Translations under genes and position numbers: made by a program
Notes under the pieces: generated by a model
What the model was told of the DNA's origin: nothing
The model's input: only the letters and a program-made list of their open reading frames with translations
Database searches by the model: none
Shown here: positions 1 through 64,000 of the stretch, one piece after another
How the letters are laid out: every line of letters starts with the position of its first letter
How positions within the stretch are numbered: the first letter of the stretch is position 1
Assembly: GCA_965231105.1 (NCBI GenBank)
Contig: OZ246417.1
Span: 229,013 to 293,012, forward strand
Length of the DNA stretch: 64,000 nucleotides
Direction: 5' to 3'
Source: an uncultured Candidatus Saccharibacteria bacterium
GTDB lineage: Bacteria > Patescibacteriota > Saccharimonadia > Saccharimonadales > JACDBH01

Positions 1-65
1 AGCCTGCCCTTCAGAACTCACCATATCTAAAATAATCTGGTCAAATAGGCCGCGGGTTTCCACTG

Positions 66-365
66 CTAGAGTCCTAAATTACCGAGTGCACCCATCATGG
101 GCTGCATTTTGTCAGCAGCGAGCTTCTGGCTTTGGTTAATAGCCTCTTTAACGGCATCCTCTACCCAGCGCTCTAAGACGCCAATGTCATCAAGGTCTAC
201 ATATTCTGGATCGATATGAATCTTACGGATCTTTTGTTCGCCGTTAATCTCTACTCGCACGGCACCATCGCCAGCTTCCACGGTAATAATTTCTTTTTGC
301 AGTTCTTTTTGAAGCTTTTTTACCTTCATGAGCATTTTAGCTTGGTCAAATCGGTTCATAGACAC
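66..365 (-). CDS. ybaB: YbaB/EbfC family nucleoid-associated DNA-binding protein
   Basis: The 99-aa translation (MSMNRFDQAKMLMKVKKLQKEL...IHIDPEYVD...) matches the YbaB/EbfC family. dnaX lies upstream on the same strand, the usual dnaX-ybaB neighbourhood. Confidence 0.85.
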   Translation of the reverse strand: MSMNRFDQAKMLMKVKKLQKELQKEIITVEAGDGAVRVEINGEQKIRKIHIDPEYVDLDDIGVLERWVEDAVKEAINQSQKLAADKMQPMMGALGNLGL

Positions 366-401
366 TCCTTCTTTGTACTTTTATTGTAACAGATGAAGAG
401 C

Positions 402-1604
402 TTATTCTGTACGCTGGAAAACTGCTACCGTTTCAGGGTTATTGGGCCACGCTATAAAATAGCGCCTGAGTTGAAAGCCGCCTGCAAATATAACTGCGAC
501 TGTAATGAGCGCTACTGCACTAATACGAGCAAGCGGATTACGTGGAAATACTCTGTACCATTCCTTGAGCATCCAACCGATGCCTTCGGCTACCACCAAA
601 TATGCAAATGGAAGTAGGATAAGGGAATTTTCAAAATTTCCGCTTATTCCAATCCAAACAGTTCCTAGGATAAAAATGCCTGCTAATAAGCGAGAACGAT
701 CGAGTCGGGATTTTCTCAAAAGCGCATAGGCACCGATAAGAAACATACCTCCAGAGAATATTTCAAGAATCGGCTGCTTACCTAAGCGGAACACCGGATT
801 TTCAGGTGCGAATGCAAAGAGTCCGAGCGGCACTGCAAGAATGTCTTTTAACATTTCAAAAGGAGATGCGAATGATGCGGGGATGCCTAAGAAACTGCGC
901 CACAACTGAGGTTCTCGTACGAGTGCAAATACAATAGGTGTTAAGGCTGCGGCCAGGATAGCGAAGCAAGATATAAGCAGAAGCGGCCTCGTGGAACCAA
1001 ACGGTCGCTGCAGGGCCTTCAATTGCCATATACAACCTGCAATGAGGAAATATATCATTCCCGGTACATACAAAGATATACCTGCCGCGAGACTAGCTAG
1101 AATCCATGCCCAAGCATTGTTAGTGCTAAATCGAAGGGCATAGCCACAAGCTATTAATACGAACAGCATCAGTAGCATGCTGTGTGGTGTAGCGAGACGA
1201 CCCGTATGGAGCAGTACTGAGGAGGTAGCAAATAATGCGGTTGCAAGCGTTGCCGTATGCGGAACAAACAAACGTTTTGCTAGCAGGTAAAAAAGGATAA
1301 TCACGATAAGACTGATACTTACATTGACTAAGCGATGGACGAGAATATCGTCACTCACCCGACTAATAAGAAGGTGCGTGGCTTTATATGGTGCATTAAC
1401 TGGATTATTTAAGATATCCTGTACTGTTGCGCTGCTTTGAATGGTTTGGTTTTCAATTGCGGCACTGCCCGGCACAAGTGTACCGAGGCGGAATACGAAG
1501 AGAAAAGCAATCAAGGCCGCACCTACCAGTATAGCGGACGTCGGTTGCCACATTGTTACCACCCTGTTCCACAGACGTTTCATCGTTAGTGGATAGTATA
1601 GCAC
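402..1604 (-). CDS. Polytopic integral membrane protein, possibly a GT39/GT83/GT87-like membrane glycosyltransferase
   Basis: The 400-aa ORF has about 10 predicted hydrophobic helices and a Pro/aromatic-rich tail. The start is uncertain (alternative Met at 1583 or 1553). The functional guess rests on general topology only. Confidence 0.5.
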   Translation of the reverse strand: MLYYPLTMKRLWNRVVTMWQPTSAILVGAALIAFLFVFRLGTLVPGSAAIENQTIQSSATVQDILNNPVNAPYKATHLLISRVSDDILVHRLVNVSISLIVIILFYLLAKRLFVPHTATLATALFATSSVLLHTGRLATPHSMLLMLFVLIACGYALRFSTNNAWAWILASLAAGISLYVPGMIYFLIAGCIWQLKALQRPFGSTRPLLLISCFAILAAALTPIVFALVREPQLWRSFLGIPASFASPFEMLKDILAVPLGLFAFAPENPVFRLGKQPILEIFSGGMFLIGAYALLRKSRLDRSRLLAGIFILGTVWIGISGNFENSLILLPFAYLVVAEGIGWMLKEWYRVFPRNPLARISAVALITVAVIFAGGFQLRRYFIAWPNNPETVAVFQRTE

Positions 1605-1624
1605 TCGCGATGATAAAGCCGCTA

Positions 1625-3013
1625 TTAACTCTCGAACGGCTGGGTGTGTTTTTTGTCTATGCTATGAAAGCGCTGTTTTTCACGGTCGAAATACAAGTCC
1701 ACATCGTCGGTGGGACCATTACGATGCTTCTTAATAAGAATCTTCGCAATATTCTTATTCTCCGTTTCGGGATTATAGTAATCTTCACGGTAAATAAAGG
1801 CTACAACGTCGGCGTCCTGTTCGATAGAGCCAGATTCGCGAAGGTCGGCAAGCTGAGGAATTTGGGGGCTGCGACTTTCGACAGAGCGACTCAACTGACT
1901 CAGTGCAATCAATGGTACATTCAGTTCGCGGGCAATACCCTTAAGTCCACGAGAAATTTCAGAAATTTCCTGTACGCGGTTTGCATCACCGCCAAAGCGT
2001 GAGCCGCCGCTCATGAGCTGAAGGTAGTCCACAACAATAAGTCCTAGAGGTCGTTTATGAGCTTCCCGGCGAGCTTTGGTGCGCATATCGCTGACGGTAA
2101 TGCCTGGCGTATCATCAATAAAAATTTGTGCCTCGCTCAGTGTTCCCATTGCCTGACCGATCTTTTCAAAGTCGCTATCAGTAAGGTTGCCGGTTCGAAG
2201 GTTCCACGCGTTCACACTGGCTTCTGCGGCCAGCAAGCGATCAACGAGCTGTTCCTTACTCATTTCAAGGCTGAAGACGAGAACGGGCATAGCAGCTTTC
2301 ACGGCCACATTATGCGCAAGATTAAGGGCAAACGCAGTCTTACCCATCGAAGGTCGAGCGGCGAGAATTATAAGATCTGATGGCTGCAGGCCTGCCAAGA
2401 TGTTATCGAGATCACGATACCCTGTTGGCACACCTCTCAGTTTACCTTTATCTTTATGGAGTTCATCGAGACGATCAAAACTCGCGCTTAATATGTTCTC
2501 AATACTCTCGATATCTTGCTTTATGTGTTCCTGAGAAACTTCAAATAAACTGGTTTCAGCATTCTCAATAAGTTCTTGAAGACTCTGTGACTCATCAAAA
2601 CCTAGATTAGCGATGGACTGGCTTGCCTTAATAAGACGACGGCGCATCGCCTTTTGGGCAATAATATCTGCATAGCGATCAGCATGGGCAGCGGTTGGTA
2701 CGAAGTTTGTGAGTTCAGTGAGATACGAAGCGCCTCCCACAATATCAAGCATGCCAGTATTTTTTAGCTGATCCGATAAGGTCAAGACATCGATAGGACT
2801 ATGCTTTTCATAAAGCTGCAGCATGCCTTCGTAAATACGAGCATGTCTTTCATCATAAAAATCATTGGGCCGTACAAGATCTGCTACTTTTACCACTGCA
2901 TCGCTATCGATAAGCAATGCTCCTAATAGGCTGGCCTCTGCCTCGGTATTCTGAGGAGGAATGTGAGCGATTTTATCCGGTTCCATATTAGGACTCGAGT
3001 ACCTCTCCCCCAC
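1625..3013 (-). CDS. dnaB: Replicative DNA helicase DnaB
   Basis: The 462-aa product has the DnaB N-terminal domain and a RecA-like Walker A (ARPSMGKTAF), followed by the conserved DnaB C-terminal motifs. Confidence 0.9.
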   Translation of the reverse strand: MGERYSSPNMEPDKIAHIPPQNTEAEASLLGALLIDSDAVVKVADLVRPNDFYDERHARIYEGMLQLYEKHSPIDVLTLSDQLKNTGMLDIVGGASYLTELTNFVPTAAHADRYADIIAQKAMRRRLIKASQSIANLGFDESQSLQELIENAETSLFEVSQEHIKQDIESIENILSASFDRLDELHKDKGKLRGVPTGYRDLDNILAGLQPSDLIILAARPSMGKTAFALNLAHNVAVKAAMPVLVFSLEMSKEQLVDRLLAAEASVNAWNLRTGNLTDSDFEKIGQAMGTLSEAQIFIDDTPGITVSDMRTKARREAHKRPLGLIVVDYLQLMSGGSRFGGDANRVQEISEISRGLKGIARELNVPLIALSQLSRSVESRSPQIPQLADLRESGSIEQDADVVAFIYREDYYNPETENKNIAKILIKKHRNGPTDDVDLYFDREKQRFHSIDKKHTQPFES

Positions 3014-4514
3014 CGAATATTGACGTTATGGCCTGCAGTTCACTGCCACTTTCAGATACTATATCACTAGCCACGGGTTCAACGGGATCTGCTTGTTTTT
3101 CAGCAACCGGCTTACCCTTCGCCTTTTTATCGTGTAGAGCCTGAATCTGGTAGGTATTGCCTGTAAGTGCCTTAATAATACTCTGTAATTTTCCACTTGT
3201 TTGGGCGTCGGCAATCTTTTTGGCATGAAAGCCAAAAGAAAAACGCAACGTTAAAGTAGACTCGTTGCACTCCGGATGTGCCATACGAAGGACGCCATAC
3301 AGGGTGTTATTGTGCTTCTTTGTTTCCTGCAAAACATGAGGCCACCATTCTTCGAAGCCTGCATCTGAATGCGTAGGAGCGGTATTCTCTTCTGCTTTAG
3401 ACTCAGTTTCAGTAGGTTCCGCCTCTTCAACTTTCGCTTCAGCTGATTCTGACTTTTCTTTCTTTTCTATCTTGTTGGTGGGTTTTTCTGGTTTTGGCGT
3501 TGAGACAGGCGTGACGGGTGGTACGGAGGGTGCTGGCTGATGCGACGCAGAAGGTGTAGCAATGGCAGCGCCGAAGAGTGCAAGCTCTAGAGCTGCTAAG
3601 GGATTATGGGCGGCAGGGACAGAAAGGAGGTCGCTGAGGAGACTTTTAAGTAGCTCAGAGGACTGTTTATCTGTACTCGTAATGAATTGCTCGCGCACGA
3701 TCGCGCTTAGTTGTTTTGCAACCTGACTTGGAGTAATGCCCTGCTCTACGAGGCTGGCCAGGTTCTTTACTATTTCTGCAGGGACACCGGATAATGTGGC
3801 AGATAGAAGTCCTTCCAGGGCTTCATGAGGCGCAACGCCAATGAGGCGTTCCACGTCCTTGCGGGATACTGACTTCTTATGGTTGCCGACTTGGTCTAAT
3901 AAACTAATACTGTCTCTAAAACTTCCCGCACCATGCTCGGCCAATAGCTCGAGGGCATCATCGTCAATCTCTATGCCTTCCTTTTGCGCGATAGCACGAA
4001 GATGCTCAACCGCGCGTGGATTATCAATGGATTTAAAGGTAAAGCGCTGAGTTCTGCTGATAATAGTTTCAGGAAGTTTGTGTACCTCAGTGGTAGCTAG
4101 AATAAAGATGACGTGTGCTGGTGGTTCTTCGAGGGTTTTCAGAAGCGCATTAAATGCTTCTTTCGTGAGCATGTGCACTTCGTCGATAATATACACCTTG
4201 TACTTAGCTGAGGTAGGAGCAATGTGTACCTTGTCTCGAAGGTCTCTAATTTCATCAATACGTCGATTACTTGCGGCATCAATTTCAATAATATCGAGGT
4301 GCACCGATTCGTCGGTGTACGGAAGACTATTCACTTCATGCGCTAAGATACGAGCGATTGAAGTCTTACCCACTCCTCGAGGTCCAGTAAATAAATACGC
4401 ATGGCTAATCTTTCCAGACTTAATAGCGCGTTCAAGAGTTTTCGTGACATGCTCTTGCCCGACGATTTCCGATAACGATTTAGACCGATATTTTCGGTAT
4501 AATGCCTGACCCAA
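2988..4514 (-). CDS. dnaX: DNA polymerase III subunit gamma/tau
   Basis: It is 508 aa with an AAA+ Walker A (GPRGVGKTS) and the DnaX clamp-loader motifs. It starts at TTG with a GGAGG Shine-Dalgarno 7 nt upstream. Confidence 0.9.
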   Translation of the reverse strand: MGQALYRKYRSKSLSEIVGQEHVTKTLERAIKSGKISHAYLFTGPRGVGKTSIARILAHEVNSLPYTDESVHLDIIEIDAASNRRIDEIRDLRDKVHIAPTSAKYKVYIIDEVHMLTKEAFNALLKTLEEPPAHVIFILATTEVHKLPETIISRTQRFTFKSIDNPRAVEHLRAIAQKEGIEIDDDALELLAEHGAGSFRDSISLLDQVGNHKKSVSRKDVERLIGVAPHEALEGLLSATLSGVPAEIVKNLASLVEQGITPSQVAKQLSAIVREQFITSTDKQSSELLKSLLSDLLSVPAAHNPLAALELALFGAAIATPSASHQPAPSVPPVTPVSTPKPEKPTNKIEKKEKSESAEAKVEEAEPTETESKAEENTAPTHSDAGFEEWWPHVLQETKKHNNTLYGVLRMAHPECNESTLTLRFSFGFHAKKIADAQTSGKLQSIIKALTGNTYQIQALHDKKAKGKPVAEKQADPVEPVASDIVSESGSELQAITSIFGGGEVLES

Positions 4515-4606
4515 CTTTTGTACCCTCCAAAGGTTTATACATAGTATAAAACGTCAGCGGATGTATGCGCTACCCCTGTTGTGTATAAGACCTGGATAAT
4601 CTGTGT

Positions 4607-5113
4607 TTAAAGCGCCGCTTCTAAAGCAGCCCACTCGGCATTGCCATCTTCTGGCACATTGATACTCACTTGATCGCCTGGCTTTGCTTTAAAGTATGTA
4701 ACACTGGCAAGAAGTACACGGTACTCTTTGTCTCCAACTGTTACCACATAGTGACCTTCTTTTTGAGTAAGCACGCCAACAACTTGCTTACGAGGAATAG
4801 GACCGATCTGCTTGTATAAGAATGCACCGTCTTCAGCAATAGTGAGCTTTAAGATATCACCTTGTACGAGTTTAGACTTACTTGCATAGTTTGCAGGAAC
4901 AGGATAGGTTTTTGCATCTGAGCCGACCATATTCTGGCCATCAAAGACGCCTTCAATAACTTTGCCAATGTTCTCATCTTTGACACTAGCAGATACAACC
5001 GCGTCATCACCAACAAGGCTAATAAGCAGCTCTTTTGCGGCTGCTAAGTTTGTTTCTGCCTCTTGGATCAGCGCTCTCAATCGCTTTACCTGTTTTTCGG
5101 GGATATCCGCCAT
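4607..5113 (-). CDS. Hypothetical protein
   Basis: A clean 168-aa ORF with coding-like composition. I recognise no motif. Confidence 0.55.
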   Translation of the reverse strand: MADIPEKQVKRLRALIQEAETNLAAAKELLISLVGDDAVVSASVKDENIGKVIEGVFDGQNMVGSDAKTYPVPANYASKSKLVQGDILKLTIAEDGAFLYKQIGPIPRKQVVGVLTQKEGHYVVTVGDKEYRVLLASVTYFKAKPGDQVSINVPEDGNAEWAALEAAL

Positions 5114-5271
5114 TTTTGGTACTTTATCTTTCTCGCAATCTTTTGTTTAAGTACTCTTCCGCCTAACCGTAACATAGCAGCCATGTCAAGTCAAAGATAA
5201 GCATTATTTTCTGTGGATAAAGTTCGCCTTCATTTTGCTCATGCTTGCATGCCTTCTAAAAGCACCGTAAG

Positions 5272-5742
5272 GTGAAGCGCATGACAGCATCAAATGAATC
5301 TATTCGACACATATTTCTGCACGGACACGGTGACAGAAGCGGGGCATGTGCACTTGAACGTGCGCAGTACGCTACGGACACCTCCTACATGGGCTTTGAA
5401 GATCCAAGATCGGCCGCTGTAGGTCCTGTTGGGATGGAGCGCAAGGTACAAAAATGTGGTCGGCCATTATGCAAGGCTTACGTTAAGATAAATATCGCAA
5501 CTGATACCTTTGAGCTTGATGGTGAGTGCAAAATGGCTGATCTTTGCGCCAAAGAAGTACATGACGGAGAAACGCCAGAAACTCGGGAAAGAGAACTTGT
5601 AAAGATCGCGACTTCTGAAATTCTTTCTTTCTGCTGCCCGCGTGTAGCGTGTGAATATAATTATGGCTTTACTATCGACGGTAATGCGGGCGAAGCGAGA
5701 GTCTGCATGCGCGCTGCTGAAGTTCAAGAACCTCAGCAATAA
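5272..5742 (+). CDS. Hypothetical Cys-rich protein
   Basis: A 156-aa ORF with about 9 Cys, convergent with rplL. The antisense ORF 5467..5739 is treated as its shadow. Confidence 0.45.
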   Translation: MKRMTASNESIRHIFLHGHGDRSGACALERAQYATDTSYMGFEDPRSAAVGPVGMERKVQKCGRPLCKAYVKINIATDTFELDGECKMADLCAKEVHDGETPETRERELVKIATSEILSFCCPRVACEYNYGFTIDGNAGEARVCMRAAEVQEPQQ

Positions 5743-5786
5743 AAAACCGCCCTGTAAAAAACAGAGCGGCTTCTTCTAATTTTTTA
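5741..5786. terminator. Bidirectional intrinsic terminator between the convergent hypothetical gene and rplL
   Basis: A/U-rich runs on both sides flank the hairpin CCGCCCTGT-aaaaaa-ACAGAGCGG (8/9 bp). Confidence 0.55.
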
Positions 5787-5789
5787 GCT

Positions 5790-6173
5790 TTAGGCAAGCT
5801 CGACAGTAGCGCCGGCTTCTTCCAAAGTCTTCTTAGCGTTTTCAGCGTCCTCTTTCTTAGCTTTTTCAAGCACAGTCTTTGGAGCGCCATCAACGATAGC
5901 CTTTGCTTCACCAAGGCCAAGACCAGTAAGGTCCTTAACAGCCTTAATAACAGCAACCTTCTGAGCACCAGCGTCCTTAAGAACAACATCGTACTCAGCC
6001 TTGGCTTCTTCAGCAGGAGCGGCGTCGCCACCTGCAGCAGCAGGGCCAGCAACAGCTACAGCGGCAGCTGCAGGCTCAATGCCGTATTCATCCTTAAGGA
6101 TGGTCTTAAGTTCGTTTACTTCAAGGACAGTAAGGCTGGTAAGCTCTTCTGCCAATTTCTTTAAATCTGCCAT
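5790..6173 (-). CDS. rplL: 50S ribosomal protein L7/L12
   Basis: The 127-aa product has the Ala/Glu-rich hinge and the conserved C-terminal domain (...[16 protein letters not shown]...). Confidence 0.95.
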
Positions 6174-6193
6174 TTCTTATTCCTTTCCTTAAA

Positions 6194-6715
6194 TTAGGCT
6201 GCCTTAGCCTCAATGCCATCTAAAAGAGCGTGCAGGTTGCCTGAGAGGCCGCCCATGACGTCATTAAGTGGTGAGCTAAGTGTTGCCAATACTTCAGCGA
6301 TAAGTTGATTCTTGCTTGGGAGCGCTGCGAGTGCTTTAACTTCATCCGCACTAATGAATTTGCCGTCTGCTGTAATAGCACCGACAAACTGAATGCTCGG
6401 ATTAGTTTTTGCAAACGTAGCAAGGCTGCTCGCAGGAGCAACTTCGTCCGCTTCATTAAATGCATAAAGCAGCTGACCTTTTAGTGCGCTGGTATCAACA
6501 CCTTTAAGGCCTTCATTGCTCTCGAGAGCTTTGATGACCAGCCGGTTTTTTACCACACTTACTTTTGTGCCGCTTGCTTTTGCATCCTTACGTAAAGCTT
6601 GGATAGCTTTAACGGTTGTACCTTGGTACTGCGCAACTACTGTCAACTTAGAGTTAGCTAGTAGTTCGCTGAGTTCAGCTACAACTTCATTTTTCTTCTG
6701 TTTGGTTAGAGCCAT
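6194..6715 (-). CDS. rplJ: 50S ribosomal protein L10
   Basis: A 173-aa L10 family match, placed immediately upstream of rplL. Confidence 0.95.
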   Translation of the reverse strand: MALTKQKKNEVVAELSELLANSKLTVVAQYQGTTVKAIQALRKDAKASGTKVSVVKNRLVIKALESNEGLKGVDTSALKGQLLYAFNEADEVAPASSLATFAKTNPSIQFVGAITADGKFISADEVKALAALPSKNQLIAEVLATLSSPLNDVMGGLSGNLHALLDGIEAKAA

Positions 6716-6785
6716 GTCAGTGATTTCCTTTTCACTTCAATGTTTGTTGCTTATCCTATCGACCGTTGAATAAGCTGATTACGCT

Positions 6786-6821
6786 AAAACAAAAACGTCC
6801 TTGCGGATTAGGCAAAGACGT
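6786..6821 (-). terminator. Intrinsic terminator/attenuator in the rplJ leader, also 3' of the small-gene operon
   Basis: On the minus-strand RNA a 10-bp stem (ACGUCUUUGC / GCAAGGACGU, one G-U pair) with a 7-nt loop is followed by UUUUUGUUUU. A TATAAT -10 lies upstream at 6902..6907. Confidence 0.55.
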
Positions 6822-6901
6822 TAATAATGAACAAAAAGTATAAGATTGTTCACCTCGGTAGCATTCTTAAATCCTTTAGAGGGATCGCTACTGTCTTTGG
6901 T

Positions 6902-6907
6902 AATCAG
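6902..6907 (-). promoter_or_regulatory. Candidate -10 element (TATAAT) for the rplJL transcript
   Basis: A perfect TATAAT sits on the minus strand just after the stop of the upstream small gene. The -35 is weak. Confidence 0.25.
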
Positions 6908-6937
6908 AAAAATTATACGTTAACAGGGGTGCTTCTG

Positions 6938-7186
6938 TCAATCTCCAAATGGAATATCCTTAGGAAAATCTGGCCCACTTGAGAAATCATGCATATCGTT
7001 TAAAGGCGCAGTTTCGAACTCAGTGACCACATCATGTCGAACGGGTATGTATTGGGCAACAGAAGGTGGTACGGGAAAGCGTCTTCCCATCCGCTGAAGC
7101 TGTTCAAGTCGCTCAGAAGTGGTCTCAGGGCCAGTCCCAATATCTGTGGGTGCACTCCAGTATCTTTGAAAGTGAAATCCTTCCAT
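6938..7186 (-). CDS. Hypothetical small protein (82 aa), third gene of a tandem trio
   Basis: The ORF has an AAGGAG RBS 9 nt upstream of the ATG, lies 4 nt after the preceding gene and is followed by a terminator. Confidence 0.5.
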   Translation of the reverse strand: MEGFHFQRYWSAPTDIGTGPETTSERLEQLQRMGRRFPVPPSVAQYIPVRHDVVTEFETAPLNDMHDFSSGPDFPKDIPFGD

Positions 7187-7190
7187 GAGC

Positions 7191-7439
7191 TTACCATCTC
7201 CTTGTTAATTCATTTAGTACTACTGCAGGGTCAATCGCATGGCTCCGATGAACTGCGGCAAATTCTGTTGTAGATGCCACTGCGGTAGAAGCGACTACAT
7301 GAGTTACCTCTTCTACTCGTTGTGCTTCTACGGCTGGATGTAGTCTTCCGTCTCTAAGGTCCGATACGGGTCCACGGCCCTGTCTGTGGGCTTCGGCATT
7401 AACTTCTCCTGGTTGTAATGGTAGTTCGAAAGGGGTCAT
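7191..7439 (-). CDS. Hypothetical small protein (82 aa; trimmed from the 119-aa ORF-track call)
   Basis: An internal ATG at 7439 is preceded by AAGGAGA. The longer 7191..7550 version would overlap the upstream gene by 92 nt in another frame. Confidence 0.45.
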   Translation of the reverse strand: MTPFELPLQPGEVNAEAHRQGRGPVSDLRDGRLHPAVEAQRVEEVTHVVASTAVASTTEFAAVHRSHAIDPAVVLNELTRRW

Positions 7440-7458
7440 AACATTCTCCTTAAATCTT

Positions 7459-7707
7459 TTATACTGTCTCTCTGACTGACTGGATTTCGGTCTCAAAGTC
7501 GGCGCTCGAAAGTCCGCTTTGACTTGCTTCAGCTGCTTTTCGCCACTCATCGGTAAGGCCGTCGTATGCGGCCAATATCACAGCGGCAACCGCTACAGCT
7601 GTTTCGCTCATCGTTAACTTATTTTCGGGTCTCCAGTTTCGGTCTGCTTCTGGCATATGACCATGTGGCGTACTGACAGCTGGACAACCTTGGACCTCGC
7701 AACTCAT
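7459..7707 (-). CDS. Hypothetical small protein (82 aa), first gene of the trio
   Basis: An AAGGAA RBS sits 8-9 nt upstream of the ATG. The N-terminus reads CEVQGCPAVSTPHGH, with His/Cys that could bind metal. Confidence 0.5.
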   Translation of the reverse strand: MSCEVQGCPAVSTPHGHMPEADRNWRPENKLTMSETAVAVAAVILAAYDGLTDEWRKAAEASQSGLSSADFETEIQSVRETV

Positions 7708-7728
7708 ATCGTATTATTCCTTAAAATT

Positions 7729-7818
7729 AAAAAAACTTCACGAGTGGAGTGAAGCTTTCTTATGAGTGATTGGTTGTGCTGCGTCTTAGTTTGGCTTCAC
7801 TCCATAAGCAGCACAACC
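7729..7818 (-). promoter_or_regulatory. Structured 5' leader with an attenuator-like intrinsic terminator plus competing antiterminator/pseudoknot helices, upstream of the small-gene trio
   Basis: On the minus RNA, helix B' (7818-7808) pairs with B (7782-7772) over 11 bp. Helix A' (7803-7794) pairs with A (7755-7746) over 10 bp. A terminator hairpin CUUCAC-7nt-GUGAAG (7754-7736) with a U7 tract (7735-7729) shares its 5' arm with A. The RBS and ATG follow about 20 nt downstream. Confidence 0.45.
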
Positions 7819-7914
7819 TCCATTGAGAATAATGAGGTCGAGCAGGCTTAAAAGAGTATTTTTTGCCATAACAGTATCGATACTACGCTCGCTAAAAAAT
7901 ATGTCAAGTTATTG

Positions 7915-7943
7915 TTGACATTCTATTGACATAAGCGTACATT
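7915..7943 (+). promoter_or_regulatory. Candidate sigma70-type promoter (TTGACA, 17 nt, TACATT) for the 8115 gene
   Basis: A consensus -35 is followed by a 17-nt spacer and a 4/6 -10. Confidence 0.35.
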
Positions 7944-8061
7944 CTTTATTGGTATGAAAACCTTCCAACAATTTTACGCTCCAATTTGTGTAAAGCGCGA
8001 CATGCTTTGCTACATGAACGCGCGCTAAAACTGCTGGAATAACGACGAATTAAGAGAAAAA

Positions 8062-8101
8062 GTAAAAACCGGATTCCAGCAAAAGGGGGATCCGGTTTTT
8101 T
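8062..8101 (+). terminator. Hairpin plus T-tract 14 nt upstream of a start codon; leader attenuator or bidirectional terminator
   Basis: The stem CCGGAT / ATCCGG has a 15-nt loop and is followed by TTTTTT, with AAAAA on the 5' side. An upstream 8-nt segment GCTGGAAT (8024-8031) is complementary to ATTCCAGC, which overlaps the hairpin. Confidence 0.45.
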
Positions 8102-8114
8102 AGTAAGGGAAGAT

Positions 8115-8630
8115 GTGATGAGTAAGGGATTACAAGTTTTACTTGAACGTAAAATAGAAAATGAACGAGTGCAATTGCCTATAGGTAAGCAACGCGCTGA
8201 AGAGCTGGTTCATGAAATAAATACGGAAGGTCCGCATGCACTGAGAGGGTTTAATTTAGGCATTGCAGCTGCCCGCGTGGTAGCCGGTGCGGCAGACCCT
8301 TTACAGGATGAACGTGGTCGACATGTTCCATTTATCGTGAATGCGGCCCAGAATGACACAGGACGTTTTTGGTTTAATCGTGGTCTTTTTCTTCTCGCTC
8401 CCCCACTCGATATTCATGTAGACATTGATGCACTCCGCGACGTCAATGATATTGATACGCTTGTTGCCTACCATGAAGGTGCAGGCCTCGGCCTTACCGC
8501 CCAGCGACTCAAAAGAGGTCCTATGCACGATTATGAAGATTTACCTCCTGAAGCGCAGGAGGTACTGTCCTTTACCGTAGTGCCTGACTCGGAATTGGCA
8601 AAGAGATCTATTTTAGCTGTTCGAGCTTAA
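8115..8630 (+). CDS. Hypothetical protein
   Basis: A 171-aa ORF with a GTG/ATG start preceded by an AAGGGA RBS. It converges on and overlaps the tmk-thyX 3' end by 23 nt. Confidence 0.45.
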   Translation: MMSKGLQVLLERKIENERVQLPIGKQRAEELVHEINTEGPHALRGFNLGIAAARVVAGAADPLQDERGRHVPFIVNAAQNDTGRFWFNRGLFLLAPPLDIHVDIDALRDVNDIDTLVAYHEGAGLGLTAQRLKRGPMHDYEDLPPEAQEVLSFTVVPDSELAKRSILAVRA

Positions 8631-10926
8631 ACTGCGTATAGCGTTCTGCAGCAAGACGGGTCAGCTCAGGATCTTCCCCCTGGTTCACGAATTTCATGCT
8701 TTCGGCTAATACGGGATGTACTTCGGCTACTCTTTCATGCATTGCGCGTACGAGTTTACGGTAGCCTGGATGGCCTTGGGGACTGGTGCGAAGCTCATGA
8801 AGATGGAAAGCTTCTCGTGCATTGTAGGTGATCTTCCAGCGCATGCGGTGTCCGAGTAGTGTGGCGTACTGGGCCTCAAGTTCAAATCCGGCTTCCTGGA
8901 GTTCACTATAAAGTGCGGCGCTTAAATCAAAACACTTTTCAAAGGTATCGCTTAAGCCTGCTGCTTCAACGAGTTCAGACATATCAAAACCATAACGAGG
9001 CGTGAGCTGTTGCCAATCAAAGGCGTCCACCATGCGATGTCTCTGAAGATCACGGAATATACCGTAATCGCAGAGAATATCCCAGCTATAGTGAGCTACT
9101 TCTAATGCTCTGCCTGGTTTATGGCGGCGATTTAAGCGCTCGCCCATATAAATGCGGAAGGCTTCGAGCTTTTGCTCATATGGCCACTTGCGTACTGCTT
9201 TTTCTATATCCTTCAGGCTCATATTACTAAATTCGTAGAGCATGTGCGGAAGAAGGTCGAGCTCGTTGCGCGGCCAGTAGTCGACGAGCTGAATATCCTC
9301 GTCAAGAGAACCTTGATTTTGGGGGAGTAAGGTTTCAGCCACATACTTTACGGCCTTTCGAGTACTTGCTCGGTATGCGACCATTGCACCGCCACGATCT
9401 GGTTTATCTGCTCGTTCGAGAAAGGTAGGAACGATCTTGCGTGCTTCTTGTAAAATATGATCGCCGACTGTTCGTGCTTCCTGAAGCTCATCGCTCTGAA
9501 GGTGCATAATCAAACTTTCGAGCGCCTGACCCGAGGCATAAATACCGACAGTCGCCTTCGTTGCAACCGGCAATACAGCACGAACGGCATCACATGCCTG
9601 GGCACGGGTCGCTCCGTTAAATGCAATGTCTCGTTCGGCTTCAGGTACTGAAGAGTGTTCTCGAACATGATCGGTCAGTTTGTGAACCATATCTGAGTAC
9701 AGATCAAAAATCTGATCCATAACGCTTTCATAACGCTTCTTAAGCTTGGTCGGAAGCCCTGTTGGAGTAAAGTAACGGTATTTCCCGTTTGCATCTTTCT
9801 GATCGAAGTAGATATACCGGGTGGACTGTTCAAGATAGGCTGCTAATCGCCCCCACTCAAGCTTCTTGGTAAGTAGATTACTCGCATTTTCGACAACGAG
9901 ATGTAGCCCTACCAGTTGCTGAACGGAGTCGTCTCCATAAGCAGTAATAACGCGTTGTAATAGCTTCTCGTCTTTCCCTACGGCACCGGCAAACTCATCG
10001 AGAATGGTGACGCGCATGTCATCACCCCGGCGAGAAAGTCGTGCCATAGCGGCAGCTACGGTTGTTGGGCTTAATTTGTCGCTGAACGCGTACACATCTC
10101 CTTCGGTATCGGTAACGGCAGCTTCCAGGAAAGCCTTACCCTCCGCAGTTACTTCATAAGCACCGCTTGGAAGCTTTTTAACGAACTGAGCGTCTTTCCC
10201 ATCGTCGATCTGTTCCATCTTTGCTTCGAGGACTTCTTTAATGGGAGTAGCATCAGCATTTACACTTGCCTGCGAAGATTCAACAGGACGGGTCATGGGA
10301 CGCATAGGTCCGCTGATGGCCTGCCATATCGCTTCATGTACCTTTTCAGGCGGTGCGTCAGCAGTAATGACGGGAAGCTGACGCTGCTTTGCTTCCCATA
10401 AGTATCCGGCACGAACTCGTTCAAGGAATGCCAAATCTAAGTTATCAAAACGCTCACCTGCACCTCGGCCTTTGGCTCGTTCTTTTAAGACGGAGGCGGG
10501 CGCATCAAGAACAAGTGTCACATCTGGCTGCATGTCGCCTACTGCAAAACTGATAATTGAATTGATAGTGTTGTAGTCTGGCACATCCCCACGGCCGTAA
10601 TACTGGATAGCGAGCGTTGTTAGATAGTTACGATCACAAATACAAATTACGCCGCTATCACGCGCTCTCCGAATAACTTCAAGAGATTGACTGCGTGCCG
10701 CGTTATATAAGAGCACTTCTGTACGGGTATTCATGGGGTAGCGAGGATCCTGCGTAAGCATACGGATAGCTCGTGCCGTTAGGTCACTCTGCGAATCAGG
10801 TTCTCTGAAAAGGCGGACGGGGTAGCCGGCGGCTTCTAATTTATGGGCGAGCATTTCTATTTGTGTGGTCTTACCTACACCTTCAGGACCCTCAATAACA
10901 ATATAGCGCCCTTTTTGCTCATTCAT
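8608..10926 (-). CDS. tmk: Fusion protein: N-terminal thymidylate kinase (Tmk) with a C-terminal tandem ThyX-like (flavin-dependent thymidylate synthase) region
   Basis: Residues 1-210 show the Tmk P-loop IVIEGPEGVGKTTQ and the DRN/lid region. The C-terminal ~560 aa contains two ThyX-like halves: a degenerate first half (...EWGR...EQSTRY) and a second half with an RHR motif and the C-terminal NAREAFHLHELRT motif. Confidence 0.75.
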   Translation of the reverse strand: MNEQKGRYIVIEGPEGVGKTTQIEMLAHKLEAAGYPVRLFREPDSQSDLTARAIRMLTQDPRYPMNTRTEVLLYNAARSQSLEVIRRARDSGVICICDRNYLTTLAIQYYGRGDVPDYNTINSIISFAVGDMQPDVTLVLDAPASVLKERAKGRGAGERFDNLDLAFLERVRAGYLWEAKQRQLPVITADAPPEKVHEAIWQAISGPMRPMTRPVESSQASVNADATPIKEVLEAKMEQIDDGKDAQFVKKLPSGAYEVTAEGKAFLEAAVTDTEGDVYAFSDKLSPTTVAAAMARLSRRGDDMRVTILDEFAGAVGKDEKLLQRVITAYGDDSVQQLVGLHLVVENASNLLTKKLEWGRLAAYLEQSTRYIYFDQKDANGKYRYFTPTGLPTKLKKRYESVMDQIFDLYSDMVHKLTDHVREHSSVPEAERDIAFNGATRAQACDAVRAVLPVATKATVGIYASGQALESLIMHLQSDELQEARTVGDHILQEARKIVPTFLERADKPDRGGAMVAYRASTRKAVKYVAETLLPQNQGSLDEDIQLVDYWPRNELDLLPHMLYEFSNMSLKDIEKAVRKWPYEQKLEAFRIYMGERLNRRHKPGRALEVAHYSWDILCDYGIFRDLQRHRMVDAFDWQQLTPRYGFDMSELVEAAGLSDTFEKCFDLSAALYSELQEAGFELEAQYATLLGHRMRWKITYNAREAFHLHELRTSPQGHPGYRKLVRAMHERVAEVHPVLAESMKFVNQGEDPELTRLAAERYTQFKLEQLK

Positions 10927-11632
10927 AACTTAAACCCTCAATCTTAGTAGGTAGTTCACGTTTATCCTTCCAAGCCTTTGGAAGCATCTGACTTGGTGAC
11001 CATGTGGCAATAATGGTTTTAAGATCAGTACCGGCCTGGTATTTGCCACTAAAGCCTTGGTCGCGCCCCGTTCCATAGTTGCCTTCTACTTCCCCGGTTG
11101 TATGGAATACAGCTTGTGCAATACGTTCACCAACCGGTAGGAGCACGGTTTCACGCTCATTGAGGTTATAGATTTCAAGCGTGAGACGGTTGATGTAGCC
11201 AGGATCTACCCAGCCAGCATCAAAACAGACTGCAACGCCATTACGACCCCAGCTCGAACGACTTTTAAGCTCATACGCACCGGGCGGTTTAATGCCAAAA
11301 AATTCGTGCGTGTGAGCGAGAATGCGCTCACCTGGTTTAAGGGCGATGACCGGGTGATCATCAGGGATGTTCTTAAGAGGTTTAATACCATTGAGCTCAC
11401 ACCATGCCTTATGTGGCATAGCCTGGTAGGGACCGTCAAAATAGCGCTCAACATCCTCGCGTTCAAATGGATTATAAATATTTCGTTCGTTCGTCCGCTC
11501 TACTCTAAAAAAGTAATAACCGAGTGTGACATCAAGGCTTGCGTGTGAGACGTGTTTTGGCTGGAACGGCGTGCAGACAATGTGGCCATCATCAATAGCC
11601 TGGCGAATTTGGATGTTGCTGTAAACCCCCAT
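10919..11632 (-). CDS. dcd: dCTP deaminase (dUTPase-superfamily), possibly a bifunctional dCTP deaminase/dUTPase
   Basis: The 237 aa align with E. coli Dcd across the N-terminus and the ...GWVDPGYINRLTLEIYN...GERIAQAVF... region. There is an 8-nt overlap with tmk-thyX. Confidence 0.75.
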   Translation of the reverse strand: MGVYSNIQIRQAIDDGHIVCTPFQPKHVSHASLDVTLGYYFFRVERTNERNIYNPFEREDVERYFDGPYQAMPHKAWCELNGIKPLKNIPDDHPVIALKPGERILAHTHEFFGIKPPGAYELKSRSSWGRNGVAVCFDAGWVDPGYINRLTLEIYNLNERETVLLPVGERIAQAVFHTTGEVEGNYGTGRDQGFSGKYQAGTDLKTIIATWSPSQMLPKAWKDKRELPTKIEGLSYE

Positions 11633-11779
11633 GAATAACCCCTTTTAAGCTCTATATAGTGTACGATTTGTCAAATAGCTTTCGCAAGAAAACTGAGAAG
11701 TAGTTTTTACAGCACGTTTAGCCACTGTTATCAAAAAAGAGCCCCGTAGTGAGGCTCTTTTAAATTCGCTTGTTTTTAT

Positions 11780-12739
11780 TTAGAGTTCGCTGACCGCAAC
11801 TTTGATACCAGGTCCCATGGTAGTGGTAATGGTAATGCGCTTTACGTAAAGACCCTTCAAACTCGCGGGCTTATTTGCCTTAATCGAAGCGAAAATTGCT
11901 TGGACGTTTTGTAAAAGCTTATCCTCACCGAAAGAAACCTTACCGGCGCCTAAGTGGACAATCCCGGTACTATCGACACGATATTCAACACGGCCTGCTT
12001 TTGCTTGTGTTACGGCTTTCGCAACATCTGGTGTTACAGTACCGCTCTTTGGGTTTGGCATTAAGCCCTTTGGTCCGAGTACGCGAGCATACTTACCAAG
12101 TTTAGCCATCATGGCTGGAGTGGCAATCAACGTATCAAAGTTAATAACACCCTTTTCGATACTTTGAAGTAATTCGTCTGAACCTGCGATATCAGCACCA
12201 GCTTTCTTTGCGGCTGCTGCATCATCGGCCTCTGCTAAGACGGCAATACGTACTGTCTTACCAGTGCCTGCGGGCAATACTAATGTGTCGCGTACGTTCT
12301 GATCAGCCTGACGTGGATCAACACCTAGATTGATGTGAAGTTCAACAGTAGCATCAAATTTAACCGGACTTGTCTTAACGGCAAGTTCTAATGCTTCCTT
12401 AACGGTATATTCCTTATCTTTTTCAACAAGCTTTGCAACTTCGCGGAATTTCTTGCCGGCACGTTCAAGCTTAGTGCGGGCAGGTTTCTTGGCAGGCTTT
12501 TTAGGAGCTTCGGCATCTTCTTCTGTCTTTGCCGTTTTGCGTGCTTCTTTAGCTGCTTCGGCCTCTTTTTCGGCAACAGCTTTCGCACTCCGCTTACCGG
12601 CTTTTGCCACCGTAGCTTTCTTGGCTACTGCTTTTTCTTCAGTACTTGCTTGGTCCGTAGTCTGATCAACTTCCTGACTAGCCCCATCCTTAATGTCCTT
12701 TTCTGCTACTTTCTTGGTAGTTTTTTTGGCTTCTGCCAT
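11780..12739 (-). CDS. rplA: 50S ribosomal protein L1 with an N-terminal Lys/Ala/Glu-rich extension of about 90 aa
   Basis: The C-terminal 230 aa match the L1 family. The N-terminus is a low-complexity KAE-rich extension. Confidence 0.9.
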
Positions 12740-12797
12740 ACTATATCTCCTTACGTGGTGCTAACGAGCTCTGCTCTCCCACATCTATTAGTTTACC

Positions 12798-13250
12798 TTA
12801 TGCTTTATCAAAAGCGACTTTTTCTGTCTTCCGATCCATTGCTATTTTCTGCTGTGCTGGCTTCACTATATCGGTTTGAAAAACCTTATTTTCCGCCTCT
12901 AAGATCTCAATCTCAAAGTCCATAACAGTCTGCAAACGAGGTTTCTTAACCGGTGGAATAACCACAGGGTCAAGGTAGCCTGGTACGGCCTCAATTTGGC
13001 GGGCCGAGGCAATAACCTCATTCCGCGCCACAACTCCAAGCACAAACTGCGCATCTGCATCACCGGTATTTGCTGCTGTCCAAACAGCGTCTGTTACCTT
13101 GTCTCCGATAGGGAAAAACGGGCTAAGAGATGCGAATGCGTGCCTTTGTTGCTCAGGATAAAAATCCTCTAAGGCAACAGATTCAAGCTGTTTATAGTAA
13201 TCATTACGATCGTAATATGTCGAATGAAAACCTGCTTCAAACGAGCTCAT
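12798..13250 (-). CDS. Hypothetical protein inserted between rplK and rplA
   Basis: The ORF is trimmed to an internal ATG (MSSFEAGF...) that has a strong AAGGA RBS 7 nt upstream. About 151 aa. Confidence 0.5.
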   Translation of the reverse strand: MSSFEAGFHSTYYDRNDYYKQLESVALEDFYPEQQRHAFASLSPFFPIGDKVTDAVWTAANTGDADAQFVLGVVARNEVIASARQIEAVPGYLDPVVIPPVKKPRLQTVMDFEIEILEAENKVFQTDIVKPAQQKIAMDRKTEKVAFDKA

Positions 13251-13375
13251 GTATATCCTTTCGTGGTGCATACGGCCACATAGGCCTCCCACAAATTAGG
13301 TTTATATTAAAGAGTATTATAACAGCTAACAGAGGTGAAAGCAACGCTTCAATTAGAGCAAAGATAAGACGGCAA

Positions 13376-13588
13376 TTATCTACTGTCGGTACTGTGTGCG
13401 TGAAATTCTAGTGTTACCACCGCAGCTATCGGACAAGGTATCCCCTGTAAGGCAGCTTTTGTGTATTGCTGGTTGGCTTCCTCAATAGACAAGGGAGCGG
13501 GAACCGCTACAGGTCCGCCCATAAATTCCTCAGCTTCGGCGTATGCCGCGAGCAGCTCCCTTCCCTCGGGAGTATGGAATGCTCTCAA
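13376..13588 (-). CDS. Possible small protein (70 aa) abutting the rplK stop
   Basis: A TTG start sits immediately after the rplK TAG. It occupies an otherwise 338-nt spacer and has no clear RBS. Confidence 0.2.
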   Translation of the reverse strand: MRAFHTPEGRELLAAYAEAEEFMGGPVAVPAPLSIEEANQQYTKAALQGIPCPIAAVVTLEFHAHSTDSR

Positions 13589-14023
13589 CTAGCCCTCGAC
13601 TTCAACACCCATAGAGCGGGCCGTACCTGCAACCATCTTTTTCACTGACTCAATATCATCAGCATTCATGTCAATCATCTTAGTTTCAGCAATTTCAGTG
13701 AGCTGAGCTTGAGAAAGTTTCTTTGAAACCTTTTCCTTATTAGGAACGCCAGAACCTTTTTCGATTTTAAGCGCTGCACGAATAAGGTCGTCAGTCGGTG
13801 TGCCAACTGCACGCCAGCTCATAGTGCGATCATCGTAGATAGTAATGTGAACGGTAAGGGTTTGACCCATTTTATCTTTAGTTGCTTCATTGAATGGATT
13901 GATGAAATCCATCATGTTAACACCGTACTGACCAAGGGTACTACCAACGGGTGGCGCTGCTGAGGCTTGGCCACCACGAATTTTCATCTTTAAATTAGCT
14001 TTCACTTGTTTGGCATCTGCCAT
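13589..14023 (-). CDS. rplK: 50S ribosomal protein L11
   Basis: A 144-aa L11 family match. Confidence 0.95.
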   Translation of the reverse strand: MADAKQVKANLKMKIRGGQASAAPPVGSTLGQYGVNMMDFINPFNEATKDKMGQTLTVHITIYDDRTMSWRAVGTPTDDLIRAALKIEKGSGVPNKEKVSKKLSQAQLTEIAETKMIDMNADDIESVKKMVAGTARSMGVEVEG

Positions 14024-14101
14024 AATACTTAATCCTTATCTGTAAAAAGTTAGAAGCTCTCTTTACAAAATGTGCGTAACTTACTAACAGTTTACTACAA
14101 T

Positions 14102-14599
14102 TTACCCCTGTTGTCTATCCTGCCTAGGTATATAGCCTGGATTAATGATGTTTGAAGGATCTACATGGTTGATCCCGAGGATAACTCTACTTGACGTTCC
14201 GTCAGAATTTTGGATAACGGGACTAGTTAAAAGCACCTCATGATATCCCTGATGGCGAACGGCTTCCTCGGTAGCTTCGGCTTTCGGTATAAACAGAGTG
14301 TCCTGGAGTGCCTTACGAGCCATTACCGTATAACGAAGAGGCTGGTCGCACACAAATTCTGTGAAGCCGTTTTCACCCTTTTCTTCTATAAGATTTGCAT
14401 CAAAAGAGGCGAGGATTTCCGCTTCAGGATCATCAAATTGCTTCCACAACATATCAAGGGACCGCTGAATAGCAGCAAGACCTGCTATGACCGTGCCTGC
14501 TTCGGCGTTACGGCTAAATTTACCAAATTGCTCAATGCTCGTGATGATGCGGCCTTGTTCACGCATTCGTACGGTCGCAAAAGGATCTGTTTCGGCCAT
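14102..14599 (-). CDS. Hypothetical protein inserted between nusG and rplK
   Basis: A 165-aa ORF 4 nt downstream of the nusG stop, with a GAAGAAGG RBS. Confidence 0.55.
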   Translation of the reverse strand: MAETDPFATVRMREQGRIITSIEQFGKFSRNAEAGTVIAGLAAIQRSLDMLWKQFDDPEAEILASFDANLIEEKGENGFTEFVCDQPLRYTVMARKALQDTLFIPKAEATEEAVRHQGYHEVLLTSPVIQNSDGTSSRVILGINHVDPSNIINPGYIPRQDRQQG

Positions 14600-14602
14600 A
14601 GT

Positions 14603-15142
14603 CTAGGCCTTCTTCACTTGCAGCCCGTCCAACTCCACCGGCGTCTCACGGCCGAACATATTAACTAATACTTTAAGCTTGCCCTTAGCGGGATCGATTT
14701 CGTTGATAGCACCGTCAAAGCCTTTAAACGGACCATCCACGATGTTTACGACATCGCCAATCTTGTAATCCATCTTGTGCTTCGGTTCTTCACGACCCAT
14801 ACGCTTCATGATCTTTTCGATCTCTTCAGTTTCAACAGGGGTTGGCTCGGTTCCGGTACCAACAAATCCAGTAACAGATGGAGTGTTCCGAACAATGTAC
14901 CAGGCATCTTCAGACAGTTTCATCTGTACAAGAACATAACCTTGGAAAATGCGCTTCTCAACAACTTTGCGCTTGCCGTTCTTAATCTCGATCATCTTTT
15001 CTTTGGGAACTAAGACCTGATAGATCTTATCTTTCATGTCTAAAGAATCAGCGCGCTGGCGGATGCTTTCTGCTACCTTTTCTTCATATCCACTATAGGT
15101 ATGGATGGCGTACCACTGTTTGGTTGTATCGTATCTCTTCAT
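14603..15142 (-). CDS. nusG: Transcription termination/antitermination factor NusG
   Basis: The 179 aa contain an NGN domain (WYAIHTYSGYEEKV) and a KOW domain (GDVVNIVDGPFKGF). Confidence 0.9.
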   Translation of the reverse strand: MKRYDTTKQWYAIHTYSGYEEKVAESIRQRADSLDMKDKIYQVLVPKEKMIEIKNGKRKVVEKRIFQGYVLVQMKLSEDAWYIVRNTPSVTGFVGTGTEPTPVETEEIEKIMKRMGREEPKHKMDYKIGDVVNIVDGPFKGFDGAINEIDPAKGKLKVLVNMFGRETPVELDGLQVKKA

Positions 15143-15537
15143 TACCGTAACACTATCCTTCTAATTACTTTATCTAATCCAAAGTCCACCACCCCTATAA
15201 ATAAACTAAAAACTACAGCAAAAACCAAAACGGCAAATGTTAATTTCCACGTTTCTTTGCGTCCCGGCCATGTTACTTGCCGGAGCTCCTTAAATGAATT
15301 ACGGAAGTATCGAGGAAACAGAATGAGTCCGATCCATCGAAGTACAAACCGAACGGGTCTGACATTCAATGGTTTCGCAATGACTCCTAAGGGTTTTGTA
15401 ATCCCTCCAAGGGTTCTTCGTACAGGACGACGACCACTTTTTTGTGCTGCACTTTCAGCCTTTAAAGCTGCTTTTTCATTGCGTTCCCGAACCGTTTCTA
15501 CTTTTCGTACCCGAGGCTTTTTGGCGTCCGCTGACAT
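15142..15537 (-). CDS. secE: Preprotein translocase subunit SecE with a long basic N-terminal extension
   Basis: The C-terminal TM segment matches the SecE signature (...WPGRKETWKLTFAVLVFAVVFSLFIGVVD...). The stop overlaps the nusG start. Confidence 0.8.
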   Translation of the reverse strand: MSADAKKPRVRKVETVRERNEKAALKAESAAQKSGRRPVRRTLGGITKPLGVIAKPLNVRPVRFVLRWIGLILFPRYFRNSFKELRQVTWPGRKETWKLTFAVLVFAVVFSLFIGVVDFGLDKVIRRIVLR

Positions 15538-15663
15538 GTCTACCCCTTATATATAAAAAACAGCCTACAATATTGGTAGGCCATTGCGTCAATAGTACAA
15601 CACGCCGCACGAATAATCAATAAGACTGTACAAATAAATCATAAGATTTTACAGTAACTATAA

Positions 15664-15927
15664 ATGAATAGTGAAACGGAAAAATTTGATGAGCCACACT
15701 CCAATCATAGAGTGAGTCGAGCTTTATTAAAGATTGGTGGTCTTACTTTTATGGTAGGTGTAGGCGCGTACTTTATAGGCTATCCTGATTCGGCAGAGCC
15801 TAGCTTCTTTGAAGAGGAGCCTGTTTTATCTAAAGTATTTGCTATTGGAGAGGGCGTGGGATTGGGATTATTTGTTACTGCGGGCGTAGTTGCATATGTA
15901 GAGCATAGATCTGCGCGGAATCGATAA
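15664..15927 (+). CDS. Hypothetical small membrane protein
   Basis: An 87-aa ORF with two hydrophobic segments. Confidence 0.35.
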   Translation: MNSETEKFDEPHSNHRVSRALLKIGGLTFMVGVGAYFIGYPDSAEPSFFEEEPVLSKVFAIGEGVGLGLFVTAGVVAYVEHRSARNR

Positions 15928-15932
15928 AACTT

Positions 15933-16643
15933 TTAACTGCTTTGTACCACAAATGTCTTATAGCTTTTTAGCTGTTTTCTGATCTGTTTAGCGCCAGGTA
16001 AGACTTCTTCAAATCTCTCCCAGAATGCTTCACCATGATTTAAGTGCTCAGTATGAGTAAGCTCGTGCAGTAAAACGTAGTCTATTAGCTGCCACGGTAA
16101 CTGCATAAGATAGTAGTTAAGGGTAATTTGTCTGTTTTGATCGCAACTTCCCCATTTTGTTTTTAACTGTTTTACCGTAACGGTTCGAAAGCGAAAGCCA
16201 TGCGTATCGGCAAGTGCATGCAGGCGTTGAGGTAGGAGTGTTTCTGCTTCTTTCTGGAGGGCCTTCTTGGCTCCCCGATCCGCTGCTGCCTGCACCTTAG
16301 AACTGGTTTCCGACATTGCTGCGGGATGTTTAATAACAATTTGCCCTGTTGTTAAGCGTACATGGGCGGTTTTAACGGATGTATCAGCAATAAAATTTAA
16401 ACGATGGGCCTTACCTATTCGTTCTCCCTGCTTAAAGTGTGCCTTCGGTTCGGGTCGATGCTTTTCAATCCAACTTTTACGTTGCAGGGCAAAATCAAGT
16501 GCTGCTTTATACGGCACCCAGTACGGCAGGCTAATGCGTAGGTTGCCATTATTATCAAAGCTCATACGGATAGAACGACTTCCATGTCGCTTGTACAGAT
16601 GAAGTGTGCCAATATCTTCTAATTCAACAACTTTTGCGGGCAT
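15933..16643 (-). CDS. YgjP-like (DUF45/WLM, M48-related) zinc metallopeptidase
   Basis: The 236 aa carry the C-terminal HELTHTEHLNHGEAFW motif (HExxH...H), typical of the YgjP/DUF45 family. Confidence 0.7.
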   Translation of the reverse strand: MPAKVVELEDIGTLHLYKRHGSRSIRMSFDNNGNLRISLPYWVPYKAALDFALQRKSWIEKHRPEPKAHFKQGERIGKAHRLNFIADTSVKTAHVRLTTGQIVIKHPAAMSETSSKVQAAADRGAKKALQKEAETLLPQRLHALADTHGFRFRTVTVKQLKTKWGSCDQNRQITLNYYLMQLPWQLIDYVLLHELTHTEHLNHGEAFWERFEEVLPGAKQIRKQLKSYKTFVVQSS

Positions 16644-16645
16644 GC

Positions 16646-17305
16646 TTAGCGCAGCACAATGTTGTGTCTGCCATTTTCCTTTTGTGGTTGGTGCGATGCA
16701 ACAAGGTTCACGAGTTCTGGTTTGACCATCTTACGAGTGGCGGCATCGTGCTTCACGATATGAAGATCAGCAAGTTTTTTAATCGTACTGCTGAGTTGTG
16801 AGGGGAAGCTGTGCTTGCCACTGATAACCAAGAAATCTTCGGTTGATTCAGGGTGCTGCATATGTGAAGCAAGTTCACGGAAAGAGTCGGCGTTATAACC
16901 AGCTGCAAAACGATCATCAAGCTTGCGGCGGTCCCTTTTGGCGTTACGAACAAAGGCGGTATCTGGATCTACCTGGAACCAAACGGTAATAACTTCTGCC
17001 TTATGTTTTCTTGCAAGTTCTCGCAAGTTTCGGCGCTGAGCAATTCGCATAGCATTCGTATCGTAAATGACACTGATACCTGCACTCAAAAACTCGCCTG
17101 CCATATATTCCATGATGCGTGAGAGTGCGTAATTCTCCTGTTTCGTAAAGCGGGGTTGCTCAAAAAGCTCACTGCGGATTCGGTCTTCTTCTAGATGAGC
17201 TGCTTGTACTTCTTGGCTAAATTGACGAGAAAAATATGTCTTGCCTGAACCCGGGAAGCCATAGAGCAATATCAATACGGGTTTTTGCGGCAGGATTTTT
17301 TCCAT
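16646..17305 (-). CDS. P-loop NTPase / AAA-domain kinase-like protein (zeta-toxin/PNK-like fold)
   Basis: The 219 aa begin with the Walker A LLYGFPGSGKTYF. It lies 2 nt upstream of the DUF45 peptidase gene. Confidence 0.65.
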   Translation of the reverse strand: MEKILPQKPVLILLYGFPGSGKTYFSRQFSQEVQAAHLEEDRIRSELFEQPRFTKQENYALSRIMEYMAGEFLSAGISVIYDTNAMRIAQRRNLRELARKHKAEVITVWFQVDPDTAFVRNAKRDRRKLDDRFAAGYNADSFRELASHMQHPESTEDFLVISGKHSFPSQLSSTIKKLADLHIVKHDAATRKMVKPELVNLVASHQPQKENGRHNIVLR

Positions 17306-17401
17306 ATGCCAGCTATTGTATAACGGATGGAAACATTTTCAAACGCACTACGAAAATACCAGAGTGTACGGTATAATCTGTATCCGATAGCCAATGTATA
17401 C

Positions 17402-17478
17402 AGGGGAGTAGCTCAGCTGGCTAGAGCATCGGTCTCCAAAACCGAGGGTCGCAGGTTCGAATCCTGTCTCCCCTGCCA
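17402..17478 (+). tRNA. tRNA-Trp (anticodon CCA)
   Basis: A 77-nt cloverleaf: 7-bp acceptor AGGGGAG/CTCCCCT, anticodon loop CUCCAAA, T-loop TTCGAAT and a 3' CCA. Closely resembles bacterial tRNA-Trp. Confidence 0.9.
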
Positions 17479-17527
17479 TATCGCTTATGCTTGCATTGCG
17501 AAAAACACTTACTAATAATAGTGGTTT

Positions 17528-17953
17528 ATGGCAACACCCAACACAGCCCCGAAGACAGAATTCTTGAGTCCTGAGCAATTTTTAGCTGATTTGGAAAGTA
17601 CTCAGGAATGTTTTCCTCTAGTAGGCGGAACAATGGCTACCCGGGGTGAGACTCTCGAGGTGGAAATTGCTGGGTACCATGCACCCGTAATAGATTTCTT
17701 TGACAGTACTAAATTAAGCGAGCATTTTGGGAAAAGTATTGAAGCCCCTAAAGTGCGACTGCCTTTAGAGATCTCTGCTGACTTTAAGTATGGATTTGAT
17801 CCTGGAGAAGAGTGGTTTCGCGAGGGACGTGGAGCCTTCATACATGTAGCCGGACGAAAAGTACCAGTTAGAGTTGTGCGACTGGATTTCGTTGGCTTTT
17901 CAGCCTCATGGGTCTACTGTGACGAACAAGAAACTGAGCAAGCCGCAAGCTGA
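17528..17953 (+). CDS. Hypothetical protein
   Basis: A 141-aa ORF with no recognised motif. Confidence 0.45.
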   Translation: MATPNTAPKTEFLSPEQFLADLESTQECFPLVGGTMATRGETLEVEIAGYHAPVIDFFDSTKLSEHFGKSIEAPKVRLPLEISADFKYGFDPGEEWFREGRGAFIHVAGRKVPVRVVRLDFVGFSASWVYCDEQETEQAAS

Positions 17954-18016
17954 ATGGTTACGAGGCACCTCCGCTAGAGACTGCCAAGCTTAAACACCAT
18001 AGACTATAATAATCTT

Positions 18017-18601
18017 ATGGTTAAGCGTAAGAGTAAAAAAACGCCTATCTATGTAAGACACTGGCGTCGGTGGCGTTATAAAAATACGACTCTCCTATTC
18101 CTGGGCTTATTACTATTTATCTATTTAGCTCAAACTCCTCAAGTAGATAGCCTTATAAGGCAAGCCGGTACATTGGGCTACGTCGGAGCATTTATTACTG
18201 GGATCTTCTTTGTCTCTACCTTTACTGCCGCTCCTGCCGGGCTAGTCCTCTTTAATCTTGCAGATCACTTACATCCGGTAGAAGTCGCTATTATGGCGGG
18301 GCTTGGGGCAATGGTTGGAGATTACCTGATCTTTAGATTACTGAAAGACCATATATTTGAAGAGCTACAGCCTATTCTCGGTAAACTCCAACATCCCTAT
18401 GTCCGCACATTGTTCAAGACTCCGTATTTTGCCTGGTTACTGCCAGTTATCGGCGCCTTCATTATTGCCTCTCCCTTGCCGGATGAGGCTGGCATAAGCT
18501 TACTTGGCCTCTCTAAAATTAAGAGGTGGCAGTTCTTCTTAGTGACCTATATATTGAACGCCCTCGGTATATTGGGGATTGTTTACATAGCGAAGCTATA
18601 A
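18017..18601 (+). CDS. Hypothetical integral membrane protein
   Basis: A 194-aa ORF with a basic N-terminus followed by about 5 hydrophobic helices. Confidence 0.55.
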   Translation: MVKRKSKKTPIYVRHWRRWRYKNTTLLFLGLLLFIYLAQTPQVDSLIRQAGTLGYVGAFITGIFFVSTFTAAPAGLVLFNLADHLHPVEVAIMAGLGAMVGDYLIFRLLKDHIFEELQPILGKLQHPYVRTLFKTPYFAWLLPVIGAFIIASPLPDEAGISLLGLSKIKRWQFFLVTYILNALGILGIVYIAKL

Positions 18602-18638
18602 TAAGAATTTCATTGAGAGAATTAGCTCTATAATTCTC

Positions 18639-19532
18639 ATGCTTGCACTCACTTGCACTTCATGCCAGAATATTTCGATGAATAATACAGGTCCAGAACT
18701 CCCAAAGCCCATTTCACCCGTAGAACTGGCTGAAAACAACCTTAATTTAGCACGTCAACTTGATGCCGTGCATCCTTTAGGGGCAACGATTCTGAGTGCT
18801 TTTGAGCACGATGTCATTGCTGCTCAATTAGATCTGGAAACAGATGAGCCTGTTACCGAAGTATCAGAACCCTCCGGACTTAATGAGCTATTAGCTGCTG
18901 ATGATTTGGAGCTTCTAAAGCAAGGACTAGAAACGCGGGCAAAACACTCGCTTTCTCTACTAGGTAATCTTGGGGATAGTGATCCATATCACAAAGATGA
19001 TCGTATACGAGGCAGAGTTTACGATAAGAACGGTGCCTCAGCAAAACAATTATTTGGGAGTACGTTACTTGTGCGTCGCAGGTCAACTACGAAAGGGTTC
19101 GCTGAAGAGTATGGCCGTGTAGTATTTGTGGGCGGGCTTACTAAGACCTACCCAAACAATGTACACCGCTCAGTTCCGCCAAATCCAAGTGTATTCACGC
19201 TGAGCCTCAGGCCATTTCAGATTAATGATGAAGTTTGGACATGGGGCAATATTACGGGGCAGGATGATGTAGAAAGTTTGGGACAGTTACCAAATTGCTA
19301 CTTCAATGAAGCAGGCTACTACGGGGTATATGAACATTCTTACGGACACGCGAGAGCATATGCGTTTGACCTTGGAACACCGTTGTTTAAAATGCCAGAG
19401 TCGCAGAGACTTACGGATATAGAGGTCACTCAGCCTATCTCAAAGATAGATCATCTTGTTAAGAATGCAGTAGAAGCACATAAGATTGAAGCAAGAATTC
19501 GTGAACTTCAGCGTGCAGCTCCTGTAAATTAA
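18639..19532 (+). CDS. Hypothetical protein
   Basis: A 297-aa ORF. The true start may be the internal Met (MNNTGPELP). Confidence 0.5.
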   Translation: MLALTCTSCQNISMNNTGPELPKPISPVELAENNLNLARQLDAVHPLGATILSAFEHDVIAAQLDLETDEPVTEVSEPSGLNELLAADDLELLKQGLETRAKHSLSLLGNLGDSDPYHKDDRIRGRVYDKNGASAKQLFGSTLLVRRRSTTKGFAEEYGRVVFVGGLTKTYPNNVHRSVPPNPSVFTLSLRPFQINDEVWTWGNITGQDDVESLGQLPNCYFNEAGYYGVYEHSYGHARAYAFDLGTPLFKMPESQRLTDIEVTQPISKIDHLVKNAVEAHKIEARIRELQRAAPVN

Positions 19533-19589
19533 CCGTAGAACTTCCCTTCTGCAGCTTTCTATATAGCTAAAATCACTACAATGTATGTA

Positions 19590-19620
19590 TTGACGCCTAT
19601 GCTTATAGCGGGTGTATACT
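19590..19620 (+). promoter_or_regulatory. Candidate promoter (TTGACG, 19 nt, TG-n-TATACT) for the paralog operon
   Basis: A -35-like hexamer and an extended -10 are read directly from the sequence. The spacer is slightly long. Confidence 0.3.
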
Positions 19621-19793
19621 AAGAATGGTCATGTGAGGGCCGGCTTTTTGCCCTCCTCCTTGCAGGCCTACATCAAGCGATGTATGTGCTCCCGTCCTCC
19701 GGGACATGAAGGGTTCCTACATACAAGCTTCCAAATGTTTTGGTCGTTTTGTTTAAAACGGCAACTTCTTATTCATCAATAAGTTAGTTTCAT

Positions 19794-20117
19794 TTGGAGG
19801 TTTATATGTGGGAAAAGCAAGTTTCAACCGTTGACGTTCTCTTCTCTTTTAACGGCAAAGATCAATACGCACGACCAGTTCTCTTAACGTGGAATGATGA
19901 GGACTTTGCGCTTGGTGGCGTGCAGTTCTGGTATGCGGAACACAAGAAAGGTGCGCTCGTACATCACTACACAGTGGGCGATAAAGAAGGTCGCTTTACC
20001 TTCTATCTAGCACTTGAAACCGAGAACTTAACCTGGCGACTGGAAAAGGCCGTTTCAACCGATGGCTCTAAGCTCAAGTTGCAGTTAAACCGCAGCTTGG
20101 TGGGAGCACTATCATGA
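19794..20117 (+). CDS. Hypothetical W-rich protein, paralog 1 of a tandem pair
   Basis: The 107 aa share a spaced motif with the next gene (P..L.WN..D..LG...FW.....G..V.HH.....G...F.LA.....L.W.LE). A GGAGG RBS lies upstream. Confidence 0.6.
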   Translation: MEVYMWEKQVSTVDVLFSFNGKDQYARPVLLTWNDEDFALGGVQFWYAEHKKGALVHHYTVGDKEGRFTFYLALETENLTWRLEKAVSTDGSKLKLQLNRSLVGALS

Positions 20118-20407
20118 GAGAAAGTTTAGACGAACCAGTATCAGTGGTGTGGTATTACAATGCCAAACTTCGCCATATGCAGCCCCATATCGTGAGCTGG
20201 AATGGACAGGATTATCGCTTAGGCAAAATCGACTTTTGGCACAAGACCAAGGTTGGCGATACGGTGATTCATCACTTTTCTATCGCTGACCTTGCGGGCC
20301 AGGTGTACTTTAAGCTCGCCTTTGATACAAGCAATCTACAGTGGACCCTTGAAGAGTATATGACCGCTCAGGATATGGTTATGGAATATCGGAGGGTGAG
20401 CGTATGA
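20114..20407 (+). CDS. Hypothetical W-rich protein, paralog 2
   Basis: The 97-aa product is clearly homologous to the preceding gene. Its start overlaps that gene's stop (ATGA). Confidence 0.6.
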   Translation: MRESLDEPVSVVWYYNAKLRHMQPHIVSWNGQDYRLGKIDFWHKTKVGDTVIHHFSIADLAGQVYFKLAFDTSNLQWTLEEYMTAQDMVMEYRRVSV

Positions 20408-20634
20408 AGCAACTTCTGGCAGATTACTTTAATAGGAGAAAAATTATGAAAGATCGAAAGAAACGAAAACAACGAGAAGAAGTAAGGAGAATATTAAAAG
20501 CCATTCGAGACGAGCTTGCGGCCCATCGACTGCAATACGAAGATTTGCCTGAAAAGCAGCCTCCTGTAGCTATTGGCGAAGTTATTGCTAAAGCGCGGGC
20601 TCAGGCACGAGGTTCTTCGGCCGGACGAGTATGA
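20404..20634 (+). CDS. Small basic (Lys/Arg-rich) protein, translationally coupled
   Basis: A 76-aa ORF with an ATGA overlap to paralog 2 and a highly basic helix-like N-terminus. Confidence 0.45.
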   Translation: MKQLLADYFNRRKIMKDRKKRKQREEVRRILKAIRDELAAHRLQYEDLPEKQPPVAIGEVIAKARAQARGSSAGRV

Positions 20635-21062
20635 TCAAGCAGCTTATGATATACAGACAGAGTGCCGGGTCCCAGCTTGTGATATTTCCGTTTTTCATCT
20701 TTTCTCTTAATTATATCCGCCACCACCTCTCGAGGGATAAGTACCTGGCCACTATCATCGTAGGACAGCTGGTCCGTCCAATCCGCTGTCCTACGAGCCA
20801 GATTAAAGGCTTGGGTGATGGTTATCTTTTGTTGTCGAGTTGCCATTTCTGGATCTTCCAGCAGCCTATCGAAGTCTGCTCGACGAAATCCTTGGGGGTG
20901 ATGCTCCCAGGTCTCGTTGCTGGTTAAGATAGGAGGTTGCGATACGGTAACGCGAAGATCGTAGGTTACCGCTAGTTCTCCCAGTACTTTTTGTACTACA
21001 TCGCGAGTAGCGGGATCGTGCAAGCTTTCGCCGCTGACAACAAATCGTACGACCTCATTCAT
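20601..21062 (-). CDS. Hypothetical protein
   Basis: A 153-aa ORF convergent with the paralog operon and divergent from dinB. Confidence 0.5.
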   Translation of the reverse strand: MNEVVRFVVSGESLHDPATRDVVQKVLGELAVTYDLRVTVSQPPILTSNETWEHHPQGFRRADFDRLLEDPEMATRQQKITITQAFNLARRTADWTDQLSYDDSGQVLIPREVVADIIKRKDEKRKYHKLGPGTLSVYHKLLDHTRPAEEPRA

Positions 21063-21088
21063 AAAAGTTAATTTATACCATCATACGT

Positions 21089-22441
21089 ATGAGAAGTACA
21101 GAATTACCCTTTAACACTGCCATGCCTCAGGTCATGCACATTGACCTTAACTCCTGTTTTGCCATTATCGAACAGCAAAGTAATCGGCTATTGAGAGGCA
21201 AGCCGGTAGGGGTGGCTGCATATGATACACCACGAGGCTTTGTCTTGGCGGCTAGTTATGAAGCAAAGCGTAAGGGTGTAAAACTCGGAGTTAATGTACG
21301 AGAAGCTCGCGAGATGTGCCCGGGCATTATTATTACCACTCCTGACCCATCAAAATATCGAGAAGCTCATAGCCGCTTTAAAGAGTTAATGCTGGAATAT
21401 ACCAGTGATGTTGCGCCTAAATCGATCGATGAGTTTGTTTTGCATCTTGCCCATTCTCCTAGTATTCGCAATGGTCTTACCATGGAAGAGATCGGGTTGG
21501 ATATTAAACAAAAGGTTCAGGAACGCTTAGGCGAAGCGGTAACCGTTAACATTGGGATTGCTCCGAACCGTTTCCTGGCTAAGTTTGCAGCTGGTTTTGA
21601 TAAGCCGGATGGCATGCGTCGGATTGATCATATGAATCTTGAGCAGACCTATAAAGGAATGGACCTTGTTGATTTACCGGGCATTAATGTACGTTATCGA
21701 CGACGCTTGCAGATGTACGGCATTATGACCCCACTTGATTTTCTTCATGCGGAGCGAAGAGTGCTTGAGAAAGTGGTGTTTCAAAGTATCGTGGGCTACT
21801 ACTGGTATCTGCGGCTTCGGGGCTACGAAGTCGATAAATACGAGAGTAAGCGGACGCAGATCGGCCATCAGTATGCGTTACCACATAAAACCTGGGATCG
21901 GGATGAGTTAGCTCGCCTACTTCTCAAGCTTTGCGAAAAAGTAGGGAGACGACTTCGTAAAGCGGGCGTTACAGCCGGAGGCATCCATCTATACCTAAGT
22001 TTTATAAATTACCAGGAAGCAGGCCTTCGAGATAACGGGTTTATTGGTGGGGAAAACCTTGCTTCAAGACGAGCCTGGCATCACGGCGAAAAGGTTGGGT
22101 ATAGGCTCTATTCCACCGAAGGCGTGTATCGGGCGGCCAAGAGTTTACTCCAGCGAGCAGAACTCTATAACAAGGTACGCGGTATGAGCATCACTACCTT
22201 TAACTTAGAGCCGGTTGACCCGGAACAACTCAGCCTCTTTGATACGATTGAATCAACCGACCTGCGATCAGAAGACTGGGCCAAGGATATGAAGTCTTTT
22301 CGAACTCAACGACGTATTAGTGATGCTCTAGATCTTATTAATAACCGCTACGGAGAATTTATAGTAACTCCCGCCACCATGATGGACATGCAGGGTGAAA
22401 TTTTAGATCGAGTAGCGTTTGGGAATGTACGAGATGTTTAG
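21089..22441 (+). CDS. dinB: Y-family DNA polymerase (DinB/Pol IV-like)
   Basis: The 450 aa start with HIDLNSCFAIIEQ, the Y-family catalytic motif, and carry the palm/fingers/little-finger arrangement. Confidence 0.8.
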   Translation: MRSTELPFNTAMPQVMHIDLNSCFAIIEQQSNRLLRGKPVGVAAYDTPRGFVLAASYEAKRKGVKLGVNVREAREMCPGIIITTPDPSKYREAHSRFKELMLEYTSDVAPKSIDEFVLHLAHSPSIRNGLTMEEIGLDIKQKVQERLGEAVTVNIGIAPNRFLAKFAAGFDKPDGMRRIDHMNLEQTYKGMDLVDLPGINVRYRRRLQMYGIMTPLDFLHAERRVLEKVVFQSIVGYYWYLRLRGYEVDKYESKRTQIGHQYALPHKTWDRDELARLLLKLCEKVGRRLRKAGVTAGGIHLYLSFINYQEAGLRDNGFIGGENLASRRAWHHGEKVGYRLYSTEGVYRAAKSLLQRAELYNKVRGMSITTFNLEPVDPEQLSLFDTIESTDLRSEDWAKDMKSFRTQRRISDALDLINNRYGEFIVTPATMMDMQGEILDRVAFGNVRDV

Positions 22442-22860
22442 TGTTTTTGCCACACAAACTTAAGCCCACTCCATACTTCGGTAATAGCGGCCACTTTTAT
22501 GTCTACCAGATTGAGTGGCAAAAGAATGTCTCGCAAAGTCTGTTCGGTAATGTCGGTTTTAACCTTACTCGCCTTTTTCGGCCAGCTAACCCATAAAGTA
22601 CCATTAAGCTCAAGGTACTGCTGGAATTTAACCGTATCTTTTTCAAGAGCTTTCGCTTCTGTGTAAAAGCAATGCATAAAATCGACGGGTCGATTAAGTT
22701 TCTTAGCTTTAAATATACCTGCCGGCAGGTCACCTAAGACCGTAAAGTATTCCTTGGGTGCATCTTGAAAATATGCCATTTGGCCGGCTTTAAGACCGAG
22801 TTTTTCTGAGAGTGGCTTACCTGAATAGCCTGCCATATAAACGTAGTATACTACTGTCAT
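22438..22860 (-). CDS. Hypothetical protein (DUF-like, about 140 aa)
   Basis: A clean ORF whose annotated ATG overlaps the pgl ATG in a CATG palindrome. The real start may be the internal Met at about 22833. Confidence 0.45.
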   Translation of the reverse strand: MTVVYYVYMAGYSGKPLSEKLGLKAGQMAYFQDAPKEYFTVLGDLPAGIFKAKKLNRPVDFMHCFYTEAKALEKDTVKFQQYLELNGTLWVSWPKKASKVKTDITEQTLRDILLPLNLVDIKVAAITEVWSGLKFVWQKH

Positions 22861-23530
22861 GAAGTTTATTCGTACGGAGGGTACTGCCGAGCTTGAGGCG
22901 GCTTTGGTAAAAAAGCTGAATGAGGCTTTGGCGACAGGTAAAAAAGTCTTATGGCTCGTGCCCGGAGGTTCTAATATTCCGGCTGCTGCCCGGATAATGT
23001 CTGCTCTTCAATTATCGGACCCTACGAAACTAACTATAACTATGACCGATGAGCGTTATGGTGACATCGGGCATAAGGATTCTAACCAGGTACAATTAAA
23101 AGAAGCCGGTTTTGATACCAAAGGCGCCACATTCATACCCTATCTCAGTGGAGTATCGCTTAACGAAACCGTTCGACATATAGACGGGCTACTAAAAGAG
23201 GCTTTTTCTCAGGCAGAAATTATTATTGGATTCTTCGGTATGGGTGCCGACGGGCATATAGCAGGCATATTACCTCACTCCTTGCCCGCTGAGGATAAAG
23301 AGGTATGGGTGGTTGGCTATGATGCACCGAACTTTCAACGCATTACACTTACCCCATTTGCTCTGTCTCATCTTCACAGTGCATTCGTGGGAGCATTTGG
23401 GGGTGAAAAGTTAGCAACACTCGCCACGTTAAAAAACGGAGATTTACCCATTGTTGAACAGCCTGCCCAGCTTATTAAGAAATTACCTGAAGTATATGTA
23501 TTTAATGACCAAATAGGAGACACTATATGA
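22859..23530 (+). CDS. pgl: 6-phosphogluconolactonase
   Basis: The 223 aa match the NagB/Pgl family. It lies directly upstream of gnd and zwf. Confidence 0.75.
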   Translation: MKFIRTEGTAELEAALVKKLNEALATGKKVLWLVPGGSNIPAAARIMSALQLSDPTKLTITMTDERYGDIGHKDSNQVQLKEAGFDTKGATFIPYLSGVSLNETVRHIDGLLKEAFSQAEIIIGFFGMGADGHIAGILPHSLPAEDKEVWVVGYDAPNFQRITLTPFALSHLHSAFVGAFGGEKLATLATLKNGDLPIVEQPAQLIKKLPEVYVFNDQIGDTI

Positions 23531-24495
23531 AAATAGCGATTGCAGGTCTCGGGCGTATGGGGATGCAAATTGCTCGCAAGCTCAGTGAAAACGGTCATGA
23601 GGTAATTGCTCATAACCGTAGTCGCGAACCGATTGAAGAAGCCGTTACCTATGGTGCGACTGCTGCCTATGAAAAGCCTGACGTGATAGAGGCTTTTAAT
23701 AACGAGCCGTTAGTATTATGGATTATGGTGCCGGCCGATGTGATTGATGCGCAACTTGATGAATGGCTTACCATCATTCCTGAGGGAAGCATTATTATCG
23801 ATGGCGGCAACTCGGATTATCGTCTGACCGCCAAACGTGCAGAAAAAGTCAAAGCAGCGGGTTCAACCCTACTCGATAGTGGTACAAGCGGTGGTGTCTG
23901 GGGCTATCAAAATGGTTTCTCTATGATGGTTGGCGGCGATGAGACGGCCTTTACAGCGGTAGAATCTATTTTTAAAACCCTTGCTGCTCCGGAAGGTGCC
24001 TACAACCGTTTCGGCCCCAGCGGTGCTGGACAGTTCGTAAAGATGGTCCATAACGCTATTGAATACGGCATGATGGAGTCCTTAGCAGAGGGCTACAGAA
24101 TGTTAAAAGAAGGACCCTATAAGGATATAGACTTGGCGGCTGCTGGAGATGTCTGGCAACATCATAGTGTGGTAACTTCCTGGCTGAATGAGTTATGTCG
24201 TGATGCTTTGCGTGAAAATCCTGAGCTAGAAGGAAATGATGGTGTGGTGGCCGAAAGTGGCGAAGCGCGCTGGACACTAGAAATCGCTCGAGAGCGTAAT
24301 ATTCCTATGCAGTCTATCCAGGCTGCCTTTGATGTCCGTATTGCGAGTCAGAATGGGCAGACCAACTTTGCAACAAAGCTACTTGCAGCGATGCGTAATA
24401 AATTTGGCGGCCATGCCATTAATGTCGAGGAAATTAAAGCTCAAGGCCAGGTTCTCAATACCGCGGCAGAAAGCGACCCAAGCGCTAACACATGA
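23527..24495 (+). CDS. gnd: 6-phosphogluconate dehydrogenase (decarboxylating), short form
   Basis: The 322 aa have an N-terminal Rossmann motif IAIAGLGRMGMQIA and the 6PGDH C-domain. There is a 4-nt overlap with pgl. Confidence 0.85.
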   Translation: MKIAIAGLGRMGMQIARKLSENGHEVIAHNRSREPIEEAVTYGATAAYEKPDVIEAFNNEPLVLWIMVPADVIDAQLDEWLTIIPEGSIIIDGGNSDYRLTAKRAEKVKAAGSTLLDSGTSGGVWGYQNGFSMMVGGDETAFTAVESIFKTLAAPEGAYNRFGPSGAGQFVKMVHNAIEYGMMESLAEGYRMLKEGPYKDIDLAAAGDVWQHHSVVTSWLNELCRDALRENPELEGNDGVVAESGEARWTLEIARERNIPMQSIQAAFDVRIASQNGQTNFATKLLAAMRNKFGGHAINVEEIKAQGQVLNTAAESDPSANT

Positions 24496-25907
24496 ATGTA
24501 CAGACGCCCCAGCTTGAACCTGCGATCCTTGTTATTTTTGGTATAACCGGTGATTTGGCAAAGCGAAAGCTTTTGCCTTCCCTCTATCATTTAGTAAAAG
24601 ACGATCTTTTACATGAGCAGACAGAAATCCTCGGTGTTACGAGAGGCAATATGACGCTTAGTGAGCTTCTAGAAACAATTGAGCTCTGTGTTAACGAAGC
24701 TGACGGTATTTGTGACCCAGTTGCTGTTAAGAAGCTTCAAAAGAAACTCAGTCTTCGTAATATGGATGTTACGAAGCCGGAGGCATACGACAAGCTTTTG
24801 AAGGATCTGAACGCAATCGAAGAGAAGCACGGTGTATGTATGAATCGGTTATATTATCTTTCTATTCCACCGCTTGTTGCTGAACCGATTGTCTCCTTCT
24901 TAGGCGAGCATGGCCATAACAAAAGCTGCCAGCACAATAAAGCAGAGACTCGATTGCTTCTCGAAAAACCCTTTGGCTTTGATCTTCAGTCGGCGCAAGA
25001 GCTTGTTGAGAAAACTGCTCACTATTTTCATGAAGATCAGGTGTATCGTATCGACCACTACCTTGCAAAGGAAACGGTACAGAACATCTTAACGTTTCGT
25101 TTCAATAATCCCATCTTCCAACCTTTGTGGGACGCGAAGCATATTGAGTATATTGAGGTCTTTGCCAACGAAAAGATCGGCATAGAGGGACGAGCTAGTT
25201 TTTATGAACAAACGGGCGCGGTTCGTGATCTTATTCAGAGCCATCTTCTGCAGGTGCTTGCACTCGTTACGATGGAGCAGCCCGATGTCTTAACCAGTGA
25301 GGCAATTCATGCCAACAAAGAAGCACTCATGAAACAAATACGGGCAGTACCGGCGAATAAGGTAACTGAAAAAGTAATACGGGGACAATATGAAGGCTAT
25401 CGTAAAGAAGTAGACAATCTTACCTCTTCAGTTGAAACCTTTGCTGCTCTTCAGCTTGTTATAGATAACCCACGCTGGAAAAATATGCCCATTATTGTTC
25501 GGAGTGGTAAGGCACTGAATGAAAAAGCCAGTGAAGTAAATGTGGTATTTAAGCCGACACCGGAAACGCCGCACCATAATGTCCTCACCTTCCGAATTCA
25601 GCCTGATGAGGGTATCGAACTGGGCTTGCGAGTTAAAAAGCCAGGCTTTGAGAACGAAATGCAACACGCCGAGATGGACTTTAGTTATAAACGAACCTTC
25701 TCAGACGATAAACAGCATGATGCTTATGAGCGTGTACTGGTTGACGCATTTAAAGGAGATCATACCCTCTTTGCCACCAGCGGAGAGATACTAGAGTCTT
25801 GGAGGGTTGTGCAGCCCATTCTGGATGAATGGTCAAAAAGTAGTAGAGACCTTGTTTTCTATAAACAAAAAAGCGCCGGTCCGAAGATCAGCGCTCTCTA
25901 TCCATAG
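24492..25907 (+). CDS. zwf: Glucose-6-phosphate 1-dehydrogenase
   Basis: The 471 aa carry VIFGITGDLAKRKLLPSLYHL, RIDHYLAKE and EKP motifs. There is a 4-nt overlap with gnd. Confidence 0.9.
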   Translation: MNVQTPQLEPAILVIFGITGDLAKRKLLPSLYHLVKDDLLHEQTEILGVTRGNMTLSELLETIELCVNEADGICDPVAVKKLQKKLSLRNMDVTKPEAYDKLLKDLNAIEEKHGVCMNRLYYLSIPPLVAEPIVSFLGEHGHNKSCQHNKAETRLLLEKPFGFDLQSAQELVEKTAHYFHEDQVYRIDHYLAKETVQNILTFRFNNPIFQPLWDAKHIEYIEVFANEKIGIEGRASFYEQTGAVRDLIQSHLLQVLALVTMEQPDVLTSEAIHANKEALMKQIRAVPANKVTEKVIRGQYEGYRKEVDNLTSSVETFAALQLVIDNPRWKNMPIIVRSGKALNEKASEVNVVFKPTPETPHHNVLTFRIQPDEGIELGLRVKKPGFENEMQHAEMDFSYKRTFSDDKQHDAYERVLVDAFKGDHTLFATSGEILESWRVVQPILDEWSKSSRDLVFYKQKSAGPKISALYP

Positions 25908-25915
25908 TCTACTGG

Positions 25916-26119
25916 TTATTTCTTAGGATTAACGGTGTTACGACCCAAGTTCTTCTTGGTCTCTTCATACCATGCATGCTGGCGAGCAACTGGGTCATAC
26001 TTACGAAGACGCAGTTTTTCAGGGGTATTCATAGTATTTTTAGTTGTGTAATAAGAGCGGTGGCCAGATGCCTCGCTTACTAAACCAATAATCTTACGCT
26101 TTTCGCCTTTTTTAGCCAT
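25916..26119 (-). CDS. rpmG: 50S ribosomal protein L33 (non-zinc form, with a C-terminal extension)
   Basis: The 67-aa product has ...YYTTKNTMNTPEKLRLRKYDP..., which matches the L33 core. Confidence 0.75.
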   Translation of the reverse strand: MAKKGEKRKIIGLVSEASGHRSYYTTKNTMNTPEKLRLRKYDPVARQHAWYEETKKNLGRNTVNPKK

Positions 26120-26171
26120 AAATTTCCTTACGAAGTTCTATTTTAACAGAGAAGCTCGTGTTTGCCAACCC

Positions 26172-26435
26172 TTAATGTCCCTCGCTTGCTGCGCCTCTCG
26201 TAAAGCTTTCTGCTAGATCAATAACTCTTTTGATAGTACGCCGTTCTTGCACTTCACTCGTTATTGCGGCGGCGGTTACAATTGCGCCCACTCCTACCGC
26301 TAATGTTGCGGCAGCCGAACCTAAACTGCCTCGTTCTGCAATAGTACAGCCATATATACCGTATACCTCTACGACAGTCCCTATTATTCCGGCTGCAAGC
26401 CGAGTTTGAGTTTCTGGACTATGCTCTGAGCTGAT
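26172..26435 (-). CDS. Possible small hydrophobic protein
   Basis: The ORF is trimmed to an internal Met because the ORF-track N-terminus is a translation of tRNA-Thr. The RBS is weak. Confidence 0.3.
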   Translation of the reverse strand: MSSEHSPETQTRLAAGIIGTVVEVYGIYGCTIAERGSLGSAAATLAVGVGAIVTAAAITSEVQERRTIKRVIDLAESFTRGAASEGH

Positions 26436-26455
26436 CATAAGATAAAGATTTTTTC

Positions 26456-26530
<75 letters not shown>

Positions 26531-26647
26531 ACTGTAACGCAAACCCTATGTATTAAAAGCTGCTACAGCGTGAAATTATAGAGGTAATCTCTTATTTCGC
26601 AAAATTTTAATACATCACTGCACCGTTTAGGCTGGACCTTAGCGCAA

Positions 26648-27160
26648 TCATGAGCTTTTTATCTTGATTGCCGCCAGAATATGATCATATTCTGATTGGT
26701 TAGTCATATCTTCAGCAGCAAGCTCACTTGGCAGTTTCCATAAATATTCGCTTACTTCATCGTTAGCATCAAAATCTCGATGTTTTGTATCGGCGACCAT
26801 AACTACTGAAAGCAGCTGTCTTTCTTTCGTTCCTTTCTTGTAAAAATCTACTCTGCTGCCTGCATATGTCAGGCCCCTGTAATCAGAAGAATCCAGGCCA
26901 AGCTCTTCTTTTAATTCGCGACGGATTGCTTCTTCAAATGTTTCATCAGGGTCAACAAAACCGCCCGGTAAGTTTAGCTTACCTTTTTTAGGGTCAGCAT
27001 TTCGTCTACCAACAAGTATTTTGCCGTTTTCATCTACGAGTATAGCGTCAATTGTGGGCACGGGATTTGCGTACGAATAATTCTTGCAGCTAGTGCAATA
27101 CCATTCGAGGTTTGCTTTACGTTCTTCTAACTTACTTCCACAATCTGAGCAGAACTTCAT
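26648..27160 (-). CDS. NUDIX hydrolase with an N-terminal zinc-ribbon
   Basis: The NUDIX box reads GGFVDPDETFEEAIRRELKEELGL. The N-terminus reads CSDCGS...CTSCKN. Confidence 0.8.
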   Translation of the reverse strand: MKFCSDCGSKLEERKANLEWYCTSCKNYSYANPVPTIDAILVDENGKILVGRRNADPKKGKLNLPGGFVDPDETFEEAIRRELKEELGLDSSDYRGLTYAGSRVDFYKKGTKERQLLSVVMVADTKHRDFDANDEVSEYLWKLPSELAAEDMTNQSEYDHILAAIKIKSS

Positions 27161-27528
27161 TACTGCAAGGTGCTTTCATCTACTAGCACTGCCGGTCCTT
27201 CAATATGAGCTTGTGGGTATCCATTATGCGTACGGATACCTGCATCTTTAAAGATTGCTTTGACGCCATCATGCAAAAGGTATGAGCCAGGTTGATCTTC
27301 GATTGGAGATACCCACTCTGCCAGCGCATCCATATTACTTTTTATGGCCTCCAGCTCTTCATTGCTAGGGGGAACAGTTTCGCGGTACTGAGGTAAGATA
27401 GCGATCCAAACAACCTTTGATCCTAATTTACCGCTAGTAATCCTTGCATTGCTGTCGTCTGCTTCAAGACGCACAATATATCTTGGAACCGAATCCCAAA
27501 GTTCATAAGCAAGTCCGGTTGGTTTCAT
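27160..27528 (-). CDS. Hypothetical protein
   Basis: A 122-aa ORF whose stop overlaps the NUDIX start. Confidence 0.5.
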   Translation of the reverse strand: MKPTGLAYELWDSVPRYIVRLEADDSNARITSGKLGSKVVWIAILPQYRETVPPSNEELEAIKSNMDALAEWVSPIEDQPGSYLLHDGVKAIFKDAGIRTHNGYPQAHIEGPAVLVDESTLQ

Positions 27529-27569
27529 AAAATATTAACTCTTAGAAATATAATTAGGTATAAACAATG

Positions 27570-27655
27570 TGGTGCAGGGTGTAGGATTCGAACCTACGAA
27601 GGCGAAAGCCAACAGATTTACAGTCTGCCGTGTTTGACCGCTTCACTAACCCTGC
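27570..27655 (-). tRNA. tRNA-Tyr (anticodon GTA), type II with a long variable arm
   Basis: An 86-nt cloverleaf with acceptor GCAGGGT/ACCCTGC, anticodon loop CUGUAAA, a long variable arm, TTCGAAT and CCA. Confidence 0.85.
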
Positions 27656-27663
27656 ATATTAAA

Positions 27664-27739
27664 TGGAGCCGACAGAGGGATTCGAACCCACGACCCGCTG
27701 TTTACAAAACAGCCGCTCTGGCCACTGAGCTATGTCGGC
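27664..27739 (-). tRNA. tRNA-Thr (anticodon TGT)
   Basis: A 76-nt cloverleaf with acceptor GCCGACA/TGTCGGC, anticodon loop UUUGUAA, TTCGAAT and CCA. There is one T-stem mismatch. Confidence 0.8.
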
Positions 27740-27789
27740 GCGACGAACAGAAGTTAGTTAAATACCGATGAATTTTAGCAAATTACCCC

Positions 27790-28443
27790 TTAAATAACAA
27801 CCTTGCGAGGGCGAAGAACGCGACGAGGCTTACCGGCAGGCATAATAAGCTTGCCGAGCTTTGCTTTTACTACTTCTGCTTCGGTTTGCATATTGTGAGC
27901 ATCATAAGCTTTTACGAGTAGGCCGAGAGTTTCTGGATTAGGCTCAAGTTCGCTTGCTCGTTCAAGTTCTTGAATCATCATCTTCTCATTACCTAACTTC
28001 TCTTGCACCTTGGCATAGGCAATATGACGAGCTGCTAAGCTATCTTCTAACTTAAGCGCCTGCTCAAAAGCGAGCCCTGCTTTTTCGTAATTTTCAGTTT
28101 CATAATAAATAAGACCTAGGTTGTGTAAAGAAGAGGCACTTGGGTCGATGGAACTTGCGATCTCGAAACAATCGATAGCGTCCTTGTACTCTTTTTGTTT
28201 TGCATACAGAATACCGAGACGGTTATAGGCAGCGGCATTTTTTTGATCAATCTTAAGAATAGTTAAAAGAGCCTTTTCGGCTCGTAAGAAACGGTTCTCA
28301 CGCATACCTTGATGCGCAATTTCCCAGAGTTTACTTAATCGGTCGCTAATGCGTTGAGAAACGTTTGATAATTCAGTAGTACGAAGCTTAGCGCTACGAA
28401 AGGCTAAAAATCCAAATCCCGCTACAAATGCCAATTCAAGCAT
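27790..28443 (-). CDS. TPR-repeat protein with an N-terminal membrane anchor
   Basis: The 217 aa carry several 34-aa TPR-like repeats (AAYNRLGILYAKQKEYKDAIDCFE...). Confidence 0.7.
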   Translation of the reverse strand: MLELAFVAGFGFLAFRSAKLRTTELSNVSQRISDRLSKLWEIAHQGMRENRFLRAEKALLTILKIDQKNAAAYNRLGILYAKQKEYKDAIDCFEIASSIDPSASSLHNLGLIYYETENYEKAGLAFEQALKLEDSLAARHIAYAKVQEKLGNEKMMIQELERASELEPNPETLGLLVKAYDAHNMQTEAEVVKAKLGKLIMPAGKPRRVLRPRKVVI

Positions 28444-28462
28444 TGTTCTATTATACCAAACT

Positions 28463-29341
28463 TCAAAGATTCAACAGCAGGTCGTCTATAAGGAGTTTTG
28501 TATTAGCGTTATATTCAAGACTCTTCGTTGCCCTTTGAATGGCACTCATGCAGTCGTGCCAGCGTTTTATACTTTCTTTTTTGTTGGTTTTGCTGGCAGC
28601 AAGGAGTGCGGCATGTGCAATGCGCTGAAGAGAGTTAAGTAGAATAACAAGTCCTTGTTTATCTTTGCTAAGTTCATCGGACTGTAAAAGACGTTCACCA
28701 ATAGATGCTCGTAAGAGTTTTTTAGCCATCTCCACTCCGCTTCGTAGTTCATGCTCTTTTTTATCAATGAGAGCACATAGCAAGCCGACTTGTCCTTGGG
28801 ACAAGGCATAGTTGCTCGCAAAGTCTGCGGCAATCATATTTCGCTTTGTAAAGTACGCATGTGCCTGCTCTTCGCTCACAGGTAATATTTCAATCTGTTG
28901 CACGCGTGAATAAATGGTTGGTAAAAGACCCCCATTTCCTTCCGAGGTAAGAATGATGCATGTATCGGCTGGCGGTTCTTCTAAGCTCTTTAAAAATGCG
29001 TTCTGTGCTTCACTGCGCATTCTTTCAGCACCCACAATAATAATGATCCTCTGAATAGCTCCCGACTGGCCTCTCGGTGTTCTTAGGGTAAGAAGTTTCT
29101 GTAATCCACGAATTTCATCAATAGTTATGGTATTTTCGCTTGGATCAACGAGTGAGAAATATGGATAACTCTCTAGCTTTGAAGCTTCGGGAAGATGCAA
29201 AAGAGCTGCAGCTAAAGCACGAGCTAATGTTGCCCGGCCTGAGCCCGTAGGACCGGTTAATATAATGCCGTGAGTTGGGCGCGAAAGAAATTGATCAAGC
29301 TGCAACCGCGTCCTTGTATGAATAAGTAGCTCGTTAAACAT
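28463..29341 (-). CDS. holB: DNA polymerase III delta' subunit
   Basis: The 292-aa product is AAA+-like (LTGPTGSGRATLARALAAALL) with the delta' length and layout. Confidence 0.75.
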   Translation of the reverse strand: MFNELLIHTRTRLQLDQFLSRPTHGIILTGPTGSGRATLARALAAALLHLPEASKLESYPYFSLVDPSENTITIDEIRGLQKLLTLRTPRGQSGAIQRIIIIVGAERMRSEAQNAFLKSLEEPPADTCIILTSEGNGGLLPTIYSRVQQIEILPVSEEQAHAYFTKRNMIAADFASNYALSQGQVGLLCALIDKKEHELRSGVEMAKKLLRASIGERLLQSDELSKDKQGLVILLNSLQRIAHAALLAASKTNKKESIKRWHDCMSAIQRATKSLEYNANTKLLIDDLLLNL

Positions 29342-30197
29342 GAGGCATATACTTTCTAAATATTTCCGGGAGTTCAGCGGTAAATGTTTTTTCTTCTCGG
29401 TTAGGCAACATCACCTGAAGTCTGGAGGCATGGAGCATAAGACGTTCTGCTTTTTTGCCTTCATACAGTTCATCACCCACAATTGGATGTCCCAGTTTCT
29501 CTAAATGCACTCTTAACTGATGAGTACGCCCCGTTTCAGGCTGGAGTTTTACGAGGCTATACATACCTTCGGTTGCTATTACCTCATATCTAGTTTGTGC
29601 AGACTTGCCTTCCTCATCGACTCGAAAGGTTTGAGGTTTTTGCGGATTTCGTGCGATAGGCATGTCAATTAGGCCCGTCTCGGACGGCATTGTGCCCACA
29701 ATAAGGGCAAGGTAAGTCTTTTTTACTTTACGATCAGAAAACTGAGCCTGCAGCCAGCTAAGAGCATTTTGATTTTTAGCACATATCATAACTCCGCTGG
29801 TAGCCCTGTCTAAGCGGTGTACAATCCCTGCTCGTTCTCCCGTGAGTGAGGTAACTTTTTGACGTAAAAAGGATGCTACCGATGGTTCATCAAAGAAGCG
29901 GCCTCGGGCATGCGAAATAACCCCTGAAGGCTTATCGATAACAAGCACATCATCATCTTCATACAGAACTGGTAAATCTATCTCGGCAACTTCGAACTGT
30001 AAGGGTGAAAGGTCTATCTCTACAGTGTCTCCTTCACGAACTTTAATACCCGGTTTTGTTTCAGAACCATTTAACCGTACATGGCCTGAGGCAAAGAGAC
30101 GTTGAAGTGCTGTACGTGGGTAGGTCGGAAATAGATCTGCAATAAGTTTATCAATGCGTTTTTTAGCCAGGTCATCGCTAATAATGATTTTATTCAT
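29334..30197 (-). CDS. RluA-family pseudouridine synthase
   Basis: The 287 aa have an S4-like N-terminus and the catalytic motif HRLDRATSGVMICAKN. Confidence 0.85.
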   Translation of the reverse strand: MNKIIISDDLAKKRIDKLIADLFPTYPRTALQRLFASGHVRLNGSETKPGIKVREGDTVEIDLSPLQFEVAEIDLPVLYEDDDVLVIDKPSGVISHARGRFFDEPSVASFLRQKVTSLTGERAGIVHRLDRATSGVMICAKNQNALSWLQAQFSDRKVKKTYLALIVGTMPSETGLIDMPIARNPQKPQTFRVDEEGKSAQTRYEVIATEGMYSLVKLQPETGRTHQLRVHLEKLGHPIVGDELYEGKKAERLMLHASRLQVMLPNREEKTFTAELPEIFRKYMPHV

Positions 30198-30203
30198 AGA
30201 CTC

Positions 30204-31250
30204 TTAGCCACGAAGCCCAATGGCTTTTTGAACACGTAACAGCGTTTCATTCGCAGTATCATTCATAGCTTTTTCAGACAGTTCAAGCTTTTTAAGAATC
30301 GCAGCGTCATCTACCTGGCTAATACGTTCTTGAAGATTTCGTAGGAAGTTTTGCGTTGCGGCTGCTACTGCTTTTTTAAGATCTCCGTAGCTTGTTTTGC
30401 CTTCCCACTCACTATTCACATCAGATTGAGGCTTGCCACTGAAAAGCGCAAGAATTTGCAGCAAGTTAGTAATACCTGGTTGATTCTCACGATCAAAGTG
30501 TATTGCGCCCACTGAATCTGTAGTTGCGCTCATTACCTTTTTCGCTGCTTCTTCCGGACTGTCGCCGAGGAAGATAACACCCTTGCCTGTATCATCGCTC
30601 TTGCTCATTTTCTTTGTAGGATCTTGGAGGTCTTTAATGCGTAAGCCTTGATCTTTACCAAAAAATTCGTGCTGTTCTTTTACGGCCTTAGGCACGGTAA
30701 ATAGTTCGCCGAACCGCGCGTTGAGGCGCTCAGCAATATCTCGGGTAAACTCTAGATGTTGTGTTTGATCCTCGCCTACAGGGACATATGTAGCGCCATA
30801 AATCAGTATGTCGGCGGCCATTAAGACTGGGTAGTTAAACAACCCTACACTAACACGATCTTCACCAGATCGTGACTCACCCTCTTTATAGGATTTCTCC
30901 TTAAACTGGGTCATTCTGCTGAGCTCACCCATGCCGGTAAAGCAATCCAAAATCCACGTAAGTTCACTGTGGGCTGGGATGTAACTTTGTCTGTAGATAT
31001 GCACGTCGTCGTTGTTCAGAGGTAAACCAGCAGCTACAAAGACGCGCAGATTATACATGATTTGTTCTTGGAGTTTCGAATGGTCTATTGGAGTAGTGAA
31101 GCTGTGGAGATCGGGCACAAAAAGATTGACCTGATATTTTTCAGCGTTCGTGGTAGCCATGTCTATTATTGGCAACATAGCCCCAAAATAATTACCAATT
31201 GTCAGATCGTTATTGGCACGTATGCCAGTGAGAATTACAGGTTTTGTCAT
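30204..31250 (-). CDS. trpS: Tryptophanyl-tRNA synthetase
   Basis: The 348-aa class I synthetase has a HIGH-like TIGNYFG motif and KMSKS. Confidence 0.9.
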   Translation of the reverse strand: MTKPVILTGIRANNDLTIGNYFGAMLPIIDMATTNAEKYQVNLFVPDLHSFTTPIDHSKLQEQIMYNLRVFVAAGLPLNNDDVHIYRQSYIPAHSELTWILDCFTGMGELSRMTQFKEKSYKEGESRSGEDRVSVGLFNYPVLMAADILIYGATYVPVGEDQTQHLEFTRDIAERLNARFGELFTVPKAVKEQHEFFGKDQGLRIKDLQDPTKKMSKSDDTGKGVIFLGDSPEEAAKKVMSATTDSVGAIHFDRENQPGITNLLQILALFSGKPQSDVNSEWEGKTSYGDLKKAVAAATQNFLRNLQERISQVDDAAILKKLELSEKAMNDTANETLLRVQKAIGLRG

Positions 31251-31265
31251 ATTCTCTCCATTATA

Positions 31266-31943
31266 TCAGTAGTACGCCTTAATCATAGCTTGAGCAAGCG
31301 CACTAATGCTATCAATAACCGGTAGATCAAGTGGTTCCATTCCTACAAGCGGCAGCTCGGTACAGCCAAGTACAATACCGTCTGCTCCACGAGAAACTAA
31401 TTGTGTGGCAATTTTAGTTAAACGTGGGCGAAGTCTCTCAGGATCTTGTCCTGCAATAACCGCGCGTATGATTTGCTCCGCTGCCTGCAGTTCAGTTTTG
31501 GTAGGCACAATTACTTCTAAGCCATGACGTGTAAGTTCAGGGACATAGAGCTTTGTGTGTATGGTATGGGGCGAGGCCAACAGCCCAACCTTTTTAATGC
31601 CTGCTGCCTGAGCCTGCTGTGCAGTTTCTCGGAGCATGGATATAAAGTTTTCTCTTTCAAGATCCAGTTCTCGTGTCATAGTGTGAGCCGTGTTGCAAGC
31701 AAGCCCAATCGCATGAGCACTCTCAAGTGGCAACTGCTGAAGTACTGCCTGAATAGTCTGCCTCGCTTTAGGGAGCTTTTCTGTTGATCCAATAAAATCG
31801 GGTACCGGAATCGAGGCATGCAAAATTAACGGAAATTCTTCAGGGTTGCCGCTATGGTGCTTTAAAGACTCCTTCAGCAGCTCACCGTGTAGGTGTAATG
31901 AAGCTTGGGGCCCCATCCCTCCGATAATGATGAGTGGTTTCAT
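31266..31943 (-). CDS. Asp/Glu/hydantoin racemase family protein (aspartate racemase-like)
   Basis: The 225 aa begin IIGGMGPQAS and carry conserved Cys/Thr motifs of the family. Confidence 0.7.
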   Translation of the reverse strand: MKPLIIIGGMGPQASLHLHGELLKESLKHHSGNPEEFPLILHASIPVPDFIGSTEKLPKARQTIQAVLQQLPLESAHAIGLACNTAHTMTRELDLERENFISMLRETAQQAQAAGIKKVGLLASPHTIHTKLYVPELTRHGLEVIVPTKTELQAAEQIIRAVIAGQDPERLRPRLTKIATQLVSRGADGIVLGCTELPLVGMEPLDLPVIDSISALAQAMIKAYY

Positions 31944-32809
31944 ATATTCTCCTTTTTAATTCCAATTAAATTCATGAAATGCGTGAGATCTCGAAGACTA
32001 CCCAGATCCGTGCAATGCTGCATATCAACACCGTTCATTAGTGCGTCATCAATAGACTGTTCACCACCGCGTGCTGTGAAGTACGGGGGTGTGACATGAC
32101 GTGTGAAAAGCTGGGCAGTCGGTAAAAGCTCCACCCCTTCCAGCTGCTGACGAATAGCCATGCGTGCTGCGTAGAACTCACGTTCCTTCTGGGAACCAAT
32201 ACTGACAATGCGATCTGGCGTAACTGGTGCTGGTTCTCTTATGAAAAGCGGCCGAAGCTCAAGGGCACGAGTATCCTGGTATACCAGATGCGCTGCCGTG
32301 TATGTGCGATGATCGCCGGCATGTGTTTGACCGCGTTCACGGAGAGTACGCATATCTTTTGTGTCGCTTTCAAGTACTCTGCCAGCGACTGGCTCAATCT
32401 TATCTATAAGATCTGAAGGAGTATCTTCTGCAAATAACGTTCTATCTCTCAATGTTGGATGGAATGAGGTTATGAGCATTTTTCCAAGCGCTGCACAGCG
32501 AATTGCTTGCTCATGTAGCACCTCTTCAGAGTGGCCGTTAACGCGATTACCTAAACTGTTAGCGAAAATAATCTGCAACTGCTCATTTGGTAAGAATTCT
32601 GCGACACGGGCAGCAGAGTCTATGTAACTCAGCGCTCGTAGTGGTATTTTGGGGGACGCACCGAATATAAGACGGATAACCGTCCCCTTGCCGTCGGGGG
32701 CATCAAAAACCTCAGAAAGCGTTTGTATATCCTGACGTCCAATACTCTCAATGTAATTGTCTGTTCTTTTATGAATCTGATTGCGAACATATTGTGGGGA
32801 AGTGGGCAT
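31940..32809 (-). CDS. Hypothetical protein, translationally coupled to the racemase
   Basis: A 289-aa ORF with an ATGA overlap to the downstream racemase gene. Confidence 0.5.
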   Translation of the reverse strand: MPTSPQYVRNQIHKRTDNYIESIGRQDIQTLSEVFDAPDGKGTVIRLIFGASPKIPLRALSYIDSAARVAEFLPNEQLQIIFANSLGNRVNGHSEEVLHEQAIRCAALGKMLITSFHPTLRDRTLFAEDTPSDLIDKIEPVAGRVLESDTKDMRTLRERGQTHAGDHRTYTAAHLVYQDTRALELRPLFIREPAPVTPDRIVSIGSQKEREFYAARMAIRQQLEGVELLPTAQLFTRHVTPPYFTARGGEQSIDDALMNGVDMQHCTDLGSLRDLTHFMNLIGIKKENI

Positions 32810-32831
32810 ATATCTCTCCTAGAGATTAAAA

Positions 32832-32867
32832 TTAAAAAAGACCGCCTCTGGTATGACGGTCTTTTCA
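32832..32867. terminator. Bidirectional intrinsic terminator
   Basis: A 7-bp AAGACCG/CGGTCTT stem with a 12-nt loop is flanked by A and T runs. Confidence 0.45.
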
Positions 32868-32961
32868 ATATTCTCTAAAAGGTATTTATAAGCGCACAGA
32901 AGAAACCGCCACAGTAGTGTCGGTAAACCAATATGACTGGCTGCTTATCGTTTTCATGGTT

Positions 32962-33183
32962 CTATTCCGTAATTTGTCGCAGTTCTACAAGCTGCTCACA
33001 TAAGGGAGCTGCGAGGCCTTTACAGTTATTACAGATAGCTTCAGACTCAACGGCCGTACATCCAAGTGCAACAACTCGTTTTGCATGTTCATACTGGCTT
33101 ATTCGTTGAGAGCTACGTTCTGTGGGCGGAGGACCGATAAGGGCCTCTACTTCCCTGTAGCCTGCTGCATCTAGCTGAATCAT
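32962..33183 (-). CDS. Hypothetical small protein (4 Cys)
   Basis: A 73-aa ORF bounded by terminators on both sides. Confidence 0.4.
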   Translation of the reverse strand: MIQLDAAGYREVEALIGPPPTERSSQRISQYEHAKRVVALGCTAVESEAICNNCKGLAAPLCEQLVELRQITE

Positions 33184-33203
33184 AAATGTATACTCCTTAA
33201 AAT

Positions 33204-33240
33204 TAAAAAACCGCCCTTTGTAGGCGGTTGTTCTTTTCTT
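33204..33240. terminator. Bidirectional intrinsic terminator
   Basis: A 7-bp AACCGCC/GGCGGTT stem with a 7-nt loop is flanked by AAAAAA and a T-rich run. Confidence 0.5.
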
Positions 33241-33351
33241 GATTGCTTATTTACGCACGAACTGAACAAACCGCCATTCTCGGGCTGCTAAACCAAAAGT
33301 AAAAACCATTGATAAATTTGTTCATCGAGAAGAGATTTTAGTTGAGAAATA

Positions 33352-33615
33352 TTAGTTTGTCAAGAAGTGAACTGCCAGGGTCAGGAGAGAAGCAACAACA
33401 AGCGTAGAGGCAATATGAAAACGAGCACGCCCATCTGAGTAATCTCTTCGTATTTTACTGGACGTAAACCATATTCCCAGGGCCGCAAGGATTATAGCGG
33501 GTCCTCGGAACATGAGTACAGAAGCATAAAAGGCAATCGCTACAAATACCACATTAAAAAACGAGATCGGAAAGATCCAATAGTCCGCTTCTCTAATATG
33601 CTCGAATTTAGTCAT
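33352..33615 (-). CDS. Hypothetical small membrane protein
   Basis: An 87-aa ORF with two hydrophobic helices. Confidence 0.45.
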   Translation of the reverse strand: MTKFEHIREADYWIFPISFFNVVFVAIAFYASVLMFRGPAIILAALGIWFTSSKIRRDYSDGRARFHIASTLVVASLLTLAVHFLTN

Positions 33616-33626
33616 TACTGTTAATA

Positions 33627-33662
33627 ATAAAAAATCCCTGACGTTTTTGCCAGGGATTTGTT
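33627..33662 (-). terminator. Intrinsic terminator after rpsI (end of the L13-S9 unit)
   Basis: An 8-bp stem (AATCCCTG / CAGGGATT) is followed by a U-tract on the minus strand. Confidence 0.55.
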
Positions 33663-33665
33663 CGT

Positions 33666-34061
33666 TTAGCGCTTAGTAAACTGACGCTGTTTGCGTGCCT
33701 TCTTGAGACCGAACTTCTTACGTTCTTTCTCGCGTGGGTCACGACCGAGGAGTTCTGCGCGCTTGAGAGTGCCCTTAAGATCTTCGTTCATGGCGGCTAA
33801 GGTCTTAGCAATGCCGAGACGGATTGCATCTACCTGACCGGCAATACCACCACCATTTACGCGTACCGTTACATCGAAACTGTCTTTCTCAATAACAGCA
33901 AATGGTTCACGAAGTTCTTTAAGTAAGTATTCGCTACCACTAAAGTATTCTTCAGCAGGCTTATCATTGATGGTGATGCTGCCTTTACCACTTTGGAGGC
34001 GAACACGTGCAGTAGCGCTCTTACGGCGTCCTAATGCGTAGAAATAAGTGTCTTTAGCCAT
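33666..34061 (-). CDS. rpsI: 30S ribosomal protein S9
   Basis: A 131-aa S9 family match, with the C-terminal ...RKQRQFTKR. Confidence 0.95.
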   Translation of the reverse strand: MAKDTYFYALGRRKSATARVRLQSGKGSITINDKPAEEYFSGSEYLLKELREPFAVIEKDSFDVTVRVNGGGIAGQVDAIRLGIAKTLAAMNEDLKGTLKRAELLGRDPREKERKKFGLKKARKQRQFTKR

Positions 34062-34063
34062 AA

Positions 34064-34507
34064 TTACTTCTTACCTTCTTTTACACTAATCGTAACAGGC
34101 TGTTGAGCGGCATGATTGTGCTCAGGACCTGCATATACCTTTAATCGTTCCAAACGACCAGGACGAAGTTTATTGACTGGCAACATACCGCGAATTGCTT
34201 GAGTTATCGCCTTGGTTGGGTCTTTAGCCATAACTTCGGTGAATGTAAGCTCGGTAAGACCACCTGGGTACTGACTGTGACGATAGTACATCTTGTCCTG
34301 GGCCTTTTTACCTGTTACAACTGCCTTCTCGGCATTGATGATGATGACAAAATCACCGGTATCAATATGATGAGTAAACATTGGCTTACCTTTGCCGGTT
34401 AGCAAAGTTGCAGCCTTGGTAGCTATACGGCCTAAAGGTGCTTCAGAGGCATCGATCACATACCAGGCACGTGTCACATCAGTTGGTTTTGCAGAATAGG
34501 TTTTCAT
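34064..34507 (-). CDS. rplM: 50S ribosomal protein L13
   Basis: A 147-aa L13 family match. Confidence 0.95.
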   Translation of the reverse strand: MKTYSAKPTDVTRAWYVIDASEAPLGRIATKAATLLTGKGKPMFTHHIDTGDFVIIINAEKAVVTGKKAQDKMYYRHSQYPGGLTELTFTEVMAKDPTKAITQAIRGMLPVNKLRPGRLERLKVYAGPEHNHAAQQPVTISVKEGKK

Positions 34508-34962
34508 TATTTAGCCTCTTTCTTTGCGCTAGGCTTTGCTGCCGCCTTAACTGGCTTTGCCACTACGGGCTTTTCGGCAGCTTTTGCAACTGGTGCAGCC
34601 TTAAGGTCATCTACAAAACTTACACGAGCAAGTTCTGCGTTATCACCACGACGAACACCGGTTTTTTCAATCTTCAAGTGTCCGCTGGTGCGACCTTTTA
34701 GCTTTGGTGCAATTTCATCAACTAACTTATGTGCGCTTTCAAGGGTTGAAAGAGCGGCAATAACCTGACGGCGATTGTGCAGATCACCCTTTTTAGCCTT
34801 GGTAATGAGCTTTTCAGCATATGGTACAACCGTCTTTGCTTTTGGAAGCGTGGTTTCAATGCTGCCATGATCAATCAAAGCAGTCGCAAGACCCTTGATA
34901 AGAGCGGTGCGCTGATCTGTTTCTCGGCCAAACTTGCGGCCTTTATATCCGTGACGATGCAT
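34507..34962 (-). CDS. rplQ: 50S ribosomal protein L17 with an Ala/Lys-rich C-terminal extension
   Basis: A 151-aa L17 core plus an AKP-rich tail. Confidence 0.9.
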   Translation of the reverse strand: MHRHGYKGRKFGRETDQRTALIKGLATALIDHGSIETTLPKAKTVVPYAEKLITKAKKGDLHNRRQVIAALSTLESAHKLVDEIAPKLKGRTSGHLKIEKTGVRRGDNAELARVSFVDDLKAAPVAKAAEKPVVAKPVKAAAKPSAKKEAK

Positions 34963-34964
34963 TA

Positions 34965-35903
34965 TTAAAGCTCCAACTCCGCCATCTTCTCTTTTACTTC
35001 GTCGAGTGCCTTGCTACCGAAACCTTTTAGGTCACGTAGTTCAGCGTCGCTTAAGCTAAAAAGATCCTTCAGCGTATGAATTTCATTGTTAATGAGTGCG
35101 TTCGTTGTGCGAGCGCTCAAGTTAAGATCTTCGATTGGAGTCATGAGCGCTGGTGCTTCATCGCCATCTTCGCTGACAGCAGCTGCGCTATCAATGAGAG
35201 GTGCAGGAGCTTCAACACGAGTTTGGCCAGCAAGTGCAGTGTATTGGTTAACCAAAATAGCTGCAGCTTCCTCAAATGCCTCACGAGGAGTAATTGAGCT
35301 GTCGGTATCAACGGTCAAAAGAAGCTTATCAAGATCAATCGTCTGACCAACACGAGTCTTCTCAACCTTGTAACGAACGCGAAGCACTGGGCTAAAGATG
35401 GTATCAAGGGCGATCATATCGCTCGCCTTCTTAGCTGCGCTTTCATCAATAGAACGGTAGCCACGACCAGTTTCAACAACGAGGTCGATGGTTAATGAGC
35501 CCTTTGCGTCATCAATGTTTGCGATAACATGAGATGGATTAACAATCTCAACATCAGCATTAACCTGAATATCTTTTGCAGTAACAACGCCCTTGCCCTT
35601 CTTTACAATACGAAGTGTTTGTGGCTCCTGGCTATATACGCGGAAGCGAATACCTTTTAAGTTCAACATGATGTCTACGACGTCTTCCTTAACGCCTGGG
35701 ACACCAGTGAACTCGTGAGTAACCCCTTCGATCTTAAATGCGGTAATACCAGCACCGGCGATGCTTGAAAGTAGCACGCGACGGAGTGAGTTACCGAGTG
35801 TCATGCCATAGCCGCTGTGCAACGGCTCAACAACGAACGTGCTGCTCGTCGCAGAGTGGTCGTCAATCTTGCTGAGTGTTGGTGTATGAATTTGTTTTGA
35901 CAT
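34965..35903 (-). CDS. rpoA: DNA-directed RNA polymerase subunit alpha
   Basis: A 312-aa RpoA with N-terminal and C-terminal domains, located between rpsD and rplQ. Confidence 0.95.
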   Translation of the reverse strand: MSKQIHTPTLSKIDDHSATSSTFVVEPLHSGYGMTLGNSLRRVLLSSIAGAGITAFKIEGVTHEFTGVPGVKEDVVDIMLNLKGIRFRVYSQEPQTLRIVKKGKGVVTAKDIQVNADVEIVNPSHVIANIDDAKGSLTIDLVVETGRGYRSIDESAAKKASDMIALDTIFSPVLRVRYKVEKTRVGQTIDLDKLLLTVDTDSSITPREAFEEAAAILVNQYTALAGQTRVEAPAPLIDSAAAVSEDGDEAPALMTPIEDLNLSARTTNALINNEIHTLKDLFSLSDAELRDLKGFGSKALDEVKEKMAELEL

Positions 35904-35921
35904 TGTGGTTGCCTCGCCTCC

Positions 35922-36533
35922 CTAGCGTGAGTAGTACTCTACAATTAGTTGCTCATTAATATCTGGCTCTGCTTCATCCCGTGTGGGTTCACCGCTAATC
36001 GTAACGGTTAACTTTTTACGGTTTACCTTCAACCAGCTCTGAGTTACCTCTGAGGCTGGGCTTACATCATCAAGTTTCTGGAAGTAGCTATTTGATGCGC
36101 TGTGAGGACGAACAACAATTTCATCACCCGCCTTAACGCGGATAGATGGGATATCAACACGGCGACCGTTTAACATAAAGTGACCGTGGGTAACAAGTTG
36201 ACGTGCAGCAAGTCGTGATGGTGCAAAACCGGCACGGTACACTGCGTTATCAAGACGTTGCTCTAAGAAGCGAAGCAGTACCTGACCAGACTGACCTGGT
36301 GTGCGTGATGCTTCGCTCATAAGGTTCTCGAACTGACGTTCCAAAAGACCGTACAGACGCTTAACCTTTTGCTTCTCACGAAGCTGCAAAGCATATTGGC
36401 TTGATTTGTTACGTGGACTAAAGCCAGCTTGCTTGCCTGGCAGTGTGGTGCGCTTAACCATAGCCTTGTGGGCTTTTGGATGAAGTGCGTAGCCTTCACG
36501 GCGGGATTGTTTAACAATAGATGGTTTGCTCAT
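35922..36533 (-). CDS. rpsD: 30S ribosomal protein S4
   Basis: A 203-aa S4 family match. Confidence 0.95.
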   Translation of the reverse strand: MSKPSIVKQSRREGYALHPKAHKAMVKRTTLPGKQAGFSPRNKSSQYALQLREKQKVKRLYGLLERQFENLMSEASRTPGQSGQVLLRFLEQRLDNAVYRAGFAPSRLAARQLVTHGHFMLNGRRVDIPSIRVKAGDEIVVRPHSASNSYFQKLDDVSPASEVTQSWLKVNRKKLTVTISGEPTRDEAEPDINEQLIVEYYSR

Positions 36534-36536
36534 GGT

Positions 36537-36983
36537 TTAGACCCTTCGTGCTTTCTTTGGACGTACGCCACCATGTGGAACGCCTGTTACGTCGTGAATG
36601 CCTTCAATTGCGATACCAACGGTCTGTAAAGAACGGATCGCAGCTTCACGGCCAAGTCCAATACCTTTTACATAGACATCAGCTTTTGAAAAACCATGTA
36701 CCTGCTTTGCTTCACCAAGAGCTTTTTCAGCAGCAACCTGGGCAGCATATGCAGTTGACTTCTTAGAACCGCGGAACCCGCAAGCGCCAGCACTTGAGTA
36801 CGTCAAAGCAGCACCTTTTGGATCAGTTACGGTAACGATCGTATTATTGAATGTTGCAAGAATGTGTACGTGACCAAATGGTACAGAACGCTTTGCTTTC
36901 TTGCGTGGAGCCTTAGGAGCTTCAGTAGCTACTACTGGTGCTTCGGCTTCAGGTGTAGTGGGTGTAGTTGTATCTTCTGCCAT
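36537..36983 (-). CDS. rpsK: 30S ribosomal protein S11
   Basis: A 148-aa S11 family match. Confidence 0.95.
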   Translation of the reverse strand: MAEDTTTPTTPEAEAPVVATEAPKAPRKKAKRSVPFGHVHILATFNNTIVTVTDPKGAALTYSSAGACGFRGSKKSTAYAAQVAAEKALGEAKQVHGFSKADVYVKGIGLGREAAIRSLQTVGIAIEGIHDVTGVPHGGVRPKKARRV

Positions 36984-36991
36984 AGTATTCC

Positions 36992-37378
36992 TTAGGTCTT
37001 AGCCGCTACTTTCTTAGCTGTGCCACCAACAGTTACTTTCTTGCCACGACGAGTTCGTGCATTCGTACGAGTGCGTTGACCACGTGATGGAAGGCTACGA
37101 GCATGTCGGTCGCCACGATAAGACTTAATGTCTTTTAAGCGCTTAATGTTAGCAGTTACAATACGCTGCAATTCACCTTCAACGGTATACTTGCTTGCAA
37201 TAACTTCACTAATACGACCTACTTCATCGTCGGTCATATTCTTTACGCGAACTGTTGGCTCAACCTTAGCAACTGCCAAGATATCAAGAGCAGTCTTAGG
37301 ACCAATGCCGTATACGTATGTCAAAGCAACCTGAATCTGCTTTTCTTGTGGGATAGTAACACCTGCAATACGCGCCAT
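36992..37378 (-). CDS. rpsM: 30S ribosomal protein S13
   Basis: A 128-aa S13 family match. Confidence 0.95.
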
Positions 37379-37381
37379 AGA

Positions 37382-37498
37382 CTAACCTTGCCTCTGCTTG
37401 TGCTTAGGCTTATATTTATTAATAACGTAGATGCGGCCTTTGCGGCGCACAATCTTGTCGTCTGGACTCATTTTCTTTACACTCGCACGCACTTTCAT
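37382..37498 (-). CDS. rpmJ: 50S ribosomal protein L36
   Basis: Not in the ORF track because it is under 60 aa. The minus-strand translation is [38 protein letters not shown], the L36 signature. Confidence 0.85.
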
Positions 37499-37552
37499 GC
37501 GGATCAACTCCTTTAATATGTCAGGAATGACACACTGCGTTATATTGATAAA

Positions 37553-37774
37553 TTATGACTTGCGATAGGTTATCCGACCCTTCGTGAGATCGTAAGGTGT
37601 CAACTCAACCGTCACGCTGTCGCCTGGTACGATACGGATAAAGTGCTTGCGCATTTTACCTGCAACGTGGGCGATGATTTGATGGCCATTCTCAAGTTCG
37701 ACCCGAAACTGTGTTCCCGGTAGCGTCTCTATAATCGTACCGTTCAGTTCGATGACTTCCTTGTTCTTAACCAT
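37553..37774 (-). CDS. infA: Translation initiation factor IF-1
   Basis: The 73-aa S1-like fold (...[21 protein letters not shown]...) sits directly downstream of secY, with no adk or map between. Confidence 0.95.
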
Positions 37775-37836
37775 AAATATCAGTTGAAAATTATACCACG
37801 TGTGTTAACGGCGTGTAAAGTGTTTTTTCTCTGTTG

Positions 37837-39318
37837 TCAAGCTTTTGCGCGACGGAAGCGTAAGAAACGTTGTTTCTTGCTCGGTTCTTCATCGTCCCCG
37901 CCGCTTAGATAGGTCGGTTCTGAGTATTGATCATAGGTGACCATGAGGGCGCGGGATTCTACTGAACGAAGCGTCTCAAGCGCTACGGATACCAAGATAA
38001 GAATGCTCGTACCACCGATCGCAATATTTACACTTAAGAACGCCTGAGCGAGGATTGGCATTAACGCCAAGACCCCAAGGCTGAGTGAACCAAACAGCGT
38101 TAAACGATTCACGAGCTTACGTAGATACTTCTCAGTTTGTTTTCCTGCCCGTACATCCCCAATAAAGCCGCCTTGTTTCTGAAGGTTCTCTGATATTTCT
38201 TTACTGTCAAAGGTCACGCTTGTATAGAAGTATGTAAAGACTACCACTAACACAAAATAAACGAGTGGATAGATGTAGGGTGTAAAGCCGGGTTGAGCAA
38301 AGGTTGTAATGCTCGGGTTTTGGAACCATGTCATAAGGCGTGCTCCCCACTCCTGCCATTGCGGGTTTGTAGATGCGGCCATAATTTGTCCGGCATAGCT
38401 CGGTACGCTTAAGAACGCGACCGCAAAGATAATGGGGATAACACCGGCAGCAATAAGCTTGATAGGCAACCTGGTAGTCACACCGCCATACGCTCGACTG
38501 CCCTGTACCCGTTTTGCATAGTTAACCGTAACATTTCGAGCGGCTTCGTTAATCTTTACCACTAACCAGGTAACGGCAATGATGGAGACAGTAAGGATCG
38601 ACGCATAATAGAAAGCAGTTCGGTTAAATGGCATTTGCATGCCAAGGATGTTCCACTTATTAGTCGGGTCATAGACACTGCCCACTACTTCGCTAATCGT
38701 TTGCGGCAAGCTACTCACAATACCAACAGTAATAATAAGACTAATACCATTACCCACACTCTTCTCTGTAATAAGCTCACCAAGCCACATAAGGATCATG
38801 GCAGCACCGGTAAGTGCCGTTACCATTAATGCCCACTGACCTAAGCTGCTACCAGCCGTAATATCACCGAGGCCACTATAGCTGCTGGCTACCTGTCGAA
38901 CGAGGTAAATCATACCGATAGACTGAATAATAGCTAAAGGAAACGTCAGCATACGGGTGTATTGATTTAACTTCTTACGGCCAAATTCACCTTCTTTATT
39001 AAGGGCCTCAAGTTTGGGTATTGCCCTTGTAAGCAGCTGAATAATGATAGAGGCATTAATGTATGGTCCCATGCCGACAAGCATGATAGAAAAGTTAGCC
39101 AGTGCTCCACCGCTTAAAACATTAATGAAGTTCACAAATGAGGAGTTCTGAGCAGAAGTAAAGGCATTTTCAATAACTTGTTTTAAAGTCTCAGAGTCAC
39201 CAAGTGGTATAGGAATATGAGCCAGAATACGAAAAACTAACAGCATGCCAAGAACGGCAAATATGCGCTTTCGCATATCAGTATTCTTTAGCGACAATCC
39301 AATCGTCTTCCAGTTCAC
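37837..39318 (-). CDS. secY: Preprotein translocase subunit SecY
   Basis: A 493-aa, 10-TM protein with a SecY family match. Confidence 0.95.
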   Translation of the reverse strand: MNWKTIGLSLKNTDMRKRIFAVLGMLLVFRILAHIPIPLGDSETLKQVIENAFTSAQNSSFVNFINVLSGGALANFSIMLVGMGPYINASIIIQLLTRAIPKLEALNKEGEFGRKKLNQYTRMLTFPLAIIQSIGMIYLVRQVASSYSGLGDITAGSSLGQWALMVTALTGAAMILMWLGELITEKSVGNGISLIITVGIVSSLPQTISEVVGSVYDPTNKWNILGMQMPFNRTAFYYASILTVSIIAVTWLVVKINEAARNVTVNYAKRVQGSRAYGGVTTRLPIKLIAAGVIPIIFAVAFLSVPSYAGQIMAASTNPQWQEWGARLMTWFQNPSITTFAQPGFTPYIYPLVYFVLVVVFTYFYTSVTFDSKEISENLQKQGGFIGDVRAGKQTEKYLRKLVNRLTLFGSLSLGVLALMPILAQAFLSVNIAIGGTSILILVSVALETLRSVESRALMVTYDQYSEPTYLSGGDDEEPSKKQRFLRFRRAKA

Positions 39319-39391
39319 GAGTTTAAACCCTCAATTCTTTAAAAAGCTACTAGCTATTTAAGCGTACTGTCGAACAAAAGCCAAGTTGCTT

Positions 39392-39868
39392 CTAGGCTTC
39401 TTTGTTGTCTTTTTTGGCTTTTGCTATGCGAGCAACACGTTCAGTTGCACTAAAGCTACCGCCTGCTTTTTCTACCGCAGCAATAGCTGACTTGCTAGCG
39501 CCCTGGAGCTTAACGGTGTGCTTGGTCTTGAGTTCATCATTACCAACAAGCTTCACATTCACATATGGGCTTGAAACGAGACCAGCTTCGAAAACGGATG
39601 TGTTATCAACGGTTGCCTTAAGACTTGCAAGATCCTTTATATACACAAGTTCAGCCTTTGGATGCTTGCTCTTAAAACCACGAAGCTTTGGAAGGCGTTG
39701 CATCATTGGGTTCTGACCACCTTCAAATCCTGGGCGACGAGTCTTACCAGTACGAGACTTCTGTCCCTTCGTGCCACGACCAGCAGTCTTGCCTTGGCCA
39801 GCAGAAATTCCACGACCAATACGGCTTTTACGACGATGTGAAGAAAGTTCTAATTCGCTATATTTCAT
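39392..39868 (-). CDS. rplO: 50S ribosomal protein L15
   Basis: A 158-aa L15 family match, directly after rpsE with no L30 gene between. Confidence 0.95.
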   Translation of the reverse strand: MKYSELELSSHRRKSRIGRGISAGQGKTAGRGTKGQKSRTGKTRRPGFEGGQNPMMQRLPKLRGFKSKHPKAELVYIKDLASLKATVDNTSVFEAGLVSSPYVNVKLVGNDELKTKHTVKLQGASKSAIAAVEKAGGSFSATERVARIAKAKKDNKEA

Positions 39869-39869
39869 T

Positions 39870-40430
39870 TTACTTAACCTCGGCCTTTGCAGTTTTCTTT
39901 GCTGCAGGCTTGTTCTTGGTAGTAACCCAGTTCTTGCTTGGTACTAATGCATCAAGCGCGGCAAGCGTTGCGTAGGCAGTGTTAATCTTATTGGTTGAAC
40001 CAAGAGATTTGCTTAATACGTTGCTGACACCAGCAACTTCCAATACGGTACGAACAACGCCTCCGGCAATAAGACCAGTACCAGGAGCAGCTGGCTTAAT
40101 GAGAATGTGTGCACCACCCACTTTGCCGACAGTTTCGTGAGGAACAGTACCCTTATAAAGGCTTACCGTCATCATGTGCTTCTTCGCAACATCAGTAGCC
40201 TTGGTAACGGCAGCAGTCACATCGGCACCCTTAGAGACACCGACGCCAACTTTGTTCTTGCGGTCACCAACCACAACCAAAGCCTGGAAGCGGAAACGAC
40301 GACCACCTTTAACAACACGAGCAACACGGTTAACGTGAATAATTCGCTCGTCAAATTGCTTCTCTTCAGCTGGTTCTTGTCGATTGCGACGATCTTGTGG
40401 CTGCATATTAAAACTCCAGTCCTTCCGCAC
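39870..40430 (-). CDS. rpsE: 30S ribosomal protein S5
   Basis: A 186-aa S5 family match. Confidence 0.95.
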   Translation of the reverse strand: MRKDWSFNMQPQDRRNRQEPAEEKQFDERIIHVNRVARVVKGGRRFRFQALVVVGDRKNKVGVGVSKGADVTAAVTKATDVAKKHMMTVSLYKGTVPHETVGKVGGAHILIKPAAPGTGLIAGGVVRTVLEVAGVSNVLSKSLGSTNKINTAYATLAALDALVPSKNWVTTKNKPAAKKTAKAEVK

Positions 40431-40761
40431 GTGCTGCTTCAGCGAGTGCCTTTACGCGACCATGATAGAGTCGACCATTACGATCAAAAACTACCTTGCT
40501 AATCTTAGCGGTCTTGGCTTTCTTGGCTATTTCAGTTCCTACCCATTCGGCCTTAGCAGTTTTTGCGCCTTTAGCAGCTTTACTGCCAACAGTTGAAACG
40601 GCTACAAGTGTCTTGTGCGTCGTGTCATCAATAATCTGAGCACTAATGTGTAGGTTGCTTACAAAGACGCTCAGGCGTGGACGCTCAGGCGTACCTTGCA
40701 CGGTAGTGCGAATACGCTTTTGGCGTAGGGCGCGGTTGTGTAGTTTCTTAGCTAAGCTCAT
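40408..40761 (-). CDS. rplR: 50S ribosomal protein L18
   Basis: A 117-aa L18 family match. Confidence 0.95.
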   Translation of the reverse strand: MSLAKKLHNRALRQKRIRTTVQGTPERPRLSVFVSNLHISAQIIDDTTHKTLVAVSTVGSKAAKGAKTAKAEWVGTEIAKKAKTAKISKVVFDRNGRLYHGRVKALAEAARAEGLEF

Positions 40762-40763
40762 GA

Positions 40764-41303
40764 TTATTTCTCTTTTCCTGACTTGCCAGACTTGCGAAGG
40801 ATACGCTCACCGACATACTTTATGCCTTTACCCTTGTATGGTTCAGGCTTCTTCAACTTACGAATATCTGCAGCTACTTGTCCAACCTGCTGTTTATCAA
40901 TACCGCTGACTGTAATAACGTTCTGTTCAACCGTCGCGGTAATACCGGCAGGGAGTGGGAAGTTGATGTCATGTGAGAGGCCAAGTGCGAACTTAAGACC
41001 AGCACCTGCTTGGCTTACACGATAACCAACACCATTGATTTCAAGCTGCTTGCTAAAACCAGTACTTACACCAACAACCATGTTGTTAATGAGAGAGCGC
41101 ATCAAGCCATGCTGAGCACGTGTCGCTTGCTCTTCATTTTGACGACTTAAAGTAGCAACATTATCAATAACTTCCAACTTTAAATTGGGAAGTAACGGCT
41201 GAGACAGGCTGCCTTTCGAACCGTTAACAGTAACGGTCTGATTGTCGACAGTGATTGTCACACCGGATGGAATCTGAATTGGTAGTTTTCCTATACGACT
41301 CAT
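40764..41303 (-). CDS. rplF: 50S ribosomal protein L6
   Basis: A 179-aa L6 family match. Confidence 0.95.
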   Translation of the reverse strand: MSRIGKLPIQIPSGVTITVDNQTVTVNGSKGSLSQPLLPNLKLEVIDNVATLSRQNEEQATRAQHGLMRSLINNMVVGVSTGFSKQLEINGVGYRVSQAGAGLKFALGLSHDINFPLPAGITATVEQNVITVSGIDKQQVGQVAADIRKLKKPEPYKGKGIKYVGERILRKSGKSGKEK

Positions 41304-41313
41304 CTTATTTCCT

Positions 41314-41718
41314 TTAGTAAACCTTACAAATTAACTCGCCGCCTAAGCGCTGATTCTTGGCATCTGCACCAACCATCAAACCCTTAGAAGTCGATACAAC
41401 AATCACGCCACGTCCACGCTTTACAGTTGGAATATCATCTGCAGAGCTGTATAAACGACGTCCCGGCTTGCTCAAACGAACAATTTCAGTGATACGCGCA
41501 TTGCTATCTTCGCCATTGATAGTGATGGAAAGCTGCTTGTATCCGTCAGTACTTTCAGTAATAGCAACATCATCAATGAAGTTCTGCTCCTTCAATACAC
41601 GAGCAACAGCTTCTTTGAGTTTTGAATGCGGTACTACAACAGTGCTCTTACGTACAGCAATAGCATTGCGGATACGTGTCAGCATGTCGGCGATTGGATC
41701 GGTTGCAATAATACTCAT
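41314..41718 (-). CDS. rpsH: 30S ribosomal protein S8
   Basis: A 134-aa S8 family match. Confidence 0.95.
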   Translation of the reverse strand: MSIIATDPIADMLTRIRNAIAVRKSTVVVPHSKLKEAVARVLKEQNFIDDVAITESTDGYKQLSITINGEDSNARITEIVRLSKPGRRLYSSADDIPTVKRGRGVIVVSTSKGLMVGADAKNQRLGGELICKVY

Positions 41719-41723
41719 GATAT

Positions 41724-41993
41724 TTACCAGCTCGCTTTCGTTACACCAGGAATTTCGCCCTTTGATGCATGTTCACGGAATGAAATACGGCTTAAACCAA
41801 AGGTACGCATGTAACCACGTGGACGGCCAGTTTCAGAACAACGGTTCTTCCAGCGAGTAGGACTACTGTTGCGTGGAAGCTTTGCAAGACCTTCATGATC
41901 ACCGAGTTCTTTTAATTCAGCGCGCTTTTGAGCATACTGCTTGATCATTTTTTGACGCTTTAAGTCGCGTGCGATAATGGATTTCTTAGCCAT
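41724..41993 (-). CDS. rpsN: 30S ribosomal protein S14 (long, non-zinc form)
   Basis: An 89-aa S14 family match. Confidence 0.9.
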
Positions 41994-42571
41994 TATTTAC
42001 TCTCCTTTTCAAACGGCATACCAAATTTGGTAAGTAGAGCCTTCGCATGGGCGGGCTCAACCGATTTGATGGTTAGAATTACTTGTAAACCATGTGGTGG
42101 GGTTGTCTCTTCAAAGGTAAGCTCAGGAAAAACAGACTGTTCGGTAAGACCGAGCGAATAGTTGCCTTGGCGGTCAAAAGCCTTGTTGCTCACACCGTGG
42201 AAGTCGCGGAGACGAGGTAATACAATATTCACGAGTCGATCGAGGAATTCATACATACGATCACCACGAAGCGTGACTTTTAGCCCAATTCTTTGACCTT
42301 CGCGAAGCTTAAAGCTCGCGATGGACTGCTTTGCAAACGTCTCTTGTGGGTGCTGACCGGTAATTTTCTTCAAAGTGTTGGCTGCAACTTCAGCCATACG
42401 CTTGTCTTCTTTAGATTTACCAAGACCTACGTTCAAGGTAATCTTTTCAAGCTTCGGTATCTGGTGAGGATTACTTAACTCGAGCTCTTTTAAAAGTGCT
42501 GGAGCATACTCATTAAGATAAAGAGTCTTCAAGCGGGCTGTAGAAGCAGCTGATTTTGTTGCGGTAGCCAT
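41993..42571 (-). CDS. rplE: 50S ribosomal protein L5
   Basis: A 192-aa L5 family match. Confidence 0.95.
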
Positions 42572-42900
42572 TACTTGATCTCCTTTCCACTCTTCTTAAA
42601 TACACGTGTATGAGCACCTTTTGCATCAATCTTGATGCCAATCTTGCTTGGCTTCTTGCTTGTTGGTTCAACAATTGCCACTTTGCTCACCCAGATCGGC
42701 TTTGTTAACTCCACGATATCACCCTGTGGGTGCAGACGATTTGGCTTCACATGACGCTTAACGACATTAATGCCCTCAACGGTAACCTTGTTCTCGGTTG
42801 GGTGAGTAGCCAAAACCTTACCAGTCTTGCCCTTATACTTCCCAGAGCGAACAACAACAGTGTCGCCTTTCTTAAGTCTGATCTTAAACATCTGGTTCAT
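42571..42900 (-). CDS. rplX: 50S ribosomal protein L24
   Basis: A 109-aa product with a KOW motif and an L24 family match. Confidence 0.95.
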   Translation of the reverse strand: MNQMFKIRLKKGDTVVVRSGKYKGKTGKVLATHPTENKVTVEGINVVKRHVKPNRLHPQGDIVELTKPIWVSKVAIVEPTSKKPSKIGIKIDAKGAHTRVFKKSGKEIK

Positions 42901-43268
42901 TAGAGTACCTCCGGCGCAAGGCTGATAATCTTTGCATAGCCCTGATCACGCAATTCACGAGGGACTGGACCAAAGATACGGGTACCTTTTGGAAGCTTGT
43001 CATCACCAATAATTACGGCGGCGTTATCGTCAAAACGAATGCTCGATCCATCGGAACGGCGAATCACATTCTTGGTTCGCACAACAACAGCCTTCACAAC
43101 AGACTTCTTCTTTACGCCACCACTTGGGTTAGCTTGCTTAACAGTAGCGACAATAACGTCACCAACGTGCGCGTAACGACGGCGGGTACCACCGAGAACA
43201 CGAATGCAAAGGATTTCCTTGGCTCCACTGTTATCGGCAACGACGAGGCGGGTTTCTTGCTGAATCAT
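42900..43268 (-). CDS. rplN: 50S ribosomal protein L14
   Basis: A 122-aa L14 family match. Confidence 0.95.
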
Positions 43269-43585
43269 TACTTTGCCTCCTCCGCAGCTATTTCTTCGGT
43301 CTTCTCTTTCTTCTCAACGGTTGCTTCGGGTTCAACATGTAAAATCTTTGCAGTCTCAACAACTTTCTTTAGCGTAAAGCGTTTGCGAGCAGAAAGCGGG
43401 CGACACTCTTCAATTTCAACTAAGTCGCCGACCTTCGCAGCATTCTTCTCATCATGAGCCATGATTTTTACCGTACGGCTATACTGCTTTTGATAGATTG
43501 GGTGAGTTTTACGGGTGTGAATAGCCACGACGATGGTCTTATCGCCTTTGTCAGAAGCTACGGTACCGGTTAATACGCGGGCCAT
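43268..43585 (-). CDS. rpsQ: 30S ribosomal protein S17
   Basis: A 105-aa S17 core with a Glu/Lys-rich tail. Confidence 0.9.
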
Positions 43586-43785
43586 TACATATTCTCCTTT
43601 GCGAGCTGTTCGCTTAAGACGGTCAAAACTCGGGCTAGATCCTTACGCTTGTGACGCAATACGCGCACATTCTGGACTTCACCCATGCGCATGCGGCGCT
43701 TGAGTTCGACAATTTCATCGCGCAAGCTGGTAGCACTTGCGGTCAGCTCGGTTGTTGATTGCTTACGAATATCAGTTACTTTCAT
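43585..43785 (-). CDS. rpmC: 50S ribosomal protein L29
   Basis: A 66-aa L29 family match. Confidence 0.9.
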   Translation of the reverse strand: MKVTDIRKQSTTELTASATSLRDEIVELKRRMRMGEVQNVRVLRHKRKDLARVLTVLSEQLAKENM

Positions 43786-43786
43786 A

Positions 43787-44200
43787 TTACTTCACCCCCT
43801 TGACGATAAATTTCGTCTTAACGGGCAATTTATGTGCGGCAAGACGCATAGCTTCTCGTGCGACTTCTTCGGTAATGCCGTCCATCTCGAACAAAACAGT
43901 TCCAGCATGAACTTTGGCAGCAAAATACTCAGGACTCCCCTTACCGCTACCCATCTTTACGTCCTGTGGCTTCTTGGTTACAGGAGTGTGTGGGAAAATG
44001 CGGATCCAGATCTGGCCACCACGCTTAATGTAGCGGGTCATAGCCTGACGAGCAGCCTCGATCTGACGAGAGGTAATGCGAGCATTTTCGGCAGACTGAA
44101 GGGCATAGGAACCGTGTGCGATATAGTTACCGGAGGTAGCAGGACCACGGATCTTTCCCTTTCGTACCTTTCGGTACTTAGTTCGGCTTGGCATCAACAT
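43787..44200 (-). CDS. rplP: 50S ribosomal protein L16
   Basis: A 137-aa L16 family match. Confidence 0.95.
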
Positions 44201-44201
44201 C

Positions 44202-44831
44202 TTAAGCTACCTCTCCCTTGTAAATCCAAACCTTAATGCCAATGATACCGGCGGGAGTTTGTGCATCAACCTGTGCGAAATCAATATCTGCGCGAAGTGT
44301 ATGGAGCGGTACAGAACCCTGTACTTCCTTTTCCTTACGAGACATTTCAGCACCGTTTAGGCGACCAGAAATCTGAATACGAATACCTTTAGCACCAGCA
44401 CGCATCGTAGCAGCTGAAGCGGACTTTATAGCACGACGGAATGCAATACGACGCTCTAATTGATGAGCAATGTTCTCTGCAACGAGCTTTGCGTAAAGTT
44501 CGGGCTTCTTAACCTCTTCGATATTTACACGTACAGGAACCTTATAAATGCCTTCGATAATCTTCTTGAGCTCCTGTGCACCTGCACCACCGCGTCCGAT
44601 CACAACACCGGCCTTTGCGGTAACAATCGTCACGGTGACAAGGTTTGGACTACGCTCAATGTCTACCTTATTAATGGCAGCACGCGTACCAAGCTTCTTG
44701 GTAATCATGCGACGAACTTGAAGATCCTGAGTGAGGTAGTTAGCGTATTCACGCTTACCGACGAACCATTTGCTGCGCCAATCCTTATTGACCTGCAGAC
44801 GCATACTAATTGGATTAATCTTCTGTCCCAT
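44202..44831 (-). CDS. rpsC: 30S ribosomal protein S3
   Basis: A 209-aa S3 family match. Confidence 0.95.
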
Positions 44832-45214
44832 TATTTGGTCTCCTTCGCAGGCTTAGCAGTGACGGCCTTCTTCGGTGCACGAACTTCACCATCAACCACA
44901 ACACGAATATGTGATGTACGCTTCTGATAAGGATGTGCCATGCCACGTGATACAGGACGAAAACGCTTGTTACGTGGACCAGCAGTTACGGTAATTTCAA
45001 CGATTCGAAGGGTATCTGGCTTGTAGTTATGATTGTGGTCGGCATTAGCCTGAGCGCTCTTAATAACCTTAGTAACGGGTATAGCGGCAAAACGAGGTGC
45101 GTGTTCAAGAATAACAAGTGCATCAGCAACACTACGACCACGTACAAGGCTGGCAACTGGGCCAACTTTGCGAGGGCTCATACGAACGCCTTTAGCAATA
45201 GCAATAACGCTCAT
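44831..45214 (-). CDS. rplV: 50S ribosomal protein L22
   Basis: A 127-aa L22 family match. Confidence 0.95.
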   Translation of the reverse strand: MSVIAIAKGVRMSPRKVGPVASLVRGRSVADALVILEHAPRFAAIPVTKVIKSAQANADHNHNYKPDTLRIVEITVTAGPRNKRFRPVSRGMAHPYQKRTSHIRVVVDGEVRAPKKAVTAKPAKETK

Positions 45215-45217
45215 ATC

Positions 45218-45493
45218 CTACTCCGTACCTTTCGCAAGCTTACCGCCATGGCCACGGAACTTACGAGTTGGCGAAAACTCACCAAGCTTGTGTCCAACCA
45301 TGTTTTCAGTAACAAATACCGGTACATGCACCTTGCCGTTATGAACAGCAATTGTGCGACCGACGAAATCGGGGCTGATGACACTATGACGTGCCCAGGT
45401 CTTAATGATAGTTCGGTCTTCAGAACCCAATGCGGCAACTTTCTTAGCCAGCTTTGGATCGATAAATGGACCTTTTTTCAATGATCTACTCAT
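45218..45493 (-). CDS. rpsS: 30S ribosomal protein S19
   Basis: A 91-aa S19 family match. Confidence 0.95.
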
Positions 45494-45496
45494 GGC

Positions 45497-46351
45497 TTAT
45501 TTCCTCTTCGCCGCATGACGGCTCTTAACAATAAACTTGCTGGTGTTCTTGCGCTTGCGGGTCTTATACCCAAGGGTCTTAACACCCCATGGCGTACGAG
45601 GTGCAGCACCGTGGTTCTTACCTCCACCAACACCGTGACGTCCACCGTCACCACCACCGTGCGGGTGATCAACGGCGTTCATAACAACACCACGAACACT
45701 TGGACGAATGCCTTTACGACGGTTACGACCAGCTTTACCAATCTTAATGTTCTGGTGCTGCTCGTTACCAAGAACACCAATTGTCGCACTGCATTCAATA
45801 CGAACCATACGAACCTCACCGCTTGGCAAACGAACCTGAGCGTATTCGCCCTCCTTTGCCATTAGCTGTGCACTATTGCCAGCAGAACGGACGAGCTGAG
45901 CGCCTTTGCCTGGCTGCAACTCAATTGCGTAAATAGTGCTACCGATAGGGATGTTCTGAAGGGGCATACGATTCCCAGCCTCAACGGGCGCGTCTTCACC
46001 ACTTGCAATCTTGCGTCCTGGAGCAAAACCTGCGCCAGCAAGAATATAGTGGTATGCATTGTTCTGATCCTTGATACGAGCAATACGTGCACTGCGGTTC
46101 GGATCATACTCGATATGCTCAATAACTGCTTTTGTGCCCGCAGGTAGGTTGAAGTTAACCAGACGGTAGAACTGACGAGCACCACCACCTTGGTGACGTG
46201 TCGTAATTTGACCCTGATTATTACGGCCAGACTGCTTTTTCTTAATAACCACGAGGCTCTTCAGCGGCTTCTTTGTGGTGATGCCATCAAAGTCTTGCGT
46301 AGTCATGCCACGAGTACCAGGTGTATTTGGTTTGTATGCCTTAATAGCCAT
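45497..46351 (-). CDS. rplB: 50S ribosomal protein L2
   Basis: A 284-aa L2 family match. Confidence 0.95.
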   Translation of the reverse strand: MAIKAYKPNTPGTRGMTTQDFDGITTKKPLKSLVVIKKKQSGRNNQGQITTRHQGGGARQFYRLVNFNLPAGTKAVIEHIEYDPNRSARIARIKDQNNAYHYILAGAGFAPGRKIASGEDAPVEAGNRMPLQNIPIGSTIYAIELQPGKGAQLVRSAGNSAQLMAKEGEYAQVRLPSGEVRMVRIECSATIGVLGNEQHQNIKIGKAGRNRRKGIRPSVRGVVMNAVDHPHGGGDGGRHGVGGGKNHGAAPRTPWGVKTLGYKTRKRKNTSKFIVKSRHAAKRK

Positions 46352-46740
46352 TACTTCTTCCCTTTCGCAGCTTTCTTGAGCGATTTCTCAGCCTCTTTAG
46401 CCTGCTTTTCATCTTCGGCAGATTCTTCGATAAATAACGGTAACATATCGCCTTCACGAAGTGTTACATAGGCTTTTTTCATGCCATTTCGAGTTGTCTG
46501 AATTGGACGACCACCTTTACGGTAAATGTGCTTTAGCTTACCCTTTGCATTGGTGATACGTACAGCCGTGACAACAACGTCATACTGTGAGGCGACCGCC
46601 TGAGCAATGGTGTGCTTATTAGCAGAAGTAGGCACTTCAAAAACATAGGTCTTAATGCCATCTACTTGGCTTTGAGCGTATGCTTTTTCGCTTACTCTTG
46701 GGATAATAACGAGATCTTTCATTATTTTGCTCCCAGCCAT
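46351..46740 (-). CDS. rplW: 50S ribosomal protein L23 with a C-terminal extension
   Basis: A 129-aa L23 core plus a Glu/Lys-rich tail. Confidence 0.9.
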   Translation of the reverse strand: MAGSKIMKDLVIIPRVSEKAYAQSQVDGIKTYVFEVPTSANKHTIAQAVASQYDVVVTAVRITNAKGKLKHIYRKGGRPIQTTRNGMKKAYVTLREGDMLPLFIEESAEDEKQAKEAEKSLKKAAKGKK

Positions 46741-47357
46741 TCATTAATAATCGCGAGAGACTTTTCACTGACAATAATGCTGTCGGCATTGAGGATATTG
46801 AATACATTCAGGTAACGTGCCTGTACGACCGTTAGATTTGGGATATTCTTGGTAGCACGTACGACAAGGCTATCCTTCTCGCTTACCACAAGCAGCACAT
46901 TTCCCTTAGCACCGATTTTATCCAGAAGCTTGACAGTAGCTGCCACTTTACCATCTTTGGATTCGAAAGTTTCAATAACGCTCACTTTCTTAGCAGCATT
47001 CGCAACACTCAAAGCTTGGCGAAGTGCTTGACGCTTCGTATTGCGAGGAAGCGTGTTTGAATAATTCTCGGTGCCAGTTGGACCGAAAGTAATACCACCA
47101 CCACGCCAAATTGGTACACGAATAGAACCGAAACGTGCACGGCCCGTACCCTTTTGGCGCCATGGCTTCTTACCACCACCACGAACTTCACCACGAGTCT
47201 TTACTTTGGCGTTATTAGTACGGCCATTTGCAAGATATGCAGTATAGGCTTGCTTCAGTAGGTCATGGCTCTTTACTTCTACGTCAAAGATTTCCTTTGA
47301 AAGCTTTGCAGCAGCGGTTGCCTTATTGCCGGTCTTTGTATAGGTAGGAACGCTCAT
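46722..47357 (-). CDS. rplD: 50S ribosomal protein L4
   Basis: A 211-aa L4 family match. Confidence 0.95.
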   Translation of the reverse strand: MSVPTYTKTGNKATAAAKLSKEIFDVEVKSHDLLKQAYTAYLANGRTNNAKVKTRGEVRGGGKKPWRQKGTGRARFGSIRVPIWRGGGITFGPTGTENYSNTLPRNTKRQALRQALSVANAAKKVSVIETFESKDGKVAATVKLLDKIGAKGNVLLVVSEKDSLVVRATKNIPNLTVVQARYLNVFNILNADSIIVSEKSLAIINEWLGAK

Positions 47358-47971
47358 TACTTAGCCTCCTTTACCACGACAACACTGTAGCGAGGGCCAG
47401 GAACGGCGCCGGTTACACCAATAACATTAAGCTCAGTGTCAACAAGCGCGATCTTAAGACCTTGAACGGTTACTTGATCGTGGCCAAGACGGCCAGCCAT
47501 CCGCTTACCTTTGAAAATACGCTGAGGATACATAGAGCCAATAGAACCAACGCGGCGGTAACTTCGACCACCGTGAGTCTTGCGACCGCGCTTAAAGTTG
47601 TGGCGCTTAATGGTACCGGCAAAACCTTTACCTTTGCTTGTGCCAGTTACGTTAACCTCATCGCCAACACTAAAAACGTCGGCCTTGAGTTCTGTGCCGA
47701 CGCTTATTTCTTCTGGGATTTCGTTATAGCGCATTTCGCGAATCATCTTTGGAGTAGCAATGTTAGCCTTCTTAAAGTGACCTTGCGCTGCCTTTGACGG
47801 GTGCTTTGCCACTTCTGAACCGAGCTGAATCGCAGTATAACCATCTGTTTCGTTTGTTTTGATCTGTGTAACCACATTTGGATTAACAGAAAGCAAAGTA
47901 ACAGCAACTACAGCACCGTCGTCTGAAACGAGGCTTGTCATACCGATTTTACGGGTGAGTAATGCTTTCAC
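47357..47971 (-). CDS. rplC: 50S ribosomal protein L3
   Basis: A 204-aa L3 family match. It is the first gene of the contiguous cluster; rpsJ is displaced 5.4 kb upstream. Confidence 0.95.
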   Translation of the reverse strand: MKALLTRKIGMTSLVSDDGAVVAVTLLSVNPNVVTQIKTNETDGYTAIQLGSEVAKHPSKAAQGHFKKANIATPKMIREMRYNEIPEEISVGTELKADVFSVGDEVNVTGTSKGKGFAGTIKRHNFKRGRKTHGGRSYRRVGSIGSMYPQRIFKGKRMAGRLGHDQVTVQGLKIALVDTELNVIGVTGAVPGPRYSVVVVKEAK

Positions 47972-48089
47972 GTCTATCCTTTACTTATTTGGCATCTCGT
48001 TAAAAATCTTGGTGCCGGGCGGTTTCTACCTCTGATAGACCTACCAAATCACCAAGAGAAAAGACGAAATGTTATTTAGATACCAAGAC

Positions 48090-48119
48090 AGATTACCACA
48101 GATCGCTTACATCTGTCAA
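48090..48119 (-). promoter_or_regulatory. Candidate promoter (TTGACA, 18 nt, TAATCT) for the rplC-led ribosomal operon
   Basis: The hexamers are read on the minus strand in the 175-nt spacer upstream of rplC. Confidence 0.3.
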
Positions 48120-48146
48120 TCTGTTGTATATTCTACAGTAACTGTA

Positions 48147-49523
48147 CTACTGAAGTGCTGTCCAACCTCCGCTTGGATGCCGCGTGCCTAATAAGTTCAT
48201 TGAGCAGTCAAAGCCATGTCCGTATGGACCATTTCTAAAACAGTTATTAATAAGAGTCTGTGCTGTATTGGTGTCCCAACCGTTCCACCAGTCGGCGTGA
48301 AATGTCCAGCCGGGTTGCGCATTCGCAAACATATCAGCAGAGAATTTTAGTCCCGCTGCCCCACCTGCAGGCACACGCCACCTAAAGTGTTCTGTAAGCT
48401 GGGGGTATGTTCTCGGATGAGATGAAGGGCAACCTCTATCAGGCCAGCCGCTAGGATATGACATATGGGATCGGTGATCGGGCGAATCCAGCACAGGATT
48501 ACCTTGTCCGTCTACAGCGCCACACTGAGGGAAAACAATAGTCGCCTGAATATAGTAGCCAGCCGGACAGTTGGCAGGAATCCTGTCTGTATCCCAGTCT
48601 ACGCCGCGCGTTCCCCATGTAGATTGAGCATGCCCCCAGGAAATACAGTCAAAGTACACAGGACGAAACTGCGGATCGAATGGTGCAGAAACTCTAATAG
48701 GACCAGTGGGAGCGACGTTGGGGTTGCCACCCGCTATCATGCGAAGGCCAGCCGGGAACCATTCTATATTTTCAATGCGCGCACCATAGTACCCTAATTT
48801 GTAATAGGCCTGCATTGCAGTGCCGCCTCTGCCGCCAGCACCAGGATTTTGAGGATCAGTATCAGTCATAACTTGAGCAAGATCAAAGGTTCTCGTCTGG
48901 GCGTTATAGCTGTTCGTATTTATAAGAGCCGGTGCCCAATACGCAGTTCTGTTTAGAATGCCGCCATTACAGGTTGAATTCCCTTGCGTTCGTGCATCAG
49001 TCAGATGTGCATTTGCAGCGGTGTTGCCAAAGAATTGGTGCCAGTGAGCCGCACCTGCCTGTCCGGGGTATACAATCGGATCATCCTTTGAGGTATGGCT
49101 GAGCGAACACTCTGTTCTAAAAGCAGCATTGTCATTGCAACCGGATTGCTCATTATTAAAGCAAACAGGATTAGGGGCATAGCTTACGGAAGTGGTACGA
49201 GCGGTACTGAACCCGCTCACGGCTGCAGGTATTGTTGCCTGATTTAAGCAGCTATTATGTGCGAGCTGAGGACCCACTGCACATTCTTGGCTGCTTCCTC
49301 CCATCCCAAAGGTAACGTAGGAGCCATTTGATGCATCGGCTGCGCTATGCGTCATTGCGTTCCCGCTTAAACTGCCGGATTCTGCTTCGAGTTTAACGTG
49401 TGATCGAACGGACTGAGCTATTGCCTGTACTGCAAGAAACAGACTCATTATGAGTACAAGAATAATAATTCGATTGCTTAGAAATTGCTTAAAGTGCGCA
49501 GAAAAACCCTTCATTCCAAACAC
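48147..49523 (-). CDS. Secreted or membrane-anchored protein, DUF1996-like
   Basis: The 458 aa have an N-terminal hydrophobic signal/anchor and are Gly/Asn/Trp/Cys-rich. The motif DPIVYPGQAGAAHWHQFFGN matches what I recall of the DUF1996 signature (PG..S.H.H.FFG). Confidence 0.55.
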   Translation of the reverse strand: MFGMKGFSAHFKQFLSNRIIILVLIMSLFLAVQAIAQSVRSHVKLEAESGSLSGNAMTHSAADASNGSYVTFGMGGSSQECAVGPQLAHNSCLNQATIPAAVSGFSTARTTSVSYAPNPVCFNNEQSGCNDNAAFRTECSLSHTSKDDPIVYPGQAGAAHWHQFFGNTAANAHLTDARTQGNSTCNGGILNRTAYWAPALINTNSYNAQTRTFDLAQVMTDTDPQNPGAGGRGGTAMQAYYKLGYYGARIENIEWFPAGLRMIAGGNPNVAPTGPIRVSAPFDPQFRPVYFDCISWGHAQSTWGTRGVDWDTDRIPANCPAGYYIQATIVFPQCGAVDGQGNPVLDSPDHRSHMSYPSGWPDRGCPSSHPRTYPQLTEHFRWRVPAGGAAGLKFSADMFANAQPGWTFHADWWNGWDTNTAQTLINNCFRNGPYGHGFDCSMNLLGTRHPSGGWTALQ

Positions 49524-49545
49524 CCTACCATAAGCCTTATAGGCA

Positions 49546-49806
49546 TTACAAAACTATTTCCAGTCCGAGCGGCAACCAGAACCCCACAAACATCGCTACG
49601 AGAAGAAGTGCGTATTCAATCTTTCGATCGATCTGAAAACGATCGTGAGATGCAAACACTATACCAAGGATAAGTCCAACCGGTATCGGTATCTGAGTGT
49701 TTCCTTTTGTGACACGAACCCACTGTGAGCCAATGATAAGATATAAAACTAGCTTCAGAACGAAAACACTATCCAGTTCTTGAGACTGAGATTTTGATTT
49801 TTTAGC
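49546..49806 (-). CDS. Hypothetical small membrane protein
   Basis: The ORF is trimmed to an internal Met (MAKKSKSQ...) to avoid overlap with the upstream ORF. It has two hydrophobic helices. Confidence 0.4.
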   Translation of the reverse strand, partial: AKKSKSQSQELDSVFVLKLVLYLIIGSQWVRVTKGNTQIPIPVGLILGIVFASHDRFQIDRKIEYALLLVAMFVGFWLPLGLEIVL

Positions 49807-49817
49807 CATTAGCGTTA

Positions 49818-50117
49818 TTAAAACATATAGGTAGACCGTCGGGCAATCACATCTTCGGCTGGACACACAGTACGGCTAGACAATTCAATCAGTCCACCCC
49901 TGCAATGGCCGCCAATACGGAGAGCATACTCTCGTTCTGCGTCACTCGCATTGAGACTTCCATTTTCTAAGTCTGTAAGGAGATCGAGAGCAACACTGTG
50001 TGCGATCGTACACTTACCACACTCCGGAGCAATGATGTCCATAACGAGATTGTACTTTTCGTATGCTTCCTCTTGTCCAGTCTCCAAAAGCGCCATTGAG
50101 CTATGGTAGCAAGACAT
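49818..50117 (-). CDS. Hypothetical Cys-containing protein
   Basis: A 99-aa ORF with CGKC and HCRGG motifs, at the head of the minus-strand operon that ends with the DUF1996-like gene. Confidence 0.4.
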   Translation of the reverse strand: MSCYHSSMALLETGQEEAYEKYNLVMDIIAPECGKCTIAHSVALDLLTDLENGSLNASDAEREYALRIGGHCRGGLIELSSRTVCPAEDVIARRSTYMF

Positions 50118-50180
50118 ATGCGTTGAAACAGTAAAATTACTTACATAAAATACTTTTTACGATTAGCGTAAAATGGTGTT

Positions 50181-50411
50181 ATGGCTAAAGGCAAAGAGTC
50201 GTCGCCCCGATCAAAAGAGAATGCCCCCGAAAAAGCGAGTCGTTTCTTTCGGAATGTAAACGCCTTAGGGGCACTCGCAATTGGTGGTGCAGCATTCGTT
50301 ATTCCTGGCCCAAATGTCATTTTAGCCTCATGGGCAGGTATTAATGCGGCTCAAGCGGGTGGCTGGGAATTCCTGCGCCGTAAAGCTGAGAAACATCGCA
50401 AGAAAGAATGA
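50181..50411 (+). CDS. Hypothetical small protein
   Basis: A 76-aa ORF with a basic N-terminus and one hydrophobic segment. Confidence 0.35.
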   Translation: MAKGKESSPRSKENAPEKASRFFRNVNALGALAIGGAAFVIPGPNVILASWAGINAAQAGGWEFLRRKAEKHRKKE

Positions 50412-50449
50412 TTCAAATTACTACTTTAATGAAAATGGCTTCCTCTAAT

Positions 50450-51031
50450 CTACTCACCGTTTGCATCTTTAATTTTTGATCTCAATAATCTTCTTACAAC
50501 TTCAGCCTTGGTTGTATTGGCATTAAAAGCTGCCCAGCGTAAATAATTGTGGATTTCTTTGTCTATTACGAAGTTAAACCGAAGATCTTGAAGATCTAGT
50601 TCATTCTGTTGTAAAAATGTTGTAATAATTGAAGACAGGTTGGAAGATGTGTATTTCTTATAAGTGAGTAAATCAGACACAATTCCTGAACCAAAGCTAT
50701 CTCGCAGGGAGTCATTTCTAGTAAGTACTAGGATTGGTTTTTTTAGTTGTAGAGCCAGGGCTGTTTGAAAACCAATTGAAAAACTTTTAGCAGAGGCTTC
50801 AAATATGCATACGTCAGCCTTCTTTATGCTTTCCATGATTAATTTATGAATCGCAGTCCAGTTTCTAGGATCCACATTTGTTTTCTTTATTTTCTTAGTA
50901 GCGGCATAAGCTTCTTCAATCCATTCAAGGGCCAGTCCACATTTGTTTTCTTTAACACAGGCCGTGATAGCCCGAAAGATTTCTATATCTTTTTCTATAT
51001 TACTTTCTGAGGCAGAGAACTGAACAATCAT
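50450..51031 (-). CDS. Nucleoside 2-deoxyribosyltransferase-like / SLOG-fold domain protein with a C-terminal ribbon-helix-helix (RHH) DNA-binding tail
   Basis: The N-terminal segment ...ADVCIFEASAKSFSIGFQTALALQLKKPILVL resembles the NDT/SLOG Rossmann-like core. The C-terminal segment FNFVIDKEIHNYLRWAAFNANTTKAEVVRRLLRSKI fits a beta-alpha-alpha RHH pattern. The coding sequence is AT-rich. Confidence 0.55.
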   Translation of the reverse strand: MIVQFSASESNIEKDIEIFRAITACVKENKCGLALEWIEEAYAATKKIKKTNVDPRNWTAIHKLIMESIKKADVCIFEASAKSFSIGFQTALALQLKKPILVLTRNDSLRDSFGSGIVSDLLTYKKYTSSNLSSIITTFLQQNELDLQDLRFNFVIDKEIHNYLRWAAFNANTTKAEVVRRLLRSKIKDANGE

Positions 51032-51085
51032 AAATAATTTTCCGCTTGCTTTATTTACTCATACTCTATACATATATGTGTAACC

Positions 51086-52099
51086 ATGCAACACATATGT
51101 ACATCGTGTCTGTACTGTTTTAAAAATAAAGCTTGTCGAGAGTGTTGCCTTCGAGAAGCTTATGATATCTTTGAGACAACCGGTGAGAGTTCAACAAAAA
51201 ATCAACTGAACCTATACGGCTTGCAAGAACTAGCAACCTATCCGTTTGAAGTGGAACAAATATCAGAATTTAACATACGCGTATCTCACCCTTATTTTAA
51301 CTGTAGTGAGCTTAATCTTATGCCACTCCTCCAAGTCCTAACAGCTGCTCATAAGAAAGAAATAGATATGGATAAGGATGTATCTAGGAAAATGCTAGAC
51401 CTAACTATAGAGTTGCTGTGCCGAGAAGGGGTTACGATTAAAGATCTTGGAACACGTCTTTCGGAACCCCCTGCTCACACAACCCTGGACATATATATTT
51501 ATGATGCTCGCTTTAGCCATCTCTTAACCTATGAGGCACTGTTCAGGCATTTTTCTCAAGGCGAACTTTTTATAGCGGACATTCATGACCTGACCCACCA
51601 CGGTCTCCAGATGATTGTATTTAGTGATTTTGTACCTAAGCTGGGCCAATTTGGATTGCAGGCTATTCAAAATAAGAGTGAATATCAGCTCGAATTAGCT
51701 ATATTTTTACTATACGCCTGCTTAGAATACTCAATTATCAAAGGCTCAAGGAACGCTTACAGCGGGGGGTGCTTAAATTGGCAGCATCCTCGAAAAAGTC
51801 CTGCAGAGAATGCTCAGTATCAGCCAATGTGCGCAAAATGCATTGTTTCCTGGAACAGCGTAAGAGGTCTTACGTCACTGTATCGAAGAGAAAAACAGTC
51901 AGCTGATAAGCTGGGTATCGAGGTTGAGTGGATGAAGAAATTAGGCTACGACACTTATCCTGAAAATCCTATTACTGGGGATATAACTTTTAGAAAAGAC
52001 ATATTCGTGAGACCGCCACTTTTTAGTGGTCCACATACAATTGAAGCGTTATTAGAAAATGCCACGATACTTATGAAAGAAGAAAGGAGCTACATTTAA
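51086..52099 (+). CDS. Hypothetical protein with an N-terminal Cys cluster (CxxC...CxxCC)
   Basis: The 337-aa ORF is divergent from the NDT-like gene and AT-rich. It contains a His-rich IHDLTHHG segment. Confidence 0.5.
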   Translation: MQHICTSCLYCFKNKACRECCLREAYDIFETTGESSTKNQLNLYGLQELATYPFEVEQISEFNIRVSHPYFNCSELNLMPLLQVLTAAHKKEIDMDKDVSRKMLDLTIELLCREGVTIKDLGTRLSEPPAHTTLDIYIYDARFSHLLTYEALFRHFSQGELFIADIHDLTHHGLQMIVFSDFVPKLGQFGLQAIQNKSEYQLELAIFLLYACLEYSIIKGSRNAYSGGCLNWQHPRKSPAENAQYQPMCAKCIVSWNSVRGLTSLYRREKQSADKLGIEVEWMKKLGYDTYPENPITGDITFRKDIFVRPPLFSGPHTIEALLENATILMKEERSYI

Positions 52100-52101
52100 C
52101 C

Positions 52102-52776
52102 ATGGCGGAAGGCAAGGAAGTTTATCGACAGCCGCATGCAATAACTTCCCAAGGGAAGCTTGCAATAATTGCGGGGCCCCATGGCTCGGGAAAAGATACG
52201 CTTGCTAACTTACTTCCCTTCACGCTCCCTAATTATAGGAAGGTAGTGAGATATACAACGCGCCCCCAAGGTTTAGCAGAAGTTCAGGGCATTGACTACC
52301 ATTTCGTAGGCACAAGCACTTTTACAGAAATGGCTCAGAGTGGCGAATTTATCGAATTTAACAGCTATATGGACGGAGCAACCGGAACTAGAAGACAAGA
52401 TATTCGCACAGCCAGCATGCAGGGCAGTGTTGGAGGCCTTACCATAAACTTTGAAGACGGGCTTAAGTTAAAAGAGAAACTAGAAGCAGAGGGTATTCAG
52501 TCTGTGTGTTTTTTTATCGGTCCTTGTACTGAAGAAGAGATGATAGTGAATCCCTCGGCCTACCTGAAGCTACTTAGCGAGAGGATGGAAAGGAGGGGCA
52601 GATCTTCCGATAATTTAAGTGAGAGACTCAAACGTGCACTCGAATATAGAAATCTTTATCTAAAAAATGCAGCGAGCATAGAATATATCCCAAACATTAA
52701 TCACCTGCAGCATGCAGCCGCTCAGGGTATAGCTAGTGTTTTGTCTGTTCCTGAATCAACCGATCATATTTCTTAA
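52102..52776 (+). CDS. Guanylate kinase-like NMP kinase family protein with an atypical Walker A (GPHGSGKDT)
   Basis: The 224 aa have a P-loop, RYTTRPQG and IDYHFV motifs paralleling Gmk SxTTR...GxDYxFV. It starts 3 nt after the previous stop. Confidence 0.65.
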   Translation: MAEGKEVYRQPHAITSQGKLAIIAGPHGSGKDTLANLLPFTLPNYRKVVRYTTRPQGLAEVQGIDYHFVGTSTFTEMAQSGEFIEFNSYMDGATGTRRQDIRTASMQGSVGGLTINFEDGLKLKEKLEAEGIQSVCFFIGPCTEEEMIVNPSAYLKLLSERMERRGRSSDNLSERLKRALEYRNLYLKNAASIEYIPNINHLQHAAAQGIASVLSVPESTDHIS

Positions 52777-53308
52777 CTTCTAACGACTCTCTACCTATTC
52801 CTAGTTCTTCTGCTTTGCTAAATATCAAAGCCTCCACCTCATCTGTAGGATCGTCGCTGGTCAGCAACTCGATCTCTAGGTACTCACCCAATCTCTCCAC
52901 TAAATCAAGGGCTATAGTTAAGCCATCTTCTTGAATTTCAATACGCTTTTTATTTATCTCTACAACTTTTTTAAAACCAATTGATTCGATAATATTTTTC
53001 GCAACCATAACAGAATCTACTCGTGTTTCATATTCGTTGCTATCACCACTTTGATTGATAGTCTTTTTTAGGGTAAGGATAGTTACTTGACCATCATTAC
53101 GAATTCTAGCTACTGGATCGCCGGGCTTAAAATTACGAAAGCTGTCCATCTTATACAGAAAAACTTGATCCTTCTGTATCTTCTCTTTTGAGCGTGGACT
53201 CCTAAATCGTATATATTTACGAATTTTATCGGCTTGCTCTTTAGAAAGTCGAAATTTACGTTCTATTTCTTTCATATATGGTTTATAGAATAGCGTACCC
53301 TTAGACAA
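52733..53308 (-). CDS. CYTH-domain protein (triphosphate tunnel metalloenzyme / CyaB-like)
   Basis: The 191 aa open with EIERKFRL, the CYTH signature, and show alternating charged beta-strands. It lies directly downstream of rpsJ on the same strand and is AT-rich. Confidence 0.65.
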   Translation of the reverse strand: MSKGTLFYKPYMKEIERKFRLSKEQADKIRKYIRFRSPRSKEKIQKDQVFLYKMDSFRNFKPGDPVARIRNDGQVTILTLKKTINQSGDSNEYETRVDSVMVAKNIIESIGFKKVVEINKKRIEIQEDGLTIALDLVERLGEYLEIELLTSDDPTDEVEALIFSKAEELGIGRESLEVKKYDRLIQEQTKH

Positions 53309-53366
53309 AAACTAAGTACTAAAAATGACCGCTGTGAATAAAAGAGCTGGGCTACTTTTGCTAGTG

Positions 53367-53705
53367 CTACATCTTAATCTCAGCGTCACAACCAGCAGGA
53401 AGACTCAGATTCATAAGTGAATCAATTGTCTTGGGGGTTGGATCAAAGACGTCAATAAGACGCTTATGAATGCGCATTTCGAACTGTTCACGACCCTTTT
53501 TATAGACATGCGGGCTCTTTACAACCGTAAAGGTGTTCTTACGAGTTGGTAGAGGAATTGGACCAGCAATAGTAGCCCCGGTACGAAGAGCGGTGTCTAC
53601 GATCTGCTTGGCAGACTGGTCAATTACTTTATGATCGTATGCCTTAAGGCGGATACGAATACGCTGCTTACCGGCAGGCGCGTCGGTTTTCTTGGCTTCA
53701 GCCAT
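53367..53705 (-). CDS. rpsJ: 30S ribosomal protein S10
   Basis: A 112-aa S10 family match. Confidence 0.95.
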
Positions 53706-53817
53706 TTATTTCTCCTTATGTCGTAACCTACCACGGAGTGATGAGTGACCGGATAGTTCTCGACAACGATTAATTTAACCTAAGTGATTCTACAATAAAA
53801 CTACTGCAATTGAAAGC

Positions 53818-54165
53818 CTAAAGATATGTCCCGTGATTCCGGCTTTCCTGCGGCTGAACAACCTTATCCAGAGGTATACGGTATTGACCAGTCTGCCACA
53901 ATCCTGTTCCCTGACCCCGTGCTCCATACACAATTTCACGGAGAGGACAGTCGATTTGCCCGCTCTGTTGGTTCTGAGACACCCCTGGACACTCGATTTT
54001 TGTACGCATAGCTTGTAACGCTTTTCTTCCTAGTGCAATCCCCCCTAATGCGACATTCCCGTTTGGTTCAGGATATTCATTGGCGAGTTCTTCGGCTACA
54101 TCGAAAACGGCATCCATCGGACACTTACTTATATCACATGTACTCATACTACTATTGCAACACAA
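53818..54165 (-). CDS. Hypothetical Cys-rich protein between tuf and rpsJ
   Basis: A 115-aa ORF with 7 Cys. The start is uncertain. Confidence 0.4.
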   Translation of the reverse strand: MCCNSSMSTCDISKCPMDAVFDVAEELANEYPEPNGNVALGGIALGRKALQAMRTKIECPGVSQNQQSGQIDCPLREIVYGARGQGTGLWQTGQYRIPLDKVVQPQESRNHGTYL

Positions 54166-54174
54166 ATACCGTTA

Positions 54175-54210
54175 ATTTAAAAGAGCCCCACTTCACCTGG
54201 GGCTCTTCAG
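54175..54210 (-). terminator. Intrinsic terminator after tuf
   Basis: A 9-bp stem AGAGCCCCA/TGGGGCTCT with a 7-nt loop is followed by a U-rich run on the minus strand. A second 7-bp hairpin overlaps the tuf stop. Confidence 0.5.
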
Positions 54211-54227
54211 TGTAACTTTCCGTGAAG

Positions 54228-55412
54228 TTACTTGGTGATAGCGGTTACAACACCGGCACCAACGGTGCGTCCACCTTCGCGGATAGCGAAGCGAAGACCC
54301 TGCTCCATAGCGATAGGAGCAAGCAATTTCACCTTAAAGGTGATGGTATCACCAGGCATGACCATTTCTTTGTCTGCTGGTAATTCAACTTCACCAGTTA
54401 CGTCCGTGGTACGGAAGTAGAACTGAGGCTTGTAGCCCTTAAAGAATGGTGTGTGACGACCACCCTCTTCCTTTGTAAGGATATAGACTTCAGCATCAAA
54501 TTCAGTGTGAGGAGTGATAGTACCGGGCTTAGCCAAAACCTGACCACGCTCGATATCTTCACGCTCAATACCACGAAGAAGGATACCAACGTTGTCACCA
54601 GCTTGACCCTGATCAAGATTCTTCTTGAACATTTCAACACCGGTTACAACAGACTTCTTAGTATCACGAAGACCAACAATTTCTACTTCTTCGTTTACCT
54701 TAACAATACCCTGCTCAATACGGCCGGTAGCAACAGTACCACGACCCTTAATTGAGAAGACATCTTCGATGCTCATAAGGAATGACTTATCGAGTTCGCG
54801 CTTTGGCTCTGGGAAGAAATCATCCATAGCCTTAACGAGTTCCATGATAGCGTCTTCATTCGCACCATCGCCTTCGAGAGCCTTCGTAGCAGAACCCTTA
54901 ATGATTGGAGCGTTTTCGTCGAAGCCATTCTTAGCGAGCAGTTCACGAATGTCCATCTCTACAAGTTCTACGAGTTCAGGATCTGCAAGGTCCATCTTGT
55001 TCATGAAGACCAAGATACTTGGTACGCCCACCTGGCGGGCGAGCAGTACGTGTTCGCGAGTCTGAGGCATAGGGCCGTCAGCTGCAGATACAACCAAGAT
55101 GGCGCCATCAACCTGTGCGGCACCGGTAATCATGTTCTTAACGTAGTCGGCGTGACCAGGCATATCAACGTGTGCATAGTGACGCTTTTCTGATTCATAC
55201 TCCTGGTGAGAGGTAGCAATGGTAATACCACGAGCTTTCTCTTCAGGTGCTTTGTCGATTTCATCGTAGTTAACAGGCTTGTTAACAGCGCTTGGCATCT
55301 TCTTAGCCAAAACGTGGGTAATAGCAGCCGTCAATGTTGTCTTACCGTGGTCAACGTGACCCATGGTACCGACATTTACGTGAGGCTTGCTCCTATCAAA
55401 ATTGTCTGCCAT
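54228..55412 (-). CDS. tuf: Elongation factor Tu
   Basis: The 394 aa have [14 protein letters not shown] and NKMD motifs. Confidence 0.97.
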
Positions 55413-55552
55413 TTGTGTAATGACTCCTTTATTAAATTATTGTTTTCGCGGTCCATGTCGCTGGTACATACCTAGCAACGCCCTCACGCGAGTTACCGAC
55501 ATATAGTAGCGCAAAACTAAGGGGTTTGTAAAGGGTTAACGGTTTGGTTGGC

Positions 55553-56161
55553 TCATGCTGGTGAAGGAAAAACCCGTGTGCGTAAAAACATACAGCGCAA
55601 GAAGACATTAAACATAAATAGCCCTGCTGCGGTAACAATAATACTCAAGCCCGCATTCAGCAGTTTCATCAGATTAAAGTCAACAAAAGTGCCTAAAAAC
55701 AGCTCTGATGCGTACGGCAACACTTTACTGAAAAATAGATAGAACCACACAAAGACTAAGACCGTTGCAATAAATCGTATCAATAAACGCGCAAGAATCG
55801 TTTGCCACGTATTGGTTTTGGCATAACCTTGCGGCACCATAAAGCCACTCAATGGTGGGATGTCGTTCTTGTATGCATGAGCAATGGTTGCAGTTCCCCA
55901 ACATAAAAGGTACACCAGCATACCAATGACGCCCCAGATAAACAGTGTTACAAACTTTTTACCCGTTTCTCCGCTTAAGGGCTCGACAATTTTATCGACC
56001 GTTGTTTGAAAATAATCCGTCGAAATAACTTCGCCATTTCCATACAAATTAGTGATAGAAAGCGAGTTGATCATGAACAAAGCGGCAGCAGCAATCGCTA
56101 AAAGGCTAGCTACTTCGTACTTTGAGGGAATAAAAATAGTTAAAAGGCGCGATCGTGCCAT
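55553..56161 (-). CDS. Hypothetical integral membrane protein inserted between fusA and tuf
   Basis: A 202-aa ORF with about 5 hydrophobic helices. Confidence 0.5.
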   Translation of the reverse strand: MARSRLLTIFIPSKYEVASLLAIAAAALFMINSLSITNLYGNGEVISTDYFQTTVDKIVEPLSGETGKKFVTLFIWGVIGMLVYLLCWGTATIAHAYKNDIPPLSGFMVPQGYAKTNTWQTILARLLIRFIATVLVFVWFYLFFSKVLPYASELFLGTFVDFNLMKLLNAGLSIIVTAAGLFMFNVFLRCMFLRTRVFPSPA

Positions 56162-56222
56162 AATGCTTACTCCTCAAGTATAGCCATAATCGGTGCTCAA
56201 ACAAAGTTAACTCAAAGAAGAG

Positions 56223-56426
56223 CTATACTTCGTAGTCGGTATAGGGATCTGGCTCTGCAACAGGCGCCGCGGTAAGCCTGGTTGGGCGCTCCATGACAAA
56301 AGATGCCACTTTTGCCGTACCAATGCTTACCAGCGCACCAACCGCATAGACTGCCGTCCGGCCAACATCCTTTGCTCGGTCAGCAAGACTTTTGCCTGGA
56401 TCAATATCGAATAGGTGTTCAGACAT
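56223..56426 (-). CDS. Hypothetical small protein
   Basis: A 67-aa ORF with one hydrophobic segment, 20 nt downstream of fusA. Confidence 0.35.
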   Translation of the reverse strand: MSEHLFDIDPGKSLADRAKDVGRTAVYAVGALVSIGTAKVASFVMERPTRLTAAPVAEPDPYTDYEV

Positions 56427-56445
56427 AGCTCTATTTTAAAGCGTT

Positions 56446-58533
56446 TTACTTTGCGCGCTTTGAAGCGATTGCTTCTGCGACATGATTCGGTACATCAGCG
56501 TAGTGGTCTAGCTCCATGCTTGAACTTGCACGACCCTTAGTGGCGCTACGAAGACTGGTCGTATAGCCAAACATTTCACCTAATGGAACAAACGCAGTAA
56601 TTTCCTTGATCCCAGCTTGGAGGTCTTCCATTGATTCAATACGGCCGCGCTTACTGTTCAAATCACCGATAACATCACCCATGAATTCTTCGGGAGTTAC
56701 GACAACAAGTTTCATGACTGGCTCAAGTAGAACTGGGCTAGCTTTCTTCATAGCATCTTGGAAGCCCATGCTTCCTGCAATCTTAAAGGCCATTTCACTC
56801 GAGTCAACTTCGTGGTAGCTACCATCGTAGAGTTCAACTTTTACATCCACAACGGGATAGCCAGCAACCACACCGGTAGTCATGGCTTCTTTTACGCCTT
56901 CTTCAACGGGTTTGATGTACTCACCAGGAACTACACCACCCTTAATTGAGTTGATGAATTCGAAGCCCTTACCCTGTTCGTTCTGAGAGATACGAAGCCA
57001 GACGTCACCGTACTGACCACGACCACCAGACTGACGAATAAACTTACCTTGTGCTTCAACACCATCCTTACGCACAGTTTCGCGGTAGGCAACCTGCGGT
57101 GCACCAATGTTTGCTTCAACGGCAAACTCGCGCTTCATGCGATCAACAAGAATTTCGAGGTGAAGCTCACCCATACCGCTAATAACGGTCTGGCCGGTTT
57201 CATCATCTACTTTAATGCGGAAGGTTGGATCTTCTTCAGCCAAGCGCTGAAGTGCAATTGACATCTTTTCTTGGTCAGACTTTGTCTTTGGTTCAATAGC
57301 GATCGAGACCGGAGGCTCTGGGAAGGTAATGCTTTCGAGCACGATCGGATTGTTTGGATCAGCCAATGTGTGTCCGGTAGTCGTAGCCTTCAGGCCTACA
57401 ATAGCAGCGATGTCACCAGCACCAACTTCGGTTACATCATCGCGTTTATCAGCATGCAGACGGACAATGCGTCCAACGCGCTCTTTTTCACCTGTAGAGC
57501 TGTTTAAAATATATGAGCCGGCGCTTACTTTACCAGAATACACACGGAAGTATGCAAGCTTACCAACAAATGGATCAGAAGTGATCTTAAAGGCTAATGC
57601 AGCGAATGGTTCGCTTTCAGAGGCCTTACGTTCAATTTCATCACCTGTTTTTGGATGAGTACCCCATGTTGAGCCCTTATCAAGAGGACTTGGGAGGTAA
57701 TCATTAACCATATCAAGCAGTTTTTCAACGATAACACCGCGACCATCACCCCCCGTTACCGCAAAGAATTTACCTGTTAGGACAGCGGTACGGATTGCTT
57801 GCTTGATTTCGTCTTCTGAAAGGCCTTCTTCACCTACTTCAAAGTACTTTTCAAGCATAGCTTCATCTTCAGCTACTGCATTCTCAATAAGTAGGCTGCG
57901 ATAACGCTGTACTTGCTCCATCATGTCAGCAGGAATTTCACCCTCAATCAGCTCGTGATCGGTAAATTCCTTATAGGTGTAAGCCTTCATGGTTACAAGA
58001 TCGACAATACCATTTACGCTTTGTTCAAAGCCGATTGGCAGATGCACGGGGAATGCACGCTTTGAAAGACGATTGTGAATAGATTCGAGAGACTTGTAGA
58101 AGTCGCCACCGGTTTGGTTGATCTTATTGATAAAGCAGATACGAGGCACGCCGTACTTGTCTGCCTGGCGCCACACGGTTTCAGACTGAGACTCAACACC
58201 CATCTTGCCATCAAAGACAACACATGCACCATCAAGCACACGTAAACTACGTTCAACTTCAACAGTAAAGTCGATGTGTCCTGGGGTATCAATAATGTTG
58301 ATCTGGTTACCCTTCCAGAAACAGGTTACAGACGCAGCTACAATCGTAATACCGCGCTCACGTTCCTGGGCCATCCAGTCAGTGGTTGTTTCACCTTCGT
58401 GTACGGCACCAATTTTGTGCTTTAAGCCGGTGCGGTACAGAATACCTTCGGTTGTAGTTGTTTTACCCGCATCAATGTGAGCAATAATGCCCAAGTTGCG
58501 GATATTTTTCATTTCAGTCTTCTTATCTGCCAT
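56446..58533 (-). CDS. fusA: Elongation factor G
   Basis: The 695 aa have AHIDAGKTT and DTPGH motifs and the EF-G domains III-V. Confidence 0.97.
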   Translation of the reverse strand: MADKKTEMKNIRNLGIIAHIDAGKTTTTEGILYRTGLKHKIGAVHEGETTTDWMAQERERGITIVAASVTCFWKGNQINIIDTPGHIDFTVEVERSLRVLDGACVVFDGKMGVESQSETVWRQADKYGVPRICFINKINQTGGDFYKSLESIHNRLSKRAFPVHLPIGFEQSVNGIVDLVTMKAYTYKEFTDHELIEGEIPADMMEQVQRYRSLLIENAVAEDEAMLEKYFEVGEEGLSEDEIKQAIRTAVLTGKFFAVTGGDGRGVIVEKLLDMVNDYLPSPLDKGSTWGTHPKTGDEIERKASESEPFAALAFKITSDPFVGKLAYFRVYSGKVSAGSYILNSSTGEKERVGRIVRLHADKRDDVTEVGAGDIAAIVGLKATTTGHTLADPNNPIVLESITFPEPPVSIAIEPKTKSDQEKMSIALQRLAEEDPTFRIKVDDETGQTVISGMGELHLEILVDRMKREFAVEANIGAPQVAYRETVRKDGVEAQGKFIRQSGGRGQYGDVWLRISQNEQGKGFEFINSIKGGVVPGEYIKPVEEGVKEAMTTGVVAGYPVVDVKVELYDGSYHEVDSSEMAFKIAGSMGFQDAMKKASPVLLEPVMKLVVVTPEEFMGDVIGDLNSKRGRIESMEDLQAGIKEITAFVPLGEMFGYTTSLRSATKGRASSSMELDHYADVPNHVAEAIASKRAK

Positions 58534-58548
58534 GTATGCTCCTTATAC

Positions 58549-58779
58549 TTATCCTAAATTTACCAGAAATCCTGTAATCTGTTGACCTAAACTGTTTTCC
58601 CGTATGCACACGGGTGGTTGGATGCTTCCATCAAAATATTCACAATCACTTCTCTCTGGTGGATTAGGATTGGTTTCTGGACAGTCCTCGCAACTTAAAC
58701 CACTGACATCAATTTCATCAATGGGTTTAACCTGCAAGTCTGTAGCCATGCGTGACTCAACATTTAAAGGACAATTCAT
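58549..58779 (-). CDS. Possible small Cys-rich protein in the rpsG-fusA spacer
   Basis: The ORF is trimmed to the Met after the rpsG stop. It has 6 Cys (CPLN...CEDCPETNPNPPERSDCEYFDGSIQPPVC). It has no clear RBS, and the 260-nt spacer is otherwise unexplained. Confidence 0.25.
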   Translation of the reverse strand: MNCPLNVESRMATDLQVKPIDEIDVSGLSCEDCPETNPNPPERSDCEYFDGSIQPPVCIRENSLGQQITGFLVNLG

Positions 58780-58792
58780 GGCTGTTTGTTTC

Positions 58793-59269
58793 TTATCTCG
58801 CGAAGTGAGCGAAGGCTCGGTTAGATTCGGCCATCTTATGCGCATCTTCACGCTTCTTAACAGCAGTACCGGTGTTGTTGTATGCATCCACTAGTTCAAG
58901 TGCGATGCGATCTTCCATGCTGATACCCTTACGAGAACGGGCAGACTGCACAAACCACATAGTGGTTAAGTGATGCTGACGCTGACCTTTTACTTCAAAA
59001 GGAATCTGGTAGTTGGCACCACCAACACGGCGAGAACGAGTTTCAAGGTGTGGCTTGATGTTGTTTAAAGCCTTTTCAAAAACTTCAAGAGGATTCTCCA
59101 CTTTAAGCTTCTTTGCAGCCTTTTCCATACCTCTATAAACAAGCTTTTCAGCTGTTTGCTTCTTGCCATCAAGCATAACGCGGTTAATAACACGTGTAAC
59201 TTGCGGGCTGTTATAGATGCGATCTGGCTTAACTTCACGTACGAGTGCTCTAGTAACTTTGCGTGGCAT
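58793..59269 (-). CDS. rpsG: 30S ribosomal protein S7
   Basis: A 158-aa S7 family match. Confidence 0.95.
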   Translation of the reverse strand: MPRKVTRALVREVKPDRIYNSPQVTRVINRVMLDGKKQTAEKLVYRGMEKAAKKLKVENPLEVFEKALNNIKPHLETRSRRVGGANYQIPFEVKGQRQHHLTTMWFVQSARSRKGISMEDRIALELVDAYNNTGTAVKKREDAHKMAESNRAFAHFAR

Positions 59270-59271
59270 GA

Positions 59272-59685
59272 TTATTTACCATCTTTCTTCGCACCGTACT
59301 TAGAACGGCCGCGCTTGCGGTTTTGTACACCTTGAAGGTCTAGTGAACCCCGAACGATGTGGTAACGCACACCAGGAAGATCTGGTACACGACCACCACG
59401 AACGAGCACCACAGCGTGTTCTTGAAGGTTATGACCTTCGCCACCAATATATGCCCATACTTCGTAGCCGTTGTTCAAGCGAACACGAGCCACTTTACGA
59501 AGGGCTGAGTTTGGCTTCTTTGGTGTCTTGGTCGTTACTTTGATGCACACACCACGCTTAAATGGTGCAGGCTTTTCATAACTCTTTGTCTTAAGACTGT
59601 TAGTTACGCGTTGCAATGCAGGACTCTTGGTCTTTGCACGCGTGCTGGTACGGCTTTTCCGCACTAACTGATTAATTGTTGGCAA
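59272..59685 (-). CDS. rpsL: 30S ribosomal protein S12
   Basis: A 137-aa S12 family match, with the PNSA/K loop region conserved. Confidence 0.95.
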
Positions 59686-59823
59686 TGAAAATCTCCTTTA
59701 AAAAGATTTTGCTAGGTTTTAGAACCTAATTATTAATGCAATATCGCGTGGTGTGAGCAGCTTCAGCACGAAACACTCACACCACACTTAAACTCGAACT
59801 GTATTTTAACAGATTGACGATGC

Positions 59824-62800
59824 TTATGCAACCGAAGCGAATGCTTCGACTTCTTCGCCCTCTTCACGCGCACCAGTACCCACGGGGATACGACGACCTA
59901 AAATCACATTTTCTTTAAGACCGTATAGGTTGTCTACTTTACCGCTCGTTGCAGCTCCGATAAGAACACGGGTCGTATCCTGGAAGCTTGCAGCACTCAA
60001 GAATGAGTCGGTTGAAAGGCTTGCCTTGGTAATACCAAGAAGCAGCTGATTGTACTTAACCGGATTCTTCTTAGCCTTGGTAAGCTCTTCGTTGATCAGA
60101 AGCACCTGCTGCTTACTTACAACATCGCCATTAACAAGCTCTGAGTCACCGGCGTCTTCGATCTGAACACGGCCAAACATTTGACGCACAATGATTTCAA
60201 GGTGCTTATCAGCAATGTTCTGACCCTGTGAAGCAAAGATACGGAGAATTTCATTCATGATGTAGCGCTGGGTAGCTTCTACACCCTGAAGACGCATAAG
60301 TTCATGAAGGTTAATAGAACCGTTGGTAAGACGCTGACCAGCAACAATATGATCACCATCTTTAACCGTGAGCTGCTTAAAGCTTGGGATTTCGTAACGA
60401 ACAACTGCTTGCTTGGCAGGGCTAATCGTTGCAGTCTTGTCAGTAAGATCTACCTTACCAGCAATCGGTGCAATAAGTGGGTTTGCGCCACCTTCTTCTT
60501 CGGCAATAACATCGCCGATAGATACATCTGAACCAGTTGCCACCTTAGGCGTACGATCTGCAAGAGTAAGTTTTACCTTTTCTTGCTGATCACTGGTTAC
60601 TTGGACCACATAGTGTTCGCCTTCTTCCCAAGCGTTCACGACACCAGCGACATCGCTGAGGTATGCTTGACCCTTTGGCGCACGGACTTCAAACAACTCT
60701 TCAACACGAGGAAGACCAGTCGTAATGTCCTCACCAGCCACACCACCGGAGTGGAAGGTCTTAAGGGTAAGCTGCGTACCAGGTTCACCGATACTTTGGG
60801 CAGCAATAACACCGACAGGATGCTTTGAAGCAACCAACTTACCAGTAGCAGGATCAATACCGTAGCTCTTGAGCGGAATACCACGAGCGGTAGCAGCACT
60901 TAAAACACTTAAGATTTTCACGCCGTCAAGTTTCTCGTCAGCTTCAATTGCTGCAGCGATTTCTTTAGTAATGAGCTCACCACGCTTTACATGGCCCTTT
61001 ACATCTTCAGCCGCAAAACGGCCAGCAAGACGTGAAGCGTATGAAACACCAATTTCTTCTGCATCTGAGCGGAAAATTGCAAAACCTGGATCTTCTACTT
61101 CATCCTCGATAGTAAAGACATCTTGAGAAACATCAACAAGACGACGAGTAAGGTATCCAGAGTCGGCGGTCTTAAGAGCGGTGTCGATCATACCCTTACG
61201 AGCACCACGGGTAGCGGTAAAGTACTCGAGCGATGTAAGACCAGACTTATAGCCTGACTTAATTGGCAACTCGATTGCCTTACCGGTTGCATCGGTGGTG
61301 ACACCGAGCATACCGACGGCGGTCATAACCTGACCGATGTTACCACGGGCACCAGATACAACCGCAATAGACATTGAGCTGTCTTCATTCAAGAACTGTT
61401 CGTTCAAGGTCTTCTGCACGTTAGACACAACATCCTGCCACGTTTCGACAGTGAGGCGGTAACGTTCGTCATCAGTAATGAAGCCTTGTTCGTACTGGTC
61501 ACTAATTTCAGCCGAACGATCATCACCTTTATCAAGAATCTTATTAAGGTCTTTGATTTCGCTGAAGTCGTTCATACCCATTGAAAGGCCAGAACGAGTT
61601 GCATATTCAAAGCCAAGATCCTTAAGATCATCGGCGATTTCTGCAGTCTTATCTTGACCATAGAGCTGGTATGCAAGTGCCATAACGCCAGAAAGCTTCT
61701 TTTTTGTCATGGCTTCGTCCTGGAATGGGAAGTCTTCAGGGAAGATTTCATTAAACAAGACACGGCCAAGGGTCGTTTCACGGGTTTCACCGCGGAAATT
61801 CAAGCGTACATAGTCTTGCAGTTGCAGTGAACCGTTATCAAAGGCCATCAGCGCTTCATCAAGGCTCGCAAAGTTCTTAGCCTTCTTCTCGTTGCCAGGA
61901 CGTTCGTAGGTAAGGTAGTAACAACCAAGCACGATATCCTGTTCAATATGAAGGATTGGTGAACCATCAGCTGGCTTCAGCAAGTTCTTATTGGCAGCCA
62001 TAATCTCTTTGGCTTCATCCTGAGCAGCATCGCTCAGAGGAAGGTGCACAGCCATCTGGTCACCGTCGAAGTCGGCATTGAAGCCCTTACAGACGAGTGG
62101 GTGAAGCTGAATAGCACGACCTTCGATCAACACGGGTTGGAAAGCCTGGATAGAAAGACGGTGAAGCGATGGAGCACGGTTCAAAAGAACGTACTTGCCC
62201 TTAATTACTTCATCGAGTGCATCCCATACTTCAGTTTCGCCCGTTTCGATCATGCGGGTAGCTGAACGAATGTTATGAGCGTGGTCGTTTGCGATCAGAT
62301 GACCAATAACAAACGGCTTGAAGAGTTCAAGGGCCATCATCTTAGGCAGACCACACTGGTTAATCTTGAGCTCTGGACCAGCAACAATAACTGAACGACC
62401 AGAGTAGTCTACGCGCTTACCAAGAAGGTTTTGGCGGAAACGACCCTGCTTACCTTTGAGAAGGTCAGAAAGGCTCTTCAAACGACGACGCTGGCCGGTT
62501 GCAGCGACAGCACGACCCGATCGGGTTGAGTTATTGTCGATGAGTGCATCAACAGCTTCCTGAAGCATACGCTGCTCATTGCGGCGGATAACTTCTGGGG
62601 CGTTAAGGTCAATCAGCTTCTTAAGACGATTGTTACGGTTAATGACACGACGATAAAGGTCGTTCATATCTGAGGTTGCAAAGCGACCACCGGTTAACTG
62701 CACCATTGGGCGTAGGTCCGGAGGAATTACCGGCAGCACGCTTACACACATACTACTTGGCTTAATGCCTGCGTTATGCATGCTTTCAAGCAAGCGAAGT

Positions 62801-63627
62801 CGCTTCATGATCTTCTTGCGGCGCTGTCCCTTCGCTTCTTCAGCTTCCTTGTTAAGCTCTTCAATAAGTACAGCGAGATCGATTTCTTCAAGCAGATCAC
62901 TTAAAGCTGCACCACCCATACCCACTTCAATAAGCTTACGAAGGTCATCTGGCAAGTTGCGGTAGTCTGTTTCGGAAAGCAAACGAAGCTTCTCGAGACT
63001 CAATAGCTGTTCCTTAACGAGTTCGAAGTCTTGAGTAACTTCTTCGAGTTCCTTAGTTTGCATTTCGGCAAGTGCTTTAACATTGGCACCTTCTTTCGCA
63101 GCTTCAGCCTCATAGCGGGCCTTGATGGCTTCTTGTGCAGCAGCAAACTCAGCTTCTTTGGCAGTGAGAAGTTCATCACGTTTTGCAGTATCAACCTTCT
63201 TAATGACGTAAGACGCAAAGTAGGCAATACGTTCAAGGTTTTTTACGGTCATACCGAGAAGTAAGCCAATCGCACTTGGAGTACCACGAAGGAACCAAAT
63301 GTGGGCAACTGGTGATGCAAGCGTAATGTGCGCCATGCGTTCACGACGGACGATAGAACGAGTAACTAACTCGCCGTTCTTATCGACAGCAGCTTCGCGC
63401 GAGCGAAGACCCTTGTACTTAGCGTCATGGGGGTTAATGTCTTTAACTGGTCCGAAAATTCTTTCGCAGAAAAGACCATCACGTTCCGGCTTCTGAGTAC
63501 GATAGTTAATCGTTTCTGGCTTGGTAACTTCACCGTAGCTCCATTCCAAGATATCTTCTGGAGACGCAACCGCGAGGCGGACAGCGTCAAAATCTGCAAT
63601 GTTGGTTCCGTAGCTAAATTTACGCAT
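59824..63627 (-). CDS. rpoC: DNA-directed RNA polymerase subunit beta'
   Basis: The 1267 aa have the zinc-binding N-terminus, NADFDGDQM catalytic motif and trigger loop/bridge helix regions. Confidence 0.97.
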   Translation of the reverse strand: MRKFSYGTNIADFDAVRLAVASPEDILEWSYGEVTKPETINYRTQKPERDGLFCERIFGPVKDINPHDAKYKGLRSREAAVDKNGELVTRSIVRRERMAHITLASPVAHIWFLRGTPSAIGLLLGMTVKNLERIAYFASYVIKKVDTAKRDELLTAKEAEFAAAQEAIKARYEAEAAKEGANVKALAEMQTKELEEVTQDFELVKEQLLSLEKLRLLSETDYRNLPDDLRKLIEVGMGGAALSDLLEEIDLAVLIEELNKEAEEAKGQRRKKIMKRLRLLESMHNAGIKPSSMCVSVLPVIPPDLRPMVQLTGGRFATSDMNDLYRRVINRNNRLKKLIDLNAPEVIRRNEQRMLQEAVDALIDNNSTRSGRAVAATGQRRRLKSLSDLLKGKQGRFRQNLLGKRVDYSGRSVIVAGPELKINQCGLPKMMALELFKPFVIGHLIANDHAHNIRSATRMIETGETEVWDALDEVIKGKYVLLNRAPSLHRLSIQAFQPVLIEGRAIQLHPLVCKGFNADFDGDQMAVHLPLSDAAQDEAKEIMAANKNLLKPADGSPILHIEQDIVLGCYYLTYERPGNEKKAKNFASLDEALMAFDNGSLQLQDYVRLNFRGETRETTLGRVLFNEIFPEDFPFQDEAMTKKKLSGVMALAYQLYGQDKTAEIADDLKDLGFEYATRSGLSMGMNDFSEIKDLNKILDKGDDRSAEISDQYEQGFITDDERYRLTVETWQDVVSNVQKTLNEQFLNEDSSMSIAVVSGARGNIGQVMTAVGMLGVTTDATGKAIELPIKSGYKSGLTSLEYFTATRGARKGMIDTALKTADSGYLTRRLVDVSQDVFTIEDEVEDPGFAIFRSDAEEIGVSYASRLAGRFAAEDVKGHVKRGELITKEIAAAIEADEKLDGVKILSVLSAATARGIPLKSYGIDPATGKLVASKHPVGVIAAQSIGEPGTQLTLKTFHSGGVAGEDITTGLPRVEELFEVRAPKGQAYLSDVAGVVNAWEEGEHYVVQVTSDQQEKVKLTLADRTPKVATGSDVSIGDVIAEEEGGANPLIAPIAGKVDLTDKTATISPAKQAVVRYEIPSFKQLTVKDGDHIVAGQRLTNGSINLHELMRLQGVEATQRYIMNEILRIFASQGQNIADKHLEIIVRQMFGRVQIEDAGDSELVNGDVVSKQQVLLINEELTKAKKNPVKYNQLLLGITKASLSTDSFLSAASFQDTTRVLIGAATSGKVDNLYGLKENVILGRRIPVGTGAREEGEEVEAFASVA

Positions 63628-64000
63628 TATTTGTCCTCCTCTTCGTTGTCATCTGTGGCAACGTCATCATCGTCCGATCCGGCAAGTACACTCACGCCAT
63701 CCCCATCGATGTCGTCGTTATCACCGACAGTCATGAATTCGTTTTCAATCGTTTCTTCGGTTACATTCTCGCTTGAGTCGCTCAATTCAACAGTTTCAAG
63801 CTCAGGGGCGTGAGCGGCTTCATCCTTGATGTTTTCTGCCAATACTTCTTCGGCATCAATTGTCTTATTGGTATGGAGATCAAGGAGATCAACCTTAAGA
63901 CCGAGTCCCTGCAGTTCCTTCACAAGCACGTTGAAGCTTTCGGGAACCTTAGGTCCAACAATTTCAGTACCCTTAATGATCGATTCATAAGCCTTAGAAC
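63627..64000 (-). CDS. rpoB: DNA-directed RNA polymerase subunit beta (C-terminal fragment; gene continues beyond the window)
   Basis: The C-terminal ...[15 protein letters not shown] matches the rpoB C-terminus. It has an acidic tail and its stop overlaps the rpoC start. Confidence 0.85.

Follow-up and report, generated by a model that had tools for sequence, protein, structure and literature searches.

Does the short minus-strand segment that precedes three small genes in this Saccharibacteria contig act as a regulatory leader and, if so, what reads it? A sequence-only reading of the window, i.e. the whole 64,000-nt stretch of DNA analysed here, had described in this segment an attenuator-like RNA with two interleaved helices and an intrinsic terminator, placed ahead of a ribosome binding site (RBS). 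Our follow-up by repeat scanning, folding, ORF analysis and comparison with relatives makes it moderately probable that the element is a ribosome-mediated (leader-peptide) transcription attenuator, as predicted from its architecture and its conservation. Its parts and their surroundings, all on the minus strand, are as follows.

7880..7907, minus strand: promoter-like site, TTGACA (7907-7902), 16-nt spacer, TAGTAT (7885-7880), from a promoter search; same layout in relatives
7786..7869, minus strand: candidate leader ORF, leaderless or near-leaderless, 27 codons plus stop, encoding MAKNTLLSLLDLIILNGGCAAYGVKPN, from ORF comparison
7825..7836, minus strand: Leu/Ile codon run CTC ATT ATT CTC (L12-L15), candidate control codons
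7808..7818, minus strand: B', GGTTGTGCTGC, 5' arm of an 11-bp hairpin, from the repeat scan and covariation
7794..7804, minus strand: A', (T)GGAGTGAAGC, i.e. TGGAGTGAAGC, putative antiterminator 5' arm within the B'/B loop, from the repeat scan and covariation
7772..7782, minus strand: B, GCAGCACAACC, 3' arm of the hairpin, from the repeat scan and covariation
7745..7755, minus strand: A, GCTTCACTCC(A), i.e. GCTTCACTCCA, putative antiterminator 3' arm overlapping the terminator 5' arm, from the repeat scan and folding
7729..7754, minus strand: intrinsic terminator, CTTCAC (7754-7749), 7-nt loop, GTGAAG (7741-7736), T7 (7735-7729)
7459..7722, minus strand: RBS AAGGAA (7722-7717) and p1, an orphan ORF of 82 aa with its ATG at 7707
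6938..7439, minus strand: downstream ORFs p2 (7439-7191) and p3 (7186-6938), 82 aa each
6780..6941, minus strand: rplJL consensus promoter (6941-6912) and L10 leader RF00557 (6918-6780), a separate unit that readthrough transcripts would enter

Read on the minus strand, B' and B form a perfect 11-bp helix (7818-7808 with 7782-7772), exactly where it had been placed. A' and A also form a perfect helix (7804-7794 with 7755-7745), which is 11 bp long, one pair more than the 10 bp claimed. B'/B leaves A' unpaired in a 25-nt loop, hence a crossing topology: the order of the arms, B'-A'-B-A, is that of an H-type pseudoknot (S1a-S2a-S1b-S2b), as had been proposed, and both stems covary. The sequence likewise bore out the terminator (CUUCAC, 7 nt, GUGAAG and U7), with its 5' arm CTTCAC sitting within A. 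An AAGGAA RBS and an ATG do follow, but the announced distance of 20 nt before the RBS was loose, the end of the U-tract lying 7 nt from the RBS and 22 nt from the ATG. In a scan of the 64-kb window, only four perfect inverted repeats had arms of 11 bp or more lying no further than 70 nt apart, two being B'/B and A'/A. Folding, one of the checks suggested by the earlier reading, gave for the 201-nt region a z-score of -3.3 against shuffled sequences and a minimum-energy structure made of B'/B plus the terminator, the latter lengthened by A/U pairs to 14 bp (-14.4 kcal/mol).

An Rfam scan, suggested as another check, identified no family at the element. Over the whole window, the only match at gathering thresholds was L10_leader, about 0.8 kb downstream: RF00557 aligned to 6780-6918 (67.6 bits) and not to 7729-7869. 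When the local region was searched at E≤10, the best overlapping match on the element's own strand was Phe_leader RF01859, with 22.5 bits (E=0.68) against a gathering score of 55, so that the resemblance is one of architecture only and the element is not a member of this family. A plus-strand match to mir-67 (23.1 bits against a gathering score of 53) was also far under threshold.

The element was then sought in 26 related Saccharibacteria genomes that had been retrieved by an L10 scan. It is present in 16 of them, 15 at E≤2e-4 and one, L006, as a weak match (E=0.37). Twelve of the loci were recognised by nhmmer, and a covariance model added L024, L018, L019 and the weak L006. Metagenome contigs provided 12 further sequences through a DNA-pattern scan that returned 66 loci; the other 54 were coincidental matches to a GC-rich repeated family that is apparently coding and that we take to be a flavoprotein gene. 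The position of the element is always the same, between the tmk-thyX fusion gene and rplJ, in a synteny kept across relatives, and the metagenome loci agree wherever their flanks exist. Each locus carries one copy: the covariance model (R1) found no second one, either in the window or in the other loci.

Comparison of these sequences supports the two helices. In a 25-sequence alignment, 94.7% of the cells of B'/B and A'/A are paired, versus 30-46% when the partners are slid by 1-3 columns. Changes on both sides occur in 11 pairs (7 belonging to B'/B and 4 to the flanks of A'/A), with 60 compensated cells, and none of 500 column shuffles reached the observed covariation score. B'/B is the most strongly covarying part: taken alone in a model-based alignment of 28 sequences, it has 93.5% of its cells paired and compensatory changes in 7 of its 11 pairs. 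Its arms occur as GGTTGTGCTGC with GCAGCACAACC, GGTCTTGTTGC with GCAATAAGACC, GGGCTGTGCTT with AAGCACAGCCC and GGTTATGTTGC with GCAACATAACC. RNAalifold, used unguided, selected A'/A as the consensus helix. A lack of compensatory changes in relatives had been named as the result that would speak against the element; both helices have such changes.

When the 25 sequences were folded one by one, B'/B reached 10 bp or more in each, A' and A were complementary over 9-16 contiguous bp (-15.6 to -27.4 kcal/mol), and a T-run came after a terminator hairpin of -8 to -16 kcal/mol. A hairpin and a T-run are found in every relative, with a stem register that varies by lineage: CTTCAC/GTGAAG, CGGCTTC/GAAGCCG, AAGCTTCGA/TCGAAGCTT or ACAGGCTTC/GGAGCCTGT. 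Despite these differing registers, the terminator 5' arm and A share 5-10 nt in 25/25 sequences, and the 3' arm is in every case a mimic of part of A'. The claim that A'/A pairing excludes the terminator thus holds in all 25 sequences checked, as both structures compete for common nucleotides. Judged from the aligned sequences, this conserved three-way competition, in which A' and the terminator 3' arm are rivals for A, is the signature of a predicted antiterminator/terminator switch. Over the same 25 sequences, the linkers are variable: L1 measures 0-9 nt, the A-rich L2 5-14 nt and the A/C-rich L3 0-16 nt. Such lengths would allow B'/B and A'/A to form together in most sequences, a pseudoknotted coexistence beyond the reach of the folding tools used, which handle nested structures only. 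Two divergent sequences, L018 and L019, carry longer inserts in L2. The invariant columns all lie within the helices, a block of codons in the leader or the T-run. With such variable linkers, this distribution argues against an aptamer. Of the earlier proposal of a riboswitch or attenuation platform, the attenuation part was supported, while the riboswitch part, with variable linkers and no Rfam match, was left unsupported.

The block of codons belongs to an ORF that opens at ATG 7869, spans B' and A' and ends just 5' of B, its stop codon (7788-7786) sitting 3 nt 5' of this arm. This 27-codon leader ORF, a key candidate for the sensor, had been overlooked in the sequence-only reading. An ORF of 24-30 codons is kept in 27 of the 28 sequences, the exception being L004, which has a 1-nt frameshift. 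Frame 0 is free of stops over these 24-30 codons, while frames +1 and +2 each contain stops in 26/27 sequences. The N-terminal part of the ORF is variable, and its length shifts by whole codons. In nearly all relatives a promoter-like TTGACA-16/17-TAnnnT arrangement ends 5-10 nt ahead of the leader ATG. With the ATG only 5-10 nt past the -10 hexamer and no Shine-Dalgarno (SD) sequence, the leader mRNA would be leaderless or nearly so.

What is conserved in this ORF differs from one part to the next. Depending on the lineage, A' is translated in either of two frames (G-V-K-P or G-L-K versus G-E-A or V-E-A), which indicates that it is conserved as RNA and not as peptide. B' freely alters the residues it encodes (C/L/S/F and A/I/V/C) while covarying with B. 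Conservation at the peptide level is confined to a run of 3-6 Leu/Ile/Val(/Met/Phe) codons, whose third codon ends exactly 9 nt before the invariant GG that opens B'. Among relatives the run reads LVIL, LVII, LIIL, VMIIL, ILIIL, FILL or LLLL, and in divergent members the motif decays to generic Leu/Ile runs. Codon choice in the run is narrow: Leu is CTC in 39/42 cases, Val is GTG in 20/25 and Ile is ATT in 30/32, counts that are inflated by the 12 metagenome sequences, which were retrieved with a pattern fixing CTCGTGATT. In the window the same codons account for 18% (CTC), 17% (GTG) and 59% (ATT) of usage. In the 16 genome-derived sequences alone, a hand count still gave CTC for about 27/29 Leu.

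An additional helix was considered as the reason for the conservation of AACCUCGUGAUU. As possible partners we tried the downstream SD, the first nucleotides of B' and the segment that follows B; none of them covaries. Inspection of the alignment showed that each of these pairings is present in some sequences, and that L020, L021 and L005 alter B' with AACCUC unchanged. In the absence of a covarying partner, the simplest reading is that the constraint bears on the codons themselves, i.e. on tRNA isoacceptors. A precursor of a double-glycine or SHP-type peptide was also considered and rejected: the C-terminus switches frame between lineages and GG is not conserved; apart from the window, a minority of relatives (L012, L065, L092) have it, and most others have RG, LG, TG, KG, SG or similar pairs.

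On these grounds, we propose that the element works as an attenuator read by a translating ribosome. Transcription would begin at the AUG of the 24-30-codon ORF or 1-4 nt ahead of it, producing a leaderless mRNA on which the ribosome would traverse B' and A' before ending just ahead of B. A ribosome that keeps pace until it is within the last 8-10 codons or at the stop would mask A' and part of B; A would then be left free for the terminator 3' arm and RNA polymerase would terminate at the U-tract near 7729, presumably the OFF state. Conversely, a ribosome lagging or stalled at the Leu(CUC)/Val(GUG)/Ile(AUU) run, a few codons before B', would leave A' free to pair with A once A is made. The terminator would be blocked, giving readthrough into the small ORFs and possibly into the rplJL leader, presumably the ON state. 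The signal is likely the speed at which the CUC/GUG/AUU run is decoded, reflecting the supply of charged Leu, Val and Ile tRNA, a proposal that we hold with less confidence than the general ribosome-dependent model. As for B'/B, it would hold A' in its loop, where it may display A' for a pseudoknotted antiterminator, confine A' and thereby act as an anti-antiterminator, or pace the ribosome or the polymerase.

Ribosome positions were simulated by footprint masking, with the transcript cut at the 3' end of A, taken as the decision point, and the truncated RNA folded; the outcome of this simple model agrees with the proposed geometry. With no ribosome, 25 of 27 leaders are predicted to fold into A'/A, and all 25 lose it when the P-site lies within the last 8-10 codons. 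In several leaders, including that of the window, A'/A is lost at some upstream footprint positions too; for the divergent L019 and L006 it is predicted hardly or not at all. Equilibrium folding of the full-length RNA with ribosome masks always ended in the terminator and did not discriminate between the models, so that only the truncated folds were informative. Since the terminator always wins at equilibrium, the choice would have to be kinetic, as in classical attenuators. We note that the attenuator model depends on co-transcriptional kinetics or on the pseudoknot. In the masked folds, a ribosome stalled on the control run, which is short (3-6 codons), reaches at most the first 3 bp of B'. 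That a run-stalled ribosome would barely touch B' speaks against the model, which does not account for B'/B, the most strongly covarying helix.

The element shares with the attenuator class a conserved open 5' ORF and a mutually exclusive antiterminator and intrinsic terminator placed before structural genes. It lacks an anti-antiterminator (1:2) that would sequester A' by pairing, and the genes that it would regulate have no functional tie to the amino acid sensed. Among described systems, the nearest is the leaderless ilvBNC attenuator of Corynebacterium glutamicum, in which the transcript starts one nucleotide before the start codon of a 15-aa leader peptide, IlvL (MTIIRLVVVTARRLP), with Ile/Val/Leu control codons, and three hairpins (anti-antiterminator, antiterminator and terminator) precede the first structural gene (PMC11857589). 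A leaderless short ORF, Ile/Val/Leu codons and alternative hairpins, predicted in our case, are common to both; sequence similarity is not expected. The two differ in their targets, branched-chain amino-acid biosynthesis genes for ilvBNC versus orphan small ORFs and then rplJL for the element, and in their topology: the antiterminator 5' arm of ilvBNC is shared with the upstream hairpin, whereas that of the element is unpaired in the upstream hairpin loop and therefore crosses it.

The enterobacterial leu, ilv, trp and pheA leaders resemble the predicted attenuator in combining a peptide in the size range of 24-30 codons, consecutive control codons and a ribosome-made choice between a 2:3 antiterminator and a 3:4 terminator. 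The leu leader, for instance, has 28 aa and four Leu codons. Their ORF is led by an SD, their helices form a strictly nested 1:2/2:3/3:4 chain and their operons are biosynthetic, and the element differs in each of these respects. Leaderless polycysteine small ORFs (sORFs) of mycobacteria, in which ribosome pausing at the codons of one amino acid controls downstream operonic genes (10.1101/834739), share the way of sensing proposed for the element but differ from it both in their run, which is made of Cys and not of Leu/Ile/Val, and in their output: they act on translation by unmasking a downstream RBS, whereas the output of the element is an intrinsic terminator with a U-tract. Finally, the rplJL leader of Bacillus subtilis is a transcription attenuator with alternative structures and a hydrophobic leader peptide; it is driven by L10(L12)4, and the peptide comes after the terminator and has an SD (PMC4538822). 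The homologue of this L10_leader is a separate feature of the window (6780-6918); the element, which has a promoter of its own, lies some 0.8 kb further upstream as an additional unit. We thus classified the element as a variant of leader-peptide attenuation, outside any curated family, that departs from the textbook class in topology, targets and phylum.

The genes around the element give no classical feedback rationale. On the minus strand it is preceded by nusG, an unknown ORF, rplK, a second unknown ORF, rplA, dcd and the tmk-thyX fusion (8608-10926), and followed by p1 (7707-7459), p2 and p3, of 82 codons each, then by the consensus promoter, the L10 leader, rplJ and rplL. The link to three small genes made in the sequence-only reading holds in the window but is not general, as the ORFs that follow the element in relatives are different, mostly unrelated small proteins that have no Pfam matches. 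Neither p1 nor p2 has a counterpart in any relative; only p3 has recognisable ones, of 66 aa, in L014 and L002. Homologue searches with p1 and p3 returned only the proteins themselves, and Pfam gave nothing significant for 13 neighbouring or downstream ORFs of unknown function. Although all three are 82 aa long, p1, p2 and p3 have no mutual similarity, and the idea that they are tandem paralogues was discarded. An RBS and an ORF lie 10-25 nt past the element in nearly all of the 13 genome-derived loci examined (about 29 nt in L012). The next conserved genes downstream are rplJL, which have a perfect consensus promoter and an autogenous leader of their own, and no terminator was predicted between the small ORFs and the rplJ promoter. 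The leader is by far better conserved than anything between the element and rplJL. Saccharibacteria are generally regarded as having no amino-acid biosynthesis, and the small ORFs have no link to Leu/Ile/Val metabolism. With orphan ORFs downstream and presumably no such biosynthesis, the classical rationale of feedback is missing.

Other ways in which the leader could be read were weighed. One is that it gauges translation capacity through the loading of 70S ribosomes on the leaderless AUG, the identity of Leu/Ile/Val being secondary: efficient loading would lead to termination, whereas with scarce ribosomes or blocked initiation transcription would run on into the downstream genes and rplJL. 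The leaderless start fits such a sensor, as do the prediction of A'/A whenever A' is uncovered (in 25/27 leaders, ribosome-free RNA included), the presence of rplJL with its L10 leader as the sole conserved downstream neighbour and the lack of a predicted terminator on the way to the rplJ promoter. It would however explain neither the fixed position of the hydrophobic run nor the near-exclusive use of CTC, GTG and ATT, and rplJL is already served by its own promoter and autogenous leader; we consider this reading unlikely. The same run could instead act as a peptide. The leader motifs of erm genes are hydrophobic (IFVI, IAVV), and the motif found here may resemble them. In an erm-like attenuator, an L-V-I-(L/I)-x-x-G peptide would stall the ribosome from within the exit tunnel in response to a small molecule (antibiotic or metabolite); the P-site would then rest close to the invariant Gly codon that opens B', so that B'/B would melt and A' become free. 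The motif is indeed conserved at a fixed spacing together with this Gly codon (the GG at the start of B'), and a P-site 1-3 codons past the run masks B' and not A'; in nested folding, these positions are the only stretch of the window's leader after the first five codons that gives A'/A. On the other hand, the lack of synonymous variation suggests that codons or RNA, and not purely the peptide, are constrained, the motif degenerates to generic Leu/Ile runs in divergent members, the Gly codon also simply supplies a G-C base of the helix, and no resistance gene lies downstream. Such an arrest is in our view quite improbable.

Two further readings were considered. The leader could be an autonomous gene whose product is the terminated transcript of about 140 nt or the 27-aa hydrophobic peptide, its helices serving stability or functions in trans and its downstream genes being expressed by incidental readthrough only. 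Its own promoter and terminator, and its conservation far above that of anything after it before rplJL, would agree with this, and the literature on Sinorhizobium meliloti trpL offers a precedent, with attenuator-derived small RNAs and leader peptides that have functions in trans (PMC6614838, PMC7298713). Yet two frames are used for the C-terminal third of the peptide, which is thus not conserved as protein, a plain terminator would have no use for A', A and the terminator 3' arm competing so strictly in registers that co-vary, and an RBS and an ORF follow at short distance in nearly all loci. This makes an autonomous gene very improbable. We gave the lowest probability of all to a riboswitch or protein-binding leader, in which a ligand or a protein, e.g. 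a ribosomal protein, would bind the B'/B hairpin and its loop and set the outcome. Alternative helices are the architecture of expression platforms, B'/B is the helix that covaries most and ribosomal protein genes adjoin; but there are no conserved unpaired nucleotides, L1, L2 and L3 vary in sequence as well as in length, no Rfam family matches, and the whole putative aptamer would lie inside a conserved ORF. The ribosome-read attenuator, with its run of candidate control codons, is the reading that we retain.

Reports on gene regulation in the candidate phyla radiation (CPR) are few; its members have tiny genomes and are generally described as dependent on their hosts for amino acids. For CPR bacteria, our literature search gave no account of transcription attenuation or of control by leader peptides, and such an attenuator is apparently undescribed for the Saccharibacteria phylum. 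If true, a covariation-supported attenuator read by the ribosome would be a concrete, testable regulatory device in CPR. It also points to a use of leaderless leader-peptide attenuation, known from Actinobacteria, beyond amino-acid biosynthesis, with a topology, an antiterminator arm in a hairpin loop, unlike the textbook 1:2/2:3/3:4 chain. A more speculative scheme, to which we give little credence, is that the leaderless ORF directly gauges charged Leu/Ile/Val tRNA or free 70S ribosomes in these genome-reduced, host-dependent bacteria; starvation would then switch on a cassette of orphan, fast-evolving small proteins that may be host-interaction factors, and transcription would also be fed into the operon of the ribosomal stalk, all through a pseudoknotted antiterminator with a loop-displayed 5' arm. 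In this scheme the peptide or the terminated leader RNA might have a further role in trans. If the attenuator model is true, the orphan small genes would be marked as controlled by starvation or translation stress, which would open a route to their function.

The usual rplKAJL cluster is interrupted here by a dCTP deaminase-like gene and, downstream of it, a tmk-thyX fusion, both lying between rplA and rplJ (8608-11632, minus strand), an arrangement that is common to related Saccharibacteria loci. The fusion protein of 772 residues, from this same region, joins a thymidylate kinase to two ThyX (Thy1) stretches. The ribosomal protein L1 ORF (11780-12739, minus strand) is 319 residues long and its L1 domain is confined to residues 122-310; either some 120 residues may have been added at the N terminus of the protein or the ORF as listed may begin too far upstream.

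Downstream of the proposed leader-peptide attenuator (hereafter the element), three small successive ORFs, p1, p2 and p3, each of exactly 82 codons, occupy 6938-7707 on the minus strand. Similarity was not detectable when they were compared with one another, and no homologues of p1 and p3 were found in a collection of 5.8 billion proteins. They exhibit GC1>GC2>GC3, a gene-like pattern. They are followed by the signals of the rplJ-rplL genes:

6941-6912, minus strand: promoter with the perfect consensus TTGACA-18-TATAAT, directly upstream of the L10 leader and rplJ-rplL
6780-6918, minus strand: L10_leader (RF00557), Rfam match at 67.6 bits

The -35 hexamer of this promoter includes the TGA that terminates p3.

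Variant copies of the element were observed in relatives. At locus L004 (4178-4260), the leader ORF has lost one nucleotide after its hydrophobic run (the Leu/Ile/Val codons) and before the helix arm B', which breaks the reading frame; the RNA helices are all intact. The break may be an error of sequencing, may mean that the ORF is decaying, or may indicate a frame that is dispensable there. The divergent members at L018 (3616-3737) and L019 (3113-3229) contain an additional small hairpin in the A'-B linker (GAGCG...CTCG/CGCGAG...CTCGC), and the B'/B loop is longer as a result. In the window itself, a 12-bp perfect palindrome, AGTATCGATACT (7873-7884, minus strand), coincides in part with the element's -10 box and with the site where its transcription is predicted to begin. 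Since this palindrome is not kept in relatives, it would be either a window-specific operator or a chance occurrence.

Two features lie on the opposite strand:

7915-7943, plus strand: promoter-like site, upstream of the hairpin at 8064-8100
8115-8630, plus strand: ORF of 171 residues, divergent from the element

The ORF has no Pfam match, and its 3' end converges with that of tmk-thyX, with an overlap of 23 nt. Homologues with 32-39% identity occupy the same location in L004 and L045, so the ORF is probably a genuine gene. The 14-bp hairpin at 8064-8100, AAAAACCGGATTCC...GGGATCCGGTTTTT, is strong and looks like a bidirectional terminator, because A-runs and T-runs flank it on both strands. 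On the plus strand it falls within the putative 5' UTR of the 171-residue ORF, about 15 nt upstream of its RBS. The hairpin region (7915-8125, plus strand) could be a second attenuator-like leader, or a terminator insulating the element from upstream minus-strand transcription.

Follow-up and report, generated by a model that had tools for sequence, protein, structure and literature searches.

Within the 64,000-nucleotide stretch of DNA analysed here (the window), a two-gene thymidylate operon of Saccharibacteria (TM7) appears to carry dTTP synthesis through three successive steps. The function is ordinary; the architecture is clade-specific and undescribed. Taken as a whole, the evidence makes it likely that this operon encodes a bifunctional dCTP deaminase (Dcd) and a fusion protein in which a working thymidylate kinase (Tmk) precedes two complementary ThyX domains (ThyX2) that act as a dimer. 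In the proposed pathway, Dcd, of the homotrimer type, would deaminate dCTP and remove pyrophosphate to give dUMP directly; the C-terminal 520 residues of the fusion protein, a duplicated flavin-dependent thymidylate synthase, would methylate dUMP to dTMP; and the N-terminal kinase, on a flexible linker of ~50 residues, would phosphorylate dTMP to dTDP beside its site of synthesis. We infer catalytic activity, any channelling of substrate between the enzymes, and that the cell has no ThyX, Tmk or source of dUMP besides this pair; the window itself contains no further Tmk, ThyX or Dcd.

The 772-aa product consists of an intact thymidylate kinase, a disordered linker of ~50 aa and two Thy1/ThyX domains. 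This bears out the initial annotation, which had read a kinase followed by two ThyX-like halves from the open reading frame: a Pfam scan finds both Thymidylate_kin (aa 11–200, 1.2e-29) and Thy1, the latter in two stretches (4.3e-35). The junction with the upstream gene reads ...GGTTTAAGTTATGAATGAGC..., which places the TGA that ends dcd and the ATG that opens tmk within the same 8 nt, ATGAATGA. This overlap was also recognized from the outset and is consistent with translational coupling of dcd with tmk::thyX2. Dcd and Tmk matches abut or overlap in sister loci too (for example, L003, L005, L010, L011 and L013).

Table 1. Features of the thymidylate module and its surroundings, in window coordinates
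Feature	Position	Strand	Basis or remark
rplL	5790..6173		phmmer self-match and synteny
rplJ	6194..6715		phmmer self-match and synteny
Ribosomal protein L10 leader, upstream of rplJ	6780..6918	(-)	Rfam RF00557, 67.6 bits against gathering 44, E 2.1e-09
tmk::thyX2 ORF	8608..10926	(-)	772 aa, ATG start (ORF list)
ThyX half 2 (aa 536-772), FAD-side	8611..9321	(-)	Thy1 60.8 bits
N702-A-R704 ... L712-R713, half 2	8788..8823	(-)	counterpart of T. maritima N163-A-R165, L173-R174
RHR (aa 629-631), FAD-binding motif, half 2 only	9034..9042	(-)	alignment
ThyX half 1 (aa 255-535), dUMP-side	9322..10164	(-)	Thy1 66.9 bits
S368-T-R370-Y371, half 1	9814..9825	(-)	counterpart of T. maritima S88-G-R90-Y91 (dUMP and carbinolamine loop)
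EWGR (aa 357-360), degenerate RHR counterpart, half 1	9847..9858	(-)	alignment
Linker (aa 206-254)	10165..10311	(-)	poorly conserved; predicted disorder apart from a single short helix
Thymidylate kinase domain (aa 1-205)	10312..10926	(-)	PF02223, 1.2e-29
dcd/tmk::thyX2 overlap	10919..10926	(-)	8 nt, read from sequence
dcd ORF	10919..11632	(-)	237 aa, ATG start (ORF list)
Shine-Dalgarno-like stretch AAAAGGGG	11638-11645		precedes dcd; read by eye
Terminator-like hairpin (AGAGCC-loop-GGCTCT, then T-run)	11733..11758	(-)	directly after rplA stop; read by eye
rplA	11780..12739		Ribosomal_L1, 1.5e-60 (Pfam)
rplK	13589..14023		phmmer self-match and synteny

First, the upstream gene encodes a dUTPase-superfamily dCTP deaminase, as had been proposed: its product matches Pfam PF22769 DCD (6.2e-33), and among solved structures it comes closest to 4xjc and M. 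tuberculosis 2qxx/2qlp. At E. coli position 126, monofunctional dCTP deaminases carry Arg and bifunctional ones Phe or Trp, and dUTP hydrolysis needs Ser102, Asp119 and Gln148 in M. tuberculosis numbering (PMC3360063). Residues S126, R130, W141, D143, E153 and Q173 of Dcd match these criteria; in ungapped alignment to 2qxx and 1xs1, W141 stands at E. coli Arg126, and S126, D143 and Q173 are all present. Among 32 Saccharibacteria orthologues, W141 and D143 are each found in 31, and S126, R130, E153 and Q173 in every one. By this signature Dcd is predicted to be a bifunctional dCTP deaminase:dUTPase that forms dUMP, which gives the probable pathway dCTP to dUMP to dTMP to dTDP. The initial annotation had proposed the same order of steps with dU(M/T)P as the first product; the order is supported, and that product is refined to, most likely, dUMP directly.

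Dcd shares with the bifunctional enzymes of M. tuberculosis (Rv0321, 2QXX/2QLP) and M. jannaschii (1OGH) the Ser, Arg and Glu of deamination, an aromatic residue in place of the blocking Arg, and the Ser, Asp and Gln of hydrolysis. It differs from them in an extra segment in its N-terminal half, a C-terminal extension and its apparent translational coupling to downstream thymidylate enzymes. A monofunctional Dcd that releases dUTP, so that a dUTPase encoded at some other locus must supply dUMP, would fit the plain name 'dCTP deaminase' of the best-matching NCBIfam model and a possible effect of the extra segments (237 aa against about 180–200 in characterized enzymes). We nevertheless regard this as unlikely, given the Trp at the hydrolysis-blocking position here and in 31 of the 32 orthologues, the presence of all three hydrolysis residues and the closeness of Dcd to 4xjc and to the bifunctional enzyme of M. 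tuberculosis.

Second, several lines of evidence identify the C-terminal 520 aa as two ThyX domains, as originally claimed. Scanned separately, both halves score well above the Thy1 gathering score of 24.8. In a profile of 47 diverse tandem proteins, half 1 aligns to M. tuberculosis ThyX residues 47–228 (3e-14), with S368/R370/Y371 on S105/R107/Y108, and half 2 aligns to T. maritima ThyX (5e-6). An AF2 model of aa 243–772 (pLDDT 88.6, pTM 0.88) matches TM0449 chains in Foldseek with a TMt of about 0.73. Direct profile alignment of half 1 with half 2 is weak (hhalign probability 22%).

The full RHRx7S motif is absent from each half, and conservation was followed in three alignments: 76 fusions (A1), 47 diverse tandem proteins (A3) and 80 mostly Acidimicrobiia-type tandem ThyX proteins (A4). 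Half 1, described initially as degenerate at RHR, is indeed so: it has lost R78 (W358), H79 (G359), R165 (Q467) and R174 (H475) of T. maritima ThyX (Tm), and its LEWGR does not vary in A1 or A4. Its retained residues are R360 (Tm R80), E366, S368, R370, Y371 and R449 (Tm R147); S368, R370 and R449 are 100% conserved in all three alignments, and Y371 occurs in every sequence of A1 and A4 and in 45 of the 47 in A3. Half 2 keeps R625, R629-H630-R631, R704 (Tm R165), R713 (Tm R174) and H719. Of these, R629, R631, R704 and R713 are 100% conserved in all three alignments, and position 630 is H throughout A1 and A4 and in 45/47 of A3. The RHR and the C-terminal motif (NAREAFHLHELRT, aa 702–714) that the initial annotation had assigned to half 2 are present, yet this half is degenerate as well, having lost the S88-G89 loop, R90 (Q639) and R147 (Q686). 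Judged by these aligned residues, the two halves are complementary, with a different half of the active site missing from each.

Ordinary ThyX has four identical subunits and four active sites, each built from three subunits: A contributes RHR and R174 to FAD and dUMP, B contributes R165 and C contributes the S88-R90-Y91 loop (PMC6514825, section 3.1, for the assignment of residues to subunits; PMC6514825 for the role of RHR in FAD binding; PMC11940539 and PMC6514825 for the roles of S88, R90 and Y91 in T. maritima). In the fusion protein, half 2 would provide A and B residues only, and half 1 C residues only, so that two polypeptides should form a pseudo-tetramer with two complete and two vestigial active sites. 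The half-2 domains would pair across the dimer with one FAD each, and each half-1 domain would close one site over dUMP. We infer this dimeric assembly with two sites instead of four, its intramolecular packing and the composition of its sites from the residue pattern. The earlier suggestion of an intramolecular pseudo-dimer with one site per polypeptide thus has support from sequence, but a complete site should also need the second polypeptide. Two features of half 1 speak against a purely vestigial reciprocal site: the invariant R360 and S334, in an invariant GDDS motif, which is equivalent to M. tuberculosis S71.

Because the scores of ThyX2 against TIGR02170 (thyX; 58.5 bits, cut-off 87.9) and of Dcd against TIGR02274 (dCTP_deam; 92.4 bits, 0.4 bits under the cut-off of 92.8) fall short, both proteins diverge from characterized enzymes. 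For ThyX2, whose TIGR02170 score is far under the cut-off, which matches no solved ThyX at E <10 in phmmer and which holds a complete ThyX motif in neither half, this raises the alternative of a ThyX-like flavin methylase for another nucleotide or a catalytically dead scaffold, with dTMP salvaged from the host bacterium. Saccharibacteria are epibionts of reduced metabolism, which would suit such salvage. Duplicated-domain ThyX was, moreover, still termed uncharacterized when it was noted in Chloroflexi (Valas and Bourne 2009, PMC3224940). Against this, the two halves together hold every listed FAD- and dUMP-binding residue, (nearly) invariant across distant phyla, which indicates that a working dUMP/FAD site is under purifying selection. 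Fusion of the gene to a dTMP kinase and its coupling to a putatively dUMP-forming deaminase are, in addition, sensible only with dTMP as the product. A role other than thymidylate synthase is accordingly improbable.

Third, the N-terminal domain is a canonical thymidylate kinase, as first annotated. It scores 111.8 bits against the TIGR00041 equivalog cut-off of 83.25, and the best solved Tmk, that of P. aeruginosa (4e5u), is matched at 3.8e-29 with all motifs aligned: the P-loop GPEGVGKT (aa 13–20), REP (41–43), YNAARSQ (74–80), CDRNY (97–101) and the Arg-rich LID (150–161). Foldseek places the domain on solved Tmk structures with a TMt of 0.81–0.85. The linker that follows has a pLDDT <50 at aa 208–233 and 236–242 of the full-length model and is mostly x in the A1 consensus, with its helix partly conserved.

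Many sister Saccharibacteria carry a possibly inactive variant of the N-domain, in which Gly follows the P-loop lysine (GTDGSGKGT) and Asn replaces the DR-motif Asp (NRFT). A separate tmk adjoins rplA in six genomes with such variant domains, and four genomes whose fused domain is intact also have a separate tmk. Kinase activity is thus not needed from the fused domain in every case, which lends something to the idea that the fused domain is a nucleotide-sensing or structural pseudo-kinase regulating ThyX. For the window protein we hold this to be improbable, because all its Tmk motifs are canonical and invariant in the 76 closest relatives, its score exceeds the equivalog cut-off and the window has no second Tmk; the preferred reading remains a working kinase.

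The operon lies in a ribosomal-protein cluster. The hairpin after rplA was read directly from the sequence, being absent from the consensus scanner's list; it sets dcd apart from rplKA and, with the Shine-Dalgarno-like stretch ahead of dcd, argues for the dcd pair as a transcription unit of its own. On the module's far side, the L10 leader, accompanied by a 12/12 sigma-70 consensus match at 6941-6912, indicates that rplJL retains a leader for its own regulation. The initial annotation had the module inserted into and interrupting rplKAJL. Its position between rplA and rplJ stands, but 'inserted' does not, this position being the rule across Saccharimonadia: the order rplK-rplA-dcd-tmk::thyX2-rplJ-rplL is common to about 30 species whose ThyX2 identity is only 54–73%. 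Fusion and position are thus an ancestral trait of the clade. That a mobile or horizontally acquired element recently split rplKA from rplJL in this genome is very improbable. The 5-kb rplA-to-rplJ interval does hold four further small ORFs with no family match and varies in length among genomes, and the nearest ThyX2 relatives outside Saccharibacteria are in Actinomycetota; against a recent arrival stand the order shared despite such divergence, a module GC of 0.47–0.52, similar to the flanks, and a search that found no flanking repeats or mobile-element genes.

Finally, the fusion is a real gene, typical of Saccharibacteria, and not an assembly artefact. Its full-length architecture is shared by >120 protein clusters (68–100% identity, 765–788 aa) from independent assemblies in NCBI, JGI, ENA and Logan, and when its distribution was traced, about 30 Saccharibacteria species genomes had a single stop-free frame running through Tmk and ThyX2, with Dcd immediately upstream and the same gene order. 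Two more distant Saccharibacteria genomes (L035 and L036) do have a Tmk-like ORF and a tandem thyX adjacent yet separate, so the unfused state exists, but a sequencing frameshift or assembly error joining separate tmk and thyX genes can practically be dismissed for the 772-aa ORF, given the shared frame and architecture, the partly conserved linker helix and an identical protein on two further independent Logan contigs. The Tmk–ThyX fusion was found in no paper, only in JGI annotation, where some clusters are called 'thymidylate kinase/thymidylate synthase ThyX'. Of the arrangement initially called unusual, the kinase fusion is thus undescribed in papers, although it is the rule across Saccharimonadia, whereas tandem ThyX itself is a large and widely spread family.

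Members of that family without the kinase, about 520–550 aa long, occur in Acidimicrobiia, Methylomirabilota, Binatia, further CPR bacteria such as Woesebacteria, and one DPANN archaeon; at about 529 aa, the ThyX of Chlamydia may be another. These family members share with the window protein the invariant LEWGR...STRY (half 1) and RHR...NAR...LR (half 2), at 31–55% identity over the whole module; the kinase domain, present in the window protein, is absent there, and none of the 40 or so non-Saccharibacteria tandem-ThyX loci examined had dcd within 8 kb or ribosomal-protein neighbours. With canonical homotetrameric ThyX/FDTS (T. maritima TM0449, 1O26; M. tuberculosis Rv2754c, 2AF6), both halves share the Thy1 fold and, once pooled, the FAD- and dUMP-contacting residues. 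The window protein differs in its two linked, non-identical domains, its attached N-terminal kinase, its predicted dimer with two sites in place of a tetramer with four, and its large divergence.

Two unrelated systems offer parallels. Protozoan and plant bifunctional DHFR-TS likewise joins consecutive thymidylate-cycle enzymes on a single, dimeric chain, but its proteins (ThyA and DHFR) are unrelated and the partner, DHFR, which ThyX can do without, recycles folate instead of phosphorylating the product. The archaeal tRNA-splicing endonuclease alpha'2 is a homodimer of tandem repeats that arose from an alpha4 homotetramer. Although its fold and chemistry are unrelated to those of ThyX, making it a model only of how such an assembly might work, this endonuclease, whose family is mentioned in PMC3239211, suggests a like route from a homotetramer to a dimer of duplicated subunits whose repeats divide catalytic and structural roles.

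The 772-aa polypeptide encoded by tmk::thyX2 joins an N-terminal thymidylate kinase to two ThyX-like halves, half 1 (aa 255-535) and half 2 (aa 536-772). A Pfam scan places Thymidylate_kin at aa 11-200 and Thy1 (PF02511) in two further stretches (121.7 bits for the whole protein); scanned singly, half 1 scores 66.9 bits and half 2 60.8 bits, each above the Thy1 gathering score of 24.8. With phmmer, the ThyX part retrieved no solved ThyX from PDB sequences, only chance matches to epoxide hydrolases (E ~0.05), because this part is too divergent and a family profile is needed. A profile of 47 diverse relatives aligns half 1 to residues 47-228 of Mycobacterium tuberculosis ThyX (3e-14) and half 2 to Thermotoga maritima ThyX (5e-6). 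Direct profile comparison of the two halves gives a weak match in the expected register (hhalign probability 22%).

Structure prediction agrees with these assignments. Our first AF2 model, of the full-length protein and built on a shallow alignment (68-82% identity), was poor (pLDDT 69.5, with the half-2 active-site segments below 50); its linker at aa 208-242 is disordered, and Foldseek recovered only Tmk with it. For the ThyX part it was replaced by a second model, of aa 243-772 from a more diverse alignment, which is confident (pLDDT 88.6, pTM 0.88). The top Foldseek matches of this second model are all ThyX chains (TMt 0.64-0.75, probability 1.00, ~223 columns), and all are single-domain ThyX (TMt ~0.73, TMq ~0.32); a tandem ThyX structure was sought in the PDB with Foldseek and none was found. 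Because single-domain chains are matched over ~223 columns, each half is predicted to adopt the ThyX fold. Profile, domain and fold searches thus uphold the ThyX-like nature that the initial annotation had proposed for the C-terminal region, and the whole protein has the expected composition of one Thymidylate_kin and two Thy1 domains.

The RHRx7-8S motif of ThyX is complete in neither domain and becomes complete only across both halves together: half 1 reads WGRx7S, with RH lost and Ser kept, and half 2 keeps RHR with the Ser/Arg loop deleted. The protein also misses the cut-off of the thyX equivalog model TIGR02170 (58.5 versus 87.9 bits), and for these two reasons we do not class it with the canonical ThyX equivalogs. 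We assign it to the Thy1 superfamily and the tandem-ThyX subfamily, in which two Thy1 domains share one chain. All of the subfamily's features are present in it: R-x5-E-x-S-x-R (nearly always followed by Y) and R-x2-LP in half 1, and RD-x2-RHR, NAR and LR-x5-H in half 2, along with every family residue that is invariant or nearly so in alignments of 47 diverse tandem proteins and of 80 mostly Acidimicrobiia-type proteins.

Each active site of homotetrameric ThyX is built from three subunits (PMC6514825, section 3.1). In the M. tuberculosis enzyme, the FAD of subunit A is held by its own RHR and by Ser71 and Arg190 of subunit B, and the contacts to dUMP come from subunit A (Arg95, Arg199) and subunit C (Ser105, Arg107), the latter also supplying Tyr108 as a lid (PMC6514825). 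In T. maritima (Tm) numbering, R78/H79/R80 and R174 fill role A, R165 fills role B and S88/R90/Y91 fill role C. Canonical Tm positions were read off the family-profile alignments to solved ThyX, which gives each half its own subset of active-site residues. We take R147 to belong to the dUMP-side subunit.

Residues of the two ThyX halves at canonical positions of T. maritima ThyX (TM0449)
Tm position	Half 1	Half 2
R78	W358	R629
H79	G359	H630
R80	R360	R631
E86	E366	loop deleted
S88	S368	loop deleted
R90	R370	Q639
Y91	Y371	variable
R147	R449	Q686
R165	Q467	R704
R174	H475	R713

These subsets are strongly conserved. Positions were counted in three alignments, comprising 76 fusions, the 47 diverse tandem proteins and the 80 mostly Acidimicrobiia-type proteins. 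R360, E366, S368, R370 and R449 of half 1 are invariant in all three, as are R629, R631, R704, R713 and H719 of half 2; Y371 and H630 are each invariant in two alignments and kept in 45/47 sequences of the diverse set. The lost canonical positions are variable or fixed to non-basic residues. A degenerate first half followed by an RHR-bearing second half, as first read from the DNA, is therefore a family trait (W358-G359-R360 versus R629-H630-R631), and the motifs quoted in that reading are all in place (EWGR at aa 357-360, RHR at 629-631 and NAREAFHLHELRT at 702-714). The complementary sets of conserved residues suggest that half 2 is fit only for roles A and B and half 1 only for role C.

With the roles divided in this way and 222 symmetry, two polypeptides would form a pseudo-tetramer. 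The half-2 domains would pair, each carrying one FAD, with one site closed by each half 1; this would leave two complete and two vestigial sites. The residue pattern thus predicts a dimer with two active sites, not a homotetramer with four. Two features fit this arrangement poorly: half 1 keeps the Ser equivalent to M. tuberculosis S71 within an invariant GDDS, where half 2 has an invariant R606, and R360 is invariant in half 1. We dropped K354, at the Tm R74 position, as evidence, M. tuberculosis R87 and T. maritima R74 lying at different alignment positions.

The kinase domain is canonical, as the initial annotation had it. It passes the dTMP kinase equivalog model TIGR00041 (111.8 bits, cut-off 83.25), matches solved Tmk structures at up to 3.8e-29, its P-loop, REP, DR and LID motifs all aligning (GPEGVGKT, CDRNY and RAKGRGAGERF to Pseudomonas aeruginosa Tmk), and superposes on solved Tmk structures in Foldseek at TMt of at least 0.8. 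Since all Tmk motifs are canonical and invariant in close relatives, we regard the fused domain as an active, flexibly tethered dTMP kinase.

Many sister Saccharibacteria carry a second class of Tmk-like N-domain before the tandem ThyX, with GTDGSGKGT (Gly after the P-loop lysine), FDFPQYD in place of REP and ANRFT in place of DRNY; judged by these motifs, it may be an inactive or re-purposed kinase. In ten Saccharibacteria species, an extra stand-alone Tmk-like gene lies downstream of rplA and upstream of dcd, in some loci (L017, L031) a few hundred to ~1,200 bases from rplA. Some of these genomes have an intact fused kinase and others the variant class; the window holds no stand-alone gene of this kind. 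Given the variant N-domains and separate tmk genes of sister genomes, the fused domain does not act as a kinase throughout the group, and it could also have regulatory or structural functions.

Upstream of the fusion, Dcd scores 114.5 bits against PF22769 (cut-off 27) and falls just below the cut-off of TIGR02274 (92.4 versus 92.8). Monofunctional dCTP deaminases have an Arg (Escherichia coli R126) in the hydrolytic-water site, salt-bridged to Asp128, and bifunctional, dUMP-forming enzymes have Phe or Trp at this position; the dut activity requires Ser102, Asp119 and Gln148 in M. tuberculosis numbering (PMC3360063). Ungapped alignments to 2qxx and 1xs1 place W141 at the E. coli Arg126 position of the window Dcd and identify S126, D143 and Q173, so that the bifunctional set of PMC3360063 is complete. 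The deamination residues S126, R130 and E153 are also present in the ungapped alignments to 1xs1 and 2qxx. Their counterparts are presumably E. coli S111, R115 and E138. Among 32 Saccharibacteria orthologues, S126, R130, E153 and Q173 are invariant, position 141 carries W in 31 with a single F, and D143 is kept in 31. Because the bifunctional residue set is conserved, the first step most likely converts dCTP to dUMP directly. Dcd is also long, at 237 aa versus ~150-205 aa for solved relatives: only aa 92-199 align well, and it has an extra segment in its N-terminal half (~aa 40-90) and a ~35-aa C-terminal extension.

A further-reaching reading, which we consider improbable, is an obligate asymmetric 'thymidylate factory'. 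Each dimer would have two composite sites, with half 2 as the FAD side and half 1 supplying the dUMP loop; the vestigial sites, with invariant GDDS, R360 and R606, might be regulatory nucleotide pockets; and the tethered kinase dimer would take dTMP as it is released. Together with the coupled Dcd:dut, dCTP would pass to dTDP with little free dUMP or dTMP, and the sister GTDGSGKGT/NRFT domains would be pseudo-kinases kept for regulation or assembly.

The fusion is a single gene. The identical protein occurs on other contigs, and more than 120 clusters at 68-100% identity have equal length and Pfam content, which excludes a frameshift or assembly artefact. Source names of these clusters are 'dTMP kinase' or 'putative thymidylate synthase' of Candidatus Saccharibacteria/Saccharimonadales, and JGI names some 'thymidylate kinase/thymidylate synthase ThyX'. 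The junction with dcd reads GGTTTAAGTTATGAATGAGC, in which the 8 nt ATGAATGA are common to the dcd stop TGA and the tmk::thyX2 start ATG, confirming the proposed 8-nt overlap. A terminator-like hairpin after rplA and a Shine-Dalgarno-like AAAAGGGG ahead of dcd suggest that the pair is probably a separate transcription unit.

Features of the window and of relatives' loci (fetched loci, L-numbers, with coordinates internal to each)
Feature	Position	Strand	Remarks
dnaB	1625-3013	minus	helicase
dnaX	2988-4514	minus	clamp-loader tau/gamma
168-aa ORF	4607-5113	minus	no known family
rplL	5790-6173		
rplJ	6194-6715		
L10 leader RNA	6780-6918		RF00557, 67.6 bits; bona fide
sigma-70 consensus	6912-6941	minus	TTGACA, 18 nt, TATAAT; 12/12
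82-codon ORFs	6938-7186; 7191-7439; 7459-7707	minus	
Hairpin	8064-8100		14-bp inverted repeat
171-aa ORF	8115-8630	plus	no known family
tmk::thyX2	8608-10926	minus	772-aa ATG ORF
dcd	10919-11632	minus	237-aa ATG ORF
Terminator-like hairpin	11733-11758		
rplA	11780-12739	minus	Ribosomal_L1, 1.5e-60; 319 aa
164-aa ORF	12798-13292	minus	no family match
rplK	13589-14023		
165-aa ORF	14102-14599	minus	no family match
nusG	14603-15142		
Second-class N-domain, GTDGSGKGT	~7200-8000 per locus		L004, L008, L012, L014-L017, L020, L024, L028, L031, L037; N-terminal ~250 aa of fused ORF
Second-class N-domain with GK[ST]			L006, L022, L023, L025, L029, L033
Stand-alone Tmk-like gene	L004 5747-6241; L009 5941-6534; L011 3129-3689; L016 5783-6424; L017 4087-4671; L018 3154-3741; L019 4075-4656; L020 5788-6399; L031 5880-6440; L037 3747-4307		
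Separate Tmk-like gene and tandem thyX	L035 7199-9623; L036 6157-9602		
Separate Tmk; ThyX2 with 257-aa N-domain	L027 5876-9548		

To place the fusion among its relatives, the ThyX part was searched against 1.84 billion representative proteins, which gave 3,493 clusters at E <=1e-3 and 708 at <=1e-30. Among the best 150 of the 3,493, kinase-fused proteins (720-800 aa) are mixed with tandem-only proteins (~520-560 aa). Tandem-only proteins are annotated as FAD-dependent thymidylate synthase, and their hosts include Acidimicrobiia, Microthrixaceae, Methylomirabilota, Binatia, Woesebacteria and a DPANN archaeon. A one-genome-per-species scan gave at least 600 matching stretches, of which 80 loci were kept: ~40 from Saccharibacteria-type genomes, a few of them under other or generic bin labels, and the others mostly from Acidimicrobiia and other Actinomycetota, with one Vicinamibacterales genome. 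Searching the ORFs of these 80 loci with the window proteins showed the order L11, L1, (sometimes a separate Tmk), Dcd, Tmk::ThyX2, a variable spacer, L10, L7/L12 in at least about 30 Saccharibacteria species, in which the Dcd and Tmk matches abut or overlap. Among the 80, the non-Saccharibacteria loci lack a fused kinase and any detectable Dcd within 8 kb.

Accordingly, the module does lie between rplA and rplJ, as described initially, but its position there is an old trait of the clade and not a local insertion, since the gene order is common to ~30 species. A recent mobile insertion is rejected on this conserved synteny and on the even GC content over the module region. Family-less ORFs also flank rplK, one between rplK and rplA and one between nusG and rplK, so the whole nusG-rplKAJL cluster is interspersed and not only the rplA/rplJ junction; the L11-L1 gap ranges from ~350 to 1,250 bp among sister genomes. 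In two more distantly related loci at 53-54% identity (L035, L036), thyX2 is a gene of its own next to a Tmk-like ORF, and neither is beside ribosomal genes, an arrangement that resembles a state before the fusion. In L027, a separate Tmk occurs together with a ThyX2 whose 257-aa N-domain shows no detectable similarity to Tmk. Two loci labelled Candidatus Limnocylindria (L023) and Candidatus Parcubacteria (L033) have the typical L11-L1-...-Tmk::ThyX2-L10 order at 54-68% identity; the labels could reflect mis-binning or mislabelling, or a wider spread of the fusion in CPR bacteria.

The arrangement had been called unusual. For the tandem ThyX this does not hold, and the one remark on it that our literature search found is that ThyX of Chloroflexi 'contains a domain duplication' and 'has not been characterized' (Valas and Bourne 2009, PMC3224940). 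Tandem ThyX is a large family whose members are annotated but have apparently not been characterised. The Tmk fusion typifies Saccharimonadia, and some automatic annotation already recognises it; we found no paper that describes a Tmk-ThyX fusion, treats thyX together with Saccharibacteria, or reports a complementary division of the ThyX active site. Tmk, ThyX and Dcd:dut are each known enzymes, and what appears new is the architecture, in the service of an ordinary function, de novo thymidylate synthesis.

Humans lack ThyX, an antibacterial target. To our knowledge, mechanistic and structural studies of ThyX have so far dealt solely with the single-domain homotetramer. The duplicated form abounds in environmental bacteria and archaea and is a natural experiment in which flavin-side and dUMP-side residues are separated by half, and it could settle the mechanism of the three-subunit site and whether half the sites are dispensable. 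Saccharibacteria are epibionts with minimal genomes, and a predicted natural two-site ThyX within a three-step module is of interest in such a setting. Downstream of rplL, on the minus strand, the window has a family-less ORF, dnaX and dnaB, not rpoB/rpoC, which puts the thymidylate module ~4 kb from core replication genes. The conserved dCTP-to-dTDP module beside ribosomal-protein and replication genes suggests that Saccharibacteria make their own thymidylate from a cytosine nucleotide and do not depend on salvage alone. The plain NCBI label 'dTMP kinase' on the fusion genes conceals the cell's thymidylate synthase.

Several further features of the region deserve mention. The Ribosomal_L1 domain of L1 starts at residue 122, after a Lys/Ala/Glu-rich N-terminal extension of ~120 aa. 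Between the module and the L10 leader lie three successive 82-codon ORFs, candidate genes that gene callers also predict on the independent contig L001; a search for mutual similarity, DNA repeats and PHROG or Pfam families detected none, and they are thus no detectable paralogues of one another. The final codons of the third overlap a perfect sigma-70 consensus directly upstream of the L10 leader. The convergent 171-aa ORF, matched only in near-identical contigs, extends 23 nt into the 3′ end of tmk::thyX2. Just upstream of this ORF, A and T runs flank an inverted repeat (AAAAACCGGATTCC...GGGATCCGGTTTTT) whose hairpin, should the ORF prove spurious, might end transcription of the minus-strand operon as a bidirectional terminator.

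Follow-up and report, generated by a model that had tools for sequence, protein, structure and literature searches.

Wedged between the ribosomal protein genes rpsJ and rplC of a Saccharibacteria genome is a compact block of four genes, here called A to D. This cassette is a real, rare, mobile and foreign acquisition rather than part of the housekeeping complement of its lineage, and the linkage of gene B to a CYTH gene, D, forms its conserved core. Tentatively, we favour a reading in which the cassette is a self-contained, horizontally moving operon of Saccharibacteria and related CPR bacteria, dedicated to the ligand-regulated processing of a nucleotide triphosphate, with B and D at its centre. 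An earlier reading of the same DNA from its letters alone (the sequence-only reading) could name no described system with this set of domains, and none emerged from PADLOC or from the literature searched.

Locus organization and composition

All four ORFs lie between rpsJ and rplC, where the sequence-only reading had placed them from a list of open reading frames. The split between the two genes, put earlier at about 5.4 kb, measures 5395 bp. The features of this part of the window, by which we mean the whole 64-kb stretch of DNA that was analysed, are as follows.

47357-47971, minus strand: rplC
48147-49523, minus strand: DUF1996 secreted protein, 458 aa, outside the cassette (Pfam DUF1996, E 3.6e-35; GC 0.498)
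49546-49866, minus strand: 106-aa membrane protein, a native resident of the gap outside the cassette, with a homologue in the rpsJ-rplC gap of most of the 80 related loci
49818-50117, minus strand: 99-aa ORF, a native resident of the gap, outside the cassette
50181-50411, plus strand: 76-aa ORF, a native resident of the gap outside the cassette, with homologues in loci L007, L008 and L040
50450-51031, minus strand: A, a putative regulator of 193 aa (DNPH1/Rcl-like at residues 1-142, probable ribbon-helix-helix at 150-190)
51032-51085, between the genes: 54-bp divergent intergenic region of A and B, holding a candidate operator for A
51086-52099, plus strand: B, a putative metalloenzyme of 337 aa (Cys cluster at the N-terminus, AAAH-like core at about 144-240)
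52102-52776, plus strand: C, a P-loop kinase of the guanylate-kinase fold, 224 aa, whose NMP acceptor site has diverged (Pfam Guanylate_kin, 62 bits)
52733-53275, minus strand: D, a CYTH or triphosphate-tunnel metalloenzyme of 180 aa, predicted triphosphatase (Pfam CYTH, E 4e-16)
53367-53705, minus strand: rpsJ, ribosomal protein S10 (ORF; Pfam Ribosomal_S10 on the identical contig L001)

With rpsJ as the upstream host gene, the cassette has the order D> <C <B A> and begins 58-91 bp past the rpsJ stop codon. B and C are co-directional and separated by 2 nt, while C and D converge and overlap by 44 nt. Co-transcription with rpsJ had been raised as a possibility for the cassette; D is the one gene that follows rpsJ immediately on its own strand, and B and C run the other way. 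A compositional break had also been proposed, and windowed GC bears it out: the cassette has a GC content of 0.395 against a mean of 0.456 (sd 0.016) over all the 2.9-kb windows in the 64 kb, the second lowest value among 1223 such windows. By gene, the values are 0.357 for A, 0.365 for D, 0.404 for B and a near-normal 0.446 for C, with flanking genes at 0.42-0.50.

The split itself had been taken to be exceptional, which it is not. A divided rpsJ-rplC pair is the rule in Saccharibacteria, where the slot is variable and holds a conserved small membrane-protein gene together with varied cargo. Across 60 related species the median gap is 1215 bp; it falls below 300 bp in only five and reaches at least 3 kb in nine. 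In the window, the DUF1996 gene is a second, independent insertion into the same gap, and none of the 80 related loci has a homologue of its product. NUDIX genes make up 8 of the 73 gap ORFs scanned in relatives, lying directly behind rpsJ in the three loci whose positions were checked, and CTP synthase (pyrG) accounts for four ORFs. This occupation of the same slot by NUDIX and CTP synthase genes inclines us towards a metabolic role for the cassette, as does the biology of Saccharibacteria, which are naturally competent and cannot make nucleotides de novo (PMC10633639).

Distribution and mobility of the cassette

The D> <C <B A> block was found in five distinct organisms and in different genomic contexts, with identities to the window proteins of 56-72% for A, 38-47% for B, 33-42% for C and 32-40% for D; A and B are divergent neighbours in every case. 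In 80 related species, the syntenic region is without the cassette, and B has only about five close relatives among 5.8 billion protein clusters. These counts, with the intact block elsewhere, agree with the earlier suggestion of a lineage-specific acquisition and not of a universal, syntenic housekeeping set.

In four of the five instances, a co-directional host gene precedes D at a distance of 30-90 bp. In one instance, L087, the cassette again stands behind rpsJ, and there 127 nt of the rpsJ 3' end (its last ~43 codons) are repeated exactly, in direct orientation, on both sides of the cassette, the downstream copy being a truncated fragment; the exact arrangement is provisional, as the repeat ends the contig and its length is a common assembler k-mer. 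The low GC content, the absence from 80 related species and this repeat together mark the cassette as foreign.

Both the bracketing of the L087 cassette and the position of D behind a host gene recall cassettes and integrative elements that target the 3' end of a gene and supply a copy of their own to repair it. Unlike these elements, the cassette carries no integrase, transposase or attC-like element, its targets vary from one organism to the next, and the window is without the repeat. No recombinase domain was found in or beside any instance of the cassette; the window, moreover, is without an integrase or flanking repeats and has no tRNA close to the cassette, just as the sequence-only reading had reported. 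The recombinase, or attC, with direct repeats that would mark an integrase-type element or an integron cassette does not accompany it, the sole repeat being that of L087. Natural transformation with recombination is a plausible alternative route of acquisition (PMC10633639).

Variants of the cassette define its core. The L093 variant keeps A, B and D, is without C, has gained a SemiSWEET transporter and adjoins NUDIX, NadR and PnuC genes. A homologue of B at just 22% identity still resides in a B-x-CYTH operon, present on 15 contigs. The absence of C from the L093 and L094-type operons implies that the core can do without the kinase step.

A probable ligand sensor and its candidate operator

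A profile of 18 homologues of A matches DNPH1/Rcl in the PDB with an E value of 5e-12, and the top Foldseek matches of the AF2 model (pLDDT 85.7) are all DNPH1, with a probability of 1.0 and TM scores of up to 0.84; some homologues of A carry PF05014. A shares the fold and the sequence family of DNPH1/Rcl (2'-deoxynucleoside 5'-phosphate N-hydrolase, in the PF05014 nucleoside 2-deoxyribosyltransferase superfamily), including a Glu equivalent to Rcl E82 and a Ser equivalent to the phosphate-binding S87. It differs in that the catalytic nucleophile, Rcl E93, aligns with a Gln (in GFQTA) in every cassette-linked A, in that D69 and Y13 are not conserved and in its fused C-terminal tail. The domain had been described as SLOG/NDT-like; the second half of this label holds, while the first is imprecise for a sensor domain that is specifically DNPH1/Rcl-like. 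DNPH1-type pockets bind 5'-monophosphates, and Rcl prefers dGMP.

In the AF2 model, the C-terminus of A forms an extended segment (residues 151-157) followed by two helices (158-171 and 175-190). Comparison with CopG by hhalign gave the expected register at a non-significant E value of 0.19; Pfam returned no ribbon-helix-helix match in A, and a weak PHROG match to 'transcriptional repressor' was obtained at E 0.079. From the model and the sequence pattern, the tail is probably a ribbon-helix-helix DNA-binding domain. Among the original domain calls, Guanylate_kin for C, CYTH for D and the DNPH1/NDT-like N-terminal domain for A stand firm; the ribbon-helix-helix tail of A is a probable call, made from model secondary structure and sequence pattern. 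The loss of the catalytic Glu93, the lack of conservation at D69 and Y13 and the fusion to a probable ribbon-helix-helix suggest that sensing a ligand, rather than hydrolysis, is the probable role of A.

The intergenic region between A and B contains a perfect palindrome, ACATATATGT, at positions 51070-51079, which is 7 bp ahead of the start codon of B. It occurs once in the 64 kb, where 0.13 occurrences would be expected, and L003, L004, L087 and L092 carry the same motif, or one nearly identical to it, a short way in front of B. We infer from its position and recurrence that it is a candidate operator for A.

A putative iron enzyme family

Domain and profile searches returned no family match for B, and Pfam Biopterin_H (PF00351), scanned against 28 members of the B family, matched none of them at E <= 1. 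With a pLDDT of 57.5, the AF2 model of B is poor, and a Foldseek search with it found nothing. A link to the aromatic amino-acid hydroxylases (AAAHs: PAH, TH, TPH and bacterial PhhA), whose iron centre is a non-heme one, was pursued from a non-significant lead (E = 1.5), so that the hhalign comparison is a non-blind one: H167, H172 and E214 of the B core align in register with the PAH iron ligands H285, H290 and E330, a 2-His-1-carboxylate triad. The invariant Asp168 of B falls at the position of PAH Glu286, a pterin-contacting residue.

B shares with the AAAHs the spacing and register of this triad, and the surrounding helices align. The two differ in that identity is only 12-19%, in that B has an extra N-terminal Cys cluster (H-x-C-x2-C-x2-C-x5-C-x2-C), a CxxC pair and invariant motifs of its own (GCLNWQxPRKS, RR and W..LGY), and in that the cassette offers B no pterin-recycling partner, a conserved CYTH partner being found instead. 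The description of B as a zinc-ribbon unknown is not sustained: the protein appears to be mostly a divergent AAAH-fold domain. Restricted to CPR bacteria, the B family may be regarded as a previously unrecognised, putative iron enzyme family with a divergent AAAH-like core, and its many invariant basic residues suggest a phosphorylated substrate.

A predicted triphosphatase and a diverged kinase

As a mechanical ORF, D runs to a TTG at 53308 (52733-53308). Its start is probably the ATG at 53275, since ExExK then falls at residues 3-7, as in all orthologues. The closest solved relatives of D are archaeal triphosphate-tunnel metalloenzymes (TTMs; 1yem, 2dc4, 7ns8 and 2een). With archaeal-type TTMs (SaTTM/Saci_0718, PH1819 and Pfu-838710), it shares the triphosphatase signatures and the complete catalytic set of ExExK, RxR, K, ExE, KxR, D and ExE; residues E3, E5, K7, R57, R59, K70, E81, E83, K109, R111, D124, E134 and E136 are invariant in seven D orthologues. 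Unlike the archaeal proteins, D is bacterial (CPR), belongs to a cassette and is linked throughout to the B family.

D also matches TIGR00318, 'class IV adenylate cyclase', at 72.6 bits, above the cut-off of 57.95. Class IV cyclases carry the signature HFxxxxExExK, a small residue in place of the first Arg of xRxR, and ExA in place of ExE (PMC8233210). None of these is seen in D, in which ExExK begins at residue 3 with no preceding HF, both arginines are kept (V55-x-R57-x-R59) and E134-x-E136 is invariant. By these three signatures, D is predicted to be a triphosphatase-type CYTH protein and not a cyclase. SaTTM, its closest assayed solved relative, makes no cyclic nucleotide.

C matches guanylate kinases in the PDB (E 8e-12) and shares with Gmk the fold, the P-loop, the TTR motif, E44, Y50 and the lid arginines. 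It differs in its score, in its acceptor residues and in an 11-residue insertion before the lid. Against TIGR03263, the Gmk equivalog model, C reaches 77.6 bits where the cut-off is 160.45. In an alignment to yeast Guk1, R38, E44 and Y50 are kept, as is E69 in three of five members; S34 is replaced by Arg in all five, R41 by Gly, Ala or Asp, and Y78 by Ser or Thr, and conservation is lost at D100. The changes affect half of the GMP-binding residues, while the residues of phosphoryl transfer (the P-loop GPxGxGK and R161, R165 and R175 of the lid) are invariant. On the score and the acceptor changes, a bona fide Gmk was rejected as an identity for C, which the sequence-only reading had called 'guanylate-kinase-like'.

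Proposed working of the cassette and alternative explanations

In the operon that we tentatively favour, A would bind the palindrome overlapping the start region of B and repress B and C. A (d)NMP-type ligand, probably guanine-like, would bind A and release it from DNA, and C would phosphorylate that monophosphate towards the di- and triphosphate. B may then act on a triphosphate-bearing compound, by oxidation or by triphosphate elimination, and D would hydrolyse the triphosphate, whether still attached to the compound or free as PPPi. D would usually be positioned for read-through from the upstream host gene.

A more ambitious proposal, which we hold to be doubtful when taken as a whole, has two parts: that B and D form a new, CPR-specific system of a highly divergent AAAH-fold iron enzyme and a dedicated triphosphate-tunnel triphosphatase, acting on a triphosphate nucleotide or pterin-like compound under the control of a new class of transcription factor (dead DNPH1 plus ribbon-helix-helix), and that the whole unit spreads integrase-free, inserting downstream of strongly expressed genes, rpsJ among them, through a carried or duplicated 3' end of the target gene.

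The cassette might instead be a nucleotide-based anti-phage or conflict system, with A sensing an infection-derived (modified) dNMP and B, C and D depleting or altering the pool; this we consider improbable. A patchy, rare distribution and low GC content fit a defence or selfish element as well as they fit the metabolic operon, and horizontal transfer into varied contexts and a Fic-like gene near the L093 variant point the same way. DNPH1/NDT-like, kinase-fold and triphosphatase domains are also present in nucleotide-centred conflict systems. Searches for such a role were less encouraging: PADLOC-DB v2 gave no match to A, B or D and only a marginal one of C to mad8 (E 0.011, 13 bits), and neither A nor B has a relative in IMG/VR. 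Six contexts were examined and not one is a defence island, the neighbours being two-component genes, rpsJ, NadR/PnuC/NUDIX, a tRNA synthetase and YkuD. These results do not sustain the lean of the sequence-only reading towards an antiviral system or phage module. Furthermore, the pairing of a repressor with a divergent operon is usual in metabolic control, and nothing in the cassette is obviously a toxic effector (a nuclease, a pore or a TIR domain, for example).

Quite improbable, too, is a pterin pathway in which B is a true pterin-dependent hydroxylase, D takes the triphosphate off a GTP-derived neopterin triphosphate, C feeds the GTP pool and A senses GMP or dGMP. The AAAH-like fold and aligned iron triad of B, with Asp168 at the Glu286 position, the guanylate-kinase fold of C and the Rcl-type, dGMP-preferring domain of A would all suit it, and the removal of triphosphate from dihydroneopterin triphosphate is a known step of pterin pathways. 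Such a pathway sits poorly with a cassette without GTP cyclohydrolase, PTPS, pterin-4a-carbinolamine dehydratase or dihydropteridine reductase, with the failure of Biopterin_H to detect B and with the altered guanine-specific residues of C, and the full-text literature searched makes no link between TTMs and neopterin triphosphate.

That the genes are ordinary housekeeping salvage functions, a real Gmk and accessory phosphatases present in the S10 region by chance, is very unlikely, even though Saccharibacteria depend on nucleotide salvage (PMC10633639), the rpsJ-rplC slot often houses nucleotide-metabolism genes (NUDIX, pyrG), the P-loop and lid of C are intact and no other gmk lies within the 64-kb window of a genome of roughly 0.9 Mb. 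The absence of the cassette from this region in 80 related species, the scarcity of B relatives, the score of C far under the Gmk cut-off with S34, R41, Y78 and D100 lost, the foreign GC content and the repeats flanking the L087 cassette all contradict it. Finally, a signalling module in which D, as a class IV adenylate cyclase, makes a cyclic nucleotide sensed by A is barely credible: the TIGR00318 score speaks for it, but D has the residues of a triphosphatase at all three diagnostic sites, SaTTM yields no cyclic nucleotide, and the ligands of a DNPH1-type pocket such as that of A are 5'-monophosphates.

Layout and composition of the rpsJ-rplC interval

On the minus strand of the window, the ribosomal genes run in the order fusA, tuf, rpsJ (53367-53705), a gap of 5395 bp, rplC (47357-47971), rplD, rplW and rplB. 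Downstream of rpsJ the gap holds the four genes D, C, B and A, followed by three short ORFs and a gene for a secreted DUF1996 protein; D and A share the strand of rpsJ, and C and B are encoded on the opposite one. The four-gene cassette is composed as follows.

50450-51031, minus strand: A, DNPH1/Rcl-like protein with a probable ribbon-helix-helix tail
51086-52099, plus strand: B, 337-aa Cys-rich putative metalloenzyme
52102-52776, plus strand: C, guanylate-kinase-fold kinase
52733-53308, minus strand: D, CYTH/triphosphate tunnel metalloenzyme (TTM), its true start most likely being the ATG at 53275

A sequence-only reading of this DNA had proposed that a four-gene cassette of deviant composition, lacking an integrase, tRNA target or repeats, splits rpsJ from rplC, and all of this was borne out. 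Of 1223 overlapping 2.9-kb windows, with a mean GC of 0.456 (sd 0.016), the cassette (50450-53308) ranks second from the bottom at 0.395; the individual genes range from the extremes of A (0.357) and D (0.365) to a near-normal C (0.446), and no tRNA, integrase or flanking repeat is found at the cassette in the window. The further proposal that the cassette may be co-transcribed with rpsJ survives in part, as the strand layout allows it for D only. A consensus scan revealed no terminator-like site between rpsJ and D and no excess of promoter- or terminator-like sites over shuffled sequence. The convergent genes C and D overlap by 44 nt (52733-52776), so that the transcript of one must enter the other antisense; three further copies of the cassette overlap here by 53, 24 and 9 nt, and one, on the rpsJ-linked contig L087, has no overlap.

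The rpsJ-rplC junction of Saccharibacteria is a variable cargo slot

For comparison, 80 species representatives were taken from an RplC genome scan, mainly labelled as Saccharibacteria or Saccharimonadales MAGs, the nearest RplC relative among them showing 75% protein identity. In the 60 loci with both genes, the median rpsJ-rplC gap is 1215 bp; it is below 300 bp in only five, at least 3 kb in nine, and reaches 9.2 kb. Most gaps of these relatives contain a homologue of the window's 106-aa small membrane protein. The remaining cargo is mixed and largely metabolic: the 73 gap ORFs scanned include eight NUDIX proteins and four CTP synthases, along with peptidases, a lysyl-PG synthase, erythromycin esterase, VanY and one reverse transcriptase, and a NUDIX gene stands directly behind rpsJ in all three loci whose positions were checked. 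The split of a highly conserved adjacency, previously regarded as exceptional, is thus nothing of the kind here, since a gap that is commonly long and mixed in content invalidates the argument from conserved adjacency for this phylum. The junction is a variable cargo slot, which is a useful caution for binning or phylogeny by ribosomal-operon synteny. Saccharibacteria are nowadays genetically tractable, and the slot could perhaps serve as a natural 'landing pad' for their engineering.

The same gap carries a DUF1996 secreted protein of 458 aa just upstream of rplC (48147-49523, minus strand), with a GC content of 0.498, above that of its neighbours, and no homologue among the 80 related loci. 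The gap thus seems to have acquired this gene too, in an event separate from that of the cassette.

Distribution and mobility of the cassette

None of A, B, C and D occurs in the rpsJ-rplC region of the 80 relatives. B yields three matches in 5.8 billion protein clusters, or four with a profile, and HMMER, run exhaustively against 1.84 billion representatives, detected 31 proteins of its family in total. A universal housekeeping function was rejected on these grounds, namely the rarity of B and the absence of the cassette from the syntenic region. The search for the same gene set elsewhere, which the sequence-only reading had recommended, recovered the same D> <C <B A> arrangement from five distinct organisms in differing contexts (the window, identical to contigs L001 and L002; L003; L004/L091; L087; and L092). 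Protein identity to the window across these instances lies at 56-72% (A), 38-47% (B), 33-42% (C) and 32-40% (D). Neighbouring genes encode response regulators in L003, a histidine kinase and a dehydrogenase-like protein in L092, and a 301-aa protein without assigned function in L091; in L087 the neighbour is rpsJ, as in the window. D follows a co-directional host gene at a distance of 30-90 bp in four of the five.

On contig L087, from another Saccharibacterium, a 127-nt stretch of the rpsJ 3' end is repeated exactly and in direct orientation on either side of the cassette (1-127 and 2990-3116). The downstream copy is a truncated rpsJ fragment, and native gap genes and rplC come after it. This repeat is the footprint expected of an element that would have recombined into the 3' end of a gene. 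Since assemblers commonly use a k-mer of 127 nt and the contig stops within the repeat, the true structure could be either a chromosomal repeat or a 2.99-kb circle. The borders of the L092 cassette carry a 30-nt repeat, 73% identical, which could be a matter of chance. A tRNA as insertion target was rejected, none being located near any cassette instance. The nearest available relatives of the window and of L087 show a nucleotide identity in rpsJ no higher than about 81%. Saccharibacteria are naturally competent and incorporate DNA by homologous recombination (PMC10633639), which provides a possible route without an integrase.

B, a putative metalloenzyme

B has no family match in Pfam, NCBIfam, PHROG or PADLOC. 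Invariant in the cassette subfamily are an N-terminal H-x-C-x2-C-x2-C-x5-C-x2-C cluster and C73, C249 and C252, while the whole superfamily shares the motifs D-I-H-D-x-x-H-H-x-x-Q, E-Y/E-S, G-C-L-N-W-Q-x-P-R-K-S, R-R and W..L-G-Y. A B profile returned nothing significant from PDB sequences, phenylalanine hydroxylase (PAH) at E = 1.5 being taken as a lead only, and Foldseek found no PDB match for the B model (best E 2.4), as is expected given a model pLDDT of 57. Comparison by hhalign with a single PAH sequence was weak (probability 0.6%). Against an alignment of 12 aromatic amino-acid hydroxylases (AAAHs), comprising human PAH (sequence validated) and 11 bacterial PhhA proteins, hhalign gave B a score of 39.9 (P = 1.3e-4) over 95 columns, for a hypothesis formed after the fact. 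Controls scored 12.1 with the reversed template, no more than 18.9 in thirty column shuffles and about 19 with unrelated profiles; moreover, both B subfamilies, run separately, matched the same AAAH region. H167, H172 and E214 of B align with H285, H290 and E330 of PAH, and the invariant Asp168 occupies the position of PAH Glu286. From these alignments we hold, with moderate confidence, that B possesses an AAAH-like metal centre. B is a new protein family and apparently a far-flung relative of the phenylalanine, tyrosine and tryptophan hydroxylases, tied to a triphosphatase, a pairing for which we could find no precedent in the databases or literature searched.

Variant loci and the conserved core

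The locus L093 (3103-8031) has B divergent from A-D-SemiSWEET and contains no kinase C. Its neighbours are NUDIX, a NadR-like NMN adenylyltransferase/kinase and the nicotinamide-riboside transporter PnuC, a context suggestive of some connection to the uptake and salvage of nucleosides. On 15 contigs, a B homologue at 22% identity forms a three-gene operon with a 195-aa protein and a CYTH protein. This distant operon is seen in L094-L098 (for example L094, 2818-4985); its 195-aa middle protein is without Pfam or PDB match and was rejected as a relative of A (hhalign probability 0.1). As both arrangements retain B together with CYTH, the B-CYTH pair is the conserved functional core, and C and A are accessories to it.

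C and D, a kinase and a triphosphate tunnel enzyme

C has the guanylate-kinase fold with intact P-loop, TTR motif, E44, Y50 and lid arginines, and scores 77.6 bits against a Gmk equivalog cut-off of 160. At the acceptor site, S34 has become Arg and R41, Y78 and D100 are replaced, with E69 kept in three of five members. These residues suggest that C is an active kinase and that it probably uses an acceptor other than plain GMP. The 64 kb of the genome covered by the analysis contain no other gmk.

D has the complete set of CYTH/TTM catalytic residues. Its NCBIfam label is class IV adenylate cyclase, a class for which three signatures were defined by Vogt et al. (PMC8233210); D was rejected as such an enzyme because it lacks all three: the HF motif is missing, both xRxR arginines are retained, and ExE stands where a cyclase would have ExA. 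Among solved structures it is closest to archaeal TTMs, one of which, SaTTM, is a triphosphatase. The classic TTM substrate is PPPi. Literature searched for CYTH in conjunction with Saccharibacteria held nothing relevant.

A, a probable divergent regulator with a candidate operator

Residues 3-141 of A match DNPH1/Rcl, a 2'-deoxynucleoside 5'-phosphate N-hydrolase, at E 5e-12 (profile of 18 homologues), and the top Foldseek matches of its AF2 model (pLDDT 85.7) are all DNPH1. The catalytic nucleophile, E93 in Rcl, is Gln in every cassette-linked A, and D69 and Y13 are also lost. In the model, the last 45 residues run as an extended stretch into two helices with a G/N-T-T-K turn, a pattern that is probably a ribbon-helix-helix; an hhalign comparison of this tail with CopG was not significant. 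We read A as a transcription factor that would sense a nucleoside 5'-monophosphate (NMP).

A and B are divergent neighbours in every cassette instance. In the window they are separated by 54 bp. A perfect palindrome in this spacer, ACATATATGT, lies 7 bp ahead of the start codon of B and is found once in 64 kb (0.13 expected), and an identical or near-identical motif lies upstream of B in four other instances. Through this candidate operator the cassette would regulate itself. If so, A represents a new design of nucleotide-sensing repressor, an N-glycosidase fold turned sensor; nothing relevant on DNPH1 combined with a ribbon-helix-helix appeared in the literature searched.

More distant A-like regulators (36-48% identity; DNPH1-like with a probable ribbon-helix-helix) are common, occurring in at least 78 soil and rhizosphere metagenome loci (L110-L187), with neither B nor D nearby in those 78. 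Their usual neighbours are DedA/VTT, RuvB and L25, occasionally ribonucleotide reductase. Across the A-like family the residue at the catalytic position varies between E, Q and L. In one further contig (L088, 9567-10591) a stand-alone NDT-like paralogue of 145 aa comes before the A-like regulator.

Proposed function and alternatives

The slot houses a foreign block that encodes a disabled NMP-hydrolase domain with a probable DNA-binding tail, a putative metalloenzyme with many conserved basic residues, a kinase and a triphosphatase. In the scheme we propose, A bound to the palindrome would repress B and C until an NMP-type ligand builds up; C would phosphorylate that compound; B would act on the compound once it carries a triphosphate, oxidizing it at the iron centre or eliminating the triphosphate; and D would hydrolyze the triphosphate or the released PPPi, the removal of which would pull the B reaction forward. 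There is a speculative hint that the ligand or substrate carries a guanine- or pterin-like (2-amino-4-oxo) ring, drawn from the Gmk fold of C with its partly retained E69, the Rcl-type pocket of A, and the AAAH-like pocket of B with Asp168 at the Glu286 position. We give a ligand-regulated nucleotide-processing cassette, as a class of explanation, somewhat less than an even chance; there is a substantial chance, though well below even, that the chemistry of B and D and the way the cassette inserts are new. The components belong to known superfamilies, and a repressor with a divergent enzyme operon follows familiar logic; the gene set, the B family and the A architecture are not described in the databases or literature searched.

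The sequence-only reading had leaned towards antiviral or phage-derived functions. A nucleotide-based defence system would be consistent with the patchy distribution; however, it finds no support from PADLOC, from phage sequences in IMG/VR or from defence islands, and we consider it unlikely. A 6-sequence B alignment located no further B loci in JGI metagenome contigs or IMG/VR, and an A profile no relatives in IMG/VR. A specifically pterin-dependent pathway is quite unlikely, as every accessory pterin gene is missing from the cassette and the literature searched for TTM with neopterin triphosphate held nothing relevant. Housekeeping salvage is at odds with both the distribution and the residues of C, making it very improbable, and cyclase signalling by D, which conflicts with the D signatures, is barely credible. 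The rest of the probability is shared between selfish or neutral cargo and explanations that have not occurred to us.

Saccharibacteria and other CPR bacteria have no nucleotide synthesis of their own, and the lineage-specific genes of the CPR are mostly without assigned function. The cassette makes one such function directly accessible to experiment.

Further features of the window

A perfect 16-nt inverted repeat (53609-53624/53883-53898), its arms 258 nt apart, encloses the 5' UTR and start codon of rpsJ and reaches some 80 nt into the coding sequence. The 318-nt RNA containing it folds with z = -2.9, none of 100 shuffles folding as well, and the repeat may be an S10-leader-like regulatory stem. 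The str/S10 region carries more lineage-specific inserts, the first three features below; the Cys-rich ORF among them has no family match and no homologue in related loci.

53818-54165, minus strand: Cys-rich 115-aa ORF, between tuf and rpsJ
55553-56161, minus strand: 202-aa multi-pass membrane protein, between fusA and tuf
56223-56426, minus strand: 67-aa ORF, between fusA and tuf
6780-6918, minus strand: L10_leader (Rfam 67.6 bits, E 1.4e-8), upstream of the rplJ region

The L10_leader is an ordinary ribosomal-protein leader.
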